DNA of 64,000 nt from the NCBI GenBank assembly GCA_963817525.1, contig CAWFOU010000007.1:192001-256000 (forward strand), written 5' to 3'. The notes beneath the pieces were generated by a model. The model was given only the letters and a program-made list of their open reading frames with translations. It made no database searches and was not told the DNA's origin. This DNA is from an uncultured archaeon. GTDB lineage: Archaea > Thermoproteota > Nitrososphaeria > Nitrososphaerales > Gagatemarchaeaceae. Of this stretch, positions 1 through 64,000 are shown in pieces. The position numbers and the translations under genes were made by a program. Each line of letters opens with the position of its first letter. Position 1 is the stretch's first letter.

Positions 1-264
1 GGCAATCAGGATCATCGAGAAGGAGGCTACGGGGAACGTGATACTGGTCTCCCACGGCGACGTGATTACCGCCATGCTCGAGGGTGTGGTCGAAAGAAAG
101 GTCGGCGATGAGAGATACTACGTCTTCCACCCTGAGCCGGCCTCGCTTTGCATCGTCGAAATCAAGGACAGGCCGTTCCTGATTCTGTATAACTATCACC
201 GCAGGCAGTTTGCGAAATTCGGTCCGTCTGCCGAGTCGAGGCGTCGGACGCGCGAAGCCACTTA

Positions 265-268
<4 letters not shown>
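1..268 (+). CDS. histidine phosphatase (phosphoglycerate mutase-like) family protein, 5'-partial
   Basis: C-terminal LVSHGDVI motif, then PASLCIVEI...LYN as in the His_Phos_1 C-terminus; the frame appears to run off the window edge. Confidence 0.6.
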
Positions 269-2022
<1,754 letters not shown>

Positions 2023-2084
2023 TGCTGGGAAGGGCGCCCTCTAGGTTCCTGATAAGAGTGTCCATTTCTGCGAAGAGACGTTCG

Positions 2085-2759
2085 TCAATGCGCGAGGCGG
2101 ACGAGCGCCACGTCCTCGGGAGCGACCGTGCGCGTGACAGGCCCCTCGAGCACGAGCGAGCCTCCTTCCTCCAGCCGCACCGCCTTCCCCTTCACAACGC
2201 GGCCGTCTGCGGTCCTCACATCGACCTCCTGCCCGAGCCAGGATATGGTGGGCTGGATCCTTTGGACGAGCTTGCTGAGCATCCCCCTCTCCCACTCGGC
2301 GAGATACCAGTCGAGGGCGTGCAGGATCTTTTCGCGCAGGAGGCTGGCGTCTATCTCGACTCCGAGGACTTTCGCGATGGACGTCGAACGCAGCCCTGTA
2401 GGCATGGACGCGCTGTCGCCGAAGCAACTCACCGAGACCTCGAAGACGGCATGGGCCTTCGCACCCGGGCGCGAGGGCCGCGTGAGGTAGAGGGAGGTAT
2501 TGGCGACGACCTTCCCGTCGATGGTGACCAGGTTGGGCCAATGGAGCCAGCTGATGATACCGGTGTCCCTCCTGATGCCCTCCGACGCGCAGGCGGCGGA
2601 GAGCGGGCCGAGTAGGCCGAATGCGCCAGGAGCGGCGGGTGAGAAGGCCCGGCAGACCCAAAGCCGGAGGAGGCCCCGCCTCCCGCCCTGGACGACGAGG
2701 CCGTCGGAGAAGCGCCTCACCGCTGAGCCTCTCCTCACCCTCCAGTCGTAGTGGGACAA
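2085..2759 (-). CDS. BirA/biotin-protein-ligase-like protein with degenerate catalytic motifs
   Basis: LHWPNLVTIDGKVVAN aligns to KWPNDxxxxGKKxxGIL; STSI segment and SH3-like C-terminus (LGQEVDV...GKAVRLEEGGSLVLE); TTG start inferred. Confidence 0.65.
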   Translation of the reverse strand: MSHYDWRVRRGSAVRRFSDGLVVQGGRRGLLRLWVCRAFSPAAPGAFGLLGPLSAACASEGIRRDTGIISWLHWPNLVTIDGKVVANTSLYLTRPSRPGAKAHAVFEVSVSCFGDSASMPTGLRSTSIAKVLGVEIDASLLREKILHALDWYLAEWERGMLSKLVQRIQPTISWLGQEVDVRTADGRVVKGKAVRLEEGGSLVLEGPVTRTVAPEDVALVRLAH

Positions 2760-2929
2760 GGAGCAAAGCGCCGCGGGTGCGCGGTCATATCCTTTCGTGG
2801 GCACGGCAGGAATGCCGGTGTGAGGGGGATGTGGCTCGACGTCTACAGCGTCTACGAGGACAAGGCAATGTCTGAGAAGGTTAGGTTTATTTCGAGAGGG
2901 CGACGGCACGGCGCACAGCAGGCCCCAAA

Positions 2930-3889
2930 TTGGACACCAAGGAACTCGCCGCTCGGCTCGCAAAGGGAGACAGGAGGGCCGTCGCGAAGGCGATCACCTT
3001 GGTCGAGAACGACGGCGCTGGGTCGTCGGGGCTCCTCAAGGCGATAGGCCCGAAGCTCGGCCACGCGTTCGTCATCGGCGTGACAGGCCCGCCGGGCACG
3101 GGGAAGAGCAGCCTCGTGGACAGGCTCACGGAGAGCTATAGGAAGAAGGGGCTGAAGGTAGGCATAGTAGCCATCGACCCAACGAGCCCGCTCACGGGGG
3201 GCGCGCTGCTGGGGGACAGGATAAGGATGGTCGACCACACGATGGACGAGGGGGTCTTCATCAGGAGCATGGCCTCGCGGGGATGGGCCGGCGGCCTGTC
3301 GGGGGCGGTCGCCGACGTCATCCAGCTGCTCGACGCGGCGGGGATGGACGTGGTGATGGTCGAGACCGTGGGGATAGGGCAGTCTGACACGGACGTCGTC
3401 CGCGTCGCGCACGCGGTGATGGTCGTGCTCATGCCCGGGCTGGGGGACGACGTGCAGGCCTCGAAGGCTGGCCTGATGGAGATTGGCGACGTCTACGTGG
3501 TCAACAAGGCCGACCTCCCCGGGGCCGACGACATGGTGGTCGACCTCCTCGCGATGACGAGGGATTCCAAGGGGCGCAACCCCTCGGTGCTCAAAGTCTC
3601 GGCGGCGAAGAAGGAGGGGATCGACCAGGTGCTGGGGGTGCTGGAGGGCGCGAGGGGCAGGTTCCTCGCCTCTCCCGGCGAGGGAGGGGACGACGTCAGG
3701 CTCAAGAGCATCAAGGGGATGATAACCGAGCTCGCGCGGCGTAGGGTCCTCGTGGGCTTCGAGGAGAGGGCCGAGGGGAAGGTGGACGTGCTGGCCCGGC
3801 AGGTGGTCGCCCACAGGCTAACTATGGACGAGGCCGCGAACCAGCTCTTCGGAGAGAAGGCACGACCCAGAGGGAGGGCGCGCCGATGA
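2930..3889 (+). CDS. meaB: methylmalonyl-CoA mutase-associated GTPase MeaB
   Basis: GVTGPPGTGKS, DPTSPLTGGALLGDRIRM, ETVGIGQ, VNKAD. Confidence 0.93.
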   Translation: MDTKELAARLAKGDRRAVAKAITLVENDGAGSSGLLKAIGPKLGHAFVIGVTGPPGTGKSSLVDRLTESYRKKGLKVGIVAIDPTSPLTGGALLGDRIRMVDHTMDEGVFIRSMASRGWAGGLSGAVADVIQLLDAAGMDVVMVETVGIGQSDTDVVRVAHAVMVVLMPGLGDDVQASKAGLMEIGDVYVVNKADLPGADDMVVDLLAMTRDSKGRNPSVLKVSAAKKEGIDQVLGVLEGARGRFLASPGEGGDDVRLKSIKGMITELARRRVLVGFEERAEGKVDVLARQVVAHRLTMDEAANQLFGEKARPRGRARR

Positions 3890-5271
3890 CCATGGCGATG
3901 GACCTCTCCGAGAGGCTGGCCGAGTACGCCTCGTCCCTGACCTACGACGACCTGAGCGAGTCGGTTGTGAAGGAGGCGAAGAAGCGGCTCCTGGACAGCC
4001 TGGGTTGCGCCATGGGCGCATACGGCGAGGCCCCCGCGAAGGCCGCGAGGCGGCTCGCGGAGAAGGGATACCCAGGGAAGGCCTCGACGCTCCTCGGGAC
4101 GAGGAAGAAGACGACGCCCGACATGGCCACGTTCGTGAACGGGTTGATGGTGAGGTACTTCGATTTCAACGACACCTACCTCTCGAAGGAGCCGGGGCAC
4201 CCCAGCGACAACATACCGGCGTGCCTCGCGGCGGCGGAGATGGAGGGCAGGTCGGGGAAGGAACTCATCCTTGCGATCGTCCTCGCTTATGAGATCCAGT
4301 GCCGGCTCTGCGACGCCGCGAACCTCCGCCACCGGGGCTGGGACCACGTCAACTACGGGCTCGTGTCGGGGGCCCTCTCTGCGGGGAGGCTCCTGGGGCT
4401 ATCCAAGGCCCAGCTGGCCCAGGCGGTCAACATCTCGCTCAACTCCCACCTGGCGATGAGGCAGGTGAGGGCGGGCGCGCTCTCGATGTGGAAGGGGTTC
4501 TCGTTCGCCAACGCCTCGCGCAACGCCGTCTTCTCCGCGCTCCTCGCCCGCGAGGGGATAACCGGGCCCGCCCCGGTCTTCGAGGGGGAGATGGGCTTCT
4601 TCAACCAGGTCTCGGGCCGCTTCCTGCTCGACGTGAAGTCCTTCGGGGGGAAGGGGAGGAGGTTCAAGCTTGAGGACACCTTCGTGAAGTTCTACCCCGC
4701 GGAGTACCACGCCCAGACCGCGATCTGGGCCGCCCTGGGCATCAGGGAGAAGATCAAGGGCGACCCCATGAAGAGGGTCGCCTACGTCGGGATCGATACC
4801 CACGAGGCGGGGTACACGATCCTCGGGAGGGACCCCGAGAAGTGGACCCCGGAGACGAGGGAGACCGCCGACCACTCGCTCCCCTACATAGTGACGATGG
4901 CTCTCCTCGAGGGGAGGATCGACAACGAGACCTACGCCGCCGGGAAGCTCAAGGACCCCGCCATCAGGGAGTTCATGAAGAGGGTCATCGTGAAGGAGGA
5001 CAAGGCCCTGACGGAGGTATACCCGGTGAGCACCCCCAACAGGGTCACCGTGAGGCTCGACGACGGGGAGGCTCTCGTGGTGAAGGTGGACGACCCGCGG
5101 GGCCACCCCAGCAACCCCATGACGGAGGAGGAGATTGAGCAGAAATTCAGGCTCCTCACCAAGGGGGTCCTGAAGGGACCTCAGGTCGAGAAAGCCCTGA
5201 AGTTCGTGAGGACCGTCGAAGACCATGCGGGCGTCTCCCCGCTCCTGGCGGCGTGCGTCGTGGCCCCCTAG
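3886..5271 (+). CDS. prpD: MmgE/PrpD family 2-methylcitrate dehydratase
   Basis: RYFDFNDTYLSKEPGHPSDNI, RGWDHV, SMWKG, FYPAEYHAQTA, RETADHSLPY. Confidence 0.92.
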   Translation: MTMAMDLSERLAEYASSLTYDDLSESVVKEAKKRLLDSLGCAMGAYGEAPAKAARRLAEKGYPGKASTLLGTRKKTTPDMATFVNGLMVRYFDFNDTYLSKEPGHPSDNIPACLAAAEMEGRSGKELILAIVLAYEIQCRLCDAANLRHRGWDHVNYGLVSGALSAGRLLGLSKAQLAQAVNISLNSHLAMRQVRAGALSMWKGFSFANASRNAVFSALLAREGITGPAPVFEGEMGFFNQVSGRFLLDVKSFGGKGRRFKLEDTFVKFYPAEYHAQTAIWAALGIREKIKGDPMKRVAYVGIDTHEAGYTILGRDPEKWTPETRETADHSLPYIVTMALLEGRIDNETYAAGKLKDPAIREFMKRVIVKEDKALTEVYPVSTPNRVTVRLDDGEALVVKVDDPRGHPSNPMTEEEIEQKFRLLTKGVLKGPQVEKALKFVRTVEDHAGVSPLLAACVVAP

Positions 5272-5280
5272 GCCCGTGGC

Positions 5281-6393
5281 CTACCTGCTTTCCAGAGGGA
5301 TGTAATTCAGACCCTTCTTTCCGATGTAAGTGGCGTCGGGCCTGTATATCCTGTTGTCCATCAGCTGCTCGTTGTAGTGAGCGACCCAGCCGACGGTCCT
5401 GCTCGAGGCGAAGATGGGCGTGAAGGTCTCGATGGGGATGCCCAAGGTCATGAAGAGCGGGGCGGCGTAAAAGTCGACGTTCGAGGGGAGCTTCTTGAAC
5501 TCCCAGGCGGCGTTCTCTACGGCCTCGCAGAGCTTGTAGATGTCGAGGCTCTTCTTTTCCTTTTCGAGGAGGTCCCTTAGGAGCTTCTTCGCTAACTGGG
5601 AGCGCGGGTCGACGGTCTTGTAGACCCTGTGGCCGAAGCCCATTATCTTTTCGCCCTTGGCCAAGGTCTCCTGGACGTAGGGTCTCGCGTTGTCAGCGGT
5701 CCCTATCTTGAGGAGCATCTGCATGGCCGCCTCGTTGGCTCCCCCGTGAAGGGGCCCCTTGAGGGCGGCGAGCCCCGCGGTGCACGCGGCGTAGATGTCC
5801 GCCAACGTGGAGGCGACCACCCTCACGGTGAAGGCCGAAGCGTTGAGGTCGTGCTCCAGGTATAGGATTAGCATCCTCTCGAAGCACCAGGCCTCGTAGC
5901 TCGTGGGCTTCTTCCCGGTGAGCATGTAGAGGTAGTTAGCGGTGAGGCTGAGGGACGGGTCGGGCTCGGCTGGCTCCATCCCCTTGTTCAATCGGTAGCA
6001 GTTGGCCACTAGGGCCGGCATCTGCGCGATGATCGAGAGCTTCTGCTCCTCCGACGAGATTCCCCCCTCGGTGGCGCCCAGCCCAGAGACGGCAGTGCGC
6101 AGGACGTCCATCAGGTGCGCCTCGCGGGGTATCTCCTTGACGAGCTGGTAGACGTTGCGGGGGACGAGCGAATACCTCCTCAGCTTCGCCTCGAACTCCG
6201 CCAGCTCTCGCTTCTTCGGGAGCCTCCCGTACAGGATCAGGTAGGTGGACTCCTCGAAGGTCGAGTGCTCGAAGAGGTCATTGATGGCATACCCGCGGTA
6301 GATCAGCGTGCCGTCCGAGTCGCTGATCGCAATGCTGGTGTCCGCTACCGCGACTCCGTCGAGCCCCTTTGGGGCCCGGAGTATCTCTGCCAT
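5281..6393 (-). CDS. prpC: citrate/2-methylcitrate synthase
   Basis: EHDLNAS, LKGPLHGGANE, IMGFGHRVYK..DPR, NVDFY; clustered with prpD and prpB. Confidence 0.85.
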   Translation of the reverse strand: MAEILRAPKGLDGVAVADTSIAISDSDGTLIYRGYAINDLFEHSTFEESTYLILYGRLPKKRELAEFEAKLRRYSLVPRNVYQLVKEIPREAHLMDVLRTAVSGLGATEGGISSEEQKLSIIAQMPALVANCYRLNKGMEPAEPDPSLSLTANYLYMLTGKKPTSYEAWCFERMLILYLEHDLNASAFTVRVVASTLADIYAACTAGLAALKGPLHGGANEAAMQMLLKIGTADNARPYVQETLAKGEKIMGFGHRVYKTVDPRSQLAKKLLRDLLEKEKKSLDIYKLCEAVENAAWEFKKLPSNVDFYAAPLFMTLGIPIETFTPIFASSRTVGWVAHYNEQLMDNRIYRPDATYIGKKGLNYIPLESR

Positions 6394-6546
6394 GCGAGGT
6401 TCAGAAGCAATAAACCCGATATTAATGGTTATAGACGATATATAACCTGCTCTTAGTCGTCATTCAGGCGCTTTAGGGACTCGCAACCCCAATCGTTTCC
6501 CGCTTTTACCCGTCGGTTGCCATCATTCGAGAAGCAATACGCCGTG

Positions 6547-6555
6547 AAAAAAAAA
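6547..6555 (-). terminator. T9 tract, candidate archaeal intrinsic terminator of the minus-strand RHS locus transcript
   Basis: 9 consecutive A on the + strand in GC-rich DNA, downstream of the RHS cassettes. Confidence 0.3.
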
Positions 6556-6661
6556 GCAAAGCCTACGCGCTCCGGAGGCTTAGGGCGCTTTCGCCTAAAA
6601 AGGGGCGGAATCCGACGTGGGAACTTCCGCACGCGAAAGCCCCGAGGGGGACGCACCCGGT

Positions 6662-6683
6662 TGATGGCAAGGAGGGGCAGGGA
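6662..6683 (+). repeat. 22-bp direct repeat, copy 1 (TGATGGCAAGGAGGGGCAGGGA)
   Basis: 20/22 identical to 7114-7135; overlaps the ATG of the HTH-NUMOD3 ORF. Confidence 0.6.
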
Positions 6684-7116
6684 TTCCGGGGCGCCCCTGC
6701 ACCGCCATAGGCCGTGAGAGGAGTGGGGCGAGATTACGTCCAAATACAAGTCGGGCGCACTCCTTAGGGAACTCGCGAAGGAGTATGACCTGTCCCAGAA
6801 ATATATCACCGCCTCCCCGCATGGAGAGCTCCCAGACGAGGACACCCGGGCGATAGGCAGAGCGCACAGCGCGAAAGCGAGTGCAGAACGCCCTCACACA
6901 GTGAGCGACCGGACCAGGGAGAAGATGCGCCAGGCCAAACTCGGGCACGTGGTTAGCGCCGATACCAAGGAGAAGATGCGCCAAGCCGGACTCCGCCACT
7001 GGGCGCTTGCGCGCAGACTCGAGGACAGCAATGACCCCTCTCTGGACCCCTATTTGGACGAGATAATTCGGATTCCATGGGGGTGGGTCGTCGCGGTCTC
7101 GGAGACCGTCCTCTGA
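6664..7116 (+). pseudogene. HTH plus tandem NUMOD3 DNA-binding protein with one in-frame TGA (6715-6717)
   Basis: Track ORFs 6517-6717 and 6901-7116 share a frame separated by one stop. The continuation reads EEWGEITSKYKSGALLRELAKEYDLSQKYI (HTH-like), then HTVSDRTREKMRQAKLG and HVVSADTKEKMRQAGL (NUMOD3-like). Confidence 0.6.
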
Positions 7117-7135
7117 TGGCCAAGAGGGGCAGGGA
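7114..7135 (+). repeat. 22-bp direct repeat, copy 2 (TGATGGCCAAGAGGGGCAGGGA)
   Basis: 20/22 identical to 6662-6683; overlaps the stop of the HTH-NUMOD3 ORF and the end of the RHS remnant. Confidence 0.6.
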
Positions 7136-7271
7136 CGGGTGCAGGGGTGGGGGCGACGGGGTTCGTGGTCGTGGTGGCAGCACAGTCGTAGACTACGGCG
7201 CAGCTCCCCGTCGGGTCGGTACTGCTCTCCTGGTTGTCTAGGGCGTAGATGTACCGGTCGAGGCTCTGGGG
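7125..7271 (-). pseudogene. orphan RHS core remnant (cassette 3), toxin tip missing
   Basis: Encodes PQSLDRYIYALDNQESSTDPTGSCAVVYDCAATTTTN; 7161-7220 is identical to 9060-9119 and 7221-7271 is similar to 9120-9170. Confidence 0.85.
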
Positions 7272-7282
7272 GGATTTTTCAT

Positions 7283-7510
7283 CTATCGCGTGGATAACGC
7301 CGAGATATTGGTCTGTTTTCTGTAATTCCTCCATTTTTTGGAATTGTCCCATGTAGCTATCACAAAAACGGCGAAAGAAAGAAGCTTAAGGGCGCCGGTT
7401 GTCAATGGTGCGAGCTTCAATTCATTTACGAGCACTAGAACAGCAACTTCAAAAGCTACTAATGACAGTCCAACAGCACAGAATTTCCATTCCGTTCTAT
7501 CCAGGATCAA
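7283..7510 (-). CDS. small 2-TM membrane protein, putative immunity protein 2
   Basis: AT-rich; two hydrophobic helices; starts 11 bp after the tandem stops that end orphan tip 2. Confidence 0.6.
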   Translation of the reverse strand: MILDRTEWKFCAVGLSLVAFEVAVLVLVNELKLAPLTTGALKLLSFAVFVIATWDNSKKWRNYRKQTNISALSTR

Positions 7511-7521
7511 ATGCCCCCTTA

Positions 7522-7939
7522 TCAGCCAAACAAGTTGAAGAAAAGTCCTTCAGCCCACGTGTCTAGTCCTTTTTGGGCCATAAAATTTGGATTGTTCCAG
7601 TTATTGTAGGTGTAGATGACTTCGTCGCCCTCAGGACAGCACTGAAGGTCCGGCCACGAAAGCGGCACCACCTGTGCCTAGCCCGGCTACTATAACCAAT
7701 GCGATCGCAGTAATACCAATGATGTTGTCGAGCATTAGTCCATCCCGGTTTGAAGTTAAACCGGAACTATTTGCCGTAGCCGGTACATCCGAACTAGCAG
7801 TTGTTGAAATACTCGTCGTCGTTGAACTCGTCGAAGGTGACGACTGCGTCGAGGTATTGGGCACGAAACCCGACCCCGGAGTCCCATCGGAGACATTGGC
7901 CAGGCAATGTGAGCACGTGGTCTGGGACGGACCGCCCAA
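7522..7939 (-). pseudogene. orphan RHS C-terminal toxin cassette 2 (linker homology plus new hydrophobic tip), frameshifted near 7635
   Basis: 7811-7887 matches 8697-8773 (77 bp, 2 mismatches), followed by a different tip IIGITAIALVIVAGLGTGGAAFVAG; an alternate frame continues GDEVIYTYNNWNNPNFMAQKGLDTWAEGLFFNLFG-TGA-TAA. Confidence 0.75.
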
Positions 7940-7976
7940 TCCCGATGGAGATGATTTCCGTCACTGGGAGGAAGCT

Positions 7977-8378
7977 TCATATCGCATTTTTGCCCTTCGA
8001 AAATGATTTTCTCATCGAAATGGCTTTGCTCATGACCGCCGCGTAGTAACCGAGTTGCGGAACACCGCTGAGTATCAGGACAATAAAGGCGTCAGAGAAT
8101 GCAGATTGATTATGCCCCACAAAGAAGAATACTTCTACGGCCAAGCTGGCATCCATGACTGCTATGGAGGAAAGAACCCACCTTCGCAATCTTGGAAGAA
8201 ACTGGTCAAGAGTTTTGAACGACACAAATTGCTCGTTCATCTTCAATGTGAGAGCCCCCGAAAAGATTAGCAGTGGAACCTCAAACGATTTCGCAAAGAA
8301 AGGGACGACAAAAAACGCAAGAAGAAGAAGCAACACGAATGAGAGATTTGTAAGACGGTGGAATACCCTCAAGGACAC
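7977..8378 (-). CDS. multi-TM membrane protein, putative cognate immunity protein 1
   Basis: Starts 12 bp after the RHS stop, AT-rich, about 4 hydrophobic segments. Confidence 0.65.
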   Translation of the reverse strand: MSLRVFHRLTNLSFVLLLLLAFFVVPFFAKSFEVPLLIFSGALTLKMNEQFVSFKTLDQFLPRLRRWVLSSIAVMDASLAVEVFFFVGHNQSAFSDAFIVLILSGVPQLGYYAAVMSKAISMRKSFSKGKNAI

Positions 8379-8390
8379 TATCGAGAGAAC

Positions 8391-11300
8391 TCACACCCAC
8401 TTGGAAAGTGCCGAAGCAAGCAACCCGAGTCCAACCGCTAGAATTGGACCGCCGACCAATACATCGTCAGCTTCAATGGCGGGAACGAGGACGATTCCAA
8501 CGCCGGTGGAAGACACCGCGATTGACGTTACGACCCCACCAAAGAGGATGCCTGCTCCCGCCAGAGTGAGACCCAATCCGATGAGGAATTGATCGCCGGG
8601 GCTATAACTGTTCCACTCAGAAGTCAACGGGCAGAGGTTCCCGCAATCCAGACCCGTACCGACAACAGAGTTCGAAGATGAAGCGGTCGACGTGACACTC
8701 GTCGTCGTTGAACTCGTCGAAGGGGACGACTGTGTCGAGGTATTGGGCACGAAACCCGACCCCGGAGTCCCATTCGGGGCGTCGTTTACGCAGTGCGAGC
8801 ACTCGGGCGTGGAAGAGGATGTGGAAGAGGATGTACCAGAAATAGGCGGGGTGCTCACGACGGGTGGCGGCGTGGGCGGTGGCGACGCAACGCAGGTGTA
8901 GGCGAAGCACCCGCTGGGCTGCGGTGTGGGCGCGGCGGCAGGAGCAGGTGCAGGGGTAGGCTGGGGATCATACGGCGGCAGGGTTTCCACTACAGAAGTC
9001 TCCACTACAGAAGTTGTAGGCGCAGGGGTGGAGGTGGGGGCGGGGGCGGGGGCGATGGCGTTCGTGGTCGTGGTGGCAGCACAGTCGTAGACTACGGCGC
9101 AGCTCCCCGTCGGGTCGGTGTTGCTCTCCGGGTTGTCGAGGGCGTACGTGTACCGGTCGAGGCTCTGCGGGTCCTCCGCGACGCCTGGGAAGGTGTCCTG
9201 GGTGATGAACCTCTGGATCGAGGGGTCGTAGAACCTGGCGCCGAAGTAGTAGAGGCCTGTCGAGCCGTCTATGGGCTTGCCGCTGAACTGGAAGTAGGCT
9301 TGCCCGTCCTTCTGCCAGTTGGCGCCATAGGGCTTGTAGTCGGTGCTGAAGAGGGTGTTTGACGTGCCCTCCATCACCTGCCTGACGCTCCCGCTGGCGT
9401 CGTCGAGGTAGAAGTAGGAGTAGCCGCACTCGCACTCCTCCTCGAGCAGCATGCCGTTGGCGTAGTAGTACTTGTCGACCGCGCCTGACCCGGTGTTCTT
9501 CTCGTAGATCAGGTTGTTCCCCTCGTAGATGTACACCGTGGTCTGCGTGCCCTGCACGCTCTTTATCCTCTCACCGTCGCTGTCGTACGTGTTCGTCTGG
9601 ACAGTCGAGCCGCCCTTCGACACGCTGGTGAGTTCGTTGTCATAGTTGTACGAGTAGTGCCAGGTCGTCGACCCGTTGACGAGCTCCAGCAGGTTCCCGT
9701 TGTCGTCGTAGGTGAGGCTGGCGCTTCCGACCGAAGTGAGCTTGTTGTTGGCGGCATACCCGTAGGTCGTCTTCACGCTGTTCTGTGTCACGCTCACGAT
9801 GTTTCCGGCCGCATCGTAGTTGTAGTCGATGGTCCCCCAGGAACCTGTCGCGGTGGAGAGGCGGTTCAACCAGTCGTAGGTGTAGCTGTCGCTGTTGATG
9901 CTGAGGACGTTGCCGACGTTGTCATAGGTGTAGGCGAGGTCCATCTCGGTCGTGATTCCCGACATTGCGACGATGCTCGTGGGCAGGTCTGTGCTGTTGT
10001 ACGTGTAGGTCGTTTGAGCGCCGTTCTGGTAGGTTATCGTGTTGATCTTGTCGTCGAGCGTGTACGTGAAGTTCACCGCGTGGTCGTTCATGCTCGTGAC
10101 CCTGTTGAGAGCGTCGTAGGTGAAGGCATCGGTGGTGCCGTCGGGGTACTTTATCGAGAGGATGTTGCTGGCCTTGTCATATGTATAGAGCACCTGGTAT
10201 TTGGCTCCGGCTATCGTGTCCGTCTCGTTGGTCAGGCGGTTCATCGCATCGTATGTGTAGTTGTCGATCGACCCAGAATTGCTCTCGGTGATGATGTTCC
10301 CCGCTTTGTCGTAGGTGTACGAGATGCTGGAGGACCCTGGATAGGTGACCTTTGTGAGCCTGTCCAGTGGGTTGTACGAGTAGCTCGTCGTGTTGTCGTT
10401 GCCGTCAGTCAGGCTTTGCAGGAGGCTGTCTGCGTCATAGGTCTTGGTCTCGTACGTCGCGTCCGGATAGGTGGTCTTTATCAGGCGGTTTAGGTCGTCG
10501 TACTTGTAGCTCGTGACGCCTCCGTCAGGATTTGTGCTGTTCACGAGGTTCCCCGCAGCGTTGTATACGTATGTGGTCGTGTTGTATGCCCCCGTCTTGT
10601 AGTACTCCCTCACGCTGGTCAGGAGGCCGTCCCAGTTGTAGACGTCCTGCGTCTCGTGGCCGTCGGGGTCCGTCACCGTCTTGATATTGTTCACGTCGTT
10701 GTAGGAGATCGTCTCGGTTCCAGAAGGACTGATCTCCTTGATGAGCCGGCCATCCTGATCGTAAGTGTAGTAGGTGGTGTGCCCTGTGGGGGTGGTCTCG
10801 TGCGCGACCTCGTTGTCCCAATTGTAGGTGTAGCTGGTGGTGGAGTACAGCGTATCGCCGTTGAATGTTTGGACAGATGTCAGCCGCCCTAGGCCGTCAT
10901 AGGTCTGGTTCACTATGTTCCCGTCGGGGTCGGTCATCTTGACGACGTTGTGGGTGTTGTCGTAGGCGTAGGTCTCGACCGACGTCGACGCCCCCACGGT
11001 CGGGTACGTGATCGTCAATACCCGATTCAGAGCGTCGTACGTGTACGAGGTGGTGTGCCCGTCCGGGTCGGTCTGGGAGAGCAAGTCCCCGGTCGAAAGC
11101 TGGTAGGTGCTGGAGCTGGTGGTGTTCACGCCGCCCACGTCGATGCTCGTCATCGTCGGGTATGCGTAGGAGTACGTGGCGGAGTAGTCGACGTCCGTCG
11201 TGTTTCCGAGGGGGTCGGTCGCCGAGATCTGGTTGCCGTAATGGTCGTATGCGTAGTTCGAATAGAGCCACGAGGCGCCGTCTAGCTGCTTGGTCTGGAG

Positions 11301-12920
11301 CACGTCCCCCGCCGCGTCATACTTGTAGTAGGTCTCCATGGGGACGGTCCCGTTTGCGTTTTGGAACGAGGCTTCCCCCACCAGCGCGTCGTGGATGTTC
11401 GAAGAGACCACCAGCGGAGTATAGAAGCTGTTGGAGAAGCCAGAGACGCCGAACGTGTCCTGGGAGTCCGTGTTAGCATAGGAGTAGTACGTCTTGTCGC
11501 CGACGTTGTCCTCGCTGTAGATCAAGTTCCCCCAGTTGTCGTATGAGAACTGCGAGCTTGCGAGCAGAGAGAGCGTGGGCGACAGCAGCTTTGTCTCGTT
11601 GATCTGACCGGCGGTGTTGTAGTCGTTCTCGGTGATCCGCACGATGCCGTTCGTAGAGTTAAGGTCGTAGATCCTCTCCAGGTTGTTCGAGTTCTGGAAG
11701 TTGAAGTCTAGGAAGCCCTGCGTAGCCGTGCCGTTCGACATCGTGGAATTCGACCACGTCACGAGCCCGTTCGTGATCGCGTAGGAGGTGCTCAAACTCT
11801 CGGTGAGTGAGGGGAGCGCCGTCGACGAGTAGATGTTCCTTGCGCTCACGGCGTAGAACGTCACCTCGGTTCCGACGGCCTGGCCCGCGTAGGAGTAGGT
11901 GTCTCCGCCCAGGGTGGGATAGATTATTCCCGTAAGGAGCCACCGATTGACTCCGTCGTTGTACTCGTAGCGGGTCACCCTGCTGAGGGGGTCCGTGAGG
12001 CTGACGAGGTTGGTTCCTACGTAACCGAAACTCCATGTGCTTCCGCCCGAGCTGATCGAGCTCAGCTGGCCGTTACCATTGTACGAGAAGGTAACAGTCC
12101 TGCCGATCGTGTCTGTGATCTGGGAGATCTGGCCGGACGAGTACTCGAACGAGATGGTGTTGTTGCCGGTGCTGTCGGTTATCGAGAGCAGTTCCTTGTC
12201 AGAGGCGTAGTGAAAGTCTATCCCGGAGGGAAGATAGAGGTCGTAGGTGCCGCTGCCGCTGTTCTGCACGAGCTCGAAGTCGGTCGCGTTGTTGACTGTC
12301 ATGGTGTCGCCCACCCAATTGTAGGGGTACGCCCCCCCGTCCGCGAGATGGACGTAGTTCGTGCCCAGCCACGGGAAGTTCAGAGCCCAGCCGTTCCCGA
12401 GGTCGGCGAGGGTGAAGTTGTCGTACTCGAAAGGCGAGTCGGAGCGGAAGCCGTAAGGCTGGGTGTAGACCAATCCGATGTCCAAGTTCAGCCCTCCTCT
12501 CCCCGTGAGCGCCAGAGTTCCCTGCTCGATCGAGAGGAGGCCGTTCCCCGGAGACACGACCTCCGAGAGCTGGTTGAAGTATGACTCGTACGGTGAGATC
12601 CCTGCTTGGCTCCAGGAGTTCGGCGAAGCGGGCGCTATCGGGACCACGGGCGGGAACGAAGCGAACACGACGTCGTACGGCGACGAGCTCCCCGTGGTCC
12701 ACGCGACGGAGACGATGGAGTCGCTTATGGGACCGGCCGTGGCCGTGAACGGCTGCAGGTTCGCCTGGTCGCTCGTCAGCGTCTGCTTGGGTCCCCAAGT
12801 CACCCCCAGGTTGGTGCTCACAAAATAGTAGACGGTGGACTCGGACTGGTCGGCCTCGAAGGCCACGAGGGTGTCCTGTCCGTCGGTGGAGATCGTCTTC
12901 GACGAAGACAACTCGAACAT
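8391..12920 (-). CDS. RHS/YD-repeat protein with RHS-associated core and hydrophobic C-terminal tip (polymorphic toxin)
   Basis: Many YxYD/G.L repeats; core motif GLYYFGARFYDPSIQRFITQD...RYTYALDNPESNTDPTG; then a Pro/Ser/Thr linker and a Gly-rich hydrophobic tip. Confidence 0.93.
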   Translation of the reverse strand: MFELSSSKTISTDGQDTLVAFEADQSESTVYYFVSTNLGVTWGPKQTLTSDQANLQPFTATAGPISDSIVSVAWTTGSSSPYDVVFASFPPVVPIAPASPNSWSQAGISPYESYFNQLSEVVSPGNGLLSIEQGTLALTGRGGLNLDIGLVYTQPYGFRSDSPFEYDNFTLADLGNGWALNFPWLGTNYVHLADGGAYPYNWVGDTMTVNNATDFELVQNSGSGTYDLYLPSGIDFHYASDKELLSITDSTGNNTISFEYSSGQISQITDTIGRTVTFSYNGNGQLSSISSGGSTWSFGYVGTNLVSLTDPLSRVTRYEYNDGVNRWLLTGIIYPTLGGDTYSYAGQAVGTEVTFYAVSARNIYSSTALPSLTESLSTSYAITNGLVTWSNSTMSNGTATQGFLDFNFQNSNNLERIYDLNSTNGIVRITENDYNTAGQINETKLLSPTLSLLASSQFSYDNWGNLIYSEDNVGDKTYYSYANTDSQDTFGVSGFSNSFYTPLVVSSNIHDALVGEASFQNANGTVPMETYYKYDAAGDVLQTKQLDGASWLYSNYAYDHYGNQISATDPLGNTTDVDYSATYSYAYPTMTSIDVGGVNTTSSSTYQLSTGDLLSQTDPDGHTTSYTYDALNRVLTITYPTVGASTSVETYAYDNTHNVVKMTDPDGNIVNQTYDGLGRLTSVQTFNGDTLYSTTSYTYNWDNEVAHETTPTGHTTYYTYDQDGRLIKEISPSGTETISYNDVNNIKTVTDPDGHETQDVYNWDGLLTSVREYYKTGAYNTTTYVYNAAGNLVNSTNPDGGVTSYKYDDLNRLIKTTYPDATYETKTYDADSLLQSLTDGNDNTTSYSYNPLDRLTKVTYPGSSSISYTYDKAGNIITESNSGSIDNYTYDAMNRLTNETDTIAGAKYQVLYTYDKASNILSIKYPDGTTDAFTYDALNRVTSMNDHAVNFTYTLDDKINTITYQNGAQTTYTYNSTDLPTSIVAMSGITTEMDLAYTYDNVGNVLSINSDSYTYDWLNRLSTATGSWGTIDYNYDAAGNIVSVTQNSVKTTYGYAANNKLTSVGSASLTYDDNGNLLELVNGSTTWHYSYNYDNELTSVSKGGSTVQTNTYDSDGERIKSVQGTQTTVYIYEGNNLIYEKNTGSGAVDKYYYANGMLLEEECECGYSYFYLDDASGSVRQVMEGTSNTLFSTDYKPYGANWQKDGQAYFQFSGKPIDGSTGLYYFGARFYDPSIQRFITQDTFPGVAEDPQSLDRYTYALDNPESNTDPTGSCAVVYDCAATTTTNAIAPAPAPTSTPAPTTSVVETSVVETLPPYDPQPTPAPAPAAAPTPQPSGCFAYTCVASPPPTPPPVVSTPPISGTSSSTSSSTPECSHCVNDAPNGTPGSGFVPNTSTQSSPSTSSTTTSVTSTASSSNSVVGTGLDCGNLCPLTSEWNSYSPGDQFLIGLGLTLAGAGILFGGVVTSIAVSSTGVGIVLVPAIEADDVLVGGPILAVGLGLLASALSKWV

Positions 12921-12964
12921 GAAGGACGAGCGCCTCGTGAAGACGCTGCACCCAAGGCCCTAAG

Positions 12965-13876
12965 CTAGCCCAGGAGACGAGACCCCTTCCGCGCGGTCTC
13001 CTTGTCAGCCCTCTCTAGGGAGCGGTAGTCCGTGAGCTCGTAGAACTCATCCCTGGTCATCATCTTCTCGAGGAGGGCCTTCTGCGTCCCCGACCTGGAG
13101 AGCTGCCGGAGGGCGTCACGCATCGCCTTCATCGCTACCCGGAAGGTCGTCACGGGGAAGATGACGAGCTTGTAGCCCTCGCCCAGCCCCGCAAAGTCAG
13201 ACAGCGAGAGGTAGGGAGTCTTGCCGAACTCCGTCATGTTGGCGAGCAGCGGCCCCCTCACCTTCTTCGCGAACTCGGCGAACTCCTCCCTGGACTTTAG
13301 GGCCTCTGGGAATATCACGTCCGCCCCCGCTCTCTGGTAGAGCCTCGCCCTCTCCACCGCCCCGTCGAGCCCCTCGGTCTCCGCGGCGTCGGTCCTCGCT
13401 ATCACGACCAGCTCGGTCTTGGCGGCTGCCTTGGCCGCGATGACCTTCTTCGCCATCTCGGCTGGCTCGACCACCCCCTTCCCGTCGAGGTGCCCGCACC
13501 TCTTGGGCATGACCTGGTCCTCGATCTGTATCGCGGCCGCCCCGGCCCGCTCCATCTCCCGGACGGTCCGGGCGACGTTGACCGCTTCCCCAAACCCCGT
13601 GTCCACGTCGACGATGAGCGGCAGCGAGGGCACGACGGCAGTTATGCGCGCGGCCGCCTCGGCGACCTCGGAGAGGGTGGTTACCCCGAGGTCGGGCAGA
13701 CCCATGGAGTTCGAGAGGGCGGCCCCGGAGAGGTAGAGGCACTGGAATCCTGCTTCCTCGGCCAGCAGCGCGACGGCCGGGTTGAAAACGCCGGGTGTTG
13801 CAATCGTATTCTTCCCCGAGAGGAGCTTCCTAAGCCTCGCGCCGGGGTCGGCAGCTGGCCTCTTCGCGGGGGGCAT
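12965..13876 (-). CDS. prpB: 2-methylisocitrate lyase
   Basis: YLSGAA, GLPDLG, VDVDTGFG, IEDQVMPKRCGHL, IARTDA, LANMTEFGKTP. Confidence 0.93.
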   Translation of the reverse strand: MPPAKRPAADPGARLRKLLSGKNTIATPGVFNPAVALLAEEAGFQCLYLSGAALSNSMGLPDLGVTTLSEVAEAAARITAVVPSLPLIVDVDTGFGEAVNVARTVREMERAGAAAIQIEDQVMPKRCGHLDGKGVVEPAEMAKKVIAAKAAAKTELVVIARTDAAETEGLDGAVERARLYQRAGADVIFPEALKSREEFAEFAKKVRGPLLANMTEFGKTPYLSLSDFAGLGEGYKLVIFPVTTFRVAMKAMRDALRQLSRSGTQKALLEKMMTRDEFYELTDYRSLERADKETARKGSRLLG

Positions 13877-13938
13877 AACACTGCGCCTCGGGTTGCATTG
13901 ATTTATAGACCCTGGGTCGGGGCGAAAGAAGCACAGCC

Positions 13939-15114
13939 TTGCCTAAGAGCGGAGCTCGGGGTGTCGACATGGCCGGCCTCAGGAGGGAGAAGGTCGCGAA
14001 GCTCGTCGCCTTCATGAAGAAGAAGGGCCTCGACGCGCTGCTGCTCAACAGGATAGAGAACGTCAGGTACTCGACCGACTTCCGCCCGGTGGTCAGCATG
14101 TGGTTCCAGAACAGCTATTCCTCCTTCATCACCGCCGGGGGAGACGTCGTGGTGCTGACGGTGGCGGGGGACTACACCAGGTCCAAGCACTACATGCCCT
14201 GGGTCGGGGACATGAGGGTGATGCACACCTCGGGCAGGGCCGAGGAGATCGCGAAGGTCTTCAGGGACTACAAGAGCCGCAAGGTCGGGTACGACCAGCT
14301 TGGGCTCGAGGGCTTCCACGCCCTGCGCAAGTCCGCGAAGGGGGTAAAGCTCGTGGACGCGGGCGCAGAGATCGCAGAGGAGAGGGCCGTCAAGCTGGAC
14401 GGAGAGATCGAGATCATGCGCGAGGCCTCGAAGGTCACGGAGGCCTCGGTCGATGCGGCGCTCAAGTTCGCCCGCCCCGGAAAGAGGGAGTATGAGATAG
14501 CCGCGGAGGGCGAGTACGCCGCGCGGAAGCTCGGGGCGGAGGGGATGTCGTGGTCGCTCGCGACCTTCGCAGGCCCCAACACCGGCCTGATGACGAGGCA
14601 CGACTCCGACAGGGTCGTGAAGAGCGGTGAGTTCCTCATCCTGGGCTACGCGACGATCTACAAGGCCTACAACACCGACATCACGACGACCTCGATACTC
14701 GGTAACCCCAGCGCGGCGCAGAAGCGACTCTACACGGCCACGTACGACGCCTACTCCGCCGCCCTCAAGGCGACGCGCCCCGGCGCGACCACGCTAGAGC
14801 TCAGGGACGCGGCCGAGGAGGTGGTCGACGAGTACGGGTACTCGCCGTACTCCTTCAGCAGGATCCAGCCCATCCTCCACGGGGTCGGGGTGAACGTCTA
14901 CGAACCTCCATGGGCGCCGGAGCCCGGGAGGGACGGGCCCAGCGCGAAGCTCAAGCCGGGGCACGTCATCGCAATCGAGCCTTGCATCACGCTGGACGAC
15001 AACCTCGAGGTCGGGGGATGCAGGATAGGTGAGACGATACTGGTGACCGAGTACGGCCACGAGGTGCTGACCGACGGGAAGCCCGACGCCCACGAGATCC
15101 TCTACGAGAGCTAG
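13939..15114 (+). CDS. M24 family (Xaa-Pro peptidase/creatinase-like) protein
   Basis: Creatinase N-domain, ERAVK..EI, YNTDIT, HGVGVNVYEPP, IEP, RIGETILVT; some metal ligands appear substituted. Confidence 0.85.
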   Translation: MPKSGARGVDMAGLRREKVAKLVAFMKKKGLDALLLNRIENVRYSTDFRPVVSMWFQNSYSSFITAGGDVVVLTVAGDYTRSKHYMPWVGDMRVMHTSGRAEEIAKVFRDYKSRKVGYDQLGLEGFHALRKSAKGVKLVDAGAEIAEERAVKLDGEIEIMREASKVTEASVDAALKFARPGKREYEIAAEGEYAARKLGAEGMSWSLATFAGPNTGLMTRHDSDRVVKSGEFLILGYATIYKAYNTDITTTSILGNPSAAQKRLYTATYDAYSAALKATRPGATTLELRDAAEEVVDEYGYSPYSFSRIQPILHGVGVNVYEPPWAPEPGRDGPSAKLKPGHVIAIEPCITLDDNLEVGGCRIGETILVTEYGHEVLTDGKPDAHEILYES

Positions 15115-15938
15115 GCCAAGGGCCTGAGGCCGAGGACGTCCGCCATCCCGTAGACCCTTGGCTCCCGCCCCTCCGCGGTGACCCACTCGGCGGCGTGGAG
15201 GGCCCCGAAGGCGAACGACGACCTCGAGAACGCGACGTGCTCCAGCGTTATCATCTCGTTGGGGCCGAAGGCGTGGACCGTGTGGATGCCCGGAGTCCCC
15301 CCTCCCCTCAGCGAGACCACCTCGAGCTCGTCGGGGGCGCGCTTGGAGAGGCCGCTGCGCCCGCTCACCGTCTTGGTGTATCCCCTCGCCCTCGAGACCT
15401 CCTGGGCTAGGCTCAGCGCGGTCCCGCTCGGCGCGTCCGCCTTTCCGGAATGGTGGGCCTCGACTATGCTCACGTCGAACCCCTTCGGGAGCGCCTTGAG
15501 CGCGGCGGACATCGCGATGAGGAAGTTGGCCCCTACTGAGAAGTTCGAGGCGACCACGGCCGGGATCTTCCCAGAGAGCGCTGCGTTCGCCTCCCTCCTC
15601 TCCCTCGGCGTGAGCCCGGTCGTCCCCGAGACGTAGGGGATCCCGCCCTGGACCACCGTCCGGAGGTTGCTGACCTCGGCTTGCGCGCTGGTGAAGGAGA
15701 TGCAGACGTCGCTCTTGCGCAGGAGCGCTGCGAGGCTTGACGGCGGGGAGACCTCCGCGTCGCTGAGCCCGGCGCCGAGCTCCCTGAGGGTCTTCCCGAG
15801 GCCCGGGTCGTCCGGGGCCGCGACCGCCCCGGTCACCTCGAACCTCTCCTTCGGCGCTTCCCTGGCGATGAGGGCCCCCATCCGGCCCGTGGCGCCGATG
15901 ATGCAGACCCGGAGCGGGCTACTCGTACGCGTCTTCAT
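15111..15938 (-). CDS. dapB: 4-hydroxy-tetrahydrodipicolinate reductase
   Basis: GATGRMG, SGTTG, ASNFSVG, EAHHSGKADAPSGTA, FAFGALHAAEW. Confidence 0.93.
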   Translation of the reverse strand: MKTRTSSPLRVCIIGATGRMGALIAREAPKERFEVTGAVAAPDDPGLGKTLRELGAGLSDAEVSPPSSLAALLRKSDVCISFTSAQAEVSNLRTVVQGGIPYVSGTTGLTPRERREANAALSGKIPAVVASNFSVGANFLIAMSAALKALPKGFDVSIVEAHHSGKADAPSGTALSLAQEVSRARGYTKTVSGRSGLSKRAPDELEVVSLRGGGTPGIHTVHAFGPNEMITLEHVAFSRSSFAFGALHAAEWVTAEGREPRVYGMADVLGLRPLA

Positions 15939-16971
15939 AGGCGAGCCCTTCCCAGTTGCGCGCTACGCGGAGCCTCTTGTCGATCGAGACGTCGAAGGCC
16001 TTCTCTATGGGCTCGAGGACCTCGGGATTCTGCGCCCAGACCTTCCGGAGGCCTTCGAGGATGTGGTTCAGTGCCTGGTTTGTGACCTTCCCTAGCGGCC
16101 CCCTGCAGGGCCCGACCTCCATCCCTAGGATGTTCATCACGGTCTTCACCGGAAGCGGGTTCCGCGCCTTCACCGGCACGGGCCCGTAGGCCGAGTTCTC
16201 CTCCGACTTTACGGTGACTATCGCGAAGAGCGGCTGCAGGGCGGCCCCGAGGCGCTCGGCCTCCTCAAGGTTGCCCGCCAGCGCCGCCTCTGTCAGGTCC
16301 TCGATCGCCCTCGGGACGACGTTGGAGATGACAGAGATGGCCCCCGAGCAGACTATGAGGTCGTCGCTCATGAAGGCGACGGTCTTGTCGTCGTCTCCGG
16401 ACATTATCGAGAACTCAGGGCCGCAGAGCTTCCTCGTCAGGCGGGCGTTCTCGACGCTGCCGGTGGCCTCCTTGACCGCCTGGAGGTTGGGGTACTCCCT
16501 CGCGAGGATGGCTAGGTCCTGCGGGAGGAGCTGCGTCCCCGTCCTCGCGGGGATGATATAGGGGATCATCTCCACCTCCGGGAACTTCCGGACTATCGGC
16601 TCGTAGTACTCCTTCCTGATCTCAAGCGAGCTGGGGCCGTTGTAGTAGGGGTCTACGAGGAGGGCCGCGCGTATGCCGTGGTCGTACACGTGCTTTGTCG
16701 CCTCGAGCGACTCTTCCGTGTTGTTGGAGCCCGTACCGGCTATCGTCTCCAGCGAGGAGCCGGCGGCCTCGAAGTAGGACTCGATGACCCTGTAGTGCTC
16801 GGTCCAGCTCAGCGTGGGGCTCTCCCCCGTGGTGCCCGCGGGGACCACACCCCGTACGCCCTGGGCCTTTTGGAACTCCCCCAGGATCTTCAGCTGCTCC
16901 CAGTTCACCTTCTGCTTAGAGTCAAAGGGGGTGACGACGGCCGTGTAGCAACCCCTGAACCTAAACGCCAT
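15919..16971 (-). CDS. dapA: 4-hydroxy-tetrahydrodipicolinate synthase
   Basis: TAVVTPF, GTTGESPTL, AGTGSNNT, PYYN, YIIPART, AVKEATG, SGDD. Confidence 0.92.
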   Translation of the reverse strand: MAFRFRGCYTAVVTPFDSKQKVNWEQLKILGEFQKAQGVRGVVPAGTTGESPTLSWTEHYRVIESYFEAAGSSLETIAGTGSNNTEESLEATKHVYDHGIRAALLVDPYYNGPSSLEIRKEYYEPIVRKFPEVEMIPYIIPARTGTQLLPQDLAILAREYPNLQAVKEATGSVENARLTRKLCGPEFSIMSGDDDKTVAFMSDDLIVCSGAISVISNVVPRAIEDLTEAALAGNLEEAERLGAALQPLFAIVTVKSEENSAYGPVPVKARNPLPVKTVMNILGMEVGPCRGPLGKVTNQALNHILEGLRKVWAQNPEVLEPIEKAFDVSIDKRLRVARNWEGLAYEDAYE

Positions 16972-17332
16972 GCCGTCCGCCTGGTGGCCTGTCAGGTTCT
17001 TAAACCTATTTTTCCGCAACGAAACGCCTCTTTTCGAATATAAGACGCGTCAGAACGCACTTTTCCGCAGCTCGTTTGGTCGTTCGATAGGTGTTCCGCA
17101 CCTCAGACGAGCGCAATAGTAATGGAAACTGGCGAGAAGGCGATCCTGGACTTCCTAGTTAAGAGGGAGGCGCGTTTCGGACGACGCACCATCAGGTTAG
17201 TGGACGCGCTGGCCAAGTCCGTGCTGACGCGAAAACTTTCGCTGCCGATCCGTCCTGTTCCCTCGTGTTTCCCAATACGCTGTGGCACCAGTAAAGTCAA
17301 ACTTAGTTAGTTAGTAGCGCGGCACTACTGAC

Positions 17333-17340
17333 TATAAATA
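17333..17340 (+). promoter_or_regulatory. TATA box for spt4-rps5
   Basis: TATAAATA about 35 bp upstream of the spt4 coding region. Confidence 0.5.
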
Positions 17341-17373
17341 GCGGCAGGCCGCACATAAGTATGAAGTTTTGAG

Positions 17374-17587
17374 ATTGCATCAAAGAAGAGGCTGGTAGCC
17401 ACGAGAGAAAGGGCCTGCAAGAAATGTAGAAGGCTGACCATGAAATCCTCCTGTCCGGACCATGGTCCAAACGACCTCAGTGAGCATTGGACCGGACTGA
17501 TAGTGATTCTCGACCCCGAAAAATTCAAGGGTAGCCCAGACCCTCGGAGTCAAGAACGCTGGCAGATATGCGCTGAGAGTGGGGTAG
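17374..17587 (+). CDS. spt4: transcription elongation factor Spt4 (RpoE2), apparent +1 frameshift in the A5 run at 17519-17523; start codon uncertain
   Basis: ERACKKCRRLT...CPDHGPNDLSEHWTGLIVILDPE, then after removing one A: NSRVAQTLGVKNAGRYALRVG-stop; absent from the ORF track. Confidence 0.85.
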
Positions 17588-17600
17588 TGAGCGGTCTGAA

Positions 17601-18266
17601 ATGAGCAAGATATCGCGTGGGCTGAGCCAACAGGTGTCCAACTACCGCCGAAGCAGCGACCTGGCCAGATGGAAGGAGGCGTGGATTCCGAGGACAAGAT
17701 TGGGCGAGAAGGTATCGGAAGACAAGGTGACCTCGCTTCAGGAAATCTTCCAGCAGGGGTTGAAGATCCGCGAGCCCGAGATAGTGAAGACGCTGCTCCC
17801 GAACATCTCCTCCGAAGTGGTGAAAGTGGGAATCGTCCAGAAGCAGACCGACGCTGGTGAACTCACGAGATTCCGCGCGGTCGTCGCGGTAGGCGACAGG
17901 GACGGCTGGTTCGGGGTGGGTGAGGGTAAGGCTGCGCAGAGAGTAGCCGCAATAGACAAGGCGACGAATGCCGCACTGCTCTCCATCATACCGGTGAAGC
18001 GCGGCTGTGGAAGTCCAGAGTGCTCGAACAAGACGAACCACTCGGTGCCCTTTAGGACGATCGGCAAGGCCGGGAGCGTGACAGTGCAGTTGCTTCCCGC
18101 GCCCAGGGGCGTCGGGCTCGTTGCCGGCCCCGCCCTTAGGAAGCTCTTGGCGTTGGCTGGCTTGGAAGATGTCTATGTGAGGTCCTTCGGCTCGACCAAC
18201 ACAGCGTCGTCATTGGCGAACGCGGTCTACGACGCGGTCTCCAAGTCGCATAGACTTGACGTGTAG
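17601..18266 (+). CDS. rps5: 30S ribosomal protein S5 (uS5), archaeal type
   Basis: WIPRTRLG, QKQTDAGELTRF, GVGEGKA, PVKRGCGS, HSVPF..GKAGSV, PAPRGVGLVAG. Confidence 0.92.
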   Translation: MSKISRGLSQQVSNYRRSSDLARWKEAWIPRTRLGEKVSEDKVTSLQEIFQQGLKIREPEIVKTLLPNISSEVVKVGIVQKQTDAGELTRFRAVVAVGDRDGWFGVGEGKAAQRVAAIDKATNAALLSIIPVKRGCGSPECSNKTNHSVPFRTIGKAGSVTVQLLPAPRGVGLVAGPALRKLLALAGLEDVYVRSFGSTNTASSLANAVYDAVSKSHRLDV

Positions 18267-18445
18267 GCTTGCTGGTGGAGTTGCCCACGAGTCAGCTTTG
18301 TACGTCCCCAAAAAATTCCGGAATCTAGGGAGGCCGGCTCTGCGGGACCTCTGACGACGAAAGAGAGGAACGCCCAAGGCGGCCGTGCTAGCATAGTGTC
18401 AATCCGGCGCTAATATTAAAGAATCCATCCGACTCCGGGACGGAA

Positions 18446-19021
18446 TTGGCCCCGGCCACCATTGCCGTCCTCATCGCCTTGCTGGCGGCAACCGTCTTCG
18501 TTTGCCTCTCGTTCGTCTTCCCGTCCCTGACCGGCGCTCCCTGGGTGCCGAGCCCCAACGACACCGTGAGGAAGATGCTCCTGCTCGCGAAGGTGAAACC
18601 GGGCGAAGAGGTCTACGACCTAGGGTCTGGAGACGGTAGAGTCGTCATAACCTCCGTGAAGGAGTTCGGTGCGAGGTCGACCGGGATCGAGATCGACGTG
18701 TTCCGGGCTTTTTACTCGAAGGTGCTCATCAAGCTGCTGGGCCTTGGGGGGAAGGCCAGGGTCATCTGGTCCAGTTTCTACAGGGTGGACCTGAGCAAGG
18801 CAGATGTCGTCACCGTGTACCTGCTGCCGCAGACCAACGACAAGCTGATGCCCAAGCTCGAGAGGGAGCTCAGGCCGACGTCCAGGGTGGTCTCGCACGC
18901 GTTCAAATTCGATTGGCCGCTCCTCGACTCTGACGAGGGCGCGAAGATCTACGTCTACAATCCTCGTCCCAGCCCGTCTCTACCTAAGGCCTCTCCGGAA
19001 GCTCGAGGCGAGCCGACCTGA
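18446..19021 (+). CDS. membrane-anchored class I SAM-dependent methyltransferase (FAM173/archaeal lysine methyltransferase-like)
   Basis: N-terminal TM, GAPWVPS, YDLGSGDGR, GIEID, ADVVTVYL, RVVSHAF. Confidence 0.8.
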   Translation: MAPATIAVLIALLAATVFVCLSFVFPSLTGAPWVPSPNDTVRKMLLLAKVKPGEEVYDLGSGDGRVVITSVKEFGARSTGIEIDVFRAFYSKVLIKLLGLGGKARVIWSSFYRVDLSKADVVTVYLLPQTNDKLMPKLERELRPTSRVVSHAFKFDWPLLDSDEGAKIYVYNPRPSPSLPKASPEARGEPT

Positions 19022-19078
19022 GCCTGACCGTGCTGGAAGGGACAGCCTAGCCGCGTCGAGGACTGTGAGGGAGCTGGC

Positions 19079-19837
19079 TCATGACTCCTCGAACTCCTCT
19101 CCTCCCTTCGCAATGCGCGAGAGCTCCCCCACCAGGGCGATGAAACCGTCCCTCGTGTAGCCCGAGACGGGGAAGAGGCCCGTCGAGATCGAGGCGTGCT
19201 TCAGCGCCCGGAAGACCTGCGTGTAGAAGGTGTAGGACTCGCCGGACTTGGTCTTCGAGAGACCAGCCTCGAACTGCACGGCGTCGTTGCCCCACTTCAC
19301 AATCTCCCTTGCGTTGGTCGAGATGTCCGTCTTCGAGAGGACCTGCAGGAGGGGGAGCTCCATCCGCAGCTGGACCGAGGTCGATAGGAGAAGGAGCGAG
19401 AGGAAGTTGGTTGGCGAGGAGGCTACCAGCGAGTCGATGAGGAAGAGGACGGCCTTAGAGTCTGCCCTGAGGCCCCTCGCGACGAACGGCCCGCTCTCCC
19501 GGAAGGCGAAGAGCTCTATCTGGCCCGGTGTGTCGACGACCACAAAGTCCGCGTTGGAGGAGTCGATGTCGTCCTGCACCTCAGGGAGCTTGCTGGCGAT
19601 GAGGTCGCTGGCGAAGATCAAGGCTCCGTTAGGCCCGAGAGAGTACTTGTGCATTATCTCCTGGAGGTCGATCATCGTCCTCACGTCGACGTCCGGCTCG
19701 TAGGGGAGGGCGACGACCCCCGGGTCTAGGTTCACCGCTATCGCGTTCTGCGACTTTTCGTGATACCAGCTCAGCAATGACGCGGTGAGGAGGGACTTGC
19801 CAGCGCCCGCCGTGCCCGTGACGAAGACGACGTTCAA
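19079..19837 (-). CDS. GPN-loop GTPase
   Basis: GTAGAGKS, VNLDPG, LGPNGAL, DTPGQIELF, SKTD. Confidence 0.92.
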   Translation of the reverse strand: MNVVFVTGTAGAGKSLLTASLLSWYHEKSQNAIAVNLDPGVVALPYEPDVDVRTMIDLQEIMHKYSLGPNGALIFASDLIASKLPEVQDDIDSSNADFVVVDTPGQIELFAFRESGPFVARGLRADSKAVLFLIDSLVASSPTNFLSLLLLSTSVQLRMELPLLQVLSKTDISTNAREIVKWGNDAVQFEAGLSKTKSGESYTFYTQVFRALKHASISTGLFPVSGYTRDGFIALVGELSRIAKGGEEFEES

Positions 19838-19893
19838 CTTGGCCCTAGCGCCGGCCGCGTCAGCTTATATCTTCGACCGCGCTTTGGGCGACC

Positions 19894-20184
19894 ATGCCCG
19901 CCTACATAGTTTTCACCCGACTGCGCACCCGCAACCAAGCGGAGCTCGACACCTACAGGAAGGAAGTGGGCGCTTCCCTGGCCGGGCACAAGCTCAAGGC
20001 CCTGGCCAGCTACACCCCGTACGAGGTCCTGGAAGGGCCCGAGGTCGAAGGCGCCGTGATTCTGGAATTTCCGACGCGCGCCGAGGCAAAGGCCTGGTAT
20101 ACGAGCCCCGCGTACCAGGAGGCGGTCAAGCACAGGTTCTTGGGCGCGGACTACAGCGTGATGATCGTCGAAGGCGAAAAGTGA
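19894..20184 (+). CDS. DUF1330 family protein
   Basis: MPAYIV...EVLEG...VILEFPTRAEAKAWYTSPAYQ. Confidence 0.88.
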   Translation: MPAYIVFTRLRTRNQAELDTYRKEVGASLAGHKLKALASYTPYEVLEGPEVEGAVILEFPTRAEAKAWYTSPAYQEAVKHRFLGADYSVMIVEGEK

Positions 20185-20190
20185 GGCCGC

Positions 20191-21006
20191 CTACCTTATC
20201 GTCTCGCGCTTGCTCGTGACGGTCCCGCCGAGCTCCGATATCCTTCGCGTGAGGAAGGACGCAAGCTCCGAGTACGTGGAGCGAGCCGTGCTCGACTTGC
20301 GGGAGGTCACGGTCACGTCGAGCTCCATCGTGGGTACGCCGGCCCTGAGCCCTCTGGGGTGCGACTTGATGTACGCCTCTGGGTGCATCTTCAGCGCCTC
20401 CGCGAGGGAGGGGGCGAGGGCCGCCTCGTAGATCCCGTTAAGCTTCATTGTAACCTTCGCTATGTGGATTTCGCCAACCTTCTCCCTGATCTCCTTCTCC
20501 GCGATGTTCGAGAAGATGTTCCTCATCTCCCTCGGCACTCCAGGGAGGCAGTAGACCACGGTCCCCTCGCCGGCGGTGAGCCTGACCCCGGGCGCGGTCC
20601 CCACGTCGTTCCTGAGGGGAATGCTCCCCTCGGGGAGCATCGCCATCTTCTTCCTCGCAGGGGTGAGCTCGAACTCCCTACCCGCCTTCTCGATGTGCTC
20701 CTTGATGAGCGCAATCGCGTCTTCGTTGAACTTGATTTTCTTCCCGAGCCCGAGCGCGATGCCCTTCAGGGTCATGTCGTCGGGAGTGGGGCCCAGCCCT
20801 CCGACCACGATGATAAAGTCAGGCCTCGATGAGAGGAGCTCCTTGAGCCCCGCCGAGATCTCGTCCAGAGAGTCCGTGACCGTGAGGACCCTGTCGAGCA
20901 TCCCGCCCATCTTGTAGAGCCGCCCGCCTATCCAGTATGCGTTAGAGTTCATCGTCCTCCCAATCAGGAGCTCCTTGCCCACGGAGAAGTTGACGACGGA
21001 GACCAA
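20191..21006 (-). CDS. CinA-like molybdopterin-binding domain protein (competence/damage-inducible A family)
   Basis: SVGKELLIGRTMNSNA, GGLGPTPDDMT, NDVGTAPG, LPGVPREM, YIKSHP. Confidence 0.88.
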   Translation of the reverse strand: MVSVVNFSVGKELLIGRTMNSNAYWIGGRLYKMGGMLDRVLTVTDSLDEISAGLKELLSSRPDFIIVVGGLGPTPDDMTLKGIALGLGKKIKFNEDAIALIKEHIEKAGREFELTPARKKMAMLPEGSIPLRNDVGTAPGVRLTAGEGTVVYCLPGVPREMRNIFSNIAEKEIREKVGEIHIAKVTMKLNGIYEAALAPSLAEALKMHPEAYIKSHPRGLRAGVPTMELDVTVTSRKSSTARSTYSELASFLTRRISELGGTVTSKRETIR

Positions 21007-21112
21007 CTCCCCTGCGTCGAGGGGACCGCATATTCAAAGGCTTGCGCGTGCCTAAGAAAGGTGCTACGGCAGAGTGAACACTAAGCTTTCGCGTCGCGTC
21101 TCGTCGTTTCTT

Positions 21113-21334
21113 CTACTGTTTTTTCTTGTCGCCACTCAGCCACCAGTCGAGATAGTCGGCCTGCTGGCGCTGCCTCTTCCGCCTCTCGTCGTCAGGCAGC
21201 GTTTTCATCTTGAACCTCAGGTCGGACAACTGGTCTCTGGTCAAAAACAGCCCGCAGCTCTTGCAAGAGAATCTCTTGTTGACCGCGTCGAAGACGAGCG
21301 CCCCGCCACATTCGGGACAGAACTGGTCTACCAT
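21113..21334 (-). CDS. small Zn-ribbon protein
   Basis: CPECGG...CKSCG, charged helix, C-terminal YLDWWLS. Confidence 0.75.
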   Translation of the reverse strand: MVDQFCPECGGALVFDAVNKRFSCKSCGLFLTRDQLSDLRFKMKTLPDDERRKRQRQQADYLDWWLSGDKKKQ

Positions 21335-21426
21335 GGATTAATTTCAGTCCAGAGGTCGGTATTCCTTAAGTCTTTGGTGGCGTTCCCGTTTCTTCCAGCC
21401 AAAATTTGTTAAATAGCTAGACCCCT

Positions 21427-22344
21427 GTGGCGGCTCGACTTCCAGTGGCCAATTGGCGAGTTATGGTTGGTCCCTCCTCCCAGGAGTTCGGGACCAAGCT
21501 GGCCAAGAGGATGGGGCTCCCGCTGCTTGCGGTGACCACCACGGAGTTCCCCGACGGCGAGATAAAGTACAAGTTCGACGAGAAGCTCGACGGGCTGGAG
21601 GTCCTCCTCGTCCAGGCGACATATCCGCCGGCGGACAGGCACTACATGCAGCTCTTCCTCGCCTCCCACCACATGAGCCAGGAGGGTGCGAGGGTCCACG
21701 CGGTAATCCCCTACCTGGGGTACGCCAGGCAGGGCAAGGCCTTCCTCCCTGGGGAGATAGTGAGCCTCGGCATAGTCGCCCACCTCCTGAGGTCGGTGGG
21801 GGTCACGAGGGTCAGCACGGTCGACATGCACTCCGCGGAGGGTCTCGCGCTCTTCTCGATGCCCGTCTACAGCGTCTCCGCAATACCCGGGCTGGCGCAG
21901 TACGTCAAGACGCACGTCAAGCTCGACGACCCGATAGTGGTCGCCCCGGACGCGGGCTCCGCAAAGAGGACGCAGGCGTTCGCCGCGCTCTACGGGACCA
22001 AGTCCATCCAGTTCAAGAAGAGCAGGGACCGCGTCACGGGCAGGATCAAGATGGAGGCGCCTCCCAAGCTAGAACCCAAGGGGAGGGACTGCGTCGTGGT
22101 CGACGACGTCATCTCGACTGGGGGGACGATCGCGGCCTCGACCGAGCTCCTCAAGAAGGCGGGCGCGAAGAAGGTCGTAGCCGCCTGCGTCCACGCCGTC
22201 CTGCTTGGGGAGACCTACGACAAGCTCATCAAGTCGGGAGTCGATGAAATAATAGGGACCAATACTGTGCCCAGCCGAGTAAGCAAGGTTGACGCAACAG
22301 AGCCTATGGCGGCCTACCTCAGGACGATCATCGCCGAGAAGTAG
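21427..22344 (+). CDS. prs: ribose-phosphate pyrophosphokinase
   Basis: FPDGE, IPYLGYARQ, TVDMH, VAPDAG, VDDVISTGGT. Confidence 0.93.
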   Translation: MAARLPVANWRVMVGPSSQEFGTKLAKRMGLPLLAVTTTEFPDGEIKYKFDEKLDGLEVLLVQATYPPADRHYMQLFLASHHMSQEGARVHAVIPYLGYARQGKAFLPGEIVSLGIVAHLLRSVGVTRVSTVDMHSAEGLALFSMPVYSVSAIPGLAQYVKTHVKLDDPIVVAPDAGSAKRTQAFAALYGTKSIQFKKSRDRVTGRIKMEAPPKLEPKGRDCVVVDDVISTGGTIAASTELLKKAGAKKVVAACVHAVLLGETYDKLIKSGVDEIIGTNTVPSRVSKVDATEPMAAYLRTIIAEK

Positions 22345-22360
22345 GGCGAGCGTCCTCTTC

Positions 22361-23327
22361 ATGCTCTCCGGGAGTCGACGGGAGTCCCGGAGGCGGAGGC
22401 GCGGGCCCTCGTCCGCGACCTCGACCCTGAGGCCAAGTTCGAGAGCCCCGAGGGAGGCCTTCTGGTCGCAGAGACCAGCGCCGACCCGGCGCTGATCGAG
22501 TCCCGCGTGGCGTTCTCGAGGCGAGTGGGGCGCCTCGTCCCCGACGGGCGCCTGGACGAGGGGCATGTCTCCCTCCTCAGGCGGGGGACCTACAGGGTGC
22601 GCGTGTTCGGCGAGGGGGATAACGGGAAGGGGGAGGAGGAGATGATCGCCTCCATCGCCGAGAGGGTGGGAGGGAAGGTCTCGCTGGACGCCCCGGACCG
22701 CGAGGTATCCGCCTACGTGGGCGAGGGCGGGAGGAAGACGTACGTGGCGATAACGATGCCCGGCTCGATGAGGCAGGGGTGGGTGACTCGGAGGCCGCGG
22801 AGCAGGGCGTTCTTCCACCCGTCGGCCATCTTCCCGAAGCTCTCCCGCGCGCTGGTCAACCTCTCTGGGGTCCAGCCCGGCGAGGCGTTCCTCGACCCAT
22901 TCTGCGGGACGGGGAGCCTGCTCATCGAGGCCAGCATAGTCGGGGCCGAACCCGTGGGGATCGACCTGGCGCGGAAGATGGTGAGGGGGGCGCGCAGGAA
23001 CGCCATCAAGTACGCGCAGCCGTGGCTCGGGGTAATCCGGGCGGACTCTCGGAGCCCCCGGTGATGGAGGTGAGCGCGGTCGCCACCGACATCCCCTACG
23101 GGAGGGCCTCGAGCGCCGCCGGGCGCAAGTCGAGCGACGTCCTGTGTTCCCTGGTCGAGCGCGCGGCGGGGGTGATCCCGGGCGGGAGGAAGCTTGTGGT
23201 CATGCACCCCAAGAGCCTGCAGGTCGAGGAGGCGGGCGGGCTGCGCATCGAGGAGGAGCTCGACATATACATCCACAGGACGCTCACCAGGACTATCACC
23301 GTGATGCGGAGGGACGAGGCGCGCTGA
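22361..23327 (+). CDS. tRNA (guanine-10-N2) methyltransferase Trm11/TrmG10-like, two apparent frameshifts (G run 22370-22372, C run 23055-23059)
   Basis: LSGE...PEAE N-terminus, RRPRSRAFFHPS, LDPFCGTGSLLIEA, ATDIPYGR, IHRTLTR recovered across frames; start uncertain. Confidence 0.82.
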
Positions 23328-24244
23328 CCAAGCTCGAGGTCGTCTTCCTGGGGACGAGCTCCGCGACCCCCACGAAGGGAAGGAACCTCCCCGCGGTAGT
23401 GATCAGGAGGGAGGGGGAGGTCGTCCTCATGGACTGCGGGGAGGGCACCCAGAGGAGGTTCGTCGAGTACGGCCTCGGGATAAACAGGGAGATGGTCGTC
23501 CTGATCACGCACCTGCACGGGGACCACGTCAACGGCCTCCTCGGGCTGCTACAGACGATGAGCATGTCCCAGAGGGGGAAGAAGCTCACGCTCGTCGGGC
23601 CTGAGGGGCTCTACCAGTGGGTGAAGGCGAGCATGGAGATGCTGCACATCGGGCTCTCCTTCGACCTGCAGTTCTTGGCCGCGAGGCCCGGGGTGGTCCT
23701 GAGGAGGGAGGCGTACCAGATAAGGTGCGCCCGGGCGAGCCACTCGGTGGAGGCCTATTCGTACCTCTTCGAGGAGACTCCCCGTCCGGGCGTGTTCGAC
23801 TCGAAGAAGGCCGTGGCGCTGGGGGTCCCTGAGGGGAGGAAGTGGTCGACCTTGCAGCACGGGAGGAGCGTCACCGTTGAGGGGAAGACGATACGGCCGC
23901 GCGAGGTCCTGGGGCCAAGGAGGGAGGGGAGGAGGGTGGGATACTCGGGGGACACGAGGCCGTCGGCGACCCTGGCCAGGCTCTTCGCCGAGGCAGACCT
24001 GCTGATCTTCGACTCGACGTTCGCCGCGGGCGACGCGGACAAGGCGGTGGAGAGGAAGCACTCCACCTGCGTGGAGGCCGCCGAGCTGGCAAAGAAGGCC
24101 CATGTTAGGAGGCTCGCGCTCACCCACTTTAGCGCCAGGTACAGGAGCGTCTCCCCGCTGGTGAGGGAGGCCAGGGAGGTCTTCCCGGAGACCTTCGCCG
24201 CGAGTGACGGGATGTTCGTGGACGTACCCGGAAGGGCTCAGTAG
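23324..24244 (+). CDS. rnz: ribonuclease Z
   Basis: FLGTSS..PT..RN, DCGEGTQ, ITHLHGDH, exosite GVPEG, YSGDT, HST, LTHFSARY; CTG start overlaps the upstream TGA (CTGA). Confidence 0.92.
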   Translation: MTKLEVVFLGTSSATPTKGRNLPAVVIRREGEVVLMDCGEGTQRRFVEYGLGINREMVVLITHLHGDHVNGLLGLLQTMSMSQRGKKLTLVGPEGLYQWVKASMEMLHIGLSFDLQFLAARPGVVLRREAYQIRCARASHSVEAYSYLFEETPRPGVFDSKKAVALGVPEGRKWSTLQHGRSVTVEGKTIRPREVLGPRREGRRVGYSGDTRPSATLARLFAEADLLIFDSTFAAGDADKAVERKHSTCVEAAELAKKAHVRRLALTHFSARYRSVSPLVREAREVFPETFAASDGMFVDVPGRAQ

Positions 24245-24643
24245 GCCGTGAGCCAGTCAACCAGCTTCTCGGGAGCCTCTGACTCTATCTCCAGGTTGAG
24301 CGGCCCAAGGGGAGACTCCACCGCGTTCGAGCAGAGGGCCAGGACCCCGGCGGCGGCGGCCTGCCGATTGAGCTTGAGCGGGAGGACCTGCCCCTCCAGG
24401 CTTGCGAGCATCAGCCTCCGCGCCGCGTCCCTCACGTGCCTGTCCCTGAGCTGGTCGTGGAGCTTCTGGAGGCATCTCGACGAGGCTGAGACGGATGCGG
24501 ATGGAGGCCGCCCCCTCTTCGACGGAGTAGTCGCAATCGCCGAGGACCTGGCGCATCGCGGCCAGCACCTTCTGGGGGTCCTCCGAGGCGGAGACGGTCG
24601 CGCGCAGCTCTATCCTGTTCGCGGGCGGAGCGGCCTCAGGCAG
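24238..24643 (-). CDS. DUF54/UPF0201 RNA-binding protein, apparent frameshift near 24490
   Basis: ATVSASEDPQKV in one frame; RDAARR...LNRQAAAAG...ESPLGP...VDWL in another. Confidence 0.78.
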
Positions 24644-25187
24644 TCGTGCTCACCCACCATTCTACGAGCTCGACGGCTCGGTTCCCTAGCTCCTCGGGGG
24701 TATCGTGCTCGTTGGAGAGGACGTCGTCGGCCAGTGCGACCGCGTCCCCCACCCCGATGGTAAGCTCCCTCTTCTCGCGCTCGTCGAAGCCCTCCCTGCT
24801 GGTGGGCGCGTCGCTCCTCGCCCTCTCGCTCAGTAGCCTGAAGCGCCTCTCCGGCGACGCGTGGATGGCGAGGACCTTGACCTTCCCGTGGCTGGCGAAG
24901 ACCTCCGCCTCCGCGAGCGACCTGAGCCCGTCGACTATCACGACCTTCTCCTTCATCGCCTTGATGGACCTGAGGCAGACCTCGGCCACCGCTCCGGGCC
25001 CGTACTCCCGGCGGAGCTCCAGCATGACCTTGCCCGTGTTCTTCTCGTTCGGCTCCAGCCCCCGTCTCCGAGTCTCCTCGCGAATCACGTCCCCCATCAC
25101 GACGAGTTCGAACCCGTGGACCTCGAGAGCCTTGGCCGCCGTCGACTTGCCCGCCCCCGGCATCCCAGTGATCGCTACTATCAGCAT
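24636..25187 (-). CDS. archaeal dephospho-CoA kinase-like P-loop kinase (UPF0200)
   Basis: ITGMPGAGKST, MGDVIREE, VDGLRSLAE, RFRLL..R.RSD, REKREL. Confidence 0.85.
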   Translation of the reverse strand: MLIVAITGMPGAGKSTAAKALEVHGFELVVMGDVIREETRRRGLEPNEKNTGKVMLELRREYGPGAVAEVCLRSIKAMKEKVVIVDGLRSLAEAEVFASHGKVKVLAIHASPERRFRLLSERARSDAPTSREGFDEREKRELTIGVGDAVALADDVLSNEHDTPEELGNRAVELVEWWVSTTA

Positions 25188-25242
25188 CCTAGCCTCCTTA
25201 AGACAATCGCCGCTATAACAACAGCGCGGAATCGATGGTTCG

Positions 25243-25732
25243 CTAACCGCGGCCTTTGAGCCTAGGTCTGGGGCGATTCGCACTCTCGGCGACTTTGCGA
25301 ACAAAGTCGTCGTTCCACCCGAAGTTCCGCCTTCGCAGCTCTCTGGCATCCAGGAACAGGAGCTCCTTCCAGTGCGGGCGCTTCCGCGGCGTTTCGGATG
25401 ACGTCACCTCGTAGGCGAACGCCAGGTCCCAGTGCCTGTTACCCGGATACCAGGTGCTCGGCTCAGAGTAGGAGAGCACCCTCGGATCCGAGTGCTCAAA
25501 GGCGGGTATTCCAAGCTGCCCCTTGACCACCCGCCTCAGCGCCTCCTCAGGGTGCTCCCCCTCGACGAGGTAAGCCGACGGCAGACGCCAGAGCACCGCC
25601 TCTCGGTCCGGCTCGTCGGTGTCCTTCCTGTTGCTTGGGAGCCACTCCGAGTCCCACCTCCCCCCGGGCTCGGAGACCCCGACGAGGAGCCCGTCCTCGT
25701 CCCTCACGACGCGCGAAGACGCTGATGCACAT
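25243..25732 (-). CDS. NUDIX hydrolase-like protein, apparent frameshift near 25710
   Basis: WRLPSAYLVEGEHPEEALRR resembles a variant Nudix box; N-terminal MCISVFA in the adjacent frame. Confidence 0.65.
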
Positions 25733-25911
25733 GCCGGCCGCCGGGGGCGGATTGTATCTGTCCAGAGGACCGAAGCGCGCGAGCTTTGGCAGGTAAGGTC
25801 GGTGGTCGCTTGCGTTTTTGCTATTTTAACTCTGAGAGGGCGTCAGGGACCGGACGGGATGCGTCCCGATGGCCGTTTACCTTGTCATCGTAAAATAGGA
25901 GGCGGGCGCAG

Positions 25912-26484
25912 GTGGAGGAGGAGCAAGAGAGCCTGCGAGCATTCTTCGCGTTCGAGGTGTCCCCAGAGGTAAGAGGGAACCTCATGAAGGTCGAGGAGGA
26001 GCTGAGGCAGACGCGGGCTGACATCAAGCTCGTGGAGAGGGAGAACCTCCACTTCACGGTGAAGTTCCTCGGAGAGATCCCTGAGAGCCTCGTGGTGGAG
26101 GTGGACCGCAGGATAGTGACCCTGGCGCTGAGGATGATGGAGGTCGGCGTCCGCGGCCTGGGGGCTTTCCCCGACGGGAGGCGGCCACGCGTGGTCTGGG
26201 CGGGCGTCGCCCCGCAGGACCTCGCCGCGCTGACCAGCCAGGGGCAGCAGGTGATAGACGCGCTCGACGGGATAGGAGAGAGCGACGACCGCGGCTTCCA
26301 CCCCCACATCACGCTCGCCCGCGTCCGCTCCCCGAGGAACCCAGAGGCGCTGGCCGCCATCCTACGCGACTCGGCCGCGAGGGAGTTCGGAAGGACGACG
26401 ATAACGGCGCTGAAGCTAAAGTCGAGCAGCCTCACTCCGAACGGTCCGACCTATAGAGACGTGAGGGAGTATCCTCTCCAGTGA
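25912..26484 (+). CDS. thpR: RNA 2',3'-cyclic phosphodiesterase (2H family, LigT/ThpR)
   Basis: RAFFA, two HxT motifs (LHFTVKFLGE, PHITLAR), GAFP..PRVVW, GPTY. Confidence 0.92.
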   Translation: MEEEQESLRAFFAFEVSPEVRGNLMKVEEELRQTRADIKLVERENLHFTVKFLGEIPESLVVEVDRRIVTLALRMMEVGVRGLGAFPDGRRPRVVWAGVAPQDLAALTSQGQQVIDALDGIGESDDRGFHPHITLARVRSPRNPEALAAILRDSAAREFGRTTITALKLKSSSLTPNGPTYRDVREYPLQ

Positions 26485-27806
26485 CAGCCGCGACAGAGAA
26501 GGTCCTGGCCCAGGCGAGGGCCGTCGTGGTGCCGAGCCCCGCGTCCAGGAGGGAGACGGTCAGGGTGGCCGAGAAGGTCCTCTCGAAGGTGAAGGAGGCG
26601 GCCAGGCCGCACGCCGAGGTCGCGGGTGTCCTCCTGGGTGGGTCCTTCGCCAAGGACACCTGGCTGCCCAGCGACGTCGACATCGACGTCTTCGTGAAGA
26701 TAGCCCCCACTGTGGACGAGCGCACGTTCGAGGAGGTCGGGCTCGCGGTTGGGAGGGAGGCGCTGCGGGGCTACAAGCCGGGCAAGAAGTACGCCCAGCA
26801 CCCCTACACGGAGGCCACGGTCGACGGGTTCAAGGTCAACGTAGTGCCCTGCTACGACGTGAAGCTGGGCGAGTGGAAGAGCGCCGCCGACAGGTCGGTC
26901 CACCACGTCGAGTTCGTCAGGAAGAACCTCGACGACGAGGCGAGGGTGCAGGTGAGGCTGCTCAAGAAGTTCATGAAGGCGGTGGGCGTGTACGGGGCGG
27001 AGATACAGCAGGAGGGCTTCAGCGGATACGCGACGGAGGTGCTCATCCACGAATACACGACGTTCGAGTCGGCCCTCGGCTCGTTCTCCGTCTTCGTCCC
27101 GGACTCCCAGGAAGAGTACTTCACTCTCTTCGACCCCATCGACGACAAGAGAGACCTGGGCAAGGCCATGTCGAAGGAGACCGTCGCGAAGATGGTCGTC
27201 GCCTCGCGCGCGTTCCTCGGCTCGCCGTCGGCGGCGTATTTCAAGAAGGCAAGTGGGAAGGCGAGGCCCGGTCTCCAGGGCAGGGCCTACGTGATAGCCT
27301 TCGAGCACGTGGAGCTCAGCGAGGACACGCTCTGGGGAGAACTGAAGCGTAGCTCGAGGCAGATAGCGAAGCACGCGCGAGAAGAGGGGTTCGAGCTCGC
27401 CCGTGTGGAGGCTGCCTCCGACAACAAGCGCTCGAGCGCCATCATCCTACTCCCGCTGGTGGACGAACTCCCCGACCTGGAGGAGAGGCTCGGGCCCGGG
27501 GTCGAACTCGGGGAGGGGTCGAAGAGCTTCGTCTCCAAGAACAAGGGCTCGGCCAAGCTGATATGGGTGGGGGACGACGGGCGCCTGCGGCTTCTCGCGG
27601 AGAGGCGATACACCTCGCTGGGGATGCTGCTCGAGGAGGTCCTGAAGACGCGCGCTGAGAAGATCGGCGTCTCCAAGGAGGTGGCAGAGGCGCTGAAGAA
27701 GAACGGGAGGGTCCTTCGCGGGGCGAAGCTCTCCCGTGAGGCAGGTCGGAAGGCCTGGCTAAGGGAGGGGCTTGCTAGGGCCATCTCCGACACCGTCGGG
27801 GTCTGA
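26481..27806 (+). CDS. cca: archaeal (class I) CCA-adding enzyme
   Basis: GGSFAKDTWL..DVDID, YAQHPY, VVPCY, SAADRS, VRLLKKF, GVYGAE, GFSGY. Confidence 0.94.
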   Translation: MTAATEKVLAQARAVVVPSPASRRETVRVAEKVLSKVKEAARPHAEVAGVLLGGSFAKDTWLPSDVDIDVFVKIAPTVDERTFEEVGLAVGREALRGYKPGKKYAQHPYTEATVDGFKVNVVPCYDVKLGEWKSAADRSVHHVEFVRKNLDDEARVQVRLLKKFMKAVGVYGAEIQQEGFSGYATEVLIHEYTTFESALGSFSVFVPDSQEEYFTLFDPIDDKRDLGKAMSKETVAKMVVASRAFLGSPSAAYFKKASGKARPGLQGRAYVIAFEHVELSEDTLWGELKRSSRQIAKHAREEGFELARVEAASDNKRSSAIILLPLVDELPDLEERLGPGVELGEGSKSFVSKNKGSAKLIWVGDDGRLRLLAERRYTSLGMLLEEVLKTRAEKIGVSKEVAEALKKNGRVLRGAKLSREAGRKAWLREGLARAISDTVGV

Positions 27807-27848
27807 GCGGGGAAGGTCGGTTGCGCACAGCGTTGAGCGAGGCGACTC

Positions 27849-28650
27849 ATGCCTAAGCCAAAGCCAGGGCGGCCTCAGACCACGTCGGAGACCATCGAAG
27901 TGAAGCAGTTCGACAGGATGCCCTACCTCGCCATGCTCACCTACCCGAAGCCCGACCTGAGGCTGGCGAAGTCGAGGATGAAGCAGCTCGCCGAGCTGGG
28001 CATCGACCGGGTAACCTTCGAGGGGCGCACCAAGATCGGAAGGCTGGGGCTGGTCGGCATCGGGACGGTCGGGCTCGTCGTGAAGGGGACGGGGAAGGGG
28101 CCCGAGGTCTTCGCGCTGAAGATCAGGAGGGCGGACGCGAACCGCGAGAGCATGGCGGAGGAGTTCAGGCTCACCCGATTAGCCAACAGGGTGAGGGTCG
28201 GGGCGCCGGTCTATCGCGTGCACCAGAGACATCATGTCGATGCGCTACGTCAAGGGAATCGAGCTGGAGGACTACGTGAAGGCCGCGACAGGAAAGGGGA
28301 GCGCCAGGAGGGTCAGGGGCATGGCCCACGCCATCCTCAACCAGTGCAGGAAGCTCGACCTGATAGGCCTAGACCACGGGCAGTTGAGCAACCTCAGGAA
28401 GCACGTGATAATCGACGGGGAGACCCCCTACGTCATCGACTTCGAGTCGGCCAGCCAGAACAGGGCGGTGAAGAACGTCACCGCCGCGGCGCAGTTCCTC
28501 TTCATAGGGAGCAGCGTCGCGCCTCGGGTCAAGAGGATACTCAGCATCAAGAGCTCCGACGAGACCCTCGAGGCGCTCAAGCGATACAAGGGCGAGATGT
28601 CGGACGAGAACTATGTTCGCCTTCTCGGGACCTTCGGCGTGATGACCTGA
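27849..28650 (+). CDS. RIO/Bud32-like Ser/Thr protein kinase, apparent frameshift near 28215
   Basis: GIGTVGLV, ALKIRR.D in the first frame; LDLIGLDHGQLS, IDFESAS, KNVT in the second frame (28234-28650). Confidence 0.8.
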
Positions 28651-28673
28651 GCTCGAGAAGCCACAGGCGACTG

Positions 28674-29303
28674 CTATTCAGCCGGGCGCCTTCCAAGGCG
28701 AGGGACCACCAAGAGGACCACTATGACCACGTACCACATGTCGAACCTCAGGTATTCCCCAAGAGGCACCGGCGTCCAGAAGATGGGGAGCGCCGAAGCC
28801 ACGAACACCACGCCCCCTATCGACAGGGCTGCCACGGACCACCTGAACCGTCTGAGCCTTGCTGGAGGCAAGTCAGCGAGGCCGCCTCTCCTCTCCTCGC
28901 TCAACAATATGCGGTCAAGCCCGGCGAGGATGAAGAGCATGGCCCCCACGTCCAGAGCGTAGGAGGCGGCGGCGAACGCCAGGAACGGGGGCTGGGCCTC
29001 CTCTTGGACGTAGAACAGGTAGGGCTCGACCGCGACGCAGAAGAGGAGCATGACGTTCAGGACATAGGTGCCGCGTACCTCGAGCGGGAGCGCCGTCATC
29101 ACCGCCGTGTAGCTGCTCCATATCCACACGACCAACAGAAAACTGAAGCCGAAAATCGCGACGCCCGTCACGAGGTCGGTCGGAGTCTGCGGCAGCTTGG
29201 AAATCAAGACGATCGACCCTATCGACAGCGCGAGGCCGAAGACCAGGTCGGAGAGGTTCTCGATCCTGTTCCTGATCTTCGGAGCGTTGGGTGGTTCGGA
29301 CAT
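28674..29303 (-). CDS. TMEM175/DUF1211 family membrane protein (K+ channel-like)
   Basis: NRIENLSDLVFGLALSI resembles the RxxxFSDxVFxI motif; SFLLVVWIW; about 6 TM. Confidence 0.75.
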   Translation of the reverse strand: MSEPPNAPKIRNRIENLSDLVFGLALSIGSIVLISKLPQTPTDLVTGVAIFGFSFLLVVWIWSSYTAVMTALPLEVRGTYVLNVMLLFCVAVEPYLFYVQEEAQPPFLAFAAASYALDVGAMLFILAGLDRILLSEERRGGLADLPPARLRRFRWSVAALSIGGVVFVASALPIFWTPVPLGEYLRFDMWYVVIVVLLVVPRLGRRPAE

Positions 29304-29419
29304 TTCCAGACTCGGGCAGCCGTGGCAATCCTCTCGGCCGCATATTTATGGGGGACATCGAATCCGATCCTGCAGAAGAGTAACGAGCCCGACGGGCCCG
29401 CCCGTATCATTTATCTAAC

Positions 29420-29977
29420 GTGCAGACTAACTCGGTCTCGGATTTGGCCCGCGTCAAGGACGTGATGACCCCGGACGCCGACATCCCGAAGGTGACAACC
29501 GAGACGACCGTGCTAGAGGCCGCGCGCGTGATGAACGAGGAAGGGACGTCGGGAGTGGCGGTCGTGAATGGAGAGCGCAAGGTCGTCGGGGTCTTCGGTG
29601 AAAGGACCATCCTGACAGAGTTTGTGAAGCTGAACACAAGGCCGGATGGTGTCAAGGTGGGCAAGATCATGCACATCCTTCCCAGGATAGACCCTAAAGC
29701 GACCACGAAAGAGGCCGCAAAGATGCTCGTCGATAGCGGGGCAACGCGACTGGCGGTCTACAACGCTGACAGGTTTCTTGGATGGGTGACTTTGACCGAC
29801 CTCTCCAGGGAGTTCAGCAAAGAGGGCCTTCTGGACCGGCTGCGGGGTCGGGACATCCCTGAAGCGGAGGAGGAGGTCCGGTGCCCGAACTGCAACAAGG
29901 CGTTCATGGAGAAGGTGACGGACAAGGAGGGCATAATCGTCCGATGGCAGTGCCCGAACTGCGGATACGCCTTGTAG
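29420..29977 (+). CDS. CBS-pair protein with C-terminal Zn ribbon
   Basis: VKDVMTP...EAARVM...VVGVF; C-terminal CPNC...WQCPNCGY. Confidence 0.8.
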   Translation: MQTNSVSDLARVKDVMTPDADIPKVTTETTVLEAARVMNEEGTSGVAVVNGERKVVGVFGERTILTEFVKLNTRPDGVKVGKIMHILPRIDPKATTKEAAKMLVDSGATRLAVYNADRFLGWVTLTDLSREFSKEGLLDRLRGRDIPEAEEEVRCPNCNKAFMEKVTDKEGIIVRWQCPNCGYAL

Positions 29978-30075
29978 CCGCCACGACCTGGATTATGCTC
30001 TCGCCACGAGCCTACCGCACGTTCGGCGTGACAACCTAAGCTTTAAACCGGCAATAATTTCCACGCGACCCACGG

Positions 30076-30150
30076 GGGGTCGTAGTCTAGATTGGTCAAG
30101 ATTCTTGCTTGGGGTGCAAGAGATCGTGAGTTCAAATCTCACCGACCCCA
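30076..30150 (+). tRNA. tRNA-Pro(GGG), no intron, CCA not encoded
   Basis: Acceptor GGGGTCG/CGACCCC-A; anticodon arm CTTGC-TTGGGGT-GCAAG; T arm GTGAG-TTCAAAT-CTCAC; TTTAAA box ~30 bp upstream. Confidence 0.95.
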
Positions 30151-30218
30151 TTACACTTGCTCGCCCTGAGGTTGGAACCTGCCTTTTGCGCGCCGAGCGG
30201 CGCCATCCTTTGGTAGGT

Positions 30219-30566
30219 CTAGACCTCGAACGTGATTTGCACGGTTAGTCCCAGGGGGACGCTTACGCCAACCGTGTAGCTTGCGGCCTTCAGGAAGGTC
30301 GCAAGGGCCTCCAAGGCAGACTTAATCTTCTGAATCCAGCCTTGCAGACTTGCTATCGCCCCTGGGGGGGCCGGTGGCGCCGGAGTCAGGGGCCGCGCCG
30401 ACCCGGCTTGGCTCGCTTCAAACGACATGGCGCTGTTAATCCTTGAGGTGACAGTGACGAGGTTGGCCAGGACCGCGTAGGCTTGTTGGTCGCTCTTGAT
30501 CCTTCGGGAGGACTTCAGGATGCCGCTCAGGTCGCTTTCGATTGCCGCGACTTCGCTCGAGCTCAT
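30219..30566 (-). CDS. hypothetical protein
   Basis: ORF with a TATATA box ~30 bp upstream; helical N-part, Pro linker, C-terminal beta-hairpin YTVGVSVPLGLTVQITFEV. Confidence 0.55.
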   Translation of the reverse strand: MSSSEVAAIESDLSGILKSSRRIKSDQQAYAVLANLVTVTSRINSAMSFEASQAGSARPLTPAPPAPPGAIASLQGWIQKIKSALEALATFLKAASYTVGVSVPLGLTVQITFEV

Positions 30567-30779
30567 CTCGAGACCTTTGGAAATGCGATGGTCGCTATAT
30601 ACTCGTCGACCGGCCTGGTTTCGAGTTCTGAGCGATGAGGCGGCTGTCGCCATTGTCCTTTTGTGAGACATTATTCTGCATGCGGAGACCGCGAGTCCAT
30701 GTCGCGCGACGTTTCGCAATAGATGAGAGGCGAGCGAGACAGGGTGTTTTTTATATCGGAGTGTACCCCATGACTACGC

Positions 30780-31268
30780 ATGTCCAAGGCCGGCGGTAGC
30801 AAAAAACCCTCGATTTTGAAGCCTGGCTCGAAGGCTCCGGACTTTACTCTCAAGACCACCCCAGACCAGAGCGTGTCTCTCCGAGACTTCCGCGGCGGAC
30901 CCGTGGTGCTCGCCTTCTACCCAGCCGATTGGAGCCCGGTCTGCAGCGACCAGATGGGGCTCTACGCCCAGGTCATGCCCGAGTTCAAGAAGTTCGACGC
31001 GGAGATCCTGGGAGTATCCGTCGACGGCATATGGACCCATCTCGCGTTCGCGAAGGACCGGAAGCTGAACTTCCCTCTTCTAGCGGACTTCGAGCCGAAG
31101 GGCGCCGTCTCCAAGGCCTACGGGGCGTACGAAGGCCGTACCGGCGAGTCGGCGAGAGCGCTCTTTGTGATAGACAGCAAGGGGATAATCAGATGGAGCT
31201 TTCTCTCACCGGACGGGGTCAACCCCGGCGCAGACGGCATACTCTCCGCACTGGAGAAGCTAAAGTAG
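30780..31268 (+). CDS. peroxiredoxin (AhpC/TSA, AhpE-like 1-Cys)
   Basis: APDFTL, FYPADWSPVCSDQ, GVSVD, FPLLADF, RALFVID. Confidence 0.88.
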   Translation: MSKAGGSKKPSILKPGSKAPDFTLKTTPDQSVSLRDFRGGPVVLAFYPADWSPVCSDQMGLYAQVMPEFKKFDAEILGVSVDGIWTHLAFAKDRKLNFPLLADFEPKGAVSKAYGAYEGRTGESARALFVIDSKGIIRWSFLSPDGVNPGADGILSALEKLK

Positions 31269-31290
31269 CCCGCCACTGGAGTGAGATGGC

Positions 31291-31845
31291 ATGGCCCAAA
31301 ACTACAAGGCGCCCAGACTGACGATGCCAGTGGGAGAGCGGGACCACTCAGATGGGCCCTCGAACGCCCCGATGGTGCTCGTGGAGTACGGAGACTACCA
31401 GTGCCCGTACTGCGGCGCGGCCTACCCGATCGTGAAGAAGGTCCAGAAGGAGCTCGGGGCGAAGCTACGATTCGTGTTCAGGAACTTCCCGATCACAAAC
31501 GCGCACCCCTACGCCCAGTGGGCGGCGGAGACCGCAGAGGCCGCGGCCGCCCAAGGGAAGTTCTGGGAGATGCACGACTACCTCTACGAGAACCAGGGGT
31601 CGCTGGGCGACGAGGCGTTCTTCGCGAACTATGAGAAGAGGCTCAAGCTGGATTCGGCGAAGCTCAATCGCGAGCTCGCCCAGCACGTCTACGCAGCCCG
31701 GATCCAGGAAGACTTCATGAGCGGAGTCAGGAGCGGCGTCAACGGGACGCCCACCTTCTTCATCAACGGCGCGAGGTACGACGGCTACCCGGGGTTCGGT
31801 GACATGGTCGCGGCCCTAAAAGGGGCCTCCAAATCATCCGACTGA
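31291..31845 (+). CDS. DsbA/thioredoxin_4 family oxidoreductase
   Basis: EYGDYQCPYC, FRNFP, GKFWEMHD, GVNGTPTFFING. Confidence 0.9.
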   Translation: MAQNYKAPRLTMPVGERDHSDGPSNAPMVLVEYGDYQCPYCGAAYPIVKKVQKELGAKLRFVFRNFPITNAHPYAQWAAETAEAAAAQGKFWEMHDYLYENQGSLGDEAFFANYEKRLKLDSAKLNRELAQHVYAARIQEDFMSGVRSGVNGTPTFFINGARYDGYPGFGDMVAALKGASKSSD

Positions 31846-31955
31846 GGCCGTCGCACGTACGATGGGTTCACTCGAAAGGGACAACCCCTCTTGCCCCGAG
31901 CGCCCACCTTCCAGCCTGACCGGGGCGGCCAGGTCATCGGCGCTGTGCAGGTCGC

Positions 31956-32693
31956 TCAAAGCTCGACCCGGACGCCCGGCTGCACGACGCGGACCGTGGT
32001 GCCGGGGGAGAGACGCTCCACGGCCTGCGCGAACAGGTCGGGGTCACGGTCCTTCCTGGTGATGAGCCTGTCGCCAAGCCAGCCGCTGGAGAAGGCGTAA
32101 TGGTCAGGGACGACCAGGTCTGGCCGCAGGACGGCGGTGAGCTCGGCAGCCTCTGTGGCGTTCATGACCACCTGGGTGTCGTTCAAACGACGGACCTGCA
32201 GCCCATTGGTGGGCAGCAAGGCCAAGTTGATGTGGCCGAAGCGCCCGGGCAGCTCATTCAGCTCCGGGATGAGCATGGTGTCACCGGCGAAGTAGACCGC
32301 CTTCGAGCCGTGCTGGAGCACGAAGCCGATCTCGTACACCCCATGCTTGGCCGGGGTTGCCGTGACCGTGACCCCTCCGACATCCTTGCTCTGCCAAGCC
32401 TTGAGCGGGACGAAGTTCTCGAAGCCGTGCTCGGCGGCCTGCTTTGCGACGGTGTCGGTGCCAAGGACCGGTACGCGCTTGTCCCTGTAGCTGGAGAAGG
32501 CGTCGAGGTCGCAGTGGTCGTAGTGCTCGTGCGAGATGAGGACGCCGTCGAGGCCAGGCAGCTCGGCGACGGAGAGGGCGATCGGCTCCCCCGGGTAGTA
32601 GGTGGGCCGCGTGCTGAACCAGGGGTCGGTCAGGATGGTCCTGCCGCCAATCTCGATGAGGTGGCAGCAGTGGGTTATGCGGGTGACGGCCAT
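31956..32693 (-). CDS. metallo-beta-lactamase fold hydrolase (UlaG-like)
   Basis: LTDPWF, SHEHYDHCD, ATPAKH, YFAGDT, PDHY. Confidence 0.88.
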   Translation of the reverse strand: MAVTRITHCCHLIEIGGRTILTDPWFSTRPTYYPGEPIALSVAELPGLDGVLISHEHYDHCDLDAFSSYRDKRVPVLGTDTVAKQAAEHGFENFVPLKAWQSKDVGGVTVTATPAKHGVYEIGFVLQHGSKAVYFAGDTMLIPELNELPGRFGHINLALLPTNGLQVRRLNDTQVVMNATEAAELTAVLRPDLVVPDHYAFSSGWLGDRLITRKDRDPDLFAQAVERLSPGTTVRVVQPGVRVEL

Positions 32694-32717
32694 CTCCAGA
32701 GGCGTGGTCCGGCCTCC

Positions 32718-33494
32718 TCAGCGCTTCTGCTGCCCGTATTCCCAGATGGTATTCAGGAGCAGCTCTGGCGTCTCGATCTGCGGCATGTGGCCGGTCCCGG
32801 TTAGCAGCTCGAACTTGGCGCCGGGGATAGCAGCCGCGTAGGCGCGGCCGTATTCGGGGTCGACTATGCGGTCGCTGTCGCCGGAGATGACGAGCACCGG
32901 GACGGCGACTCGGGCGAGCCTCCCCGCGAGGGTCGGGTCGGCCATCTGGGGGGCGTAGACGCCGAGGGTGGCGCGGTTGGCCGCCATGATGGCGCGCTGT
33001 TCGTCGGTGAAGGTCGCCGGGTCGATCCGGAAGGGCTTCGGGTCGTGGTAGGAGAGGCTCATTATCTGGTCTAGGGTGAGCTTCGACGTGTCGGGGATGG
33101 GGTGGCCTGGCACCTCGATTCCCGCCGCGCCCACCAGGACGACGCCGCTGACCCGAGGGCTCCCGAGGACGGCCAGCTCGGCGGCTATCCAGCCTCCGAC
33201 GGAGTTTCCGATGACCGTCACGTCGCTTACGCCGAGCTCGTCGAGCAGGGCGGCATATACCTGCGCCAGCTCCTTGACGCTATTCAACGCCTGCGGCCGC
33301 TGCGTGCGGCCAAAGCCCGGATGCGTGGGGGTGATGACGCGGACTCCCCGCGCTGCGAGCATTCCCGCGAAGCGTGCCACGGATACCGGACCCGCGCCCC
33401 CGTGAAGCAGCAGGAAGGGCTGGCCTTCGCCGCGCTCCTCCACCAGCAGGTCGACCTTCCCAGCCCCCGCGTAGGGTACCTGGTAGGTTGTCAT
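32718..33494 (-). CDS. alpha/beta hydrolase
   Basis: LLHGGAG, HPGFG, GNSVGG nucleophile elbow, GDSD, GHMPQ. Confidence 0.88.
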   Translation of the reverse strand: MTTYQVPYAGAGKVDLLVEERGEGQPFLLLHGGAGPVSVARFAGMLAARGVRVITPTHPGFGRTQRPQALNSVKELAQVYAALLDELGVSDVTVIGNSVGGWIAAELAVLGSPRVSGVVLVGAAGIEVPGHPIPDTSKLTLDQIMSLSYHDPKPFRIDPATFTDEQRAIMAANRATLGVYAPQMADPTLAGRLARVAVPVLVISGDSDRIVDPEYGRAYAAAIPGAKFELLTGTGHMPQIETPELLLNTIWEYGQQKR

Positions 33495-33651
33495 CTTCGC
33501 GCCGCCGGGAGCCTTCTTCTGCCCGTTGTCAGTTCCGACTCGGTTGGACATCTGCTTGATCGCCTGCCTTCGGAGGGGATGCGACCGGATATAGTGTGTC
33601 CGGACGCTAGACTCCAAAAAACGACCCGGGCCAGCTGCGGCAGTCTGGCTT

Positions 33652-34548
33652 TCAGTCCGCCCGACTCGCTTTCTTCAGGCGGAGGGCTTCCTCGTCTATC
33701 CAGGAGATGAGCCTCGAGGTCGAAAGGATCGCCCTCGCATGGAACTTTACGCGGACGCCGCTCACGCCCGGCTCGGCCCTCAGCCTCCGCTCGGTCTCGA
33801 ACACCTCGGCGATGGAGTCGGCCCAGCAGGAGAGCACTATGGCGGTGTTCTCCCATTGGTTGACGAACACCGACTTGGGGAGCGTCTCTCTCACGCGATG
33901 GAGGACGGAGTCGTCGTCCGAATGGACGTGGACCTCGAACATGAGGATGCGGCTGGACTGAGCCGACTGGAGGATCGGCTGCACCTGGAATAGGCCCTCG
34001 TCCAGCAGCCGTCTCCTGGCCCTCTTCACGACCTTCTGGGAGAAGCCCGTGACCTCGGAGATCTCGCTTACGGGGGCGCGCAGGTTCACGACCAGCGCCC
34101 GCAGCACCTCCAGCTCGGGCAGGGTAAGCGGCTTTGACAGCTCCTTCCGCGGATGGGGGAAAAGGGGAGTGACCTCCAGCTCGACGGGGCCGAGAATAGC
34201 GGTCAGCGCCTTGCGCGCGCGGGCCGAAGGGCCGCCCTCGTAGAGGAGCACCGCGACGCTGCGGCTCACGTCCATCGTGCCGAAGACCGCCGGGTCGAGC
34301 TGGAGCGCGGCGGAGAGGCTCTCCAAGGTCCCGGGGTGCCTGAAGAACAAGAGGCGAGGGGCCCTCCGAAAGACCTGGGCAGCGGGGAGGGCCTGCAGGG
34401 AGGTCAGGATTTTCGCCTTCTCCATGGCCTCGATCCTCATCTTCACGGCCTTTCCGGAGAGCCCTATCCCGCGGCCCAGGGTCTCGTAGGAAGAGAACGG
34501 ATGCTTCCGGAGCTGGGACAGTATCAGGAAATCTCGCTCGTCGACCAA
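33652..34548 (-). CDS. Lrp/AsnC-like regulator with two wHTH domains
   Basis: DERDFLILSQL...SYETLGRGIGLSGKAVKMRI and a second ELEVLRAL...EISEVTGFSQKVV. Confidence 0.75.
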   Translation of the reverse strand: MVDERDFLILSQLRKHPFSSYETLGRGIGLSGKAVKMRIEAMEKAKILTSLQALPAAQVFRRAPRLLFFRHPGTLESLSAALQLDPAVFGTMDVSRSVAVLLYEGGPSARARKALTAILGPVELEVTPLFPHPRKELSKPLTLPELEVLRALVVNLRAPVSEISEVTGFSQKVVKRARRRLLDEGLFQVQPILQSAQSSRILMFEVHVHSDDDSVLHRVRETLPKSVFVNQWENTAIVLSCWADSIAEVFETERRLRAEPGVSGVRVKFHARAILSTSRLISWIDEEALRLKKASRAD

Positions 34549-34630
34549 CGGGCTCGCTCACCTAGTGGAAAACGACGCACTTCAAAGTTCCTAGCGCCCA
34601 GACGTGGGACAGCTCGGGCATTACAGCCCG

Positions 34631-35440
34631 TCAGAGGAACTTCAGCAGGGCCTCGGTGGTCTCTTCGGGGCGCTCGCTCATCAGCCAGTGTCCGGTGTCC
34701 TTGAGGACGAGGATGGTTGGGTCTGTGGCCACGAGCGGCGCCTGCCCGGCCAAGGTCTTCCCGTTCGCCCTATCGCCGCCTATCACCAGCAACGGCATCC
34801 CAAGCTTGGTCTTCGAGAATTCGGCGAACTCCTTCGCGGTCTGCCCGAAGGAGATGTAGTAGTCCCAGGCAGCGTGGATGCGCCAGGGCCGAGCGTATGC
34901 CTTGGTGTAGATGGCCCTATCTCGCGGCGGGATAGACCGCTTTTTGTCGGCGGCGAAGTCGTTCCAGAAGTGCTCGAGGTAGACGCGCTCCCGGCCCTTG
35001 ACCAGCGCCTCCGGGGTCTTTCCGTTGAAGCGGAAGTGCCACGCCGGGCCGTTGTAAACGGCTTCGTACCCGGGGATGCCGGGCAGGGGCGCCTCCATGA
35101 GGGCGAGCTTCTCGGTCTCTTCGGGGAACATCGAAGCGTAGGCGTAGCCCACCATCACCCCAAAGTCGTGGCCGACGACCCTCGCCCTGTCGATGCCCAG
35201 CGACTCAGCGAGCGCGTGGATGTGGAGGGCCGCCTTGGTCATCCCGATGCCGTCCGAGGGGATGCCCGAGTCCCCAATAGAGGGGAGGTCGGGGGCGACC
35301 ACCGAAAACCTGTCAGCTAGCAGCGGGATAATCGGCCTCCACATGTGGGAGGTCTCGCCGAAGCCATGGAGAAGGATCACGGCTGGGCCCGAGCCCGATC
35401 TCAGGTAGTGCAACTTCAGCCCGTCGACCGTCGCCGTCAT
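34631..35440 (-). CDS. alpha/beta hydrolase (epoxide hydrolase/haloacetate dehalogenase-like)
   Basis: LLHGFGETSHMW, APDL, VGHDFG (Asp nucleophile), WHFRF, GHWLMSERP. Confidence 0.88.
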   Translation of the reverse strand: MTATVDGLKLHYLRSGSGPAVILLHGFGETSHMWRPIIPLLADRFSVVAPDLPSIGDSGIPSDGIGMTKAALHIHALAESLGIDRARVVGHDFGVMVGYAYASMFPEETEKLALMEAPLPGIPGYEAVYNGPAWHFRFNGKTPEALVKGRERVYLEHFWNDFAADKKRSIPPRDRAIYTKAYARPWRIHAAWDYYISFGQTAKEFAEFSKTKLGMPLLVIGGDRANGKTLAGQAPLVATDPTILVLKDTGHWLMSERPEETTEALLKFL

Positions 35441-35559
35441 TGTCTTGATGCCTCGGGTACCCGTCCGTTTTTCCCTTTAAGAACGACTCATTCCGGTCTA
35501 TCCCTCACGGATCGCTCGACATGATATTAGCGTTTGCTAGGTTCAGAGAGAGGTGGTGT

Positions 35560-36291
35560 CTACCCGCCGGCCCAGGCCGAGCCTTTTGTCAAGAGAGCGC
35601 GGGTTGCGATTGAGACTAGCGCGATGACCACGAAGGCGAGCAGAAGTGGGAGGACGACGGACACGTGGAGGATTGTCAGGACGCCGACGAGGGCTCCCGC
35701 GAACATCGCCAGGACCGAGAGCACACGACGGCCAGCGTTGGACCCGCTGCCGCCGACGAGTCTGCTATCAGCGAACAGGCCCGTGAGCGTCTGCGTCAGC
35801 ACGGTGGTGGTCAGGTCGTGGACGGCGAGCTTTCGCGCAGCGGCGTTCTGAAGCCCCATGGAGACGCCGAGCGCGGCGATCATGGGGAGGCCGTATCCCA
35901 TCGGGACGGGGCTCCCGGCGAACATCGAGAGGACCACCGCGGCGCCCATGAACGACGCCTGGATCCCCGCGGCGTTCCAGAGAAGGCGCCCCCTGTCCGA
36001 GCTCCGGCGCGACCCGACCAGGCCTCCGAGGAGGGATCCGAGGGCGAAGGCGCCCAGGGCCGTCAGCGAGGAGGCGACGGAGAACCCCTGCGCCCCGGCC
36101 AGGGCGAAGGCGATGAAGAGGACGTTGCCGGTCTGGTTGGCGACGAAGACATGGCCTAGGACCAGGTAGCTGAAGGAGTCGACCAGTCCGGTGACCAGGG
36201 TCATGGCGATGAGGAGGGGTGGCAGCGGGCCGTCCTTCCCATCGCGCGGGGGTAAGAGCGTCTCACGGACTTCCGTGAAGAAGTCGCTCAA
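35560..36291 (-). CDS. YoaK/DUF1275 family membrane protein
   Basis: TGLVDSFSY..GHVFVANQTGN, SMGLQNA, TTTVLTQTLT. Confidence 0.9.
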   Translation of the reverse strand: MSDFFTEVRETLLPPRDGKDGPLPPLLIAMTLVTGLVDSFSYLVLGHVFVANQTGNVLFIAFALAGAQGFSVASSLTALGAFALGSLLGGLVGSRRSSDRGRLLWNAAGIQASFMGAAVVLSMFAGSPVPMGYGLPMIAALGVSMGLQNAAARKLAVHDLTTTVLTQTLTGLFADSRLVGGSGSNAGRRVLSVLAMFAGALVGVLTILHVSVVLPLLLAFVVIALVSIATRALLTKGSAWAGG

Positions 36292-36337
36292 GGGCTGCCG
36301 TGATTAGAGGACGGACACTATTTGACCGTTCACAGGG

Positions 36338-36787
36338 TCAGCTCGGACGTCTCCGGACCTGAGGCGGTCGCCTCGGCCTCTCCGCGACCGAGGAGCTCGG
36401 GAGGTAGTCAGTCTTCATCGAGCGGAGCTTGGCGGCTATCTCCCGCTCCGCGAGAGAGGACTTTCCCAGCAGGAGGACGCCCTCGGGCAAAGACCCGGTG
36501 AACCTGACATTCCCCTTCGCGATCTCCCTGTGGAGGTTGGCGCCGTCCCTGACCACGGAGACCCATTCGTCATACGATGCGCTGAGCCGAAAGTTTGCTT
36601 CATCGCCCGCTGCCGCTTTCCTCGTCGTGACGACGCCGTCCTTGATGCATATCAAGAAGGACTCGCCCGTGTCGGAGGACTCTGCGATTATCCTCGTCTC
36701 GAGCCACCGGAGGAGTGGGGAGAGGGCGGGGCTGCCGTTGAGGGAGCTGGCCGCGGCCGCGAAAAACTCTGGCGACCAGAACCTCAT
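36338..36787 (-). CDS. SCP2 sterol-binding-domain-like protein
   Basis: FWSPEF, FRLSASYDEW, GNVRFTG resemble SCP2 family signatures. Confidence 0.6.
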   Translation of the reverse strand: MRFWSPEFFAAAASSLNGSPALSPLLRWLETRIIAESSDTGESFLICIKDGVVTTRKAAAGDEANFRLSASYDEWVSVVRDGANLHREIAKGNVRFTGSLPEGVLLLGKSSLAEREIAAKLRSMKTDYLPSSSVAERPRRPPQVRRRPS

Positions 36788-36857
36788 CTGCGCGGCTTCA
36801 CTGGAGCCCGCCGCCTCGCCTCGCGAACGGCGGCGGAGTTGCAATCGGAGCACTGTT

Positions 36858-37559
36858 CTACGTCACGGTGAGGGTGCCTTCCATGAAGCCGGGTTCAGTC
36901 TGCATCCATGGCTCAGCGATGCACGGGCTGTAGCAGTTCCAGGTGTACGTCCCCGTGCTGTTGAAGCGCAAGTAGGTCACCACGATCGAGCTGGAGGGGA
37001 TTGGGACGTTGATTCCAAGCGAGGAGATGGTGAAGGTGTGGGACACGAACTCGTTCTCTGGCACGGTGTGGACGTTCCCCACGTAGTTCGAAGGGGTGGG
37101 GGACGTGCCGTTGAAGATAACCATCGAGTTGCTTTGGGTGCCGGTGACCGTTGCAAGGGTCTGGGACACGTTGTTCGCTCCGTTGTCGTAGCATACTATG
37201 ACGAGCTTGATCAGCTCGTTCCCTGGGACGGTTATGTCTGCGGACGACTGGAGACCCTTTGGACCAAGGACGTAGTATTGCGGGACAGGCCCCATCACTG
37301 GGTCGAAGGTCTGGTTCATGTTGTTGGCTACCACGATCGTGAGGGTGTAAGCCCCGCCGGAGAGGGCGCCGGAAGAGGAGTTCAGGTTGTTTATCGTCTT
37401 CTCCAGGGACTGGACCTGCGCCTGGTTACTTTGAATCGTGGTCTGTTGTGAAGACACGATACCGGTGAACCCCAAGCCCATCAGGGTCACTACCAGGCCC
37501 AACGCGACCACCACTATCGAAAACTTTGTGTCCGACACGCCCGACCTTTTCCACGCCAT
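36858..37559 (-). CDS. membrane-anchored cupredoxin (sulfocyanin/CuA-like)
   Basis: N-terminal TM and coiled coil; HTFT..LGINVP, GTYTWNCYSPC, FMEGTLTV. Confidence 0.7.
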   Translation of the reverse strand: MAWKRSGVSDTKFSIVVVALGLVVTLMGLGFTGIVSSQQTTIQSNQAQVQSLEKTINNLNSSSGALSGGAYTLTIVVANNMNQTFDPVMGPVPQYYVLGPKGLQSSADITVPGNELIKLVIVCYDNGANNVSQTLATVTGTQSNSMVIFNGTSPTPSNYVGNVHTVPENEFVSHTFTISSLGINVPIPSSSIVVTYLRFNSTGTYTWNCYSPCIAEPWMQTEPGFMEGTLTVT

Positions 37560-37656
37560 GAGCCAGAGCATAGGTGGAGAGGGAGTATATCGCTGAGCCC
37601 GAAGGGGTTCGGGATTGCGCTCGGAAGGGGAGCGGGTGCGTAGCCGGCTCGGCCCT

Positions 37657-38328
37657 TCAGGAGGACGGCGTCTCTCCCGCGAGGAAGTCACCCAGGATCT
37701 TCTTCTCCGCCCTCCTCAGGATCTCGTTCAGAGTGCCGGGCGCGATGCCAAGCTTCGTCGCGAGCTCGTCCTGCCTTATCCGTCGGGGGTAGTCGTAGAG
37801 GCCAGACTCCATCGCGGACTTTAGCACGCTGAACTGCCTGGGGGTCAACCGGAGGTCGTTGGTGAGGGGGGAGAGCTCCACGACCTTGTAGCCCACGCCG
37901 CCCCTCGACAGTTTGTTGAGCAGCACGGGCACCCCTTCGCTGTTGAGGAAGAGCTTGTACCCGACGGTGCAGTCGTCCTCGGTCGCCGCAGAGGATATGA
38001 AGGATGCAGAGTCGGTGCCGATCAGCGAGGTGCAGACAGTGCACCCGCTGGAGACGACGACGCCCATCATGTGGTCTTTCGAAACGGCTGTCAGCTCCGT
38101 GCTTCTGACGCCGCTCGTCGTGGCCAGGCATTCCCTCAACTTCGCACCAGCGCCCTCGCTCTCCGATGTGGTGATTTCTACGAAATGGGCCACCTCCCGT
38201 CCCTTTCCGCCTTCGACGAGCTTCAATCCCAGGATCTTCACGTATGCCGAATAGACCTGGCACAGCTCCCGCGCCCAGCCGTCGGCGGGCGAGACGAAGC
38301 GGAGCCTCATCATGCGACGTGGGGACAT
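37657..38328 (-). CDS. Bat/HTH_10-type transcriptional regulator
   Basis: LTPRQFSVLKSAMESGLYDYPRRI..ELATKLGIAPGTLNEILRRAEKKI. Confidence 0.88.
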   Translation of the reverse strand: MSPRRMMRLRFVSPADGWARELCQVYSAYVKILGLKLVEGGKGREVAHFVEITTSESEGAGAKLRECLATTSGVRSTELTAVSKDHMMGVVVSSGCTVCTSLIGTDSASFISSAATEDDCTVGYKLFLNSEGVPVLLNKLSRGGVGYKVVELSPLTNDLRLTPRQFSVLKSAMESGLYDYPRRIRQDELATKLGIAPGTLNEILRRAEKKILGDFLAGETPSS

Positions 38329-38373
38329 CGCTAGAATCTTAAGCCTTCCTTCCCGCTTCCGACCTCACGACCG

Positions 38374-39237
38374 ATGACAACGGATAACTACGAGGGCACC
38401 TCGTCCAGACTCGCGACGCCGATGAAGGTCAAGGACGCGCTCCCTCGTATCTTCCAAAGGGCTTACCCTGTCATCGAACCGCAGACCAAGATGCTGTCGG
38501 CGATGTCCCTCCTCCGTTTCCACGAGATAGACGCGCTCCCCCTCTCCTTCGAACCAGGAGAAAAGCGGCAGAGGGCTGTCTTTGGGTCCTCAAGTCTCGC
38601 GAGGCTCATTCTCGTAGGGCCAGAGCAGCTAGGGTCGTTCCTGGGGCGGCCATGCGCGGACGCGTCCGAGCCACTCGCCACGGTGAGGGCCACCCAAGAC
38701 TTGGCGACCCTTCTCGAGACGTTCGCCAAGACGAGGTACGGGTTTGCGCGCGTCGAGGAGCGCACGGGCGTCGGGGCGCTGGCCAGCCTGACAGACGTCT
38801 TGGAGCTCTATGAAACGGGGGTTGTCACGACCAGCCTTAGTGTGAAGGACGTCGGGACGCCCATCTTCTCCATGCCCAGTGATACCTCGTTGAGGAAGGC
38901 GCTCCAGGAGATGTTCAGGAAGAGGTTCAGGAGGGTGTTCGTGTCGGGGAGCAGGGGATTCGTCTCTGACCGCGAGATGATAGGCCATGTCTTCAGCCCC
39001 GGAGTCCTAGGCCAGATACTGCAACGGAGAAAGGGCCCGAAGGAAGTACTCGAGATAACCGTGTCGGAGGTCAAGAAGGTGATGGCGAAGGAGGTCCCGC
39101 CCGGCACAACCCTGAGGAAGGCGGCTAGAGCGCTAAGGGCTGAAAGCAGAGGGCAGTGCCTGGTCTTCGACCACACGGTCGTGACACCGTGGGACATCGT
39201 CATGAAGCCCTGGATGGCGGGGGAGCTCGAGCTTTGA
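38374..39237 (+). CDS. multi-CBS domain protein
   Basis: Repeated CBS-like units (VKDVGTP..SDTSLRKALQEM..RRVFV; VVTPWDIV). Confidence 0.7.
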   Translation: MTTDNYEGTSSRLATPMKVKDALPRIFQRAYPVIEPQTKMLSAMSLLRFHEIDALPLSFEPGEKRQRAVFGSSSLARLILVGPEQLGSFLGRPCADASEPLATVRATQDLATLLETFAKTRYGFARVEERTGVGALASLTDVLELYETGVVTTSLSVKDVGTPIFSMPSDTSLRKALQEMFRKRFRRVFVSGSRGFVSDREMIGHVFSPGVLGQILQRRKGPKEVLEITVSEVKKVMAKEVPPGTTLRKAARALRAESRGQCLVFDHTVVTPWDIVMKPWMAGELEL

Positions 39238-39520
39238 CCCTGATCCAAAGGCTGCTAGTCCCCGCTCGCGCTAGAATTCGTGTAGAACTTCGGATGCTGA
39301 CCCCCAAGAACGCGATCAAGACGGCGTCAAGGGTAAGCAGGACGAGCCATGCGACAGGTCGGCCGTTGGCCCCAGGTCCCCTTCGACCGTCTGCCCGACG
39401 CCTGGGGCTTGATGTTCAAGGATGGGGCCAACGCGAGACGTCCTTTTGTCGGCGCCCATCGAAATCCCTGGCGAGGATAGGCTCGTAAGAGCTAAATTCG
39501 TAAGGCACAAGAGTCTGAAC

Positions 39521-39913
39521 GTGTCCGCCAGTGCGTCCAAGGCCATCGACAAGCAGATTGCCGACCTTCCCGACTGGCGCGGGAAGACATTCGCGAAGCT
39601 CCGCAAGGTCATCCACGAGGCGGACCCCGGCGTCATGGAGGAAGTGAAGTGGCGCAAGCCCAGCAAGCCGACGGGCGTGGCGGTGTGGTCTCACAACGGC
39701 TCCTTCCTGCTCGTGAACGCGTTCAAGGACAAGGTGAACCTCACATTCTACGAGGGCGCGAGGCTTGCAGACCCGAAGAAGCTCTTCAACTCCCGACTTG
39801 AAGGCGACAAGTGGCGGGCGATCGACTTCCACGAAGGGGACGAGATTGACGATCAGGCCCTGAAGGCCCTAATCCGGGCCGCGGTCGCCCTGAACACTTC
39901 CAAGGCTAAGTGA
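39521..39913 (+). CDS. DUF1801 (YdhG-like) protein
   Basis: DWRG...EEVKW...VWSHNG...VNLTFYEGARLADPKKLFN...RAID. Confidence 0.9.
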   Translation: MSASASKAIDKQIADLPDWRGKTFAKLRKVIHEADPGVMEEVKWRKPSKPTGVAVWSHNGSFLLVNAFKDKVNLTFYEGARLADPKKLFNSRLEGDKWRAIDFHEGDEIDDQALKALIRAAVALNTSKAK

Positions 39914-39960
39914 CCCGCTGGAGTCGGCCTTTGCCGGCTCGTCACGGGGCGCGGGAAAAA

Positions 39961-41895
39961 TCATCTGACGACGACTACCGTCACGCCGGAGTGCGCGACG
40001 ACGCCCGCGGAGACGCTGCCCTGGAGGAACCTCCCGGGCGCGCTCAAGCCGCGCGTGCCTATCACTATGAGGTCGGCTCCCTCCTTTTTGGCGGTCTCCA
40101 CTATCGCGTCGGCGGGCGGTCCGCTCCCCCGGACGACGGTCCCCCCTGCGACGGAGACCCCCTCGCTCTTCGCCTCACCCACGACCGAGTCGACGTAAGC
40201 CTCGGCTTCCTTCTCGGCGTAATCGTAGCGCTCCTTCAGGACCCCCGACCCCGAACCCCCGGCTCGAGGGGTCACCGGAGTCACGGCGGACGGGAATTGG
40301 ACCACCCGGAGGACGTCGAGCTCGGCGTGGTAGTCCCGAGCGAAGCTGATGGCCGTCCTCGCCGCCCGCGCCCCGTTCTCAGAGCCGTCGACCGCGACCA
40401 GTATCTTGTTCATGGCGAGCGACCTTTTCCCCTCGGCGATGGGGAAGGAGAGCGGAGTCGTAGCCTGCAGGGTCGTCTCCTTGGACATCACCACCGTCTT
40501 CGGGCTCCTGATGACGGAGGCGAAGACGATGCCGACGCCGGAGAGCACCGCGGCCCCCAGGAAGGCGTACCTGAACCCGTCGACCGTCGCGGCCGCCGAG
40601 GTCACGGAGGCGCCGACGCTAGCCGCCACCACCCCGACTATGGTCACGGCTATCGCGAGGCCGATGGGGCCCCCCACCTGCGTCGAGGTGTTGATCAGCC
40701 CCGACGCGAGGCCTTCCTCGCCCCTCCTCGCCCCGCTCAGCGCGGCTATGTTGAACGCGGTGAAGGCCAGAGCGGCCCCCAGTGAGACCACGAGCATCTC
40801 GGGGAGGAGGCCCGTGAGGAAGGAGGTCCCCACGGCGAGCCGGGTCAGCAGGAGGAAGCCCGCCGCCTGGATGGTCATCCCGACGAGGAGGACTGGCTTG
40901 GGGCCGAAGCGGGTGACGAGCCTCGCGGAGAGGAAGCCGCCTACCGAGAGGAAGACCAGCGCCGTCGGGAGGAAGGCGAGACCGGCCGACAGGGCAGAGT
41001 ATCCCTGTATCGTCTGGAGGAAGATGGTCAGGAGGAATATCATGGAGCTCACCGCGGCTATCGTGAGGACGGCGAGCGCGTTCGCGCTGAAGACGGCCCC
41101 TCGCCGGAGGAAGGAGAGCGGCATCAGCGGAGCGCCCGACCGGTGCTCGATCACGAGGAAGCCCGCCAGGACCGCGCCCGAGAGGCTCAGGGGCACGAGG
41201 GTATCGGCAGAGAGGAGGCCCTTGTTCGCGGCGTTGGTGAGGGCGTAGACGAGTATCGACAGCCCCAAGGTCACCGAGAGCGCGCCGGGGAGGTCGAGCC
41301 GCCTCTGGTTGGGGTCCCCGCGGCTCTCCACGAGGAGGCGCGTCGCCAGGACGGCGGTCACGATGCCGATCGGGACGTTCACGAAGAAGATGGACCTCCA
41401 GCCGAGCGTGGCGGTGAGGACGCCCCCCAGGATCACCCCCGCGGCGAAGGCTGCGGACGAGACGGCTGCGAAGATGCTGAGCGCCCGGTTTCTTTCGCGC
41501 CCCTCCGGGAAGGTGACCACGAGCAGGGAGAGGCCCGTCGCCGAGGCTATCGCTGCCCCCACGCCTTGCACGGCCCTCGCGCCGATCAGGATGCTCTCAG
41601 AGGGGGCGAGGCCGCCGGCGAGAGATGAGAGCGCGAAGACGACCAGCCCGATGCCGAAAAGCCTGCGCCTCCCGTATAGGTCGGAGGCCCGGCCGCTGAG
41701 GAGGAGGAAGCCGGCGAAGGTGAGTCCGTAGGCGCTCACTATCCACTGGCTGTCGGCCAGGGATATCCCGAGCTGGGTGCGCATCGTGGGAAGGGCTATC
41801 TGGACGATCGAAAAGTCAAGGACGATGACGAACTGCGCGAGGACGAGCAGCGTCAGGATCAGAGAGAGGCGCGGCGGCGAGGCTGGTTTGGACAA
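39961..41895 (-). CDS. DHA2-type MFS transporter fused to a universal stress protein (USP) domain
   Basis: 14-TMS MFS (LDFSIV.ALP, GRASDLYGRRR, WRSIFFVNVPIG) followed in frame by MNKILVAVDGS...ADLIVIGTRG..GSVS...VVVVR. Confidence 0.88.
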   Translation of the reverse strand: MSKPASPPRLSLILTLLVLAQFVIVLDFSIVQIALPTMRTQLGISLADSQWIVSAYGLTFAGFLLLSGRASDLYGRRRLFGIGLVVFALSSLAGGLAPSESILIGARAVQGVGAAIASATGLSLLVVTFPEGRERNRALSIFAAVSSAAFAAGVILGGVLTATLGWRSIFFVNVPIGIVTAVLATRLLVESRGDPNQRRLDLPGALSVTLGLSILVYALTNAANKGLLSADTLVPLSLSGAVLAGFLVIEHRSGAPLMPLSFLRRGAVFSANALAVLTIAAVSSMIFLLTIFLQTIQGYSALSAGLAFLPTALVFLSVGGFLSARLVTRFGPKPVLLVGMTIQAAGFLLLTRLAVGTSFLTGLLPEMLVVSLGAALAFTAFNIAALSGARRGEEGLASGLINTSTQVGGPIGLAIAVTIVGVVAASVGASVTSAAATVDGFRYAFLGAAVLSGVGIVFASVIRSPKTVVMSKETTLQATTPLSFPIAEGKRSLAMNKILVAVDGSENGARAARTAISFARDYHAELDVLRVVQFPSAVTPVTPRAGGSGSGVLKERYDYAEKEAEAYVDSVVGEAKSEGVSVAGGTVVRGSGPPADAIVETAKKEGADLIVIGTRGLSAPGRFLQGSVSAGVVAHSGVTVVVVR

Positions 41896-42040
41896 GAGAA
41901 TTCGGCTGGAAGGTCGGCCCAGAATCGTTTGTTATTAAACGTGGTAGTATTCCCGGACTAAGTAGGTGTCTTACACTTACTGATATTTTGTTCACGAATC
42001 GCAGTAATAGCGGGGCTTTCGTATAGCACACCGCTCGCGG

Positions 42041-42973
42041 TTGCCGCCTCGCCAAGAAGCACCTGACAACGACGCCCCGGAGATACCCGACAAGTGCCCG
42101 AACTGCGGGAAGAGCGGGACCTTCGTGCGGGACGAGGAGAGCGGCGAGCTTGTGTGCAGCAACTGCGGCTTCGTGCTCAGGGACAAGGAGGAGGAGTCGG
42201 GACCTGCTTTCTCGAAGTCAGAGGGCGGCCCCACGGAGATCGCGTCCGGCCCTCCGGCCTCGATCTCGCAGCCTGACATGGGGCTCGAGACCGTCATAGG
42301 CAGGACGGGACGGGACGCGTCGGGGAGCTCGCTGTCCCCCAGGATGAGGTCGACCGTGGACAGGATCAGGGTCTGGGACAGGAGGACCCGGACCAACCAG
42401 GCCGGCTACCGTGGCATGAGCAAGGCCTTCGACGAGATCAAGACCATAGCGGCAAAGCTGTCCGTGGGAGAGGCGGCCATAGAGCGCGCCGCCTACATCT
42501 ACAGGAAGGCGGCGGAGAAGCGCATCACGAGGGGGAGGTCAATCTCCCAGCTCTCGGCCGCGGCCCTGTATGCCGCGTGCAGGGACCTGGAGATCCCGAG
42601 GAGCCTAAAGGACGTCGCGGCGGCGGGGAACATCGACAAGAAGGACCTGTCGCGGTCGTACAGGACGCTCGTCACGGAGCTCGACATCAAGATGCCCGTG
42701 GAGGACCCCGTGCGCTCGGTGCCCAAGATAGGGTCGGCCATCGGCGTCTCTCCCAGGACGATGAGCAGGGCGCAGGAGATCCTGAGGATGGCAAAGGCGC
42801 AGGGCGTGTCCGCCGGGAAGGACCCGATGGGGCTCGCCGGGGCCGCCCTATACATCGCGAGCCACCTCGAGGGCGAGGGCAAGTCCCAGCCGAGGGTCGC
42901 CGAGGCCGCGGAGGTCACGGAGGTCACCGTGAGGAACAGGTACAGGGCGCTAAAGTCAAGCCTGAAGCTGTGA
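42041..42973 (+). CDS. tfb: transcription initiation factor IIB (TFB paralog)
   Basis: CPNC...GELVCSNCG Zn ribbon; two cyclin repeats (RGRS...AAALYAACR; [13 protein letters not shown]; [10 protein letters not shown]). Confidence 0.93.
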
Positions 42974-43070
42974 GCCTAGGCCCAGCACCTCTGACTCCTC
43001 GTTGTGCGCCCGGACTGGACGTGCTTCGTTTTTATATTCCGGACACGGCCTGAGGAAAGGCGTCGCGAAG

Positions 43071-44138
43071 ATGGAGATTGGAGTAGACAGCTTCGCAGCG
43101 GCCGTCTCGGACCCGGCGACCGGCCTGGTAGTGACCCCGGTCGAACGGATGCAGCACCTGCTCGAGGAGATGGAGCTGGCCGACAAAGTCGGGCTCGACG
43201 TCTTCGGCATAGGGGAACACCACAGGGTCGAGTTCCTGGACTCCGCCCCGGCCGTGATTTTGGCCGCGGCTGCCGCGAGGACCAAGAAGATCCGGCTGAC
43301 GAGCGCGGTTACGGTCCTAAGCGCCGCGGACCCGGTCCGCGTCTTCCAAGAGTTCGCCACACTCGACCTCATCTCAAAGGGCCGGGCCGAGATCGTCGCA
43401 GGTCGCGGCTCTTTCGTGGAGGCCTATCCGCTTTTCGGCCTAAACCTCGAGGACTACGACTCGCTCTTCGAGGAGAAGCTCGACCTGCTGCTCAAGATCC
43501 GTGAGAACACCCACGTGCACTGGTCTGGCACCCACCGCCCGGCGCTCACAGGCCAGGCCGTTTACCCTCGCCCGCTGCAGAACCCCCTTCCCATCTGGGT
43601 GGGGGTGGGCGGGACTCCCACCTCCTTCGTCCGCGCCGGCCTCCTAGGGCTCCCCCTCATGGTGGCCATCATAGGCGGCGAACCCGAGAGGTTCAGGCCC
43701 CTCGTCGACCTATACCGCGAGGCGGGGCGCCGCGCGGGCCACTCCCCCGACAAGCTAACCGTCGGGCTCCACTCCATCGGCTTCTTGGCGGACACCACGG
43801 AGCAGGCGGCCGACGAGTTCTTCCCGGGCTTCGCGCGCACCTTCACTGAGATTGGCAAGGAGCGCGGCTGGTCTCCGACGACCCGGGCCCAGTTCGACGC
43901 CCAGCGCGGGCCGACGGGCGCGTACTTGATCGGCGACGCCGAGACGGTGGCCAAGAAGATGCTCTACTTGAGCGAGGCGCTGGGCGGCCTCTCCCGGATA
44001 ACCTTCCAGATGGGGGTCTCGACGCTTCCTCACGAGCAGATGCGGAGGGCCATCGAGATCCTGGGCAAGGAGGTGGCGCCCATCGTCCGCCGTGAGTCCG
44101 CGGACGCCGCGAAGCCGGAGTCCGGGGAAAGACCATAA
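43071..44138 (+). CDS. LLM-class (luciferase-like) flavin-dependent oxidoreductase
   Basis: [15 protein letters not shown]...[26 protein letters not shown]. Confidence 0.92.
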
Positions 44139-44164
44139 ATAATTTCGGAGAGAGCTAAGCCCCC

Positions 44165-44284
44165 ATGCCTCAAAGCGAGGGCGACGCGTCGGTGTCGCGG
44201 GTGAAGGCGGATGTCTGCGCGGCGTGCGGGAGGTCCCTAAAGGCCGACTCGAAGTTTTGTAGCAACTGCGGAGCGAAGGTCTAG
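44165..44284 (+). CDS. 39-aa Zn-ribbon microprotein (not in ORF track)
   Basis: MPQSEGDASVSRVKADVCAACGRSLKADSKFCSNCGAKV-stop; CxxCG...FCxxCG; AT-rich box ~25 bp upstream. Confidence 0.65.
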   Translation: MPQSEGDASVSRVKADVCAACGRSLKADSKFCSNCGAKV

Positions 44285-44295
44285 CCTTATCCTTC

Positions 44296-44604
44296 CTAGA
44301 ACGGGGAGGTCGGCTCTAATTTGGTCGCGTAGATCAGGTTGTTGTAGTCCTTTACGACCTCGAACCCCTTCTCGGTGGCGACGTACTCTGTCCTAGAGTT
44401 CTCGACTCGATGCTTCAGGAAGCCCGACGCGGTGAGAATCTCAAGGTTCTTCTGCAGCACCACCCAAGAGGTGTTGCTTCGATACATGATCTGCGTCGGC
44501 TTGGTGCAGCCCGACGTCACGACGCTCAGGACGTCCATCCTGATCTCGAACGGCGACCGCCTTGTGACCTGACGCCTCTTCTCGGAATCCAGAGCTTGAA
44601 TCAT
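44296..44604 (-). CDS. winged-helix DNA-binding protein (archaeal HTH_45 type)
   Basis: RRSPFEIRMDVL...KPTQIMYRSNTSW...YVATEKG. Confidence 0.85.
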   Translation of the reverse strand: MIQALDSEKRRQVTRRSPFEIRMDVLSVVTSGCTKPTQIMYRSNTSWVVLQKNLEILTASGFLKHRVENSRTEYVATEKGFEVVKDYNNLIYATKLEPTSPF

Positions 44605-44693
44605 GTTTGCTTGCAGTCGCTTGGAGAGCCGTTCACTCTATAAGAACGGGTTGAACATCTTGTTCGACTGCCCGCGAGAGGAAAGGAGCGGTG

Positions 44694-45143
44694 CTACTCT
44701 TTCTGCGAGTCCCAGGCCTTCCAGCGCGAGGCGGTTGCGGAAGTGTCGACGAACGGGGCGATCACGCGCGTCGCCTCGACCTTGATTAGGACGCGCCTCT
44801 GGCCCGGCCGGCGCATGGGGTACTTGTCCTTCCCGAGGTACTTCTTCGCCATCTTGTCGACGTGCTCCTCCGCCCCGTTGAAGGTCACCTCTTTGACCCG
44901 GCCGCGGATCACCGCCATGTTATAGGCGCTGGTCGGGTCGCACACGTCAAGGGCGACCCTCGGGTCTCTCAGGACGTTCTTGTGCTTCTGGCTGCCCTCG
45001 AACGTGTTGATCAGCACGAGGTCTCCCTCGTGGTCGACCCACGTCTGCGTGACGTGGGGCGAGCCGTCTTTCATCAGCGTGGCTACGTTCGCGAAGACCT
45101 TACCCTCAATCAGGTTCTTGACGGCATCTGGCAGGGGCTCCAT
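44694..45143 (-). CDS. PPOX-class F420-dependent oxidoreductase-like protein
   Basis: VATLMKDGSPHVT.W, KHKNVLRDPRVAL, IRGRV, MAKKYLG..YP. Confidence 0.88.
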   Translation of the reverse strand: MEPLPDAVKNLIEGKVFANVATLMKDGSPHVTQTWVDHEGDLVLINTFEGSQKHKNVLRDPRVALDVCDPTSAYNMAVIRGRVKEVTFNGAEEHVDKMAKKYLGKDKYPMRRPGQRRVLIKVEATRVIAPFVDTSATASRWKAWDSQKE

Positions 45144-45204
45144 TCTACGGGGTGAGACGTCGTCCCGCTATATTAACGACAAAGAGCCCCTACGTCCGGC
45201 TACG

Positions 45205-45726
45205 TCACTCCCGGAGGGGGGCCTTCATCATCTGGAACTGCCTCTCGTTGGTCCACGCGTACTGCCTGATCTGCTCGAACTGGGCCACGAAGTTGTCATA
45301 CCACGCCTGCGACGAGAAGACCATCGCAGTATTGACCTGGAACCAGGCGCTTTCCGAGAAGTTAGTGGAGCCCTCCCAGCACCAGACCGGGTCGTCGTTG
45401 GAGACGACACCCTTAGTGTGGCAGATGTATTGGACTCCCGCGGGCGAGGTGCCTATCGTCACCTCTATCCCCGCGTCTATCAGCCGCTGGATCTGTCCGG
45501 CCTGGAGCGCCCCCTCGGACTGGCTGTGGTCCAGGAAGATGTGGAGGGGGACGCCGTTCTGGTGCGCCGAGATCAGGTCGTCTATCAGGGGCACGAGGGT
45601 GAAGCTGAAGGCGATGATGTAGGTCTCCCCGGGGTCGCTGATGTGGTTGAGGAGCTCCTGCTCCGCGACGGTCCCGTCGGCTGGGAGGAGGTAGCACGTT
45701 ATCGTCGCGGTCATCTGGAATGGCAT
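45205..45726 (-). CDS. single-domain phospholipase D/Nuc-family protein
   Basis: AFSFT..LIDDLISAHQNGV..FLD, HTKGVVSND (HxK), GSTNFS, QVN. Confidence 0.8.
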   Translation of the reverse strand: MPFQMTATITCYLLPADGTVAEQELLNHISDPGETYIIAFSFTLVPLIDDLISAHQNGVPLHIFLDHSQSEGALQAGQIQRLIDAGIEVTIGTSPAGVQYICHTKGVVSNDDPVWCWEGSTNFSESAWFQVNTAMVFSSQAWYDNFVAQFEQIRQYAWTNERQFQMMKAPLRE

Positions 45727-45770
45727 GGTTTGTTTTCGGAGGCCGCGCTATTTCTCGCTTTTGCGAGGAT

Positions 45771-47367
45771 TCATCGCTTCGCGGGTTTGGCCTGCGGCGA
45801 GAGCACGCCCAGCAGGTCCCTCCCGATGGGGCTTCCCCACCCCGTGCACGCGCTCCAGCCCGGCCCGGCGCTGTAGGCCCCGTTGGTGCCCGAGACGACG
45901 TCGTCGAACGCGGCCTGCGACCCCTTTGCATAGAGGAGGGGGTTGACGTACCCGGCGGGCTTGCCCAAGCCCTGGTTGATCAGGGCGAAGAGGCCCGTCC
46001 AGAGCGGCGCGACGGCGCTCGTCCCTCCCACCGTGATCTCCTGCCCGTCCACGAAGACGCTGTAGCCGGTCTGGGGGTCTGCGTCCCCCGCGACGTCCGG
46101 GACGCCCCGCCCTATCCTGCCTCCTGGGTTGGCCGAAGGCGGCACCCCGGCCCCCACCTGCCAGGAGGGGAGCGCGAAGACGTCGCTCACTCCGCCACCG
46201 GTGGCCCCGCCGCTGGGGAGGTCGTCCCAGACCACCTGGCTCACTATCTCGCCCCCGCTGGCCGTCAGGCGCGTCCCTCCGCAGCCGGTGACGTACTGCG
46301 AGGAGGCGGGGTAGTCGACGTGGGCGAGGCCGTCCTCCACGCCGTCGGAGGACCCCTGGTCGCCCGACGCGGCGAAGACAGTGACGCCGAGCGCGGCGGC
46401 GTCCTGGAAGGCCTGGTCGAGGGCCTGGATCCCCTGGGAGGTCCACTCCGACTCGGCGCTCCCCCAGCTGATGGAGATCACGGAGGGCTTTCCCTGCGGC
46501 CCATGAAGGGCGGCGTTCACCGCATCGACGAAGCCCGCGTCCGTGTTGGGCGCGAAGTAGACGAGGGTCTGGGCCTTGGGCGCTATCGTCCCGGCGACCT
46601 CGATGTCTAGGAGGACCTCGGCGTCGGGGCCGTTGGGGTCCCCAGTGGGGGCGTTGGAGGTCCCGTCCACCGAGACCGAGGTCACCGAGGGGAGAGGGAT
46701 CCCCAGGCCGGAGAAGTAGGTCTGAAGGTCGCTGGGAGCGTACCCGCCCCCGAGCTCGACAATGCCGATGGTCTGCCCCGACCCGTCCTGGGCCGAGGGG
46801 AAGTCGTAGAGCTCGCCGACCTGGAGCGGGCGTGTAGGAGACGCCCGCCGCGGCGGCAGGCCTGATGCGAAAGTGCGTCCGCGCCTGCGGCCTGTTGTCC
46901 ATCCCCAGCACCGCGCTCACCCTCGGCGCCAGGTCCGGCGGGAGGTAGACGGCCCCGAGGCGGCCGCGATAGCTGCCCCCGAGGCGGTGGACGTAGCGCG
47001 AGAGGCTCACCTTAAACGCGCTCGAGAACTGCCCCACGGTCCCGGAGAGCACGACGGCGCGCTTCGCTTGGCTGGCGTCCACGACCTTGAACGAGTTGTC
47101 CCTCGCGAACTCGCGCACCCTCGCGAGGTCCCCGCGGGTCGACCCGAAGGCCTTGGTGAACTCTGACCTCGTCAGGTAGGACCTCTCCTTCGGGAGTTTT
47201 GAGCCGAGCCGCCTCACCAGCGAGAGCTCCCGGCCCGGGGCGCGGGGACGCAGCACGACGGTGACGAGGATGCTCTCCTCGGGGTCGACGCGGCCGGAGA
47301 GGCGGGACCCCCCGAGCGGCCTCCTTTCGCTCCCCGGAAGCGCGACGCGCGCGCGATCTGCGGACAT
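45771..47367 (-). CDS. S53 family serine-carboxyl peptidase (kumamolisin/sedolisin), apparent frameshift near 46829
   Basis: Pro-kumamolisin domain, [44 protein letters not shown]. Confidence 0.9.
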
Positions 47368-47423
47368 GGGGAGAGAGAAGGAGCCGGTGCTATGAAAACT
47401 TCGCTGAGCCCAGGAGGGCCGCG

Positions 47424-47909
47424 CTAGCCATCCTTCTCTATCAGCATCGTGACATAGTCCTGGAACTCCTTGTCGAAGGTCCCGCGGGTGCCCTTGTGGA
47501 TTCGGACAAAGAGGGGCTGCTTAGTCATGCGCTCGAGGAAGTTCGACCACTGCTCCCAAGTCTCGTCGTCCATCCACTTCTTCTTGTGGAGCGAGTAGAC
47601 CTCCTCGAAGATGCCGTATCCCAAGAGCAGGTACGCTGAGAGGGTCTGGTCTTCCTCCGTGAGCTTCTCTCCGGGCCCGCCTTCGGGGGGCCTCATGGCC
47701 TCGTTGAAGTCCAGCAGCTTGGAGAGCTCGGGCCTCTCGACGAGCATCCTGATGTAGTCAGTGTAGCGGCCCATCACGTTCGCGACCGCGGCCTCCTTGA
47801 CCGCCTTCTCCTGGCTGCGGAACTGGAAGATGAACACCAAGAGCGTGAGGGATATCACCACGGTCTGGACGACGGAGGTGAGTATGACGAGGTCGGTGCT
47901 GTCGACCAA
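47424..47909 (-). CDS. hypothetical protein with N-terminal TM (DUF6082/DUF4760-like)
   Basis: TM helix then helical domain; FEEVY...DDETWEQW. Confidence 0.6.
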   Translation of the reverse strand: MVDSTDLVILTSVVQTVVISLTLLVFIFQFRSQEKAVKEAAVANVMGRYTDYIRMLVERPELSKLLDFNEAMRPPEGGPGEKLTEEDQTLSAYLLLGYGIFEEVYSLHKKKWMDDETWEQWSNFLERMTKQPLFVRIHKGTRGTFDKEFQDYVTMLIEKDG

Positions 47910-48008
47910 GGGCCGACGTGGGACTGGCGCTGTCGGTAATTAAGAGATGGGCTACGCCCGACCCAGTCCGAGTGGGTTGGGACTGCGCCTTGCGGCGACT
48001 AGATTCGT

Positions 48009-48293
48009 CTAGGAGACGACGAAACCGGCCACGAAGAGGACCATTATCGCGAATATCCAGATCATGACGGTAATACTCTTGGTAGCGTCGCCGGTCTTCA
48101 TGTTCACGTACATGTGCGCGATGAGAGCGAAGGCCAGGAAGTCCGCGCCGAGAAAGAGCGCGAATATCCTCTGGTCCACGACCGACAGGGTGTCGAGCGT
48201 CCAGAGGAAAACGGTCGAGATGGTCTGGATCATCAGCAGTGGGACAGCGACCTTCTCAGTTGAGTTCAAGCTTGCTCCCCACTGCGCTGGCAT
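48009..48293 (-). CDS. small 3-TM membrane protein in the Rieske/cytochrome b operon
   Basis: Three hydrophobic helices; overlaps the cytochrome b 3' end. Confidence 0.65.
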   Translation of the reverse strand: MPAQWGASLNSTEKVAVPLLMIQTISTVFLWTLDTLSVVDQRIFALFLGADFLAFALIAHMYVNMKTGDATKSITVMIWIFAIMVLFVAGFVVS

Positions 48294-49804
48294 CTACCGT
48301 GTTGCTCTCGGCGACCCGCCTGCCGACCCAGCGGTATCCGAGGAACGCGGCGGTGAGCACCCCGATCATGAGGCAGGTGGAGGCGCTGAGCCTGGCGACC
48401 ATGTCCACGGTGACGCCGTATTCGATGATCTGCACCACAGAGTCGACCGCGATCCCGATGCCGAGCGCTCCGAAGCCCATCAGGGCGGACATCGCCATGC
48501 CCATCCACTTTCCTTCATAGTAGCGATGGTGGGGACCTGTCACGGGCGCCGAGGAGGCGGCCGAGGTGGACGGCGCTCCGATGGCGCTCGTGGGGCGGAG
48601 CGCGGCGAACACGCCGCCCAACGCCAGCGCGACTATCAGGGCGGTGCCCCCGAGGACCTCGATCGCGCTCGCGGTGGGGATGATCTGCCCAGGAGTCATG
48701 AGCCCCCATGCGGCCAGCACGACGAGCTCCGCGATGAATATGGCGCCTAGTATCACGAACTTCGGGCGCTGAATCAGCCTCCGGTTTTCCCCCCTGTCGA
48801 TGAAGGGCAGGATGGTCAATATGACGAGGGCAGCCGAGCCTGCCGTGAGCGCCACGGGGATGCCTGCGGTCTCGAAGAACTTTATCTTGAGAATCTGGTA
48901 TAGCCAGAGGAAGTACCAGTCGGGCTGGGCGGCGATTTGGCCCGCGGCCGTCGCGCTGTACTCGGGTCCGAGCTGAATCGGGAAGAGGGCAGAGATGAGC
49001 AGCATCCCGACGCCGAAGATCACGGCAATCTCGACCAGGTACACCGTCATGTCGGGGAAGATCGGCAGAGTCCTCTTGAGCTTCGCCGTCAGGGTCCCGG
49101 TGACCGGCTCGGCGACGCCGTGGGTCTCGAGCATCCCCATCTTTAGGACCAGGAGCCCTAGGAGGATCGCTGGGAGGACGACCACGTGGAGGTCGTAGAA
49201 GTGCAGGAGCTCACCGGCCGTCTCCCCGGTCCCCGACAATCAGGAAGTTCGCCAGGCTGGCGATGGGCGCTGGAAGGGCCGCCATCAGTCCCACGCCGAC
49301 GTCCGACGCTGACACGGAGACCACGGTGTAGGGAAGGAGGTAGCCCGTGAACCCGAATCCCAGGGTGACGAAGCCCATCAGCATCCCGGTCATCCACATC
49401 AGCTCTCGCGGCTTCTTGTGCACGGAGACGAAGTAGCCCCTCATCATGTGCATGAAGGCGAGCATTATCATCGCGTAGGCCGTGTAGAGGTGTATGGTCT
49501 CCAAGAACTGCCCAAAGTAGACGGTCTTGAAGATATTCTCAGTGCTCGTGTACGCCGCCGTCGGGGTGGGGGTGTAGTAGAGCATCATTATCACGCCCGT
49601 GACGCCCTGGATGATGAACGCGACAACCGCGAGGGCGCCCAGCCAGTAGAAGGGGCTCAGCGAGTACGCGGGGGCGGGTCGTAGCAGCGGATACGTCGCG
49701 CCCGTACGCGAAGAGATGAAACCTGCCAGGCGCTCCAGCCTTGACTTGACGGCCTCCTCTGCTTCCTCCGCCTTTTTGTGCTCCTGCTGCGCCTCTTGTC
49801 CCAT
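48256..49804 (-). CDS. cytochrome b of a Rieske/cytochrome b complex, apparent frameshift near 49233
   Basis: YWLG, TGVIMMLYY.P, IHLY...HMMR, PRELMW.TG, FTGYLLP; second frame FYDLH, PDWYFLW, LPFID. Confidence 0.9.
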
Positions 49805-49805
49805 G

Positions 49806-50459
49806 CTAGCCCGAGCTCCCTGAAGTCGAGGCCGAGGCCAGCGTCCCTCCGACTAGGTCGTCGGTGACGACGGTAGACCCTGAAGTCCCGTATCCGTATA
49901 TCACCGGCGGGCCCATCCCGGTCGCGTAGATGTTCCCAGACGAGTCGACATCGAGCATCACTTGCGGCACCGGATGGGGCGCGGGGCCTCCTATAACGGT
50001 GGCGCCGGTAAGGAAGTCGTACTGGCTGCCGTGGCAGCAGCAGTAACCCTGCGGGATCTTCGCGACGAAGGAAGAGAGGCAGGCGGGCGAAGCGCCAGGC
50101 GCCAAAAAGTCGTAGATGCACCCCAGGTGCTGGCATATGTTGCTGAACGCCACTATGTCGGTGTTCGGGCCGACGCCTCCTTCAGTGGTCGACACCCCTG
50201 TCTTCACGAGAAGATTGGGCTGGACGGTCAACGGGTAGTTGAAGCTGATCGGCACGTTCTCCTGGAGCTGGGAGACGGTGGCAATCAAGATCTTCGGGAA
50301 TGTCGTGGATGCCGCCGTCGGGGGCGCCTCGGCTTCGACCGTGATTGACTTTGTTATCGCGAGCGTCCCGACGAGTGCGAGGGCCGCGGAGGCGACCGCT
50401 GTGTATTTCAGGAAGTCCCTGCGGCCTTCGTCAGGCCCGGCTTCGGCGTCAGCTGACAT
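49806..50459 (-). CDS. Rieske 2Fe-2S protein with Tat signal
   Basis: GRRDFLK twin-arginine; CQHLGC and CCCHGSQYD boxes; GPAPHP. Confidence 0.93.
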   Translation of the reverse strand: MSADAEAGPDEGRRDFLKYTAVASAALALVGTLAITKSITVEAEAPPTAASTTFPKILIATVSQLQENVPISFNYPLTVQPNLLVKTGVSTTEGGVGPNTDIVAFSNICQHLGCIYDFLAPGASPACLSSFVAKIPQGYCCCHGSQYDFLTGATVIGGPAPHPVPQVMLDVDSSGNIYATGMGPPVIYGYGTSGSTVVTDDLVGGTLASASTSGSSG

Positions 50460-50539
50460 GGACCCTCAGCTCCGGATTTTGCTCTGCCATGATAGCGCGA
50501 TTAAAGCTTTGTCGAAAAAGAAGGAATTTCTCTGACATG

Positions 50540-51004
50540 CTACTTGGACCTCCCGCCTGTAAACGCGAAGAGCGCGCCGATGACTATCACGCCTGCGCCC
50601 TCCGCCAGCATGAGCGTGTTCTTGAGGACCAGATAGGACGGGACGGCGACGAGCGTTATTCCTAAGATAACCAATGCTATGCCGAGGAAGAAGAAGTGCG
50701 AGTTGCTCATCATCGGGCCGGACTCTGCGAGCCCCCCCGCCGGGACGACTGGCGCCTGACGCGCCATCGAGGGCATCGGGGCCGCGCCGCTCTTGAGCCA
50801 CCCCACGGGAGCCAGTATCAGCGCGAACACGACGAAAACCACCGACAGCTCCTGGAGCCTCGCCGCCGGGCTCGGGATGCAGTTGCAGCTGTCGAGGTTG
50901 AGCACGTTAGGGTGGATGCTGGAGGTCGCCGTGATGCCCACGACTCCGAAGACCCCCAGAAGAACTGCGAGGACGATGTAGTCCGTGTCCAAGCGCAACT
51001 TCAC
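50540..51004 (-). CDS. 4-TM membrane protein with CxC motif
   Basis: Hydrophobic helices, DSCNCIP loop; GTG start inferred. Confidence 0.55.
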   Translation of the reverse strand: MKLRLDTDYIVLAVLLGVFGVVGITATSSIHPNVLNLDSCNCIPSPAARLQELSVVFVVFALILAPVGWLKSGAAPMPSMARQAPVVPAGGLAESGPMMSNSHFFFLGIALVILGITLVAVPSYLVLKNTLMLAEGAGVIVIGALFAFTGGRSK

Positions 51005-51069
51005 GGCAGCTTTCCCCCCCACTAAAAGGTTTTGAAGCTTTCGACTCCTCGGGAAGAGGCTGAGCGCGC

Positions 51070-51573
51070 TCAGGCCGCCCAAGGGGGCTCTGGGAGGCCT
51101 GCCTTCCACTCGGCAATCTCCTTGAACATCTTGCCCAGTTCCTTGTCGCCGCTCAGGAGCAGGAAGACGTAGGAGGCCAGGACGTCGTCGCTCAGACTCT
51201 CGGTGAGCGTTGGCCGCCCAAAGTCGTACTCTCCAACGATCTCCAGGCCCTTGTCGAAGGCCGGGGCGGAGACGTATCGCTTGAACGCGCGCGGGTCCCG
51301 AGTCGGCCCCGAGGACGCCTCCTCCCGAATCTCCGAGAAGACGTCGGACATCAGCGCCCTCATCTCCGGAGCGAGCTCGTCCTTGGCCCTCTTCGAGGCT
51401 GAGGTCCCCGAGCGCTTGGAGCCCGATGGCGCGTCGGCCATCCTGTCCGCGAGGGCGGTCAGGGTCTCCTCGAACATCCCCATGAATATCATCGAGTGGT
51501 TCACGAGGAGGTTCTGGAGCCTCTCCTCCCTCGCGGGGACGAGGCGTCGCTTCGCCATCGCGATGGCGGGCAC
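51070..51573 (-). CDS. hypothetical protein
   Basis: ORF with host-like codon usage (LLVNHSMIFMGMFEE...). Confidence 0.55.
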   Translation of the reverse strand: MPAIAMAKRRLVPAREERLQNLLVNHSMIFMGMFEETLTALADRMADAPSGSKRSGTSASKRAKDELAPEMRALMSDVFSEIREEASSGPTRDPRAFKRYVSAPAFDKGLEIVGEYDFGRPTLTESLSDDVLASYVFLLLSGDKELGKMFKEIAEWKAGLPEPPWAA

Positions 51574-51600
51574 CGCGGAGCGTAAAAATCGTGCGGGTGC

Positions 51601-53154
51601 CTAGTGGGCCGCCGGGACGACTTCCTGGGGCTGAGGTTGGCCAGGAGGCGAGGGAGGAGGAGCCTTCGCCATGTCCTTGAAGGTATAGTTCTTGGTGGCG
51701 AGGCTGAGGATGAGGACGACGGCGGTCAGCACGAGGCCCACCCCGAAGACGACGTTGAAGGCTGTCGCGTTCGGAAGGTACTGGCCGCTGGGGACGGCGT
51801 GGCCGGCTATCTCAACAATGTACGGCGACGTGTAACTCGCCATTATCGCGGTCGCGACTACAGGCCCGACCGCGCCCCCGAGATTCCTGAGCATCGTGTT
51901 GAACCCTAGGGCGACGCCGATGGTCTCCCTCGGCACGGAGAGGGAGATCATGTTCACGATCGGGATTATCACGCCGACTATGCCCACGAGCGAGAAGACC
52001 ATGTCCAGGGACAGGTCGAGGGACGTCGCCCTGTTGAGTATGAAGAGCGAGAGCCCGAGGCCCATGGCGAGGCTGGCTACGATGAGCATCGGCTTCGGCC
52101 CGAAGCGCCCCACCGCCCTCCCCGCCAACGGCCCGGCGATGAGCATGGCGAGCGTCGCCGGCGCGAGCGTGAGCCCGGTGGCCACCACCCCCCTTGCGAG
52201 CCCGAACGGGGTGGGGAGCTCCGCGTAGTAGATTATCGCGAAGAAGAGCAGGAACATCACCATGCCGGAGACGAGGCCCACCAGGTTGGCCACGAGGACG
52301 TTCCTGATCTTGAGGAGGTCGAGCCTTATGAGCGGCTCTGCCACCTTGGTCTCAAAGAAGAAGAAGGCGATGGTGAGGGCGATTCCTGGTATCAGAAGCG
52401 CGATCTCCTCGGTGCTAAACCAGCCGAGAGAAGCTCCCTCGGTCGCGTATATGAGTAGCAGCGTCACGCCCGTCATCAGAATCCCCGCTCCCAGGAAGTC
52501 GACCTTGCGCTTGGCGCGGGGGACGTCCCTCCTTATCACCTTGAGCACTATCGCGAAGAGGACGATGCTCAGGATGAACGCCGTGTGGAACGCGTACTGC
52601 CAGCCGAGGTCTTGGACGACCTCGGAACCGAGTATCAGGCCCGCAGCCGCCCCGATCGCGAAGGTCCCGCTGATGATGCCCTGCGCCTGGGCAATCTTCT
52701 CCCTCGGGAAGGTGTCGGTGATTATCGCGAGGCCGAGGGGGACAATCGCGAAGCCCACGCCCTGGACGGCGCGGGCGAAGATCAGGAAGTATATCGATGG
52801 CGAGAAGCCGGCTATGCCCACGCCAAAAGTGTAGAAGGTCAAGGAGACCAGCACCATCCTCTTCTTGCCGTAGTTGTCCCCAAGCCTCCCGAAGAGAGGC
52901 GCGACGGCGCTCCCCACTATCAGGAAGGCGGAGGTGATCCAGGAGGCGATGGTCGCCGTGCTCGTAAAGTCGTGCTGGATGACGGGGACTCCAGGGATGA
53001 CCATCGTCTCGACGTAGTTCACAAGGAGCGCGACCGCGGTGACGGTCAGGAGCACCCTGGTAGGATACTTGGCGTCTTTCACGGCGATCGCCGTCGTCGG
53101 AGACGCCACTCCGCCGCCTACCTGGGGAGCGGAGGAGGGCTGCGCGGTCGTCAT
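51601..53154 (-). CDS. MFS transporter (DHA2-like, 14 TMS)
   Basis: NYVETMVIP, FGRLGDNYGKKR, ARAVQGVG, LGWQYAFH, RNLGGAVGP. Confidence 0.9.
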   Translation of the reverse strand: MTTAQPSSAPQVGGGVASPTTAIAVKDAKYPTRVLLTVTAVALLVNYVETMVIPGVPVIQHDFTSTATIASWITSAFLIVGSAVAPLFGRLGDNYGKKRMVLVSLTFYTFGVGIAGFSPSIYFLIFARAVQGVGFAIVPLGLAIITDTFPREKIAQAQGIISGTFAIGAAAGLILGSEVVQDLGWQYAFHTAFILSIVLFAIVLKVIRRDVPRAKRKVDFLGAGILMTGVTLLLIYATEGASLGWFSTEEIALLIPGIALTIAFFFFETKVAEPLIRLDLLKIRNVLVANLVGLVSGMVMFLLFFAIIYYAELPTPFGLARGVVATGLTLAPATLAMLIAGPLAGRAVGRFGPKPMLIVASLAMGLGLSLFILNRATSLDLSLDMVFSLVGIVGVIIPIVNMISLSVPRETIGVALGFNTMLRNLGGAVGPVVATAIMASYTSPYIVEIAGHAVPSGQYLPNATAFNVVFGVGLVLTAVVLILSLATKNYTFKDMAKAPPPSPPGQPQPQEVVPAAH

Positions 53155-53388
53155 GCTCTGGGGCCGGGGCAAGACAGCCCCCATTTTAACCTGAACCCAT
53201 CGCGTCGACGGTCGCACGAATCAGTCCCCGCCATCGAAGAGGCCTACCGAATCATGCAAGGACGCGCGGGGAAATATTAGCCCGTATCAATTGTCCTGCG
53301 TCGTAATAATAACTTTCAGGACATCTGGCCCCTTCAGTTGTTTAGCTCTTTGATGCGGATAATAACATCGTGCCTGATGTCTAATACA

Positions 53389-53400
53389 ATTTATATATAT
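53389..53400 (+). promoter_or_regulatory. strong TATA box upstream of the CC1-like gene
   Basis: TTTATATATAT run ending ~20 bp before the ATG at 53421. Confidence 0.6.
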
Positions 53401-53420
53401 CTGGGCGCCCACGATTGGCG

Positions 53421-53591
53421 ATGGAATACACTGCCTACGACGTCAAGGCCAAGAAGAAGGTAAAAATCGTGGACCCGAAAGTGGTCAAGATGAAGAACGG
53501 TCGCTACGCTGTAAAGGGAAAGAGCGCAGTGAGCGGTATCAACGTCTACAGGATCCTTTCGAACGCCGAGTCCAAAGCGGCCAAGAAGTAG
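53421..53591 (+). CDS. 56-aa basic protein, CC1/DUF5679-like chromatin protein (not in ORF track)
   Basis: MEYTAYDVKAKKKVKIVDPKVVKMKNGRYAVKGKSAVSGINVYRILSNAESKAAKK; in-frame TTG at 53415 is an alternative start. Confidence 0.8.
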   Translation: MEYTAYDVKAKKKVKIVDPKVVKMKNGRYAVKGKSAVSGINVYRILSNAESKAAKK

Positions 53592-53732
53592 CCCAGCTCC
53601 ATCCACTTGCTCACCGCGGGGCGGTCGGCCTCGACAGCCGGCCGTCCGTGGCCTAATCGACCCCTACCGTAGGGTCTCGCGTGATCTTGGGCAGGGCAGC
53701 TTTTAATACGAAAAGAAGCCATTCAAATCGTC

Positions 53733-54377
53733 ATGCGCATCGCGGTGCTCGGGACGGGCGACGTGGGGAACAGGCTGGCCACCAAGCTGGTATCGCAAGG
53801 CAAAGAGGTCATGATGGGCTCGAGGACAGCGAAGAACCCAAAGGCCGCCGCATGGGCCAAGGCGACGGGCGCCAGGGCCTCGACCGGGACTTTCGAGGAC
53901 GCCGCGAAGTTCGGGGAGTTGGTCTTCAACTGCACGGCGGGCGTGGTCTCGCTGGAGGCGCTCAAGCTCGCGGGCAAGGAGAACCTGGCCGCGAAGGTCC
54001 TCGTTGACGTCTCGAACGCGCTCGACTTTTCCAAAGGGATGCCCCCGACGCTTACGGTGTGCAACACAGACTCACTCGGCGAGCAGATACAGCGGGCGTT
54101 CCCCGACGCGAAGGTCGTGAAAGCACTCAACACGATGGGGAACGAGCTGATGGTCAACCCTGGCCTCGTCCCAGGCGAGCACGACACGTTCGTCTGCGGG
54201 AACGATCAGCAGGCCAAGGCGAAGGTGGTCGAGATACTGCGAGCATTCGGGTGGAAGAGCCCGATAGACCTCGGGGACATCACCGCGGCGCGCGGCCTCG
54301 AGATGATGCTCCCGATCTGGGTCAGGTTGATGGTCACGCTTCGCACGAGGAACTTCAACTTCAAGATCTCGAGATGA
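53733..54377 (+). CDS. NADPH-dependent F420 reductase family oxidoreductase
   Basis: GTGDVG, MGSR, VDVSNAL, SLGEQIQ, VVKALNT, DLGDI. Confidence 0.85.
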   Translation: MRIAVLGTGDVGNRLATKLVSQGKEVMMGSRTAKNPKAAAWAKATGARASTGTFEDAAKFGELVFNCTAGVVSLEALKLAGKENLAAKVLVDVSNALDFSKGMPPTLTVCNTDSLGEQIQRAFPDAKVVKALNTMGNELMVNPGLVPGEHDTFVCGNDQQAKAKVVEILRAFGWKSPIDLGDITAARGLEMMLPIWVRLMVTLRTRNFNFKISR

Positions 54378-54787
54378 AAGGCAAGGTGGGGCACCCGTTC
54401 AAGAGGCTGGCCTACGTCTACGTGGGGACCTCGGACTTTGAGAGGGACCTCGACTACTACGAGAACAAGCTCGGCGCCAGGCTGCTCTGGAACCTGAAGG
54501 CATTCGGGGCGAGGGTCGCCGCCTTCGACCTCTCCGGGGAACCCTACCTTCTCCTGGCCGATCACGTCAAGGCCCCGAGCAAGCGTCTAATCTACGAAGT
54601 CGACGACCTTGAAGACGCGGCCAGGGAGCTGAGGCGCCATGGATGGGAGCCCGACGGGGGACGCTTCGAGATACCAGACGGCCCCTGCATCAGGTTCAAG
54701 GACGCGAGCGGGAACGAGTACGCGATCCTTCAGATGACGAGGCCCCACATACTCGAGAAGGAGACGGCCGGAGGCGGGAGCGGATGA
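54374..54787 (+). CDS. VOC/glyoxalase family protein
   Basis: YVGTSDFERDLDYY..LG, YEVDDLE, IPDG..FKDASGN; ATGA overlap with the upstream gene. Confidence 0.82.
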   Translation: MKGKVGHPFKRLAYVYVGTSDFERDLDYYENKLGARLLWNLKAFGARVAAFDLSGEPYLLLADHVKAPSKRLIYEVDDLEDAARELRRHGWEPDGGRFEIPDGPCIRFKDASGNEYAILQMTRPHILEKETAGGGSG

Positions 54788-54794
54788 CCCGGTC

Positions 54795-55475
54795 TCAGCC
54801 CAGGCCCTCGTAGGCCGCCCCCACGAAGCCCGCCATGTCGCCCTCCGCGGACGGGAGGGAGGAGGTCGCTGCGATGTGGACCTGGATGTAGACGTTGCCC
54901 TTCGTGCAGACCCCGTTGGCCACGTACTCCCCGCCCGCGGGGTCGGCCTGCGCGTATCCGTAGCATATACCGTATTGCTCGTAGCCCGTAAGCGTGGAGG
55001 TCGCGTTTGTGAAGCCGGAGGCGGCGGCGTTGGAGATCACGCTCGTGATGTATCTCTGGGCGGAGGAGGGGGTGCCGAACACCAAGATCGTCATGTTGGC
55101 CAGGGCCCCTCCCTGGTTGGAGTAGAGGGCGTACCCACCGCTCACCAGGCCGGTCTCGTTGGGGTTGAGCTGCTTGGACGACCCCTGCAGGTATCCCGAG
55201 GGGACGTGCGCCGCCGCGGAGGAGATTACCGAGGAGGCGAGGACGTCGTAGGACGCCGTCGTCTGGAAAGACGTGGTCGTAGCAGCCGAGCCGAAGGTGC
55301 CGAGCCCGTAGACCAGGAGCGCGACGAGGACGATGAAGACGACCCCTGTCGCGGCGAGGTAGGTCTTGGCCCTGGGCGAGAGCTTGCCACCTGCCGCTCC
55401 GCTCTGGTCCGGGGCCGCACGGCCTGTTTGGGAAGCCTGGAAAAGACGACCCGGAAACATAGAGAAGTCCGCCAA
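54795..55475 (-). CDS. membrane-anchored hypothetical protein
   Basis: One TM helix then a Ser/Thr/Gly-rich extracellular domain with 2 Cys. Confidence 0.6.
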   Translation of the reverse strand: MADFSMFPGRLFQASQTGRAAPDQSGAAGGKLSPRAKTYLAATGVVFIVLVALLVYGLGTFGSAATTTSFQTTASYDVLASSVISSAAAHVPSGYLQGSSKQLNPNETGLVSGGYALYSNQGGALANMTILVFGTPSSAQRYITSVISNAAASGFTNATSTLTGYEQYGICYGYAQADPAGGEYVANGVCTKGNVYIQVHIAATSSLPSAEGDMAGFVGAAYEGLG

Positions 55476-55569
55476 GCTCGGCGAGAGCCCGACCCCCTAT
55501 AACGCTATCGACTGGGGCAACCCAAGACAGAGACGGGGAGCGCCCCAGCTCGCCTGGGATGGTCGCTGA

Positions 55570-56580
55570 CTAGTTGTAGGGGTTCTCGCTGACGACGTTG
55601 AAGTAGAGGAAGAGGTTGGAGTTGGCAGGGGAGGTCTCGGCGATTTCCGTGACTCCTGGGACGAGGACCTGGGTCGGCACTCCGCCGAAGGTGGAGTAGA
55701 TGGGGTTGCTCTGGGTCGCGTTTGCGTTCGCGGTGGCGGAGGTCTTGGTCCCCATCGCGGCTTGGATTGCTGACAGGCTGTTGAGGCAGTTGCCGGTCGG
55801 GTCTGTCAGGTTCGACTGGACCACCTGAGTGCACTGTCCGGTGATCGCGTTCGGCATCACGTTGGGGTCGAACACGAGCACCACGACCATGTACCACGGG
55901 ATTGACTGCGTGCCGTTGTAGCCCACAACGTGGTCGTGCGCCGGGGTGGGGAGGACTCCCTCAGGAAGCCCGAATATCCCGTTCTGTATGCCTAGGTGCT
56001 GCTCCACCAGAGTGAAGTCGGGCGAGTAGAGGTAAGTAGGGTGGTCCGGGCACGCCGCTCCCGTCCCGCCTGCTCCGCACTGGGTCGGGACGGTCTGGTT
56101 GTCGAAGACTGGGTATCCCTGCGCGGATGCGCCCAGCTTCGCCACTCCGAATATGGAGAGCCCCGCGTAGGCGGGGACGAGCACGAAGACCGGGAGCGCG
56201 TTGGCGACTGCCGTGGAGTTCCCAGCTCCAACCGCGCATCCCGTGTCCTTGGCCGCGGCTGCTGCCTCCGTCGAGTTGAACCCAAAGGTGGTTAAGGAGG
56301 GCGTGCATTGGTAGTTCTGCGTGTATCCGAACGAGACCGTCCCGGAGTTCAAGAGCCCGCCGCTGACGAGCGCCTGCATGACTCCTGAGCTTGAGCTCAT
56401 CATCGATGACTCGGACACGGTCGCCGTGGTCGTCGAAATCACAGTCTCTGTCTTTGTGGGCGAGCTCGTGGTGCCGTACAGGCCAAACCCTATCGCCGCG
56501 ATAACTATCAGCAGGACCGTTACTCCTGCGAAGACTGTGTTGGAAACCGCCGGTCTTCCGTCTGAGGTTCTCATCTTCAT
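55570..56580 (-). CDS. membrane-anchored/secreted Cys-containing protein with HDH motif
   Basis: N-terminal AVS-hydrophobic segment, S/T linker, 6 Cys, CPDHP and PTPAHDH motifs. Confidence 0.65.
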   Translation of the reverse strand: MKMRTSDGRPAVSNTVFAGVTVLLIVIAAIGFGLYGTTSSPTKTETVISTTTATVSESSMMSSSSGVMQALVSGGLLNSGTVSFGYTQNYQCTPSLTTFGFNSTEAAAAAKDTGCAVGAGNSTAVANALPVFVLVPAYAGLSIFGVAKLGASAQGYPVFDNQTVPTQCGAGGTGAACPDHPTYLYSPDFTLVEQHLGIQNGIFGLPEGVLPTPAHDHVVGYNGTQSIPWYMVVVLVFDPNVMPNAITGQCTQVVQSNLTDPTGNCLNSLSAIQAAMGTKTSATANANATQSNPIYSTFGGVPTQVLVPGVTEIAETSPANSNLFLYFNVVSENPYN

Positions 56581-56654
56581 AATTCGCCACTTGCTCGATA
56601 TATAGGCGAATGCCCAGATTACACCCAAATCTCTCCCACCTCGGCGAGCGAGGC

Positions 56655-58086
56655 TCAGGCCTCGATGTAGATGACCTGCGAGCACACAAGCTGGGGGGTG
56701 ACCGCGCTCACGGTGAGCGCGATGGTGGTCGCGCCGGCCGTTCCGCTCGGACCGTCCACGGTCATCGTAGACGAGTACGACCCGTTGCCTGATGCGGGAG
56801 AGAAGGACACGTTGACCTCAGGGCCCGCGCCTTCGGAGTATGCCAGCGTGCTGTGGGAGGAGCCCACCACCTGGATGCCCGCCGAAGCACTCCCGCCGCC
56901 GGAAACGTCGAGAGAGCCCCCTGCGGTGGGAGTGCCCACTGTGACCTCCATGCCGAGCGCCCCGCTCTGGTCGACGGTCCCTACCTTTCCCGTGTAGAAC
57001 TCCGTGAACCAGGGATGGCCGGAAGCGTCGAGCCCGATGGTGAGGGCGCCGCTGATGTTCCCGAGGGAGGCGACCCTCGTGGGGATCTCGTACTCCACCA
57101 GGGTCCGGTTTGAGGGAGTGAACCTCGCTATCGCGTTGCCGTAGTGCTCGTTGAACCAGACGTTGCCGTGAGGGTCGACCGCCACGAAGTAGGGGAGCGT
57201 GGTCTGGATTCCGCTGGGGACGCTCGTGGAGATGATTTGGGTCGAGTTGGTCGCCGGGTCGAGCTCGGCGATGTCGCTCCCCCCGTGGAGGGTCACCCAG
57301 ACATCACCCTGGGAGTCGAGGGCGATCCCGGTTGGGGATGAGGCGCCGACCAGGGGATACTGGTGGAAGGTCCCGTTCGAGAGGGAGCCCACCTTGTCGG
57401 CGTAGACCTCGGTGAACCAGACCACGTCCCCGCTCCCGATCGCTATCCCGGCAGGGCCGGTGAGGGCAGTCCCCGGGGTGGCGGAGGACCCCGTGGGTAC
57501 CGTGTACTCCTGGATGACCCCGTGCGCGGTCACCTCGCCTATCCTCCCGCCGTCTATCTCGGTGAACCATACGTTCCCGCTCCCGTCTATTGCGACCTGG
57601 TAGGGGGAGCTCAGCGCGCTGGGCAGGGGGAACCTGCTGAAGGAGTCGGAGGTCGTGTTGAAGCTCCAGACGGAGTTCCCGAGCTGGTCGGTGAACCAGA
57701 CCAGGCCGTCGGCGTTGTCGACCGCTATGCCCCACGAGACCAGGGAGCCGTTCTGGTGAGGAATCCGGAAGACGTGGGTCTGGCCGCTCCCCGGGTCGAG
57801 CTCGCCTATCGCACAGTCGCCAGCCAGCGTGAACCAGATGTCCCCCTTGGAGTCCGAGGCTATCGCGTTGGGCTCCGAGTCAGTCGCTCCGACCGTGTAT
57901 TCGCTGATGTATCTGGAGACCGCCGGGGAACTCGTCGACGTGGAGACAATGGCGGCGAGCCCGGCCGGAGGAGCTTCCGGGATGACGGGTCACCGAGAGC
58001 GTGACGTAGGCTATCGAGGTGGATGCCAGGAGCACCACGAGGGCGAGCACGAGGATGGCCTGCCGCCTCCTCTGGGGACTGGACAT
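56655..58086 (-). CDS. Vgb (virginiamycin B lyase)-like beta-propeller, N-terminal anchor; apparent frameshift near 57988
   Basis: Repeated P.GIA.D..G.VWFTE blades from about 57950 to 56990; signal/TM segment in the adjacent frame 57880-58086. Confidence 0.82.
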
Positions 58087-58166
58087 TCGGGCTCATCTGC
58101 GCCCGAAGTGTATTATCGTTTGTCCCAAATCGCTCCCATATCGGGCGCGAGCGGCGGCGGAGGCCT

Positions 58167-58476
58167 CTACCTCCACGTGGTCGCGGTGATGCTGCCCAGG
58201 CCGACCGTCTCCATCGCGTTGACTGACCACCAGGTAGGGGGCTGCGGCCTCCACGAGAGGCTGCGCCGAGGAGACCAGGCCGTAGAGGTAGTACCAGAAG
58301 ACGATGATGACCACGTTCTGGAGGAGGAAGAAGACCGCGAAGACGACGAGGCTCGTCGTGAAGGTGGAGCGGAACTTCCTCCAGCTCTGGAGGTAGGCGT
58401 AGATGAGGAGCACCACGAATACCACGTTGGCGAGGGCGAAGACCGCCGCCACGTTCATCCAGAAGATGCTGAACAT
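58167..58476 (-). CDS. 3-TM membrane protein paired with the wHTH gene; GTCA duplication near 58222 shifts the last helix
   Basis: Hydrophobic helices, YLQSWRKFRSTFT; corrected end VNAMETVGLGSITATTWR-stop. Confidence 0.65.
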
Positions 58477-58504
58477 CTACTCAAAAGCCCCTGCCAAGTT
58501 ATTT

Positions 58505-58927
58505 CTACCTTTTCCCGAATCTAGCCCATATGTCGTCCACGAGGGCGATGTTCTTCTCCACGTAGGGGGCGAGGAAATACATCGCCCCGTAGGTCCCCGA
58601 TGGGGAGCTCGAGACGACGATGGAGTTCTCCCGGAGGATCTTGAGGTGGTGCTGGATGGTCTTGTAGTCCAGGCCGAGCTTCTCGCCGATCTTGTTCGGG
58701 TTTAGGGGCTCGTCGCGGAGGAGCCTCATGATCTGCATCCGGTTGAATCCCCCCTTCGTGCCGACGAGGAGATACATCAGGAGCCGCTTGAACGCGGGGT
58801 CGAAGGACTCGGCGTTGCCCTTGCCCGTCGGCGCTCCTCGGGGGGCTGGAGGCTCGGGAGGCGGGCGTGACGACCGGCTTAGGATCGCGAGGGGGCCTTG
58901 GAATAGCCCCATGAAAGATGGCTGCAA
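58505..58927 (-). CDS. ArsR-like winged-helix transcriptional regulator
   Basis: LLVGTKGGFNR.I..L...PLNPNKI..LGLDYKTIQHHLKIL, YGAMYF; true start probably downstream of the track start. Confidence 0.85.
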   Translation of the reverse strand: MQPSFMGLFQGPLAILSRSSRPPPEPPAPRGAPTGKGNAESFDPAFKRLLMYLLVGTKGGFNRMQIMRLLRDEPLNPNKIGEKLGLDYKTIQHHLKILRENSIVVSSSPSGTYGAMYFLAPYVEKNIALVDDIWARFGKR

Positions 58928-59008
58928 GTGAGCTGGGTGACGTAAGGCCCCGCTCCGTTAATAAATGCGCGTCGCTCCCGAAGAAAAACGGCGGGCGTCG
59001 AGGAGACC

Positions 59009-59455
59009 CTAGCCTCCCCCGGCCTCTCCGCCGAGCTCGTGCGGCCAGATATCCTCCATCTGCTTCTGGTTGTAGTACTTGTGCCCCTTGTGCGTCTCCA
59101 TCTCGTTCTCGAAGAAGTTGACCCTGCATGTCATGCAGTAGTAGTCGGTGGGCGGAGGCTCGAGCCTCTCCTCGAGGCTGTGTACCCGCGCGGCGAACGA
59201 GGATACCGGGAATATCTCGACGCTCCCTATCAGGTAGAGGGGCTCGAGGTAGTCGCGGAGCGCCTCGAAGCTGTCCGTCTGGAGGACAATGAATCGTGCG
59301 TGCTCTATCGGCGCGGTGTATAGCGCCACTATCTTGATCCCGAGCCTGCTGGCGACGTCCACCTGCAGGCTCCGGTAGTGCTTGTCCACGGCCTCCTTCC
59401 CCTCGTTCCCGGGGCACTTCTCGACGCTGTGCCTGTGGGATATCAGGAAGAGCAA
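59009..59455 (-). CDS. DUF3303/GYD-like ferredoxin-fold protein with C-terminal CxxC...HxxH Zn motif
   Basis: HRHSVEKCP, EH..FIVLQTDS, VEIFPV; YYCMTC...HKGH. Confidence 0.6.
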   Translation of the reverse strand: MLFLISHRHSVEKCPGNEGKEAVDKHYRSLQVDVASRLGIKIVALYTAPIEHARFIVLQTDSFEALRDYLEPLYLIGSVEIFPVSSFAARVHSLEERLEPPPTDYYCMTCRVNFFENEMETHKGHKYYNQKQMEDIWPHELGGEAGGG

Positions 59456-59793
59456 CGCCCGGTCGAGGCCCGGGCTTGAATTAATGCGTTTCTAGGTCAG
59501 CGTGACAAGGGCTTACCTGGGCTGGCGGACGAGACCGGCAGCAATGTGGGATAGCGTCGGACGAGCAGCTTGTCCGCGAGCTGCGCGTCCCCTACGCGAA
59601 AAGGCCGATACAGTCCACGAAGCTGGTGACCAAGTACTACTAGGGAGAGAGGGCCAAGCAGATACTCGATACGCCGAGCACCTGGCACCCCGAGCTAGGC
59701 CTTTGTATTGTTACCCTATATTCCCTATTGTGTCCAATAGATTATTTCGGGAAGTGCTATACTGCCGAGCCGCCCTAAGAGGGACGGCCGAAG

Positions 59794-59979
59794 ATGAGCG
59801 AGGCTGCGCACGCGCGAATCGAACACGAGTCCTCCTGCCAGTACTGCGGAGGGAAGCTGCACCTCGGGTACCACTTCACGTGCCACGTCTGCGGCGATTC
59901 CTACTGCTACATCCACATGGCGAAGCACGCGCGGGCTCACGCCCCGCGGCAAGTCTCCGAGCAGGTCTACGCCAGGTAG
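59794..59979 (+). CDS. small AN1-like zinc-finger protein
   Basis: CQYCG...FTCHVCGDSYCYIH...H. Confidence 0.7.
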   Translation: MSEAAHARIEHESSCQYCGGKLHLGYHFTCHVCGDSYCYIHMAKHARAHAPRQVSEQVYAR

Positions 59980-60021
59980 ACCTGGATAATCTGTCCTGAG
60001 AAATATCGAACCGGGCCGCGC

Positions 60022-61282
60022 CTAGGGCGAGGAGTTCAGGACGAGCGGGCCTTGGAGGCTCAACAGCGAGTCGATGCACGGGAAGCTGCCGCCTGCCCAG
60101 CCGTGGAGGAACGAGCCGCCGCTGATGCATATCCTCCCTCCGGAGTCCTCTATGTGGCCGAGCAGCCCACCCGCGTTGAGCTCTTGCGAGGTGTCCCCGC
60201 CGAGGAATATCAGTCCGTCTCCGCTGATGCGCTTGGTGAGCTCGAGGCCGTTCGAGAAGCCCTTCTCGTAGACGCCGAGCGGGCCCTGCGCGTATCCTCA
60301 ATGGCCTCTCCCCAAGGAGGCTAGCGTACCACTCGAGCGTCTCCGGACCGATGTCACGGATCTCCCCCTTGGTCTTCGGGAGGTCCTCCAGCTTGACGTT
60401 CTTCTTCTCTCCCTTTTCAGTGACCACCACGAAGTCGATCGGGTGCTTGACCCCCGCGTCGGTCTTCCCGGACTTGAGGATGGAGTCGAGCTTCTTCGCC
60501 TCGCCGAGCTCCTCCGCGCTGAACTTCTTCGCGAGGAACGCGTTGTTGGCCTCGCCGAGGTCGTAGCCCTTGGACTTGGCAATCAGCTGCCCGGGGAGCC
60601 CGCCGGTGAATATGTCGACCCCCGTCTTGGCTATCTTCATCAGGTCGTTGACCTTCTGGAGCTTGGCCCCGCCCATGACGAGGGCCTTTGGGTCCTTGCT
60701 CGCGATGACCTCTTGGAGGATCCTCAGCTCGTAGGAGGAGCGCAGCCCTATCCAGGTCGGCGCGATGTAGGGGAGGCACATCAGGGAAGAGTCCTCCCTG
60801 TGCCAGGTCGGGATGGAGTCGTTGATGCAGCTCTTTATCGCGCCCTTGAAGAACGGGACGTAGGTGTTGTGCTCGGCGTCCCACTTCTTCTCCTCCTCGA
60901 AGTACCTCATGTTGTCGAGGAGGATTATCTGCCTCCGCTTGAGGGCCTTGATCTTCTTCTTGGTCTCGGCGGTGAAGACCTTGTCGTGGGGGATGAACTC
61001 GACCGACATGTCCTCTGGGAGGAGCTTCTTCAGGGTCTCGCCGTGTGGCTCGAAGGAGGTGAAGTCGTCGCCACCCTTCCTTCCCTGGTGGGACATGACG
61101 ACGAGCCCGGCGTAATCGGAATACATCTCGAGGACGTGCCCGTAGACCCGCATCCTGAGCGCGTCCTCCTCGATGTGGCCGTGCGAAGCTGGGAGGTTGA
61201 TGTCCACGCGCACGAGCACGGGTGTCTTGAGCTGCCGCCCTAGGTTCACGAGCTTGTAGGGTTGAAGCTTACTCGAGTTCAC
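60022..61282 (-). CDS. pgk: phosphoglycerate kinase (divergent), apparent frameshift near 60282
   Basis: VRVDINLP, MSHQGR, LLDNMRY, HR..SS, GGAK, DIGPET; second frame GVYE, GGDT, SGGSFL. Confidence 0.85.
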
Positions 61283-61328
61283 ATACGAAGTTTCCTGCGG
61301 ACGATATTTATGAATTCCGGAGCTGTGG

Positions 61329-61814
61329 TCAGGCCCCATCCCCGGCGCGGGAACCCCTGTCGAACATCGTCTGGTTCGGGGCGGTGAAAACCTGCCTCGC
61401 CTCGATCCTCCCGACCAAGAAACCCAGAGCAAGGGTGGCGAGCGGTGGCCAGACCGCCCACAGGAGCGTCCCAGCGGCCTCCGGCAGTATGGTGTAGATG
61501 CTCGGTGGGAGAAGGAAGATGTAATTGCCGTACAGGAAGACGACGACCACTATGAATGCCATCCTGGCCAGGAACGTATTGATCACCTTGCTTTGGAACA
61601 GGTAGACGCAGATGGACTCAGGGGTGAGGAACACGGCAAGGACGAAGAGGACGGAAAGTACCTGGTCCCAAGGATAGACCTCGACCCGGGTGATCAGCCC
61701 CACCTGCGCAAACGCCACTGCGACGATGCCAGTGACGAACGGGAAGGCCAGGCCTACCCCGAAGAATATCTTCGCGAGCGACGTGCCCAGGCTTCTCGGC
61801 TGGTCCACCCCCAA
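61329..61814 (-). CDS. hypothetical 4-TM membrane protein
   Basis: Four hydrophobic helices. Confidence 0.6.
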   Translation of the reverse strand: MGVDQPRSLGTSLAKIFFGVGLAFPFVTGIVAVAFAQVGLITRVEVYPWDQVLSVLFVLAVFLTPESICVYLFQSKVINTFLARMAFIVVVVFLYGNYIFLLPPSIYTILPEAAGTLLWAVWPPLATLALGFLVGRIEARQVFTAPNQTMFDRGSRAGDGA

Positions 61815-61890
61815 AGTCAGGGGGCGACACCACGGGACAGCCGTTTAACCGTTCCCATCACCGTGGCCTCGTCGCTTGAGCTGGCAGCCA

Positions 61891-63420
61891 CTAAGTCTTG
61901 GGCTTGCCCGAGTCCTTCTCGGCGGAAGGAGCCATCATGGGCGTGGCCTCTACCACGGTGGGTGGAAGGTCGGTGTACTCCACCTCACCGTGGATGGCCG
62001 GGTCTCCCTTCTCCAGGATGTCCGGCGGGTATTGCAGGGGCACTACCATGCCGATCACCTTCAGGAGGACGAAGGTCACCACGAAGACGTAGACCAGCAC
62101 CCATGCAGCCCCGAAGGCCTGCAGCGCGAGCTGCATGGGGTTGCCGTAGGCCAAGCCCACTAGCGAGGGGTCGATGTACTTGGTGACCACCGGGTCGGCC
62201 AGGATGCCGGTCAGGAGGCCGCCAGTGATCCCCGCCACCCCGTGCGCCGGGAAGACGCCCATGGCGTCGTCTATCGTCTGTCCGCGTATCTTTAGCCTCG
62301 GAGACAGGTACATCAGCGACAGGTACGGAATAGTTCCTGCCGCGATTCCGATTATGAGCGCACCGTATCCGTCCACGTACCCGGCCGCCGGCGTAATTGC
62401 GACCAAGCCCGTGATGCAAGCCGTCGCAGCGCCAACGCTGGTTGGCTTGCCGAGGAACTTGTAATCCATGAGTATCCATGCGGCTACGCTCGAGGCCGCT
62501 GCGAGCTCGGTGTTGAGCACCGCGACTGCCGCATCGACTGTCGCGCCGTACGGGTCGCCTCCGTTGAACCCGTTCCAGCCGAGCCAGATTATGCCCGCGC
62601 CTATCATAACGTAACCGAGGCTGCTCGGACGGATGTTTCGATCTCTTACCAGTCTGGGGCCTACGGCTATGGCAGAGGCGAGCGCGGCAGTCCCGGCCGA
62701 AAGGTGGATGACGTAACCGCCCGAGAAGTCCACGATGCCCATCTGATTGAGCCAGCCACCCGCGAACAGCCAGTATGCGAGGGGGCTGTAGACCAGGAAA
62801 GACCAGAGCGGGACGAAAATCATCCAGGCTTTGAAGTTCATCCTCTCCATGACGGCGCCCACGAACAGGGCGGGGGTGATCGCAGCGAAGACGAACTGGA
62901 AGAAGATGATGGTGGAGGTGGGGACGTTGACGATCGCTTGCCCAGGACCTATGACCGCCTGTCCAGCCTGAAAAATCCCGTTCCAAGCAACTCCGGGGAT
63001 GCCGAAGATTGCGTACTTGCCAATCTGAAGAGAGATTCCGGTGCCGAACCCGAACTGGTAGCCAACCACCATGAACTCCACGAGGACGGCCGCGAAGGCG
63101 TAGAAGACCATCATCATTGTGTTGACCTGGAAGCGCTTCTTGGAGAGGCCTCCGTAGAAGATGACCAGTCCCGGAAGGCTCTGCAGGCCCACGAAGGTGG
63201 CCGCGGTGAGCATCCACGAGTTGCTGCCCGTGTCCAGCCAGGAGGGCACGGCAGCAGGCGGATAGGAGTTCAGGTTAGCGGGCGGTGTGTAAGTCGTGGA
63301 GGTGGTGTTTGCCACTTGGGCGAACGCCGGGTGGGCGCTTACCACGTACATCACGACCGCCAGTGCTATCGCGGCGATTGTGTATCTGCTCGCGAGGAAC
63401 CTCGTCAAACTAGTTGACAT
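61891..63420 (-). CDS. amtB: ammonium transporter (Amt family)
   Basis: [57 protein letters not shown]. Confidence 0.95.
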
Positions 63421-63497
63421 GCTTTCAGCAGGAACTGGATTCGTTCACTTCGCCGGGGCTTACCTTTCAGATTATTTAAATTTATACCGCTTGACTG

Positions 63498-63543
63498 GCC
63501 ATATGATTAGCATGCCCACTGAAAATCAGCCATATGTTTAGCA
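63498..63543. promoter_or_regulatory. tandem 15-bp direct repeat upstream of amtB, candidate operator
   Basis: GCCATATGATTAGCA (63498-63512) and GCCATATGTTTAGCA (63529-63543), period 31 bp, just upstream of the minus-strand TATA-like tract at ~63472-63486. Confidence 0.5.
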
Positions 63544-63721
63544 CCAAACCCGACAATTTGCATGACGATGTTAAAATCACGCTCCGGGAGCGGGCGTTCT
63601 TCCTAGCGGACGCCCTGCGCTCCTCTGATAGGCCCGAGCCGCCGGCTCAGAATCGCGGTCAAGGATGGCCGAATGTAAAGACCCGAGCCGTATTTTTAAA
63701 CAACCGTTCGGAGATGGCGGC

Positions 63722-64000
63722 GTGGACGCCCGGGCCTTGAAGCGGGCAGGCACATGCATGTTCGTCGGGACGGGGCAGTTCGCCTTCTTCTTCGTCTTGG
63801 CCGAGATCTACTACCCGGGCTACGACGTCTCGACCAACTTCATCAGCGACCTAGGCGCGACGTGCAGAAGCGGGGTCTGCAAGTTCGTGCAGCCCTCCTC
63901 TGACATATTCAACGTCTCGATAGTGTTGCTTGGCGTGACCCTCCTCTTCGCGGCCTACTACCTTCTGAAGGGCTCGGGGTCGAGGGCCATCTCCCTCTTC
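63722..64000 (+). CDS. DUF998 family membrane protein, 3'-partial
   Basis: QF...AEIYYPGYDVSTNFISDLGA...QPSSDIFN. Confidence 0.8.
   Translation, partial: MDARALKRAGTCMFVGTGQFAFFFVLAEIYYPGYDVSTNFISDLGATCRSGVCKFVQPSSDIFNVSIVLLGVTLLFAAYYLLKGSGSRAISLF

Follow-up and report, generated by a model that had tools for sequence, protein, structure and literature searches.

The RHS gene and the small open reading frames (ORFs) that follow it in this window, by which we mean the whole 64,000-nt stretch analysed here, are best read as the relic of an Rhs/YD polymorphic-toxin locus belonging to a family with a patchy distribution within a single genus of soil archaea labelled as Thaumarchaeota; we give this reading a probability of about 70%. 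A relic is the probable state since the gene lacks the front end that carries the export signal. The earlier note had described an archaeal locus of the RHS polymorphic-toxin type, and this description is upheld: among the SSU rRNA models the archaeal one gives the best fit, and the nearest RHS locus is found on a contig labelled as Thaumarchaeota archaeon. Toxicity and immunity are predicted from architecture only, because searches with the tips and small ORFs yielded neither homologues nor known toxin or immunity domains. In a side search, amoA gave no match in the genome, and the control likewise matched nowhere, so that this search is uninformative.

The RHS gene occupies 8391..12920 on the minus strand and encodes 1509 aa. 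Its product matches PF05593 (RHS_repeat) in 11 stretches in the Pfam scan (E 2.6e-74), TIGR01643 (YD_repeat) in eight stretches in the NCBIfam scan, and TIGR03696 (Rhs_assc_core) with 62.4 bits (cut-off 32.5) over profile positions 1-75 of 76. A YD-repeat/RHS gene of this length and strand was what the earlier note had reported, and the search that it proposed with TIGR03696 and RHS_repeat was positive for both. The core domain (9105..9338, minus strand, aa 1195-1272) is complete and has at its end a DPxG-type motif, DPTG, of the kind predicted to undergo autoproteolysis. The gene does not end there, as had been stated; 237 residues come after the motif. All 14 RHS repeat matches of the genome fall inside this ORF, and the genome profile search revealed no second RHS gene in the source assembly (95% complete, 15 contigs, 8.75% estimated contamination).

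Comparison with relatives indicates that the 5' end of the gene has been lost. Homology to the relatives begins at aa 7-9 of the 1509-aa ORF, and the frames of the relatives reach 436-1557 aa further in the N-terminal direction and bear signal peptides. Neither a signal peptide nor a hydrophobic N-terminus is present in the window protein (maximal 12-aa hydropathy 0.875), and the missing N-terminal part was not found elsewhere in the 95%-complete genome. In Pfam, NCBIfam and PHROGs scans, the sole domain match in the N-termini of the relatives was Laminin_G_3, in one of them. An N-terminal export/trafficking module is a feature of the family and is absent from the window copy. The RHS ORF takes its ATG and about eight initial codons from the antisense strand of a 3' remnant of a small gene (12892..12963, plus strand), which shows 79% identity to L022 over 62 nt. 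This small gene is intact (145 aa) in G017, where it has no Pfam, NCBIfam or PHROGs match, and L022 also possesses it between prpB and prpC. The family thus fits but the window copy is incomplete, because the signal peptide and 436-1557 aa are missing; an RHS protein that lacks these N-terminal domains and the export signal can probably not be deployed. An intact competition system, as proposed in the earlier note, is difficult to reconcile with a gene that is short of at least 436 N-terminal residues and a signal peptide and whose start codon is antisense to a gene remnant. The note had also remarked that no delivery genes (VgrG, PAAR, WXG100) were visible; this is explained by the N-terminal Sec-type signal peptides that the relatives use. 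The 4.5-kb ORF contains no stops or frameshifts, which is compatible with a recent truncation or with continued use.

The C-terminal region behind the core, or tip 1 (8391..9104, minus strand, 237 aa), consists of a P/T/S-rich linker, four Cys pairs and a hydrophobic end. Pro, Thr and Ser make up 42% of it (100/237 residues), the members of the four Cys pairs are close to each other, and the hydrophobic segment (aa 1444-1509) is the only one in the whole protein. No homologue was found for the last 130 aa, and a metagenome-contig scan with tip 1 returned no relative. Twelve nucleotides past the RHS stop starts a 133-aa ORF with three predicted transmembrane (TM) segments and a GC content of 0.45 (7977..8378, minus strand). 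This candidate immunity gene 1, present in the public gene call as an 89-aa version, is the multi-TM ORF that had been noticed 12 bp after the RHS gene. Its length is unexceptional in the 1118-nt region (143/1000 shuffles); length shuffles on the exact ORF intervals are circular. Protein and metagenome-contig scans gave no homologue of it. More broadly, scans of the window's tips and small ORFs against Pfam, NCBIfam and PHROGs gave no toxin or immunity family, and a comparison with 1.8 billion representative proteins brought up no relative of the tips or the membrane ORFs. In the ESM Atlas, all scores for tip 1 and the 133-aa ORF were below 0.9, including a colicin cluster at 0.76, which is sub-threshold and does not count as evidence. 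GC is 0.43-0.50 over 7300-8400 versus 0.61 for the genome. If their activity were confirmed, these tips and membrane ORFs would represent new toxin and immunity types.

Downstream of this pair, tip fragments have anchor sequences in common with the main gene, as the earlier note had seen. The two repeats that it listed were measured at 75/77 identical positions (7811-7887 versus 8697-8773) and at 60/60 (7161-7220 versus 9060-9119, the DPTG-core copy), and exact repeats of such length are far beyond chance within 10 kb. Both extend into longer anchors. In the main copy, anchor 1 comprises the core end and the linker start (9024..9171, minus strand; 131/148 identical to 7125-7272) and anchor 2 the linker motif CSHC...GTPGSG..PNTS (8682..8813, minus strand; 106/132 identical to 7796-7927), a motif also kept in the relative G006.

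The displaced tip 2 fragment (7631..7939, minus strand) contains the anchor-2 copy (7796-7927) and one hydrophobic helix, has no core, and is closed by an in-frame stop at 7631. A second frame (7522..7671, minus strand) aligns weakly with the tip of an inverted orphan in G006: its tail matches the end of that tip with a score reached by 7/5000 shuffles, and the match is colinear with that of the tip 2 helix to the same orphan tip (28/5000 shuffles). Judging from these alignments, tip 2 seems frameshifted, 7522..7671 being its out-of-frame continuation. Candidate immunity gene 2 (7283..7510, minus strand; 75 aa, two predicted TM segments, GC 0.43) sits 120 nt past the tip 2 stop; the distance of 11 bp given in the note holds relative to the out-of-frame 7522..7671 and not relative to this stop. 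No homologue of this ORF exists in the loci or genome searched, and it does not resemble the ORF behind the G006 tip that tip 2 weakly resembles. Fragment 3 (7050..7352, minus strand) is a displaced core-end stub with neither tip nor immunity gene. Its solid homology to the main gene is confined to 7125-7272, that is 148 nt of core end and linker. An upstream extension of this core homology to 7421 obtained with tblastn was rejected, being weak and containing stops; the true edge lies at 7272/7273, because GC breaks sharply there. The locus start of 7114 given previously has to be moved, fragment 3 extending to 7050. Altogether, neither tip 2, with its linker homology only, nor fragment 3 makes up a complete orphan module, and the array of orphan tip/immunity cassettes described in the earlier note is not intact: one member appears frameshifted and the other carries no tip or immunity gene.

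The family was then compared across the genus, in which 10/22 genomes match, six of them strongly; elsewhere in the phylum, the Rhs core was found in 3/400 other sampled genomes. Ten core ends from seven same-genus relatives lead into different C-termini. RHS1 of G006 displays 65% identity over aa 8-1327 and beyond that has only a 20-aa linker motif in common with the window protein. The tips of G002:C12 and G007 have 56 aa in common and then diverge. Behind each of the five relatives' tips for which the downstream DNA was examined lies a low-GC ORF (GC 0.46-0.53). It is of membrane type behind the two purely hydrophobic tips (75 aa for G006 RHS1 and 281 aa for G003:C57) and soluble behind the three tips that combine a TM segment with a globular part (G006 RHS2, G002:C12 and G007). 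The inverted orphan of G006 is followed by a 173-aa ORF (GC 0.50). The comparison across relatives suggested in the earlier note therefore showed a conserved core behind which tips and downstream ORFs vary, and this pattern fits a polymorphic-toxin family that would have been shaped by C-terminal displacement. No Pfam match was obtained for nine tips, eight of them from relatives, and PDB sequence searches with three relatives' tips returned nothing below E 0.1. For the G002:C12 tip, an AlphaFold2 model of its last 142 aa, computed without alignment, was unusable (mean pLDDT 47).

The genomic setting indicates how the window copy came to its present place. One flank is prpB, coding for methylisocitrate lyase (12965..13876, minus strand; TIGR02317, 396 bits versus a cut-off of 354), and the other a prpC-like 2-methylcitrate/citrate synthase gene (5281..6393, minus strand; TIGR01800, 420.6 bits versus a cut-off of 421.3). 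Among 16 relatives with the two genes on the same contig, 15 have them 37-59 nt apart; the distance is 693 nt in G017 and reaches 6571 nt in the window. The last codons of prpB deviate from those of the relatives at the insertion point; on the prpC side, alignment with seven relatives identifies a retained piece of the ancestral spacer (6394..6432, minus strand), and homology to G017 picks up again at 6432. Judged by these alignments, the ~6.46-kb block entered the prpB-prpC spacer secondarily, and a 6.5-kb insertion is hereby documented as splitting this conserved gene pair. The distal part of the block contains a remnant of a homing-endonuclease-like DNA-binding tail with NUMOD3-like repeats (6517..7116, plus strand). 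Its two matches (E 5.8e-6 and 8e-5) are both GIY-YIG proteins, one with NUMOD3, and are confined to the repeat region, with 54-56% identity over 30% of the query. As a GIY-YIG homing endonuclease this frame was rejected: it has no catalytic domain, no Pfam match and an in-frame TGA at 6715-6717. None of the 22 genus relatives has a counterpart (0/22). A target-site duplication at the island ends was likewise considered and found unconvincing, with just a 6-nt shared string.

One would also wonder whether the repeats or the placement between the prp genes could come from mis-joined metagenome contigs. The genome is in 15 contigs with 8.75% estimated contamination, and positions 7888-8148 lack contig cover in all four runs used for the check (X1-X4), as do 7366-8670 in X2. 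On the other hand, independent contigs bridge the prpB/RHS junction in three runs (X1, 12696-13600; X4, 12593-13457; X2, 12826-13112) and the prpC junction in two (X3, 6066-6447; X4, 6297-6541), an X1 short-read contig covers 7191-7697, and the flanks of the two repeat copies differ. An artefact is thus very improbable. The sample of origin may be among these runs, and they therefore test the assembly and not the biology. One X2 contig runs through 6551-7272 and passes on into sequence of the main core (29/30); it carries the main-copy letters at 7221-7239 and four private letters within the repeat. This gives a hint of a strain with the core joined directly to fragment 3; the joint, seen in a single contig of low depth, could also be an assembly path taken across the repeat.

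For the intact form of the locus, the relatives and bacterial Rhs biology suggest the following scheme. A Sec signal peptide would export a protein of 1.8-3.4 kaa, the YD shell of which would enclose the part following the core. Cleavage by the Rhs core would take place at ...DPTG, and the variable tip could then hit a neighbouring cell, the adjacent small ORF protecting the producer. The hydrophobic Gly/Ala-rich tips may damage membranes and the membrane ORFs may be their immunity proteins. New tip-plus-immunity cassettes would enter by recombination in the core or in the linker anchor CSHC...GTPGSG..PNTS, each incoming cassette shifting the older tip downstream by C-terminal displacement. 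Such displacement, which follows the model of Jackson 2009 and Koskiniemi 2014, is supported by the repeat anchors, the sharp change in GC at 7272/7273 and the apparent frameshift of tip 2. The array would therefore read, from newest to oldest, tip 1 with the 133-aa membrane ORF, the frameshifted tip 2 with the 75-aa membrane ORF, and the core-end stub. Together with the 5'-truncated rhs gene and the homing-endonuclease-like remnant, this array would form the ~6.46-kb block put between prpB and prpC by illegitimate recombination, with replacement of most of the small gene. The membrane ORFs may still guard against the toxins of kin if they are transcribed by read-through of the prp operon.

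An active competition system would require that the 1509-aa protein, translated from the ATG at 12920 or produced through operon read-through, takes a signal-peptide-independent route to the surface and delivers tip 1, the orphans serving as a swap reservoir. The unbroken 1509-codon frame with its complete core, the membrane ORF 12 nt downstream and the hint of a core-to-fragment-3 recombinant in another strain would agree with this, and transcription is plausible since the gene is oriented like prpB and prpC. We nevertheless regard it as unlikely: all long relatives start with signal peptides and at least 436 extra residues, the start codon is made by the antisense of another gene's remnant, the genome offers no second RHS or N-terminal part as a recombination partner, and tip 2 appears frameshifted. 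Another possibility would be that the locus encodes no toxin, the YD shell being a surface structure, the stalk and hydrophobic helices its C-terminal membrane anchor of the type seen in archaeal surface glycoproteins, and the variable tips devoted to cell-cell recognition or adhesion. A region with 42% P/T/S, four close Cys pairs and the only hydrophobic segment at the very end would agree with such an anchor, and no toxin domain is recognisable in nine tips. Three relatives' tips do carry a non-hydrophobic domain of 100-150 aa after the hydrophobic segment, and the tightly linked, equally variable small ORFs and the displaced copies downstream are as in toxin-immunity loci. NCBIfam includes archaeal sorting-signal models; the complete protein, scanned at E<=0.01, matched RHS-related models only and no PGF-CTERM/PEF-CTERM-type signal. 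Moreover, the Rhs core cleaves its own protein, which would free the shell from an anchor of this kind. We consider an anchor quite improbable, less so than an artefact and more so than an active system.

A bolder proposal goes beyond the relic that we favour. The genus could have its own Sec-exported RHS weapon, made of Gly/Ala-rich membrane-inserting helices on Cys-paired P/T/S-rich stalks with polytopic membrane proteins as counterparts; the two anchors, at the core end and inside the stalk, would make either the whole C-terminus or only its last ~100 residues exchangeable in a two-tier swap; and the prp copy would be kept, through read-through, as a reservoir of immunity genes and tips and would not be junk. 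Taken jointly, these propositions are rather doubtful.

A parallel can be drawn with known bacterial loci. Displaced C-terminal tips and a displacement model are described for Enterobacteriaceae Rhs loci by Jackson 2009 (PMC2935791), and a main/orphan rhs locus of Salmonella Typhimurium by Koskiniemi 2014 (PMC3967940). The window shares with these loci a conserved YD shell and core with variable tips decoupled from the core; it appears to share, in part, the stacked downstream tip fragments that keep a core piece and each have a small gene, and the orphans devoid of start and export signals, with main-orphan recombination possible. Unlike them, it belongs to an archaeon whose relatives export by signal peptide and not by a T6SS, it has a second anchor inside the linker and P/T/S-rich, Cys-paired, hydrophobic-ended tips without homologues, and its main gene is truncated with no full-length partner in the genome. 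The earlier note had called such loci poorly characterised in archaea. They are not unknown nor new as a kind, since RHS toxins with toxin/immunity cassettes are described for Methanosarcina acetivorans by Zhang et al. 2012 (PMC3482391). The Rhs core and RHS repeat models do match in our M. acetivorans control genome; the window locus comes from a different phylum and its tips match no catalogued toxin family, a distinction drawn by description. According to a 2021 paper (PMC8416519), archaeal contact-dependent toxin systems are predicted and not characterised experimentally. Our search found no relevant literature on Rhs in Thaumarchaeota; archaeal polymorphic toxins were reportedly treated by Makarova et al. 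in 2019.

WapA of Bacillus subtilis is a Sec-exported Rhs-type wall-associated toxin of Gram-positive bacteria. The intact relatives are like it in having a signal peptide, YD repeats, a variable C-terminal tip and an adjacent candidate immunity gene, with no injection apparatus. The WapA tips known so far are nucleases active in the cytoplasm, whereas several tips here comprise nothing but hydrophobic helices and have membrane proteins as partners. Pore-forming colicin-type and ionophore CDI toxins have integral-membrane immunity proteins, and the pairing logic is similar, a putatively membrane-active tip standing next to a small polytopic membrane protein, without any sequence or fold similarity found. 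The bacterial mode of building and eroding rhs arrays is probably also at work in a soil-archaeal genus, where the intact loci bearing signal peptides (L002, L013 and L014) are better test targets than the window copy.

We searched the main open reading frame (8391..12920, minus strand, 1509 aa) with HMMs, and its RHS identity was borne out: RHS_repeat matched in 11 stretches (Pfam, E 2.6e-74), YD_repeat in 8 stretches (NCBIfam). TIGR03696, the model for the Rhs-associated core domain, placed that domain at aa 1195-1272, nt 9105-9338 on the minus strand (NCBIfam, 62.4 bits, cut-off 32.5). The NCBIfam equivalog 'RHS element core protein' scored 127.7 bits, far under its cut-off of 2000. This frame is the sole RHS of a 2.82-Mb, 95%-complete genome, the SSU rRNA of which best fits the archaeal model; the archaeal host guessed in the earlier note is thus reasonable. 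The C-terminal region following ...DPTG (tip 1) is 237 residues long, 100 of them P, T or S, and holds eight cysteines in four close pairs versus two in the other 1272 residues. The protein is hydrophobic nowhere but in its last ~65 residues (aa 1444-1509).

Ten of 22 same-genus genomes matched the RHS protein query at E<=1e-3 and six at E<=1e-30. No match came from 18 genomes that belong to other genera in the order, and the Rhs core model matched 3 of 400 other genomes in a phylum-wide sample. Comparison of the tips behind the conserved core, proposed as a test in the earlier note, was positive: in all 10 core ends, taken from 7 relatives, a conserved ...DP[TS]G is followed by different C-termini. 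RHS1 of the nearest locus, in the same-genus genome G006, is 65% identical to the window protein over aa 8-1327 and past the core has in common with it only a 20-residue linker motif, CSHC...GTPGSG..PNTS. The tips of G002:C12 and G007 share their first 56 residues (61%) and then diverge. A low-GC ORF (GC 0.46-0.53) follows each of the five relatives' tips whose downstream DNA was examined. It is of membrane type after two purely hydrophobic tips (75 aa with 2 TM for G006 RHS1, 281 aa and polytopic for G003:C57) and soluble after three tips that end in a non-hydrophobic domain (G006 RHS2, G002:C12, G007). The G006 locus (L002 10000-19464) is richer than that of the window, with RHS1, two small ORFs of membrane type, an inverted orphan (114 aa of core and then a tip, with a soluble ORF of 173 aa after it) and another RHS gene that has a signal-peptide ORF upstream, and with a run of N; the N-terminal region of its RHS1 seems split over three frames. 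Broken copies were found in G015 (many frames), G007 (split), G022 (stops) and G001 (orphan end only). The heavily fragmented pseudogene of G015:C8 adjoins over 1 kb of homopolymer-like A/T sequence (L018, about 5680-7050), probably an assembly or sequencing artefact.

Downstream of the main frame, the two repeats and the small ORFs that had been pointed out earlier are all present. The linker repeat (7811-7887 versus 8697-8773) is identical at 75/77 positions within a 132-nt homology (106/132), and the core-end repeat (7161-7220 versus 9060-9119) at 60/60 within a 148-nt homology (131/148). On the minus strand, a candidate immunity ORF of 133 aa (7977..8378; three hydrophobic segments, GC 0.45) starts 12 nt past the RHS stop. 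It is followed by tip 2, a 102-aa fragment (7631..7939) with a linker copy, one hydrophobic helix and an in-frame stop at 7631, by a 75-aa ORF (7283..7510; two hydrophobic segments, GC 0.43) and by fragment 3, a 100-aa ORF (7050..7352) with the core-end copy, whose solid homology is limited to 7125-7272, with a sharp GC drop at 7272/7273. Between the end of an out-of-frame ORF (7522..7671, minus) and the 75-aa ORF lie 11 nt. The tail of this out-of-frame ORF can be aligned with the last part of the inverted orphan tip of G006 (score reached by 7/5000 shuffles), and the tip 2 helix matches the same tip colinearly (28/5000 shuffles); two other tips, used as controls, gave no significant alignment. 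Tip 2 thus probably belongs, in frameshifted form, to a tip family that G006 has as well. The array pattern fits C-terminal displacement, as modelled by Jackson 2009 (PMC2935791) and Koskiniemi 2014 (PMC3967940). Incoming DNA would have crossed over in the core or linker anchor, its far end being joined illegitimately, and fragment 3 would be the oldest piece, followed by tip 2 with its ORF and, as the newest, tip 1 with its ORF.

The 1509-aa frame is not a whole gene. RHS homology sets in at its residues 7-9, and the relatives' open frames extend further upstream, by 436 aa (G006 RHS1), ~600 aa (G002:C12) and 1557 aa (G002:C47), starting with typical signal peptides. In the window ORF the N-terminus is not hydrophobic, and nine N-terminal sequences of relatives, used as tblastn queries, found no counterpart anywhere else in the genome. 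In G017, a 145-aa gene of unknown family lies antisense between prpB and prpC (L022 337-771, minus); its 3' end and window 12892-12953 are 79% identical over 62 nt, and only its last ~23 codons survive in the window (12892-12963, plus). The RHS ATG at 12920 is antisense of this remnant, and the first codons contain no RHS sequence. The RHS homology and that to the G017 gene come together within ~5 nt (12892-12896), a sign of illegitimate joining. Altogether, the main RHS gene is truncated at its N-terminus. The 3393-aa RHS relative G002:C47 (L014) has, ahead of the shell, a Laminin_G_3 (concanavalin-like lectin) domain, which may serve the intact family for binding its target.

The RHS block is also an insertion into the spacer that separates a prpC-like synthase gene (TIGR01800, at cut-off) from prpB, whose TIGR02317 score exceeds the cut-off. 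The gap between the two matches is 37-59 nt in 15/16 relatives having both on one contig, and 693 nt in G017 versus 6571 nt in the window; G008 has the two on different contigs. The ancestral spacer is retained at 6394-6432, adjoining prpC, and homology to G017 picks up again at 6432, so the inserted block is about 6433-12893. Seven other relatives aligned across the junction have no insert while G017 and the window do, and the site was therefore hit at least twice. In 5281-13876, the insertion parts by 6.5 kb a gene pair otherwise tightly linked across the genus. The distal 0.7 kb of the block carries a NUMOD3-like remnant ORF (6517-7116, plus; interrupted by a TGA at 6715-6717), absent from all 22 genus relatives checked. 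Its two repeats are similar to the DNA-binding tails, of NUMOD3 type, that GIY-YIG homing endonucleases have (2 hits, E 5.8e-6 and 8e-5), and it has an HTH-like stretch and no catalytic nuclease domain. It overlaps the last codons of fragment 3, antisense.

Zhang et al. 2012 (PMC3482391) describe polymorphic toxin systems as rare among archaea, and credit Methanosarcina acetivorans with classical RHS toxins that have toxin and immunity cassettes; its genome, taken as a control, was matched by the Rhs models. PMC8416519 attributes to Makarova et al. 2019 wide predictions of archaeal systems, and states that experimental characterisation of them was lacking; literature searches on Rhs in Thaumarchaeota turned up nothing relevant. 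The locus is real and belongs to a known kind that is little described in this lineage; it has lineage-specific tips and a second linker anchor.

We infer toxicity, membrane action and immunity from the arrangement of the locus and from the way hydrophobic tips go with membrane ORFs, since homology was silent. Among 5.8 billion clustered proteins whose total length is similar, none is related to the last 130 aa of tip 1; a search of 1.84 billion representatives, whatever their length, gave just three hits, all weak and multi-stretch. The sole match of the 133-aa ORF is its own public gene call, in an 89-aa version, and no toxin or immunity family matched the window tips, the small ORFs or the relatives' tips. 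Of the polymorphic-toxin system described in the earlier note, the family and the polymorphism stand, and the working main gene probably does not. We consider the window copy a truncated, inserted relic, with a probability of about 0.7. An active system would agree with the tip and ORF pairs but is unlikely for a frame deprived of its signal peptide; a surface-anchor or recognition role, to which a hydrophobic end without toxin match could also be suited, appears somewhat less likely still.

That the arrangement arose in assembly is very improbable. Four soil-metagenome runs of one study (X1-X4), used as assembled contigs only, of depth 3-6, contain 54-61% of the sampled words. Contigs bridge the prpB/RHS junction in X1 (12696-13600), X4 (12593-13457) and X2 (12826-13112), and the prpC junction in X3 (6066-6447) and X4 (6297-6541); segment 7191-7697 is spanned by an X1 contig. 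One X2 contig follows 6551-7272, then 39 letters matching the main core at 9172-9201 (29/30). It carries the letters of the main copy at 7221, 7222, 7231 and 7239, and within the 60-nt repeat it has four letters of its own. This suggests a strain where the core joins fragment 3 directly; the joint, carried by a single low-depth contig, could also be an assembly path through the repeat. An X1 contig matches the window to 6442, at the island edge, and continues with 106 letters unlike it, possibly from a co-occurring strain with different content at the site.
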